A stretch of 13,900 nt of DNA from Armatimonadota bacterium (GCA_016235455.1 JACRKZ010000146.1:1-13900), one strand, 5' to 3'. Positions 1 through 13,900 are shown, counted from the first letter of the stretch. A program made the numbers and translations. The notes: a model not told the origin generated them from the sequence alone.

Positions 1-1
1 C

Positions 2-1441
2 TACGGCCTGGCCGCCGAGGACGGGCTGCACGTCTGGGACGCCGCCGACCCGGCACGACCGGCCGATGTCGGCAAGTCGCACACGCCGTCGATCGGTCGC
101 GCGCTGGCGGTGAGCAACGGTTACGCCTATGTGCTCGACTTGGAGGGTGGGCTGGGAGTGTACGACGTCTCCGAGCCCAGCGACCCACGCCGCCAGAGCT
201 ACTGTGACCTGCCCCAGGACGGCCTGGGTCTGGCCCTGCGGGGCAGGCGTGTGCTGGCGATCTGCGAGAACCAGACACTTCAGGCGTTCGATGTGGATAA
301 CCCCGGTGAGGTCAGACGCATTGGTCTGCTGCACCTGTCAGCCATGCCGCGCACGCTGTGTGTGAAGGACGACACCGCGTATGTCGGCACCGAAGACGGC
401 TTTCTGGTGGTCGACGTCTCGGACACGACCAACCCGCTGCTGGCGCGGACGCTGCCGCAACCAGCCCTGGCTGCGGCCACAGGCATGGCCGGCGACCGCC
501 TGGCGGTGGCTGACGACGATGGCGGCCTGCGGGTGCTCGACGTCGCTGACGCCACGACACCGGTGCTGGCCGGGTGCGCGCCGGTCGGCGCCGGCAGCGT
601 GGCCGTGGCGTCGTCGGGCAGTCTGGTCTGGTCGCTGGGCATCGAGGGCCTGCTCACCTGCCTCGACCTGCACGATCGGGCCCATCCGCGGCCGATCGGC
701 AGTGTACGGCTGGAGGGTCGGCCGCGGCACATCGCCGCGGACGCCGGTCTGCTGATTGCGCTCGGCGGCGAGTCGGGCCTGCAGGTGGTCGACACGAGCC
801 AGCCCGCGCAGCCGCGGCTGGTGGGCCGGCTGGCAATTGACGGCGACACGGGGCGGCCGGCGCTCCGCGGTCGGCGGGTTGTCTTGCCGGCCGGTCGACG
901 CGGCGTCATCGTAGTCGACCTCACCGACGCCGCCAAGCCGCGCCAGTTGAGCACGTACCTGTGCTTGTCGGTGGTGCAGGCCGTGGCGCTGGCAAGTCCC
1001 GACTGGGCGTATGTGTTGGGCGACCGGCAGCACTACCTGCTAGACCTGCGTCAGCCCGAGCGACCGCGTGAGGTGGCCACGTTCGGCACGTGGGGACGCG
1101 CCATGGCCATGGCGGCCAGCGACGGGTTGCTGGTGGCCGCCTCCAAGTACCGCGGTCTGCAGTGCTTCGGCCTGCAGCCTGGCCGGGAGCCGATGCTGCT
1201 GGCGGAGCTGGAGAGCAGCGACACGGTGCGCGACATGGCCTGTGACGGTGCGCGCGTCTACGAAGCTACCAAAGAGTCCGGGCTGGTGGCGATTGATGTG
1301 CGGGACCCGCTGGATCCGCGCCGCCTGGGCCAGGAGTACGGCTGGCTGCCCGCGCGGGCGCTGGCCTTGGGGCCGGGCTGGCTGGTCTCGGCGGAAGGCC
1401 CGGCCGGGCTGACCGTGTGGTCGATCCCGGCCGGGCGGTAG
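2..1441 (+). CDS. LVIVD-repeat beta-propeller-like protein, 5'-truncated by the window edge
   Basis: The frame is open from position 2 (YGLAAEDGLHVWDAADPARP...) to TAG 1439-1441. About 12 repeats of roughly 40-43 aa with a G-L-x-V-x-D-x-x-x-P-x-x-P core (GLHVWDAADP, GLGVYDVSEP, GFLVVDVSDT, GLRVLDVADA, GLQVVDTSQP, GVIVVDLTDA, GLVAIDVRDP), typical of LVIVD repeats. Confidence 0.85.
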   Translation, partial: YGLAAEDGLHVWDAADPARPADVGKSHTPSIGRALAVSNGYAYVLDLEGGLGVYDVSEPSDPRRQSYCDLPQDGLGLALRGRRVLAICENQTLQAFDVDNPGEVRRIGLLHLSAMPRTLCVKDDTAYVGTEDGFLVVDVSDTTNPLLARTLPQPALAAATGMAGDRLAVADDDGGLRVLDVADATTPVLAGCAPVGAGSVAVASSGSLVWSLGIEGLLTCLDLHDRAHPRPIGSVRLEGRPRHIAADAGLLIALGGESGLQVVDTSQPAQPRLVGRLAIDGDTGRPALRGRRVVLPAGRRGVIVVDLTDAAKPRQLSTYLCLSVVQAVALASPDWAYVLGDRQHYLLDLRQPERPREVATFGTWGRAMAMAASDGLLVAASKYRGLQCFGLQPGREPMLLAELESSDTVRDMACDGARVYEATKESGLVAIDVRDPLDPRRLGQEYGWLPARALALGPGWLVSAEGPAGLTVWSIPAGR

Positions 1442-1446
1442 GTCGG

Positions 1447-2556
1447 TCAGATTTGCTCGAAGGTGGTGGTCAGCACTTGCGTCTGGCCGGTCTCGGCGGC
1501 CTTGTAGCCAGCCTCGATCAGTTCGATGACATGGCGCGCGTGTTCGGCGGTGCTCACCGTCGGCGTGCCGTCGCGGACCAGGTCCACGAGCTGCATGATG
1601 TCCTCGAAGACATGCCCCTCGTCCATGTCACGGTGCGCGCCGACGTTGTGCGGCAGCGCATGGTTGCCCTCCAGCTCGCCGCGCAGCGCGTAGTCGATGG
1701 GCTGGCCGTTGATCTGGTCGCCGGTGATGCTGCCCTTGGTGCCAAAGAAGCTGGGCCTTGCGAAGGCGAACGGCGAGCCGGCCAGCACGCCGTAGATGTA
1801 GGCGAACACGTTGTCGCCGAAGTCGGCGACGAGCATGGTGTTGTCGTGGGCGTCGCAGGGATACATCTGGCCCTTGAACTCACGCTCGGTCATGGCGGTA
1901 CCGGAGAAGCCGGTGACGCGCTTGGCCGGCCCGAGGATGCCGGTCAGGCCGTGCAGGCCATAGACGGTCATGTCATACATTGGGCCGCCGCCCGGCTGAC
2001 GCCAGTACCACGCCGGGTTGATGTTGGAGAGCAGGTCATCGCCCTTGCGCACACCTTCGTTTTCGTGGTAGGTGCCAAAGGCCGCGCCGGTCACCGCCCA
2101 GGCTAGCCGGCCCAGCGCGCCCTCGCGGATCAGCTCGCGGATGCGCCGGTTGAGCGGGCGTAGCATCTCGCCGGGGCAGGCCACGATCTTCACGCCGGCG
2201 GCCTCGGCCGCGTCGATCAGGGTGTTGGCCTCGGCCACGGTGGTGGTCATGGTCTTGTTGAAGTGCATGTGCTTGCCGGCGGCGACGGCGGCCATGCCCT
2301 GGTCGAAATGCACGCCGATGGGCGAGCCGATGGTGACCAGGTCGACCTGGTCGTCGGCCAGCAGCTCGTCGTAGCTCTCATAGGCCCGGGCCACGCCGTA
2401 CTTGTCGGCGGCGGCCTGGGCTCGGCCAGGCACGGGGTCGCACACGGCGGCCAGATAGCAGCGGTCCTGCACGTCGTCTTGGCATAGGTGCTGCAGGGCG
2501 CCCCGAATGCCGATGCTCCCGGCGCCGACGACGCCGATCCCCAGTCTCTTGGACAT
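1447..2556 (-). CDS. Gfo/Idh/MocA family NAD(P)-dependent oxidoreductase, cytoplasmic
   Basis: N-terminal Rossmann motif IGVVGAGSIG, then AVCDP, YESYDELLAD..VDLVTIGSP..HF and GGGPMYDMTVY. SD GGAGGA at 2566-2561 before ATG 2556. No signal peptide. Confidence 0.9.
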   Translation of the reverse strand: MSKRLGIGVVGAGSIGIRGALQHLCQDDVQDRCYLAAVCDPVPGRAQAAADKYGVARAYESYDELLADDQVDLVTIGSPIGVHFDQGMAAVAAGKHMHFNKTMTTTVAEANTLIDAAEAAGVKIVACPGEMLRPLNRRIRELIREGALGRLAWAVTGAAFGTYHENEGVRKGDDLLSNINPAWYWRQPGGGPMYDMTVYGLHGLTGILGPAKRVTGFSGTAMTEREFKGQMYPCDAHDNTMLVADFGDNVFAYIYGVLAGSPFAFARPSFFGTKGSITGDQINGQPIDYALRGELEGNHALPHNVGAHRDMDEGHVFEDIMQLVDLVRDGTPTVSTAEHARHVIELIEAGYKAAETGQTQVLTTTFEQI

Positions 2557-2580
2557 ACGATCCTCCAGGTTCGCGAGTGC

Positions 2581-3465
2581 TCAGAATACCGTGACCGGCG
2601 CGCGCAACGCCACCAGCCCATACAGGTCGCGCGCATCCACCAGGTGCAGGCGGATGCAGCCGTGCGATGCGGCGGCGCCCAGCGCGTCGTAGTACTGGGG
2701 TGCCGTGGCGTGGATGGCGTGGCCCTGGTAGTAGTGCATGGCATAGCGCATGCGCCAGGCGCTGTTCAGGCTGCTGTAGTGGTCGACCGACTTGGCGTAG
2801 ATGCGAAACTCGCCGAAGTGGTCGTGGCCGCCGCCACCGGGCGACCCGCCCGAACACACGAAGTAGCGCACCAGCAGGCCGTCCTTCTGCAGGTACATGC
2901 GCTGCTGCTCGTGGTCCGAGAGGCGCACGAAGATGCCGTCGGCGCGCTGGTTGGCCAGGTCGGCTGGCCGGTAACGCAGCCACTTGGCCGCCGTCGCGCA
3001 GACCTTGCCGTCGCTGTTGTAGCCCTTGACCTTGAGCGTCAGCCCGATGCAGTCGAGCCCCGGCGGGACCCAGTCGACGCTGCCCGAGCCCGAGCGCTCC
3101 GTGGGCCGGACCACGACGACCTTGCCGTAGATCTGCTGGCCGCCGCGGGTCACTCCCTCGGCCCAGGCCAGGACCTCGGTGGAGACGATGCCAGGGCCGG
3201 CCGCCCAGGCGAGTGTGGTGCTCCGGCCCTCCACGACCTCGCTGGGTAGCGACTGGAAAGCGAGGTCATGCACCGGCGGCGCGACCGGGGGGCGCGGCGC
3301 CGGTGCGTCGACGATCACCAGGTCGGCCGGGGCCAGGCTGAGCGCGGGTTCGCTGGCCACCGAGGGGGCCGCGCTGACGACCGGAATCTCCTGCGCTCTG
3401 GACTGCGCCAGACAGACCGAGCACCACAAAGACAAGCCACTCAGCCAAGCCAACCTATGAGCCAT
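2581..3465 (-). CDS. Secreted L,D-transpeptidase (YkuD domain) with Pro-rich linker and N-terminal beta domain
   Basis: C-terminal catalytic motif AIHATAPQYYDALGAAASHGCIRL (H-x14-17-SHGC), preceded by LSDHEQQRMYLQKDG..VCSG and followed by GEFRIYAK and MRYAM. Signal-like N-terminus ending CLA-Q. Purine-rich GAGGGAGGG just upstream of ATG 3465. Confidence 0.85.
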   Translation of the reverse strand: MAHRLAWLSGLSLWCSVCLAQSRAQEIPVVSAAPSVASEPALSLAPADLVIVDAPAPRPPVAPPVHDLAFQSLPSEVVEGRSTTLAWAAGPGIVSTEVLAWAEGVTRGGQQIYGKVVVVRPTERSGSGSVDWVPPGLDCIGLTLKVKGYNSDGKVCATAAKWLRYRPADLANQRADGIFVRLSDHEQQRMYLQKDGLLVRYFVCSGGSPGGGGHDHFGEFRIYAKSVDHYSSLNSAWRMRYAMHYYQGHAIHATAPQYYDALGAAASHGCIRLHLVDARDLYGLVALRAPVTVF

Positions 3466-3466
3466 G

Positions 3467-3500
3467 GAACCCTCCCTCTACCAGCATGGGGCGAGGGTTC
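3467..3500 (-). promoter_or_regulatory. Inverted repeat overlapping the L,D-transpeptidase ribosome-binding site
   Basis: GAACCCTC (3467-3474) and GAGGGTTC (3493-3500) are perfect reverse complements. On the minus-strand mRNA the 3' arm contains most of the SD-like GAGGG and ends 1 nt before the AUG. Confidence 0.45.
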
Positions 3501-3523
3501 GACGGCGGCCAGGGCGTTCCTTT

Positions 3524-4690
3524 TCAGCCCATCGGGTTGACTGCGCTGCCGTTGCGGAACACGGTGAAGTGCAGGTGCGGCCCGGTGGACCAGCCGGTGC
3601 TGCCGACTCGGGCCACGGGCTGGCCTTGGCTGACATGCGCGCCGTCGCCCACGATGAGCGAGGAGCAGTGGCCGTACATGGTCACATACCCATTGCCGTG
3701 GTTGATCATGATGGTGTTGCCATAGGCGTTCATCCAGCCGGCATGAACCACGGTGCCGCCGGCCGCCGCGCGAATGGTGGTGCCGTAGCCCGCGCCGATG
3801 TCCACGCCGTCATGAAAGCGCCGTGTGCGCAGAATGGGGTGGATGCGCCAGCCATAGGCGCAGGTGACGCGCCCGCCGCAAGGCCGGATGAACTTGCCGC
3901 TGAACGAGCCATTGACGCCGCCGCCACCCATGGGATTGCGCAGCCGTTCGAGCGCCTCGTCGATCTTGCGTTGCGTGGCCTGGAGTTCGTCGTAGATCTC
4001 GTCCTGCCGCGCGCGCTCGTTCTTCACGTCGTTGAGGATGTCGCGGCGCTCGTCGCGCTTGGCGCGCAGTTCGTTGCGCGCCGCGGTCTCGCGGGACTTG
4101 AGGCGGGCCAGTTCGGCGACGGTCTGTTCGCGGGTCTGCGCCAGGGCCAGCCGCTCGCCACGCTCTTGCTCGATGGACTTCTTGAGTTCCATGTCCTGCT
4201 CGGCGATGCGCCTCAGCAGCATGGAGCGGTCGACGAACTGCTCGAAGTCGGTGGCTCCCAGCGCCACCGACATGTAGCCCAGCGTGCCTTGCTTGTAGAA
4301 CACCTCCATGCGCGCCCAGAAGGCGTCCATGTGCTTGGCGAGCTTGGCGTCCACCACCTTCAGGCGGTCCTGCGTGGCATCGAGCTTGTCCTGGGCGGCG
4401 TCGAGCCGTAACCGCGTCTCGCGCAAATCGGTGTCGGCCGCGCTGAGCGCCTGCTGCGAGGCATAGAGCGCCTCTGTGGCCGAGCGCTGCTTGCGCTTGG
4501 TCTCGCGCAGCTTGGCCTCAACCGCCTCGCGCTTCTGCACCGTGGTGCTGCGCTTGGCTTTGAGCTTGGCCTCACGCGAGGCCTGCGCGGAGGCCGGCGA
4601 CATGCTCCACAGTGCCAGGCCCAGGCCCCCGGCCAGAGCCGCGGCCTGCCACACGCGCCGAGGCAGCGTTCTGCTGTTGGTGATCATCAC
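3524..4690 (-). CDS. Coiled-coil M23 (LytM) peptidoglycan endopeptidase, EnvC-like FtsEX partner
   Basis: Signal peptide ending ASA-Q, long heptad coiled coil with the YKQG..YMSVALGATDFEQFVDR segment of CwlO/EnvC-like proteins, and a C-terminal M23 domain with HDGVD (HxxxD), YGNT, YGHCS and STGPHLHF (HxH). Starts 3 nt after the ftsX stop; start is GTG 4690 or ATG 4687. Confidence 0.9.
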   Translation of the reverse strand: MMITNSRTLPRRVWQAAALAGGLGLALWSMSPASAQASREAKLKAKRSTTVQKREAVEAKLRETKRKQRSATEALYASQQALSAADTDLRETRLRLDAAQDKLDATQDRLKVVDAKLAKHMDAFWARMEVFYKQGTLGYMSVALGATDFEQFVDRSMLLRRIAEQDMELKKSIEQERGERLALAQTREQTVAELARLKSRETAARNELRAKRDERRDILNDVKNERARQDEIYDELQATQRKIDEALERLRNPMGGGGVNGSFSGKFIRPCGGRVTCAYGWRIHPILRTRRFHDGVDIGAGYGTTIRAAAGGTVVHAGWMNAYGNTIMINHGNGYVTMYGHCSSLIVGDGAHVSQGQPVARVGSTGWSTGPHLHFTVFRNGSAVNPMG

Positions 4691-4693
4691 GGC

Positions 4694-5581
4694 TCAAGCT
4701 TCCTTGAGGAACTGCCGCATGGAGATAAGCGAACTGCCGATGCCGATCACCGCGCCCAGCGCGCTCAGGCCCAGCGTGTAGGACCAGAGGAGCGTTTCGG
4801 GCTTGACCAGCCGCAGGAAGGGCAGCAGGCTCTCCGCGACGTGGGCCATGTGCCGGTACAGCGCGAAGGTGACGACCACCGCCAGCAGACCGCCAACCAG
4901 GCCGTGAAACAGCCCTTCGAGCATGAACGGCACGCGGATGAACCAATCCGTCGCGCCCACGAGTTGCATGATGCGTATCTCGCGCCGCCTGGCATAGATG
5001 GTCAGGCGGATAGCGTTGCTGATGATGGCACAAGTTGCCAGTGCGAGCAAGATCAGCGCCACATAGCCCGCCAGTCGCACTTGCTTGAGCAGGTCGTTGA
5101 GCAGGCGCACCACCTGGCCACCATAGCTCACGTCGGTCACGCCGGCCATGCCCTTGAGCTGCTTGGCCACGGCGTCGATGGCCTTGGAGTCACGCGGGGT
5201 CACACTGAACTTGGCTGGTAGCCGACCGTCGGCCTCGCCGCCCAGGCTGTCGAGCACCGGGCTGTCCAGCTCCTTGCGCAGGCGCTCGAACGCCTCCTTG
5301 CTGGACACATAGGCCACGTCGCGCACTTCGGGCAGGGCGCGGATGGCCTTCTCCAGCTTGTCCGTTTCCTCAGCCTTCAGGTCCTTGGCCAGGAACGCGC
5401 TGATCTGGGCCTTGCGCGCCTCCTCCAGCAGGATGTTCTGCAGGTTGGTGTTGGCCAGGTTGAACAGGCCGAAGACCACCAGCGAGCACATCACGGTGAT
5501 CACCGCGGCGAGCGTCAGCAGGCCGTTGCGGCGCAGATTGGTGAGCAGCTCGCCCAGCAGAAACTCAGTCCTCTGTAGCAT
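4694..5581 (-). CDS. ftsX: Cell division permease-like protein FtsX
   Basis: Starts [27 protein letters not shown] at ATG 5581 with SD AAGGAG. TM1, extracytoplasmic loop with YVSSKEA, hallmark ISNAIRLTIYARRREIRIMQLVGATDWFIRVPFMLEG, three further TM segments; 295 aa. Confidence 0.95.
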   Translation of the reverse strand: MLQRTEFLLGELLTNLRRNGLLTLAAVITVMCSLVVFGLFNLANTNLQNILLEEARKAQISAFLAKDLKAEETDKLEKAIRALPEVRDVAYVSSKEAFERLRKELDSPVLDSLGGEADGRLPAKFSVTPRDSKAIDAVAKQLKGMAGVTDVSYGGQVVRLLNDLLKQVRLAGYVALILLALATCAIISNAIRLTIYARRREIRIMQLVGATDWFIRVPFMLEGLFHGLVGGLLAVVVTFALYRHMAHVAESLLPFLRLVKPETLLWSYTLGLSALGAVIGIGSSLISMRQFLKEA

Positions 5582-6332
5582 CGCCTGCTCCTTGCTCGTC
5601 CGCGGCCGGCTCGCTGATCTCTTCCTCGCGCGGGGCGTCGAAATGGTCGTCGCCCTGGCGGTCGTAGCCGCCAACGGCATCGCGCGCCACGCGCCCCGAG
5701 TCCAACTCCACCACGCGCTTGGCCAGCAGGTTGACGATCTCGCGGTCGTGCGTGGCCACGATGACCGTGGTGCCCGACTCGTTGATGGACTCCAGCAGGT
5801 GGATGACGTCCAGGCTGGTCTCGGGGTCGAGGTTGCCCGTGGGCTCATCGGCCAGGAGAACCGTGGGGTCGTTGACCAGTGCGCGGGCGATGCTCACGCG
5901 CTGCTGCTCGCCGCCCGACAGCTGGCCCGGCATCGACGTGGCGCGATGCGCCAGGCCCACGCGGCCCAACGCCGACAGCGCGCGCTGGTGGATGTCCCGC
6001 GGCTCGGCGCCGATGACCTGCAGCGCGTAGCTGACATTCTCCACCGCGTTCTTGTAGGGCAGCAGGCGGAAGTCCTGAAAGACGACGCCCAGCCGTCGGC
6101 GGAGCAGCGGAATGTGTTTGGCCTCGAGCTGGGTGACGTCGTCGTCACCCACGTAGACGCTGCCCTCGGTGGGCAACAGCTCGCGGTAGAGCAGCTTCAT
6201 CAGCGTGCTCTTGCCTGAGCCGGTGCTGCCCACCAGGAACACGAACTCGCCATCGGGGATGGTCAGGTTCACCCGGCTGAGCGCTTCGACTTTGCCGTCA
6301 TATCGGACGGTGACGTTGCGAAATACGATCAT
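5565..6332 (-). CDS. ftsE: Cell division ATP-binding protein FtsE
   Basis: [11 protein letters not shown] from ATG 6332 with SD AGAGGA. Walker [19 protein letters not shown], signature [14 protein letters not shown], Walker B/D-loop [17 protein letters not shown]. Directly upstream of ftsX with a 17-nt overlap. Confidence 0.95.
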
Positions 6333-6413
6333 GATCCTCTGACTATGTCTGGCCTCCACGCCATGCATGACACGGCGCGCGGCGCGTGTTGCCCCCTCTT
6401 AGTGGACGCGGCG

Positions 6414-6440
6414 GCGCGCGATTAGTTTCGCATCGCGCGC
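6414..6440. repeat. Inverted repeat in the divergent ftsE/GT2 intergenic region
   Basis: GCGCGCGAT (6414-6422) and ATCGCGCGC (6432-6440) form a perfect 9-bp stem around a 9-nt spacer. Confidence 0.4.
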
Positions 6441-6473
6441 GCCGGCGAGAAGGTCTCGCACCGCGACTGTCCA

Positions 6474-6482
6474 ATGCTAGCA
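6474..6482 (-). promoter_or_regulatory. Candidate extended -10 promoter element for the ftsE operon
   Basis: Minus strand reads TG-C-TAGCAT (TGnTAnnnT) about 140 nt upstream of the ftsE ATG. No convincing -35. Confidence 0.3.
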
Positions 6483-6505
6483 ACCCGTCGACAAAGGAGG
6501 CGTGC

Positions 6506-7681
6506 GTGGCCCTGGTGGCGTGGATCATGACTGTGGGCGGCCTGCTGGGCCTGGTCTACGTGCTGTTGGGCTATCCGCTGCTCATGGCGGCTTGGGCTCG
6601 GCTGCGCCCGTGGCCGGTGACCCCCGACGCCGGCGCGCCGCTGCCGCGTATCAGCCTGTTCCTGGTCTGCTACAATGAGGAGACGGTGCTGCCCGCCAAG
6701 CTGGCCAGCCTCGCGGCGCAGGACTATCCGCCCCATCTGGTCGAGTTCATGCTGGCCGATGACGGCTCCTCCGATCGCACCCGCGAGCTGCTCGCCGAGT
6801 TCTGTCAGCGGCCTGATATGGCTGGTCGCGCGCGGCTGGCCGAGCCTATCGGCAACACCGGCAAGCCCACCCAGGTCAACCGCATGGTGCTCGAAAGCAC
6901 CGGCGACATCCTCATCTTCAACGACGCTCGCCAGCCGCTCGAGCCACAGTCGTTCCGCGCTGTCGCGGCGGCACTGAGCGACCCTAACGTCGGTGGCGGC
7001 ACCGGCGCGGTGGCGTACCGCCCCGCCGACGGTTCACCCGTGATGGTCGGCGCCTACTGGCGCTACGAAAGCGCGATCCGCGTCTGCGAGTCGGCGGTGC
7101 ATAGCTGCACCAGCGGCGCCGGCCCGCTGATGTGCTGTCGGCGCGAGCTGTATCGTCCAATGCCCGCCGCCTTGGTGCTGGATGACATCCTCACGCCGAT
7201 TCGAGTCGTCCTGGCACGACGCAGGTTTGTCTACATTCCCGACGCCGTGGCCGTCGAGACCTTCGCCATGGACCCGCGCCACGAGTTCCGCCGCCGCGTG
7301 CGCAACGCCGCCGGCGTCATCCAGGCCATCCGGGCCGACCTGAGCACGCTCGTGCCCTGGCGTAATCCTGTCTGGCTCCAGTTCTGGTCGCACAAGTGCG
7401 GGCGCCTGGCCGTTCCGTTCCTGCTGGCGGCGGTGTTGCTGGGCTCAGTGCTCGGCCTCGGCGGGCATCCGTGGTTCCGCTGGCTGCTGGTCGGGCAGGT
7501 GCTGTTCTACGCCTACGCCGAGCTGGGTTGGCTGACCGCCCGGAGCCGGTGGTCGCCGCCCGGTTCGCGCTTGGCGCTGAGCCTGGTCATGCTGGGCCTG
7601 GTGACGATCGGCGGCTTCTGGCGCGAGCTGCGCGGCGTGACCACCGCCGCTTGGGGCTCCGACGAGACAAGACGACGATGA
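6506..7681 (+). CDS. Family 2 glycosyltransferase, membrane-anchored, CESA-like (PgaC/IcaA-like subgroup)
   Basis: SD AAGGAGG 6494-6500 then GTG 6506. N-terminal TM with GYP, ISLFLVCYNEE, ADDGSSDRT, GK, IFNDA, YWRYES.IR..ES, VLDD, EFRRRVRNAAG, QFWSHK..R, and C-terminal TM helices. Confidence 0.9.
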   Translation: MALVAWIMTVGGLLGLVYVLLGYPLLMAAWARLRPWPVTPDAGAPLPRISLFLVCYNEETVLPAKLASLAAQDYPPHLVEFMLADDGSSDRTRELLAEFCQRPDMAGRARLAEPIGNTGKPTQVNRMVLESTGDILIFNDARQPLEPQSFRAVAAALSDPNVGGGTGAVAYRPADGSPVMVGAYWRYESAIRVCESAVHSCTSGAGPLMCCRRELYRPMPAALVLDDILTPIRVVLARRRFVYIPDAVAVETFAMDPRHEFRRRVRNAAGVIQAIRADLSTLVPWRNPVWLQFWSHKCGRLAVPFLLAAVLLGSVLGLGGHPWFRWLLVGQVLFYAYAELGWLTARSRWSPPGSRLALSLVMLGLVTIGGFWRELRGVTTAAWGSDETRRR

Positions 7682-8649
7682 TCAAGCGAGTCCTGGCGCT
7701 GCGCGAGCTCGGCATCGTCGCGGTGCTGCTGGCCGAGGTGGCGCTGTTCGCCGTGCTCTGCCGGCAGCCGGGCCGGCCCAACCCGTTCCTCCAGCCCGAG
7801 GCGCTGCTCAACGTCGTGCGCGACAGCGCCGTGCTGGGCCTGGCCGCCATTGGCACGACCGTGATCATCGTGGCCGGCGGCATCGATCTGTCCGTCGGCT
7901 CCGTACTGGCGCTCTGCGCCGTGGTGGTGGCGTCGCTCATGGAGGCCGGACACGCGCTGTGGGCCGTGCCCGTTGGTCTGCTGGTGGGCATCGCCTGCGG
8001 TTTGATCACGGCAAGCATCATCAATGCCGCCAAGTTGCCACCGTTCATCGTCACGCTGGGCATGATGTCCGTGGCGCGCGGCTCGGCCTTCTTGGTCACC
8101 GGCGGACGCACGGTCACTTTGCCCGAAAGCACGTTCACGCATGCGGTCGGTGGCAACATCATGGTCGCGGGCGTGCTGGTACCCGTGCCCGCGCTGATCT
8201 GGGTCGGGGTGGCGCTGCTGGCCGCGATGTGGCTGTCCCGCTCACGGCTGGGCCGCGCGGTCACCGCGCTCGGCGGCAATGAGGAGGCGGCTCGGCTCAG
8301 CGGCCTGCCCATCGCCCGGCTCAAGCGCGTGGTCTACGGCCTGGGCGGCGGCATGGCGGCCATGGCGGGCAGTGTGTTCGTGGCCTACTACGGCACTGGC
8401 CAGAGCACGGCCGCCGGCGGCTGGGAGCTCGACGCCATCGCCGCGGCGGTGCTCGGCGGCGCCAGCCTCAATGGTGGGCGGGGCAGCATCATCGGCACCT
8501 GCGTCGGCGCGGTCATCTTCCGAGTGCTCCAGCGCGGCTTGACAATGCTGGGCGCGTCTGATTACAGTCAAGTGATTACCGGGATCGTCGTCGTCGCCGT
8601 GGTCGTGCTCGACCAGTTCGCCACGCGCCGCGCGCACCGTGCCGGGTAG
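7678..8649 (+). CDS. Monosaccharide ABC transporter permease (RbsC/BPD_transp_2 family)
   Basis: ATG 7678 overlaps the GT2 stop as ATGA. Motifs GGIDLSVGS, LPPFIVTLGM, GRAVTALGGNEEAARLSG and WELDAIAAAVLGGASLNGGRGSIIG. Confidence 0.93.
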   Translation: MIKRVLALRELGIVAVLLAEVALFAVLCRQPGRPNPFLQPEALLNVVRDSAVLGLAAIGTTVIIVAGGIDLSVGSVLALCAVVVASLMEAGHALWAVPVGLLVGIACGLITASIINAAKLPPFIVTLGMMSVARGSAFLVTGGRTVTLPESTFTHAVGGNIMVAGVLVPVPALIWVGVALLAAMWLSRSRLGRAVTALGGNEEAARLSGLPIARLKRVVYGLGGGMAAMAGSVFVAYYGTGQSTAAGGWELDAIAAAVLGGASLNGGRGSIIGTCVGAVIFRVLQRGLTMLGASDYSQVITGIVVVAVVVLDQFATRRAHRAG

Positions 8650-8671
8650 CTGCTCAGTGAGAGGAAACATC

Positions 8672-9730
8672 ATGCGTGGCCTGATCGTTGCGTTCCTTGC
8701 CGTGCTCATGCTGGGCGGCTGTGCGCCTAAGCCACCGGCCGACTCGGCGCCGCCCGCCGGTGCCAAGCCGGAGCCGGCCAAGGCCAAGAGCGAAGCACCG
8801 TCCCCGGGCACGAAGCTGCGCTTCGCCGTAGTGCCCAAGCAGAAGGACAACCCCGTCTTCGCCTACGCCAAAACCGCTGCCGAGCGGCGCGCGAAGGAAC
8901 TGGGCGTCGACCTGGTGTGGGACGCGCCGAACGCCAACGACGAGGCCAAACAGGCCGAGATCGTCAGCACGCTGGCCGACCAGGGCGTCAACGGCATCGC
9001 CTTGAGCTGCTCCAACCCGGCCACGCTGAAGAACGCCATCGACAAGGCCGAAGCCAAGGGTATTCCGGTCATCTGTTGGGACAGCGACGCGCCGACCTCC
9101 AAGCGCCGCGCCTTCTACGGCATCGACGACCAGGCCACCGGCAAGCTGCTGGGCGAGGAGATGGCGCGGCTGCTGCCCTCGGGCGGCAGCGTGATGATCC
9201 TCAGCGGCGTGCAGGGCGCCCAGAACCTGGAGAGCCGGATCAAGGGCGTCAACGAGGCACTGGCCGCGGCCAAGGGCATCAAGGTCCTCGGTGTGCAGTA
9301 CTGCAAGGACGATGTCACCACCTCGGTGCAGATGATCGGCGATGTGATGAGCAAGCACCCCGACCTGGGCGGCTGGGTCATGGTCGGCGGCTGGCCGCTG
9401 TTCGCCAAGAACGGGCTGGACGCCATCAAACCCGGCAAGACCAAGGTGGTCGCGGTGGATCCGCTGCCCGAGGCGCAGAAGTGGCTCGAGAGCGGCCATG
9501 TTCAGGTCTGTGTCGGCCAGAAGGTCTTCGGCTGGGGCAGCGAGAGCATCAGCATCCTCAACGCGCTGGCCCAGGGCAAGCCGGTGCCGGGCATGGACGC
9601 CAAGGGCTTTGTCGATTCCGGTGTGGACATCGTTGTGCCCAAGAAAGAGGGCGCCTACACCGACGCCAAGTACATCGACCTGCCCACCTACCGACAGCAG
9701 TTCGAAGCCGCGGCCGGCGGTAAGTCATAG
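8672..9730 (+). CDS. Sugar ABC transporter substrate-binding lipoprotein (RbsB-like)
   Basis: SD GAGGA then ATG 8672. Lipobox LGG-C, Pro/Ala/Lys linker, then VVPKQKDNPVF, QAEIV, AIDKAEAKGIPVICWDSD, GIDD..G, NLESRIKG and GQK, matching the periplasmic-binding-protein type I fold. Confidence 0.9.
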   Translation: MRGLIVAFLAVLMLGGCAPKPPADSAPPAGAKPEPAKAKSEAPSPGTKLRFAVVPKQKDNPVFAYAKTAAERRAKELGVDLVWDAPNANDEAKQAEIVSTLADQGVNGIALSCSNPATLKNAIDKAEAKGIPVICWDSDAPTSKRRAFYGIDDQATGKLLGEEMARLLPSGGSVMILSGVQGAQNLESRIKGVNEALAAAKGIKVLGVQYCKDDVTTSVQMIGDVMSKHPDLGGWVMVGGWPLFAKNGLDAIKPGKTKVVAVDPLPEAQKWLESGHVQVCVGQKVFGWGSESISILNALAQGKPVPGMDAKGFVDSGVDIVVPKKEGAYTDAKYIDLPTYRQQFEAAAGGKS

Positions 9731-10714
9731 CAGCCCGCGGTCACCGAACCGTCGTGGCCGCGGCTGCGGCAGCGGCGGGTCGCTGAGCACGCGCATCCAG
9801 CCCCAGGCGCCGGGCCAGGAGTCGATCAGCTTCTGGCCCGCGGCGGTGCCCATGACCGAGGCGGCGGTGGACAGCCCGTCCGACACGGCGCCCTCCACCG
9901 CGATGACGTTGGTGGCCACGCGGCTGGTCAGGCCGATGCCCGTGCGCGGGTCGACCACGTGCGAGTAGCGCACGCCACCGACGATGACGTACTGCATGGT
10001 GTCGCCGGAGGCGGCCACGCCGCAGTTGCTCAGTTCCAGGTCGCGGCCGTTCTCGAAGCCCACGACCCAGCCCACCTTGCCTGGCGGCGGGTCGCCCAGG
10101 ACGATATCGCCGCCGGCCTCGAACAGGCAACTGGCGCAGCCGTTGGCCCTCAGCACGGCCACCGCCTCATCACCGATGAAGCCCTTGGCAATGCCGCCGA
10201 GGTCGAGCTTCATGCCGGCCAGTTCCAGGCGCGCGGTGCGGGCCGCTGGGTCGAGTTGGACATGCTGCCAGCCGACGCAAGCCAGCGCCCGGGCGCGGGC
10301 CTCCGCCGTGGGCAACACGCCAGACCGTCGGGCAGCGCGCCACAGGGCCACCACGGGCCCGACGGAGGCGTCGAACGCGCCTCGGCTCTGGCGCCACATC
10401 TGGTCCGACTTGAGCAGCACGCGCCACAGATCGTCGCTGACACGTACCGCGGCGCCGCCGGCCGAGGCATTGAGCCGGCTGAGTTCGGAATTGGCGCGGT
10501 AGTCGCTGAGCGTGGCATCGAGCGCCTTGACGCGCTCAAAGGCCGCTTCGCAGGCCTGCTCGGCCACTTCGCGCCGGGGCGCATAGACCACCAGTCTCAC
10601 CCGCATGGCCATGTGGATCTGGGCGTAGGCGTAGCGCGCCAGAGCCGGTTCGCCGGCCGTGGCCGGAAGGGCGGACACGACGGCGAGCAGCAGAGGGAGA
10701 AGTCGGCGAGGCAC
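9725..10714 (-). CDS. apbE: FAD:protein FMN transferase (flavin transferase)
   Basis: Likely GTG start 10714 with SD AGGAG 9 nt upstream. Signal peptide PRRLLPLLLAVVSALPATA; motifs SDYRANSELSRLN, GAFDASVGP, KLDLGGIAKG, GGDI, AASGD, HVVDPRTG and SDGLSTA. Confidence 0.92.
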   Translation of the reverse strand: MPRRLLPLLLAVVSALPATAGEPALARYAYAQIHMAMRVRLVVYAPRREVAEQACEAAFERVKALDATLSDYRANSELSRLNASAGGAAVRVSDDLWRVLLKSDQMWRQSRGAFDASVGPVVALWRAARRSGVLPTAEARARALACVGWQHVQLDPAARTARLELAGMKLDLGGIAKGFIGDEAVAVLRANGCASCLFEAGGDIVLGDPPPGKVGWVVGFENGRDLELSNCGVAASGDTMQYVIVGGVRYSHVVDPRTGIGLTSRVATNVIAVEGAVSDGLSTAASVMGTAAGQKLIDSWPGAWGWMRVLSDPPLPQPRPRRFGDRGLL

Positions 10715-10736
10715 GGTGGTCTGCTCCTGCTCCCCG

Positions 10737-10759
10737 ATTGTAGCGCCGCGCGCGGCGCT
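10737..10759 (-). promoter_or_regulatory. Candidate apbE -10 box (TACAAT) abutting a perfect 18-bp palindrome
   Basis: Minus-strand TACAAT at 10742-10737, 22 nt from the GTG. AGCGCCGCGCGCGGCGCT at 10742-10759 is self-complementary. Confidence 0.4.
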
Positions 10760-10873
10760 GGTGACGATTCGGTTACGCCCGCCGGCCTCTCGATGCAACC
10801 CGGGCGGGCTTGGCGTCGTCGGTACATGAGGCGACTGGCAAACGTCCGTCACAGATGGGATAGTGCCAAGCAG

Positions 10874-10882
10874 TGGTACAAT
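10874..10882 (+). promoter_or_regulatory. Candidate extended -10 promoter for the FGE-fold gene
   Basis: TGGTACAAT (TGn+TACAAT) lies 22 nt upstream of ATG 10905, followed by SD GAGGAG. Confidence 0.5.
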
Positions 10883-10904
10883 GTCGCCGAGGAGTGGGAT
10901 AGAC

Positions 10905-11759
10905 ATGCACGGACGCCGTTTTCGACTGTGCGGTGCCTTGGTGCCCGTGGTCGCGCTCATACTGGGCAGCGTTGGCCCGGTTGCGGCCCAGGAACTGAAA
11001 CCTTTCACCGAGAAGTTGCCCAAGAGCCTGGGCAAGTTCCCGCTGGTTGTTGTGCCCGCGGGCAAGGTGACGCTCGACGATCCGGCCAACCCCGGTAAGC
11101 AGGTGACGGTTGAGGTCAAGCCGTTCTACCTGAGCAAGACCGAGGTGCGTTGGGACGAGTTCGGCCAGTGGGTCTATCGGCTCGATCTGAGTGATGCCGA
11201 TGCCGCCGCCGGCAAGGACGCCGCCAACCGGCCGAGCATGCCCTACATCCCGCCCGACTGCGGATTTGGCACCGACGGCTTCGCCGCCATCTCGCTGAGC
11301 TTCCTCAACGCGACCAAGTACTGCGAGTGGCTGACCAAGATGACCGGCCACAAGTACCGTCTGCCGACCGAGGCCGAATGGGTCTGGGCGTGCCTGGGCG
11401 GCGCTGAGAACAAGCCGCTGTCCGCCGCGGAACTGGAGAAGGTGGCCTGGTTCGGCAAGACCATGAAGAACCCCAACAAGCCTACCGAGGATCCCGGCCC
11501 TATGCCAGTGGGCAGCAAGGACGCGAATGGCTACGGGCTGTTCGACATGCTGGGCAATGTGCGCGAGTGGTGCGTGGGCATCGACGACAAGCCGGTGGCC
11601 AAGGGCGGCGGTTGGGCCGACGACGCCGAGCACTGCCAGGCAACGGCGCGCTTCTTCTTCTCGCCTGACTGGCAGAAGACCGACCCGCAGAACCCCAAGA
11701 GCAAGTGGTGGTTGTCCGACGCGCCGTGGGCCGGCTTCCGCGTGGTGTGCGAGCCGTAG
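10905..11759 (+). CDS. Secreted FGE-sulfatase-fold (SUMF1/EgtB/PvdO family) protein lacking the FGE catalytic cysteine pair
   Basis: Signal peptide ending VAA-Q. Motifs VPAG, VKPFYLSKTEV, ATKYCEWL, YRLPTEAEW, NGYGLFDMLGNVREWC, KGGGW and GFRVV. Only one Cys where true FGE has the CxxxxC pair. Confidence 0.88.
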   Translation: MHGRRFRLCGALVPVVALILGSVGPVAAQELKPFTEKLPKSLGKFPLVVVPAGKVTLDDPANPGKQVTVEVKPFYLSKTEVRWDEFGQWVYRLDLSDADAAAGKDAANRPSMPYIPPDCGFGTDGFAAISLSFLNATKYCEWLTKMTGHKYRLPTEAEWVWACLGGAENKPLSAAELEKVAWFGKTMKNPNKPTEDPGPMPVGSKDANGYGLFDMLGNVREWCVGIDDKPVAKGGGWADDAEHCQATARFFFSPDWQKTDPQNPKSKWWLSDAPWAGFRVVCEP

Positions 11760-11781
11760 TCGGCCGCAACCCAGGCTATAG

Positions 11782-11820
11782 CGCAAGCGCCGCGTGGGCC
11801 CTGCCAGCGCGGCGTTTGCG
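11782..11820. terminator. GC-rich hairpin between convergent genes, probable bidirectional terminator
   Basis: CGCAAGCGCCGCG (11782-11794) pairs with CGCGGCGTTTGCG (11808-11820) with one G-U; inner TGG/CCA extension; followed only by ATTT, so the U-tract is short. Confidence 0.55.
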
Positions 11821-11834
11821 ATTTGGGCTCGTGT

Positions 11835-13447
11835 CTAGCGCCAGTCGGCCAGCGGCGTGAGGTCCGGCGTTGGCGCATCGGGCACGGGCGAGAGCAGGAT
11901 GGCGATGCGCGTTATGGTCGCCTTCTCCGCCAAGGCCACGGTCAGCTTGGTGATACCGTTGAGCGGTCGCTGCGGCGGGGTGGTCAGCGCGGGCCCGGCG
12001 GCAAAGGTGGCGCCCGCTGGCGACAGCAGTCGCGCATGGAGCCGCTGCCCAGCACGCTCCAGGACCGCCTTGGTGCCATCGACGGTGATCTGCGCCGCGG
12101 AGTGCGCGCCCCAGACAGCCGCGACCGGCTGGTCAGCCTCAATCTCATCCACCAGCAGCACATCGCGTCGCCCGAGCAGCGCGTAGCCACGCTGCACGCG
12201 CCGGGCCATGGGGTAGGCGGCGCTCAGGTCCACCACCGCGCGAGCGTAGGTCGGCGTAGTGTGGAAGGCGACGATTGGTGCTTTGGCTGCGGTGTTCTGG
12301 TTCTGTCCGTCGATCACCAGGCAGTTCTGCCCTTCGGTCCGCAGTCGGTAGTAGTTCCAGCGCTGGCCGCCGAAGTAGCCGGGCAGGTTGTAGTCGTCGC
12401 CGCCCAGGTCGCAGAAGAAGCGCTGACCGAGCGCGTCGAGAACGAAGCAGCCGAGGTCGAGGTGACTGTGGTTGGCTCGGTTATCGCCGCCCTTGAAGGC
12501 CAGCCAGGCAGCTTTGGGGTCGGACCAACTGCCACGCAGGAAGCCGACCTGGACACCGTTGAACAGCGCGTCGAGCGGTACGCCGCCTCGCTCGGGATCG
12601 GTGCCGCCGGGCTGGAACCAGGCCAGGTCGAAGGCCTTGCCCTTGGACAGCGTGTGTTCCTGCCAGTAGTACAGTGGCTTGCCGTAGCGCCGACCGAGCC
12701 AGAACAGGCATTCGGCCTCACCGGCACCGGCGCCCGCGTCCGCGTAGTTGAACACCTCACCGGACGGACCCACGAAGTGCAGCCGGAAATCGCCGGCCTG
12801 GTCGAGCCCCGCCGCTTTGGTCAGGCCGAAGTCGGTGCCCAGCGCGGTGTCGAGCGCGGCCAAAAGGTACACCGTGTAGCTGGTGGCGTAGTTCCAGTAG
12901 CCGGGGCCCTCGTTCCAGCCGCCGTCGGGCGCGTAGGAGGCCACGGCGCGATGCCTTTCTCGCGCCAGCCGGCCAGGATGGCCTCGCGGTCGGCGCCGAC
13001 CAGCAGCGGCTGCAGCCAGTCCCAGCCGATGCCGAAGGCATTGTTCAGCTCGGCCACGTCGAGGAAATGGCTGGGATTCCACTTCGGCCAGCCCGCCGCG
13101 GCGACCATCTCGCGCACGGCGCGGCGGCCCGCCTCCTGGTCGCCGTCGAGCCGGTAGAGCAGGGCCAGCGTGCTGACTCGGGCCAGCACGCTGCGGCTGG
13201 CGCTCAGCAGGCGCGGCCCGATGATCTCGTACTTGGTGTCCGGTGCGGTGAGCAGCTTGTCGCGTTCGGCGCGCAAGCGGTCGTGCCAGCGCTTGGCGGT
13301 GGCATCGGTGGCGATGTTGTGGCGGATGCCATCCAGGTCGCTGTCCAGCAGCATCAGCCGCGGATGGCCCGGCCGCAGCGTGGCCAGCGGGTCGGCGGGC
13401 ATTTGGCCGACGGTGAGCATCAGCGGAACGAGCCAGCAGAGCGCCAT
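11835..13447 (-). pseudogene. Heparinase II/III-family (polysaccharide lyase-like) gene disrupted by frameshift and probable internal deletion
   Basis: N-terminal half from ATG 13447 (SD AAGGGGG; signal-like MALCWLVPLMLTVGQ, HPRL, RLL..SR, WNPSHFLDVAE..GIGWDW..EKGIAP) is in one frame and ends at TGA 12821 after about 40 out-of-frame residues. The C-terminal half (SYAPDGGWNEGPGYWNY, FNYAD, KGGDNRANHSHLDLGCFVLD, DLGGDDYNLPGYF) is in another frame ending at TAG 11835. The switch is at about 12944-12950. Confidence 0.8.
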
Positions 13448-13458
13448 GGGAGTCCCCC

Positions 13459-13899
13459 TTACTTGATGAGCCCCGGCCAGAAGTCGTAGGGTCTGAAGTC
13501 GAAGGCCAGGCCGGCGAGGTTCCAGAATGCGCCGACCACGAAATCGCCCAGCGTGAGGCCGAGGAAGTACGGCACCCACCGGCGATAGACGGGCAGGCCG
13601 CCGTAGCGCAGCATGGTCCACTTGATGCCCGCTGCCAGCACCAGGCAGAGCCACAGCTGCTCGACTCCCCAGGAGTTGGCGATGGCGTAGCTGAGCGGGT
13701 GCAGCGGCCAGCCGATGAGACGCACGCGCGCCGCCCCGAGTACCAACGCGATGCCGAACCCGGCGCCGGTGGCCCACAGGTGTGATGCGTCGGCGCGCTT
13801 GGGCGCCTTGAGCCAGGCCTCCAGTTGGCCAAAGGCCTGGCTGCCGAACTGCGTGCCCCAGGTGTTGACGTTGCCCGTGGCGGAGCCGTAGTGGTAGTA
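13459..13899 (-). CDS. C-terminus of DUF6785/DUF6784-like polytopic membrane protein, 5'-truncated by the window edge
   Basis: Frame open from the window end (YYHYGSATGNVNTWG...) to TAA 13459. GWPLHPLSYA, IKWTMLRYGG..YRRWVPYFLGLTLGD and several TM segments; family assignment is from recall of this motif set. Confidence 0.7.
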   Translation of the reverse strand, partial: YYHYGSATGNVNTWGTQFGSQAFGQLEAWLKAPKRADASHLWATGAGFGIALVLGAARVRLIGWPLHPLSYAIANSWGVEQLWLCLVLAAGIKWTMLRYGGLPVYRRWVPYFLGLTLGDFVVGAFWNLAGLAFDFRPYDFWPGLIK

Positions 13900-13900
13900 G

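Follow-up and report, generated by a model that had tools for sequence, protein, structure and literature searches.

In the stretch of Armatimonadota DNA analysed here (13,900 nucleotides, referred to as the window) a gene for a predicted FAD:protein FMN transferase, apbE, lies head-to-head with a gene for a secreted protein of the formylglycine-generating enzyme (FGE) fold, and we consider it probable that the pair encodes a flavin transferase together with its dedicated substrate. Most likely, the FGE-fold protein represents a new class of ApbE substrates which carries electrons for periplasmic sugar oxidation. The conserved ApbE-type motif of this protein, whose gene adjoins apbE, points to a hitherto undescribed covalent-flavin electron carrier which would act together with periplasmic sugar dehydrogenases in many phyla. 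Linkage, motif, fold, predicted docking, the missing known substrates and the fusions to cytochromes were computed directly.

The divergent gene pair and its products

The start codons of both genes are separated by 190 bp (positions 10715-10904, both strands), in agreement with the head-to-head arrangement across about 190 bp described in an earlier note on this DNA. Likewise, the TACAAT boxes which the earlier note had placed 22 nt ahead of each start are located at 10737-10742 on the minus strand and at 10877-10882 on the plus strand, the distance from box to start codon amounting to 22 nt in both cases, and each box is followed by a ribosome-binding site of the GGAG type. TACAAT occurs three times in the 13.9 kb window (both strands counted), whereas 200 shuffles give an expectation of 0.74 copies; two of these three copies fall inside the 190 bp intergenic region. 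Since a two-hexamer sigma-70 scan of positions 9500-12000 returned zero promoters, the boxes are regarded as having no matching -35 element.

The apbE gene (9725-10714, minus strand, GTG start) encodes a 329 aa protein of the ApbE1 type which is predicted to be secreted. In a profile scan of the window ORFs it matches Pfam PF02424 with an E-value of 5e-65 (220.1 bits, above the cut-off of 25.6), the domain beginning at residue 35. Read by eye, the N-terminus consists of a basic stretch, a hydrophobic stretch and PATA/GE, which suggests a Sec signal peptide comprising approximately residues 1-20 (VPRRLLPLLLAVVSALPATA; 10655-10714, minus strand); the same reading reveals no lipobox cysteine in this N-terminus. 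As judged from conservation, S236-G237-D238 (SGD; 10001-10009, minus strand) constitutes the region of the active-site serine. Within 40 cluster-linked ApbEs neither S236 nor G237 varies and conservation of D238 is at least 90%, the complete SGD being present in 36 of the 40; all five ApbEs encoded at distant loci of Bacteroidia, presumed to be housekeeping enzymes, have SGN. H252 (9959-9961, minus strand) falls in the column of the HxxDP histidine in solved ApbE/FmnB structures and forms the counterpart of the general-base histidine. Both H252 and D279 are as invariant as S236 in the cluster-linked set, at least 90% of which also keep D203 of the GGD motif, and the Ser/His/Asp and GGD residues align with those of solved FmnB and Ftp. 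Because of this conservation and this alignment with solved transferases the window ApbE looks, at the level of its sequence, like an active enzyme. The catalytic roles of Ser, His and Asp, including that of the general-base histidine, are those described in the available part of PMC12052999.

The FGE-fold protein (10905-11759, plus strand, ATG start, 284 aa) has PF03781 as its sole Pfam match (E 8.1e-24, 85.1 bits, above the cut-off of 23.3). Its N-terminus, in which a basic is followed by a hydrophobic stretch and VAA/QE, would provide a Sec signal of approximately residues 1-28 (10905-10988, plus strand), so that, read by eye, the signal peptides previously claimed for both proteins would be of the Sec type. 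The structural model (pLDDT 85.2, pTM 0.83, with pLDDT below 60 over residues 1-30) matches 2y3c, human FGE and PvdO with TM values of 0.56 to 0.61, human FGE being retrieved by Foldseek at E ~1e-13 and TM 0.56. The signature D260-PQNPKSKWW-L270 (11682-11714, plus strand) is conserved across the loci of the subfamily, and D260, P261, P264, K265, S266, W268, W269 and L270 are invariant in the subfamily alignment (A1).

With FGE (SUMF1) the protein has the PF03781 domain, the fold and the core motifs RLPTEAEW and GNVxEW in common. In contrast to FGE, however, it is devoid of the copper-binding catalytic cysteine pair, and no alignment is obtained over the C-terminal catalytic region: the profile alignment to solved FGEs ends at profile position 223, ahead of the part in which the catalytic cysteines of FGE are located. 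As already noticed earlier, a CxxxxC pair is absent from the whole sequence, none of its seven cysteines (9, 119, 140, 163, 223, 244 and 282) being paired in this way; C140 is the only one conserved in the subfamily. A function as catalytic FGE was rejected as there is neither a CxxxxC nor a conserved cysteine in that region of the subfamily. A sulfatase was not found among the 13 window ORFs scanned.

Two further members of this fold were considered. PvdO, the best NCBIfam match (NF051459, dihydropyoverdine dehydrogenase), resembles the protein in its fold (5hha, TM 0.59), its periplasmic location, the lack of the FGE cysteines and its link to an oxidation step. The resemblance is partial at the segment aligned with the motif described below, where PvdO reads D-G-D-T-R-P-G and carries a glycine in the column in which the family has an invariant Ser/Thr. 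An assignment as PvdO was discarded, the match attaining 57.5 bits versus a cut-off of 500 and pyoverdine genes not being present. PorK/GldK and GldJ, lipoproteins of type IX secretion, are likewise cell-envelope proteins with a non-catalytic FGE fold; they have a structural role in a ring, and neither a link to ApbE nor a flavinylation-like motif is known to us for them. An assignment as PorK/GldK (TIGR03525) was also dismissed (55.1 bits versus a cut-off of 350).

The flavinylation-like motif and its predicted docking on ApbE

According to the available part of PMC12052999, known ApbE targets carry a seven-residue motif with Asp in the first and the modified Ser/Thr in the last position. An alignment of 102 subfamily members locates a motif of this kind, D105-A-A-N-R-P-S111 (11217-11237, plus strand), in the FGE-fold protein, with S111 as the proposed FMN site. 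The subfamily motif D-A-x-[ST]-R-P-[ST] has the same spacing as the ApbE motif D-x-x-[ST]-G-A-[ST]. In the MAFFT alignment the S111 column is occupied by Ser or Thr in 102 of 102 members, position -6 by Asp in 97 and position -3 by Ser or Thr in 80; position -2 is Arg in 58 and Gly in 21, position -1 Pro in 95 and Ala in 7. In the window sequence itself only D(-6) and S(0) agree with the canonical motif, N, R and P standing in place of S/T, G and A. Four orthologues from Bacteroidia (L054, L060, L064 and L088), however, are fully canonical in the same columns (D-x-x-[ST]-G-A-T), and a cytochrome fusion (P0161) contains DAVTGAT. As far as the accessible text of PMC12052999 goes, G-to-A and A-to-V changes of the motif retain about 50% flavinylation. 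The invariant Ser/Thr could instead have a structural or metal-binding role. This subfamily-wide motif lends support beyond what had been observed in the earlier note.

ApbE is encoded within 3.2 kb for 38 of 57 members with an R-P motif, for 7 of 21 with another residue before Pro, for 2 of 16 with G-P and for 0 of 7 with [GS]-A, a trend which is confounded by phylogeny since the G-A and G-P forms occur mainly in Bacteroidia. All five genomes of the G-A/G-P group which were checked carry ApbE elsewhere.

Co-folding of the two proteins, which the earlier note had proposed as a check, gave a favourable prediction. With mature ApbE, FAD, Mg and the mature FGE-like protein as input (alignments not species-paired) the score was 0.81 (individual runs 0.82, 0.78 and 0.81) versus 0.00 for the best of three controls. 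The score expresses model confidence, and its mark, which 116 of 157 solved complexes but also 2 of 215 mismatched pairs attained, was calibrated without ligands and without the alignments used here. At least 78% of the contacts are common to the runs, and the partner pLDDT is at least 88. The predicted interface spans residues 103-116 of the FGE-like protein and includes ApbE residues 233-241; the contacts of lowest error involve FGE-like residues 104-108 opposite ApbE 197-204, 216-220 and 233-235. The D105-S111 segment thereby comes to lie against GGD and SGD, two conserved motifs of ApbE.

The closest solved structure to the window ApbE is that of Listeria FmnB (7esa, E 8.6e-35), followed by those of the Treponema pallidum protein (4xdt and 4ifu, E ~1e-30), for which FAD pyrophosphatase activity is described in the available part of PMC4767422. 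ApbE might accordingly be an FAD hydrolase resembling this flavin-trafficking protein and yield free periplasmic FMN, the FGE-fold protein binding flavin non-covalently or not at all, and the failure to find a canonical substrate in the same genome (see below) would be in line with this. We regard it as quite improbable, however, given that an invariant Ser/Thr in an ApbE-like motif which is canonical in some orthologues is unexpected for a non-covalent binder, that the co-fold sets this motif against GGD and SGD, and that the best solved relative, FmnB, is a transferase.

Linkage to ApbE and the missing canonical substrates

Within the same phylum, 17 of 22 loci have ApbE at most 1.6 kb away from the FGE-like gene, in divergent orientation in 16 of them. 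Two of the other five loci (L109 and L120) end at the upstream contig edge, in a third the operon itself includes ApbE, 4.7 kb further downstream, and the genomes of the remaining two carry a window-type ApbE at another locus. Named genomes of six phyla (Planctomycetota, Armatimonadota, Verrucomicrobiota, Bacteroidota, Acidobacteriota and Gemmatimonadota) provide 80 loci, 30 of which have an ApbE no more than 3.2 kb away. If the named loci are confined to the 52 with at least 3.2 kb of sequence on both sides, ApbE is near in 19 and no ApbE is nearby in 33. The enrichment of apbE beside homologues, suggested beforehand as a criterion, is hence borne out by the 17 of 22 same-phylum and 30 of 80 named loci. 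Among 41 related genomes (the own genome and 40 relatives, 35 of the 41 combining a completeness of 90% or more with a contamination of 5% or less) the FGE-like protein is present in 21, all of which also have ApbE, and ApbE is present in 29 overall. From the eight genomes with ApbE and without the FGE-like protein nine ApbE loci were inspected, eight of which are closer to a second ApbE type; the remaining one (L147, the second match in genome G031) matches the window-type ApbE only, at 27% identity. No fusion of ApbE with the FGE-like protein was found in the 18 longer ApbE or the 120 longer FGE-like homologues listed.

A Pfam scan of the 13 window ORFs revealed no FMN_bind, Rnf, Nqr or NosR gene, as had been stated before for the window. 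In the own genome (93% complete, 185 contigs) neither FMN_bind nor NqrB/RnfD (PF03116) is matched, and DUF2271 yields sub-threshold matches only. DUF3570 is not matched either, a weak absence as the same search found none in any control genome. The FGE-like protein itself does not contain any of the known substrate domains FMN_bind (PF04205), DUF2271 (PF10029) and DUF3570 (PF12094). FMN_bind is found in 0 of the 41 genomes although 29 of them possess ApbE. The search for a canonical substrate encoded elsewhere, which would have explained this ApbE in a different manner, thus gave no match above threshold in the own genome and no FMN_bind in the 40 relatives. Such a substrate might be encoded in the unassembled 7% of the genome, the FGE-fold gene being an unrelated neighbour; the fragmentation into 185 contigs and the 10 FGE-sulfatase matches in the genome, which show such genes to be common, leave some room for this. 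Yet the adjacency can scarcely be meaningless as linkage recurs across six named phyla, the neighbourhood counts already contradict it, FMN_bind is missing in 41 of 41 genomes and the FGE-like subfamily is present as a single copy in the own genome. Linkage, motif, co-fold and the lack of a known substrate together provide computational support for the earlier proposal that the FGE-fold protein is a putative substrate of ApbE.

The established pairs of ApbE and FMN_bind substrates (NqrC, RnfG, NosR, PceC and PplA) resemble the present one in the ApbE, here putatively secreted, with its Ser/His/Asp and GGD residues and in an extracytosolic electron-transfer role, which is here proposed. They differ in that the substrate would have an FGE/C-type-lectin-like fold and a motif with mostly R-P instead of G-A. 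The DUF2271 and DUF3570 substrates were, similarly, found via ApbE-bearing genomes without FMN_bind, as conserved neighbours with an [S/T]GA[S/T]-like site (Meheust et al. 2021, PMC8238504, available part); their fold and their partners are, however, different. The same part of that study leaves 4% of genomes orphan, implying further substrates to be identified. FGE, sulfatase and formylglycine are absent from its main text, while its supplementary cluster tables may still mention them.

Operon partners and the proposed electron transfer

Two partners are common downstream of the FGE-like gene: a gene for a TAT-exported Gfo/Idh/MocA dehydrogenase, which follows it immediately in 50 of the 80 loci, and one for a TIM-barrel protein, which 21 of the 80 contain. 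The window copy adjoins neither, and the best Gfo/Idh/MocA matches elsewhere in its own genome are only 33-36% identical. The 3-keto-glycoside pathway (BT2156-BT2159 of B. thetaiotaomicron, AL1-AL4 of Alistipes; PMC8121099, bioRxiv 10.1101/2024.03.25.586180) likewise involves a TAT-exported Gfo/Idh/MocA protein whose NAD(P) is locked, a TIM-barrel protein resembling sugar isomerases and a 3-keto-disaccharide hydrolase of the DUF1080 family. Members of these families are encoded beside the FGE-like gene or form fusions with cluster ApbE. In the available parts of both papers, which propose redox-neutral cofactor recycling, there is no mention of an FGE-fold protein or of ApbE. The cluster dehydrogenase belongs to a distinct subfamily (28.9-38.6 bits versus the BT_2158_fam cut-off of 750).

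These partners raise the question of whether the ApbE of a periplasmic 3-keto-glycoside module modifies another component, for instance Gfo/Idh/MocA, the hydrolase of the DUF1080 family or some unseen protein, and whether the FGE-fold protein is an unmodified accessory such as a lectin-like sugar-binding or scaffolding subunit. Gfo/Idh/MocA is indeed linked to the FGE-like gene in 54 of 80 loci versus 31 of 80 for ApbE. Of the 18 longer ApbE homologues, nine carry a fused PF06439 domain (3-keto-disaccharide hydrolase) and one a fused PF01261 domain. In 15 of 21 loci the second ApbE type, too, adjoins Gfo/Idh/MocA paralogues with a TAT signal, and structural, non-catalytic FGE-fold proteins such as PorK/GldK exist. 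Nevertheless, this seems unlikely to us. [ST]G[AS][ST] occurs in only 5 of 68 Gfo/Idh/MocA ORFs and in 2 of 21 ORFs for TIM-barrel proteins, without a constant position, and the full D-x-x-[ST]-G-[AS]-[ST] is absent from the 14 longer homologues of ApbE that were scanned, all nine PF06439 fusions among them. The only conserved ApbE-like motif of the cluster is that of the FGE-like protein, docked on ApbE in the co-fold. Moreover, a Gfo/Idh/MocA match within about 1.5 kb on either side is absent from the window and from 8 of the 17 ApbE-adjacent same-phylum loci.

If the FGE-fold protein is the substrate, as we prefer, Sec-exported ApbE would transfer FMN from FAD, via a phosphoester bond, to Ser111 of the likewise Sec-exported protein, this residue being set in the variant recognition motif D-A-x-[S/T/A/N]-R-P-[S/T]. 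The protein, its FGE cysteine pair having been lost, would then act as a periplasmic covalent-flavin electron carrier rather than as a formylglycine-generating enzyme. In most relatives it would be co-transcribed with the TAT-exported Gfo/Idh/MocA sugar dehydrogenase and the xylose-isomerase-like TIM-barrel protein, some cluster-linked ApbEs contributing a fused 3-keto-disaccharide hydrolase domain. The tethered flavin may re-oxidise the tightly bound NAD(P)H of the dehydrogenase and pass the electrons on to c-type cytochromes. FMN attachment, S111 as its site as well as direction and partners of electron flow are what we infer here.

More tentatively, and with rather less than even confidence, we envisage a widespread, so far unrecognised periplasmic respiratory module in which the FMN-carrying FGE-fold protein is the missing electron outlet of Gfo/Idh/MocA glycoside dehydrogenases with locked NAD(P), delivering electrons to c-type cytochromes. 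R-P lineages would have a co-evolved, dedicated ApbE, and Bacteroidia would combine the canonical site with an ApbE encoded elsewhere. If so, extracytoplasmic oxidation of sugars and glycosides would feed the respiratory chain; the Bacteroidia concerned include gut genera, whose ApbE would presumably be the general one.

The redox role which had earlier been suggested for the FGE-fold protein is backed by recurrent fusions to c-type cytochromes. Among the 120 longer homologues listed, eight combine a PSCyt1 cytochrome c with the FGE-like domain, 14 the FGE-like domain with a NapC/NirT multihaem cytochrome and one the FGE-like domain with YceI. Both the operon partners and the cytochrome fusions are additions to the earlier note. 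The six fusions read, drawn from these three kinds, retain the subfamily motifs, although one of the six, the YceI fusion (P0181), does so only in degenerate form.

The divergent gene pair and its relatives

ApbE flavinylation is the known bacterial route for fixing flavin to proteins outside the cytoplasm. In the window, which makes up the whole of the 13.9 kb contig C93 in a genome of 6.5 Mb (185 contigs, 93% complete), apbE (9725-10714, minus strand; GTG start, 329 aa; PF02424, E 5e-65) lies head-to-head with the FGE-fold gene (10905-11759, plus strand; 284 aa; PF03781, E 8.1e-24), the start codons pointing apart across 190 bp. As the earlier note had described, each start is preceded by a TACAAT box at a distance of 22 nt; within these 22 nt lies a GGAG-type ribosome-binding site. 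On both strands of the window this hexamer occurs three times (0.74 expected), two of the three lying inside the 190 bp spacer. A two-hexamer sigma-70 scan of the spacer returned no promoter. The divergent spacer of a same-genus relative (L099:2300-2520) carries TACACT, not TACAAT, ahead of both genes, at distances of about 24 nt from the FGE-like start and about 10 nt from the chosen ApbE start. The N-termini of both proteins, to which the earlier note had attributed signal peptides, look Sec-type when judged by eye, and the FGE-fold protein indeed lacks the CxxxxC pair, its subfamily having no conserved cysteine in that region. According to a Pfam scan the remaining ORFs of the window encode an LVIVD-repeat protein, a cytoplasmic Gfo/Idh/MocA oxidoreductase, an L,D-transpeptidase, an M23 peptidase with FtsX and FtsE, a GT2 glycosyltransferase, a sugar ABC permease with its binding protein and a heparinase II/III-like protein. 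None of them is a known ApbE substrate, and the observation of the earlier note is therefore confirmed. The heparinase II/III-like gene, located downstream of the FGE-like gene (11835-13777, minus strand), is broken across two frames which overlap near 12821-12900; the ORF 12821-13777 represents its N-terminal part and the ORF starting from 11835 its C-terminal part (PF07940). The break is either a frameshift, a sequencing error or the mark of a pseudogene.

The FGE-fold protein is a member of a separate subfamily, with the signature DPQxPKSxWW, for which a search at near-identical length retrieved 1548 proteins (E up to 0.001), the best 120 being 42-86% identical to it. In its own genome the subfamily is single-copy; the other nine FGE-sulfatase matches are distant, only three of them being detectable by tblastn, at 26-27% identity. 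Members are known from bacteria of soil, water and the gut, in no fewer than six phyla. Within the phylum, 21 of 41 genomes, the own one included among the 41, contain the FGE-like protein, and ApbE occurs in all 21 of these, counts which are not independent since the genomes are related to each other. Eight genomes bear ApbE without the FGE-like protein. Of the nine ApbE loci examined in these, eight are closer to a second ApbE type, and the ninth (L147, the second match of genome G031) matches the window type only, at 27% identity.

The co-occurrence of close homologues with apbE, which the earlier note had proposed to survey, is borne out by the neighbourhoods. Outside the own genome, 17 of the 22 same-phylum loci have ApbE within 1.6 kb, in 16 cases divergently oriented. 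Among the five others, two end upstream at a contig edge, one has ApbE 4.7 kb downstream, past two dehydrogenase genes and a TIM-barrel gene, and two have a window-type ApbE on another contig of the same genome. A pattern scan of named genomes yielded 561 confirmed relatives from 608 candidate stretches. In the best 80 of these loci, which belong to Planctomycetota, Armatimonadota, Verrucomicrobiota, Bacteroidota, Acidobacteriota and Gemmatimonadota, ApbE is found in the examined flank of 31, within 3.2 kb in 30; where at least 3.2 kb of flank is available on both sides (n = 52), 19 loci have ApbE and 33 do not. No fusion of ApbE to PF03781 occurs in 18 longer ApbE homologues or in the 120 listed longer FGE-like homologues, which is weak evidence of absence.

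A flavinylation-like motif and the predicted complex

The ApbE recognition motif is given in PMC12052999 as D-x-x-[S/T]-G-A-[S/T]. The FGE-like subfamily contains a conserved D-A-x-[ST]-R-P-[ST]-x-P-Y of the same spacing. Across 102 aligned members (the window and 101 loci, L120 being left out as the region is missing), the proposed modified residue, position 0, is S or T in 102/102, position -6 is D in 97, position -3 is S/T in 80, position -2 is R in 58 and G in 21, and position -1 is P in 95 and A in 7. These counts are alignment-based; of 240 proteins a pattern-based count had missed 88, for the most part longer homologues from other FGE subfamilies. The window protein itself reads D105-A-A-N-R-P-S111 and, with N, R and P at positions -3, -2 and -1, carries the least canonical kind of motif, which counts against its being a substrate. 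At the same columns four Bacteroidia members (L054, L060, L064 and L088) show an exact D-x-x-[ST]-G-A-T, and a cytochrome-fused homologue (P0161) shows DAVTGAT; the [ST]G[AS][ST] pattern is found in 6/84 FGE-like ORFs, at scattered positions. Some tolerance of the transferase is described in PMC12052999, where about 50% of flavinylation is kept upon G-to-A and A-to-V changes of the motif and the effects of D-to-A are minor. PvdO (PDB 5hha), the closest solved relative aligning here, has D-G-D-T-R-P-G and thus shares D, T, R and P with the subfamily motif; at the proposed attachment site, however, it has Gly where the subfamily has S/T.

The presence of ApbE within 3.2 kb varies with the motif class: it amounts to 38/57 for R-P, 7/21 for other residues before P, 2/16 for G-P and 0/7 for [GS]-A, whilst in the G-A/G-P group ApbE is encoded elsewhere in five of five genomes tested. 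Canonical sites might hence use an ApbE encoded elsewhere, presumably the general one of the cell, and divergent sites might need one of their own; this trend is suggestive only, because the classes also follow phylogeny. SGD is present in 36 of 40 cluster-linked ApbEs and SGN in all five Bacteroidia ApbEs from distant, presumably housekeeping, loci. A pairing of ApbE D238 with Arg at position -2 was considered and discarded, as SGD also occurs where this position is G, K, A or Y.

A confident AlphaFold model of the FGE-like protein calculated from the subfamily alignment (pLDDT 85.2, pTM 0.83) adopts the FGE fold, the best Foldseek matches being 2y3c (TM 0.61), PvdO 5hha (0.59) and human FGE (0.56). 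When mature ApbE (residues 21-329, 40-row alignment), FAD, Mg and the mature FGE-like protein (residues 29-284, 36-row alignment) were co-folded, as the earlier note had suggested, a score of 0.81 resulted (runs 0.82, 0.78 and 0.81), whereas the best of three controls scored 0.00. In the calibration, made without ligand and without custom alignments, 116 of 157 solved complexes attained this mark, as did 2 of 215 mismatched pairs. The runs have at least 78% of their contacts in common, with a partner pLDDT of at least 88. On the FGE-like side the predicted interface, which was not supplied to the model, centres on residues 103-116, i.e. on the motif, while on the ApbE side it comprises residues 197-204 (GGD), 216-221, 233-241 (SGD) and 269. 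To our knowledge, there is no solved ApbE-substrate complex which the model could have memorised. Among 40 cluster-linked ApbEs, residues S236, H252 and D279 are invariant and D203 is at least 90% conserved, and all four align with solved transferases (best match FmnB 7esa, E 8.6e-35). Gene linkage, motif, docking and the cytochrome fusions described below are computationally supported, and we consider it fairly probable that the FGE-fold protein is the ApbE substrate. Besides the divergent motif of the window protein, the missing enzyme-substrate fusions, the many loci with no ApbE close by and the lack of a dehydrogenase next to this copy count against this reading. The covalent FMN bond, presumably formed at S111, would be established by ApbE in the periplasm.

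Known ApbE substrates and a second ApbE

A canonical substrate elsewhere in the genome that explains this ApbE would, according to the earlier note, refute the idea. Three ApbE substrate domains have been described, and the survey of Meheust et al. 2021 (PMC8238504) reports about 4% of ApbE-bearing genomes to be still orphan, without a substrate, after the addition of DUF2271 and DUF3570. The own genome, which contains two ApbE genes, has no match to FMN_bind and none to NqrB/RnfD, and its five DUF2271 matches are all below the cut-off (best 25.1 bits versus 27.3). DUF3570 gave no match, which says little because the same search found this family in no control genome. By the definition of that survey, it is an orphan-ApbE genome. 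Among the 41 same-phylum genomes, FMN_bind is found in none and ApbE in 29. When own-genome ORFs with a length of 100 aa or more were scanned for D..[ST]G[AS][ST], 55 matches resulted, and none of the ten inspected resembles a flavinylated domain. Separately, the own genome encodes a multihaem cytochrome c that ends in a thioredoxin-like part (C90:9634-11907, minus strand); its V-D-T-T-T-G-A-T looks like a canonical ApbE motif but lies in no known substrate domain.

The second ApbE type of the own genome lies outside the window (C77:35681-36586, minus strand) and has relatives at loci L121-L140. No signal peptide is apparent by eye in two sequences, and GG[ST/H/A]S replaces the GGD/E metal motif of other ApbEs in 7/7. 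In 15 of 21 loci it shares its operon with Gfo/Idh/MocA paralogues bearing a TAT signal, between one and four in number; this second Gfo/Idh/MocA group shows no conserved [ST]G[AS][ST], the pattern being scattered over 8 of 31 ORFs. This ApbE could be a cytoplasmic enzyme modifying TAT cargo prior to export, or it could be a non-transferase. At three loci of the phylum (L129, L132 and L134) it adjoins, together with two dehydrogenase paralogues, a protein that combines a CxxCH haem motif with a DUF2231 membrane domain, which is followed by an NlpC/P60 protein.

Putative redox partners and a possible electron path

A redox role is supported by domain fusions. Eight of the 120 listed longer FGE-like homologues have Planctomycete cytochrome c domains (PF07635) attached, a NapC/NirT multihaem cytochrome (PF03264) is joined to 14 and a YceI domain to one, the remainder being mostly kinase-linked FGE domains of other subfamilies. 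Six of the PF07635, PF03264 and YceI fusions were inspected and keep the subfamily motifs, which are degenerate only in the YceI fusion P0181. In two Opitutales loci (L059 and L067) a cytochrome-FGE-like fusion is encoded divergently from ApbE.

According to ORF clustering, the commonest neighbour in the best 80 named loci is not ApbE but a Gfo/Idh/MocA oxidoreductase with a TAT signal and a length of about 440 aa. In 50 of these loci its gene is the next one downstream, in the same orientation, and in 54 it occurs at any place in the flank; 21 loci contain a gene for a xylose-isomerase-like TIM-barrel protein, likewise with a TAT signal. In 12 of the 22 same-phylum loci the FGE-like gene is followed by that of the dehydrogenase. 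In the window and in the same-genus relative this dehydrogenase does not adjoin the pair, the best Gfo/Idh/MocA matches elsewhere in the own genome being 33-36% identical. Both neighbours were rejected as bearers of the motif, since [ST]G[AS][ST] is scattered and not conserved in either (5/68 Gfo/Idh/MocA ORFs; 2/21 and 0/4 TIM-barrel ORFs). ApbE of the window type has its own tie to sugar chemistry. Of its 18 longer homologues, nine are fused to PF06439 (3-keto-disaccharide hydrolase) and one to PF01261 (TIM barrel) (P0242-P0246, P0248-P0250, P0253 and P0254). Four of the nine also bear an alpha-L-fucosidase, an arrangement found beside an FGE-like gene as a single ORF (L018:6649-9954, minus strand). 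In three of these ApbE fusions SGAT occurs at the junction following the ApbE domain.

The same protein families constitute the periplasmic 3-keto-glycoside pathway described for Bacteroides and Alistipes (PMC8121099; bioRxiv 10.1101/2024.03.25.586180), and these two sources raise the question of how periplasmic Gfo/Idh/MocA sugar dehydrogenases with non-exchangeable NAD(P) dispose of their electrons. Judging from the operon partners, the flavinylated FGE-fold protein might act as an electron carrier, drawing reducing equivalents from NAD(P)H that stays locked within the TAT-exported dehydrogenase and handing them to c-type cytochromes, whereby periplasmic glycoside oxidation would become a respiratory reaction. 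This complete shuttle, from dehydrogenase NAD(P)H via a tethered flavin to c-type cytochromes, we put forward tentatively, as a possibility distinctly less secure than the substrate assignment. The novelty would lie in the fold of the substrate, in the looser motif and in the physiological setting, the ApbE system as such being known. Our literature search found no paper joining ApbE with FGE-sulfatase and, for ApbE together with formylglycine, unrelated papers only; the main text of PMC8238504 does not mention FGE, sulfatase or formylglycine, while its supplementary cluster tables could bear on novelty. If true, the assignment would add a fourth class of ApbE substrates, with a fold that has no known link to flavins and a less strict recognition motif. 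It would explain the ApbE1-type gene of those genomes which have the pair, 21 out of 41, all 41 being devoid of FMN_bind. It would also turn the electron outlet of the periplasmic sugar dehydrogenases into a testable question, and the flavin-tagging toolbox presented in PMC12052999 could be extended by the variant motif together with the transferase dedicated to it.

A different gene order is seen in Flavobacteriaceae, where the FGE-like gene is followed by that of a small secreted YceI-like protein (PF04264) and then by ApbE, with no dehydrogenase. The YceI-like ORFs (L033:975-1520, L039:10966-11508 and L081:10975-11535) contain a conserved S-T-R-G-A-T, and in P0181 YceI is joined to the FGE-like domain.
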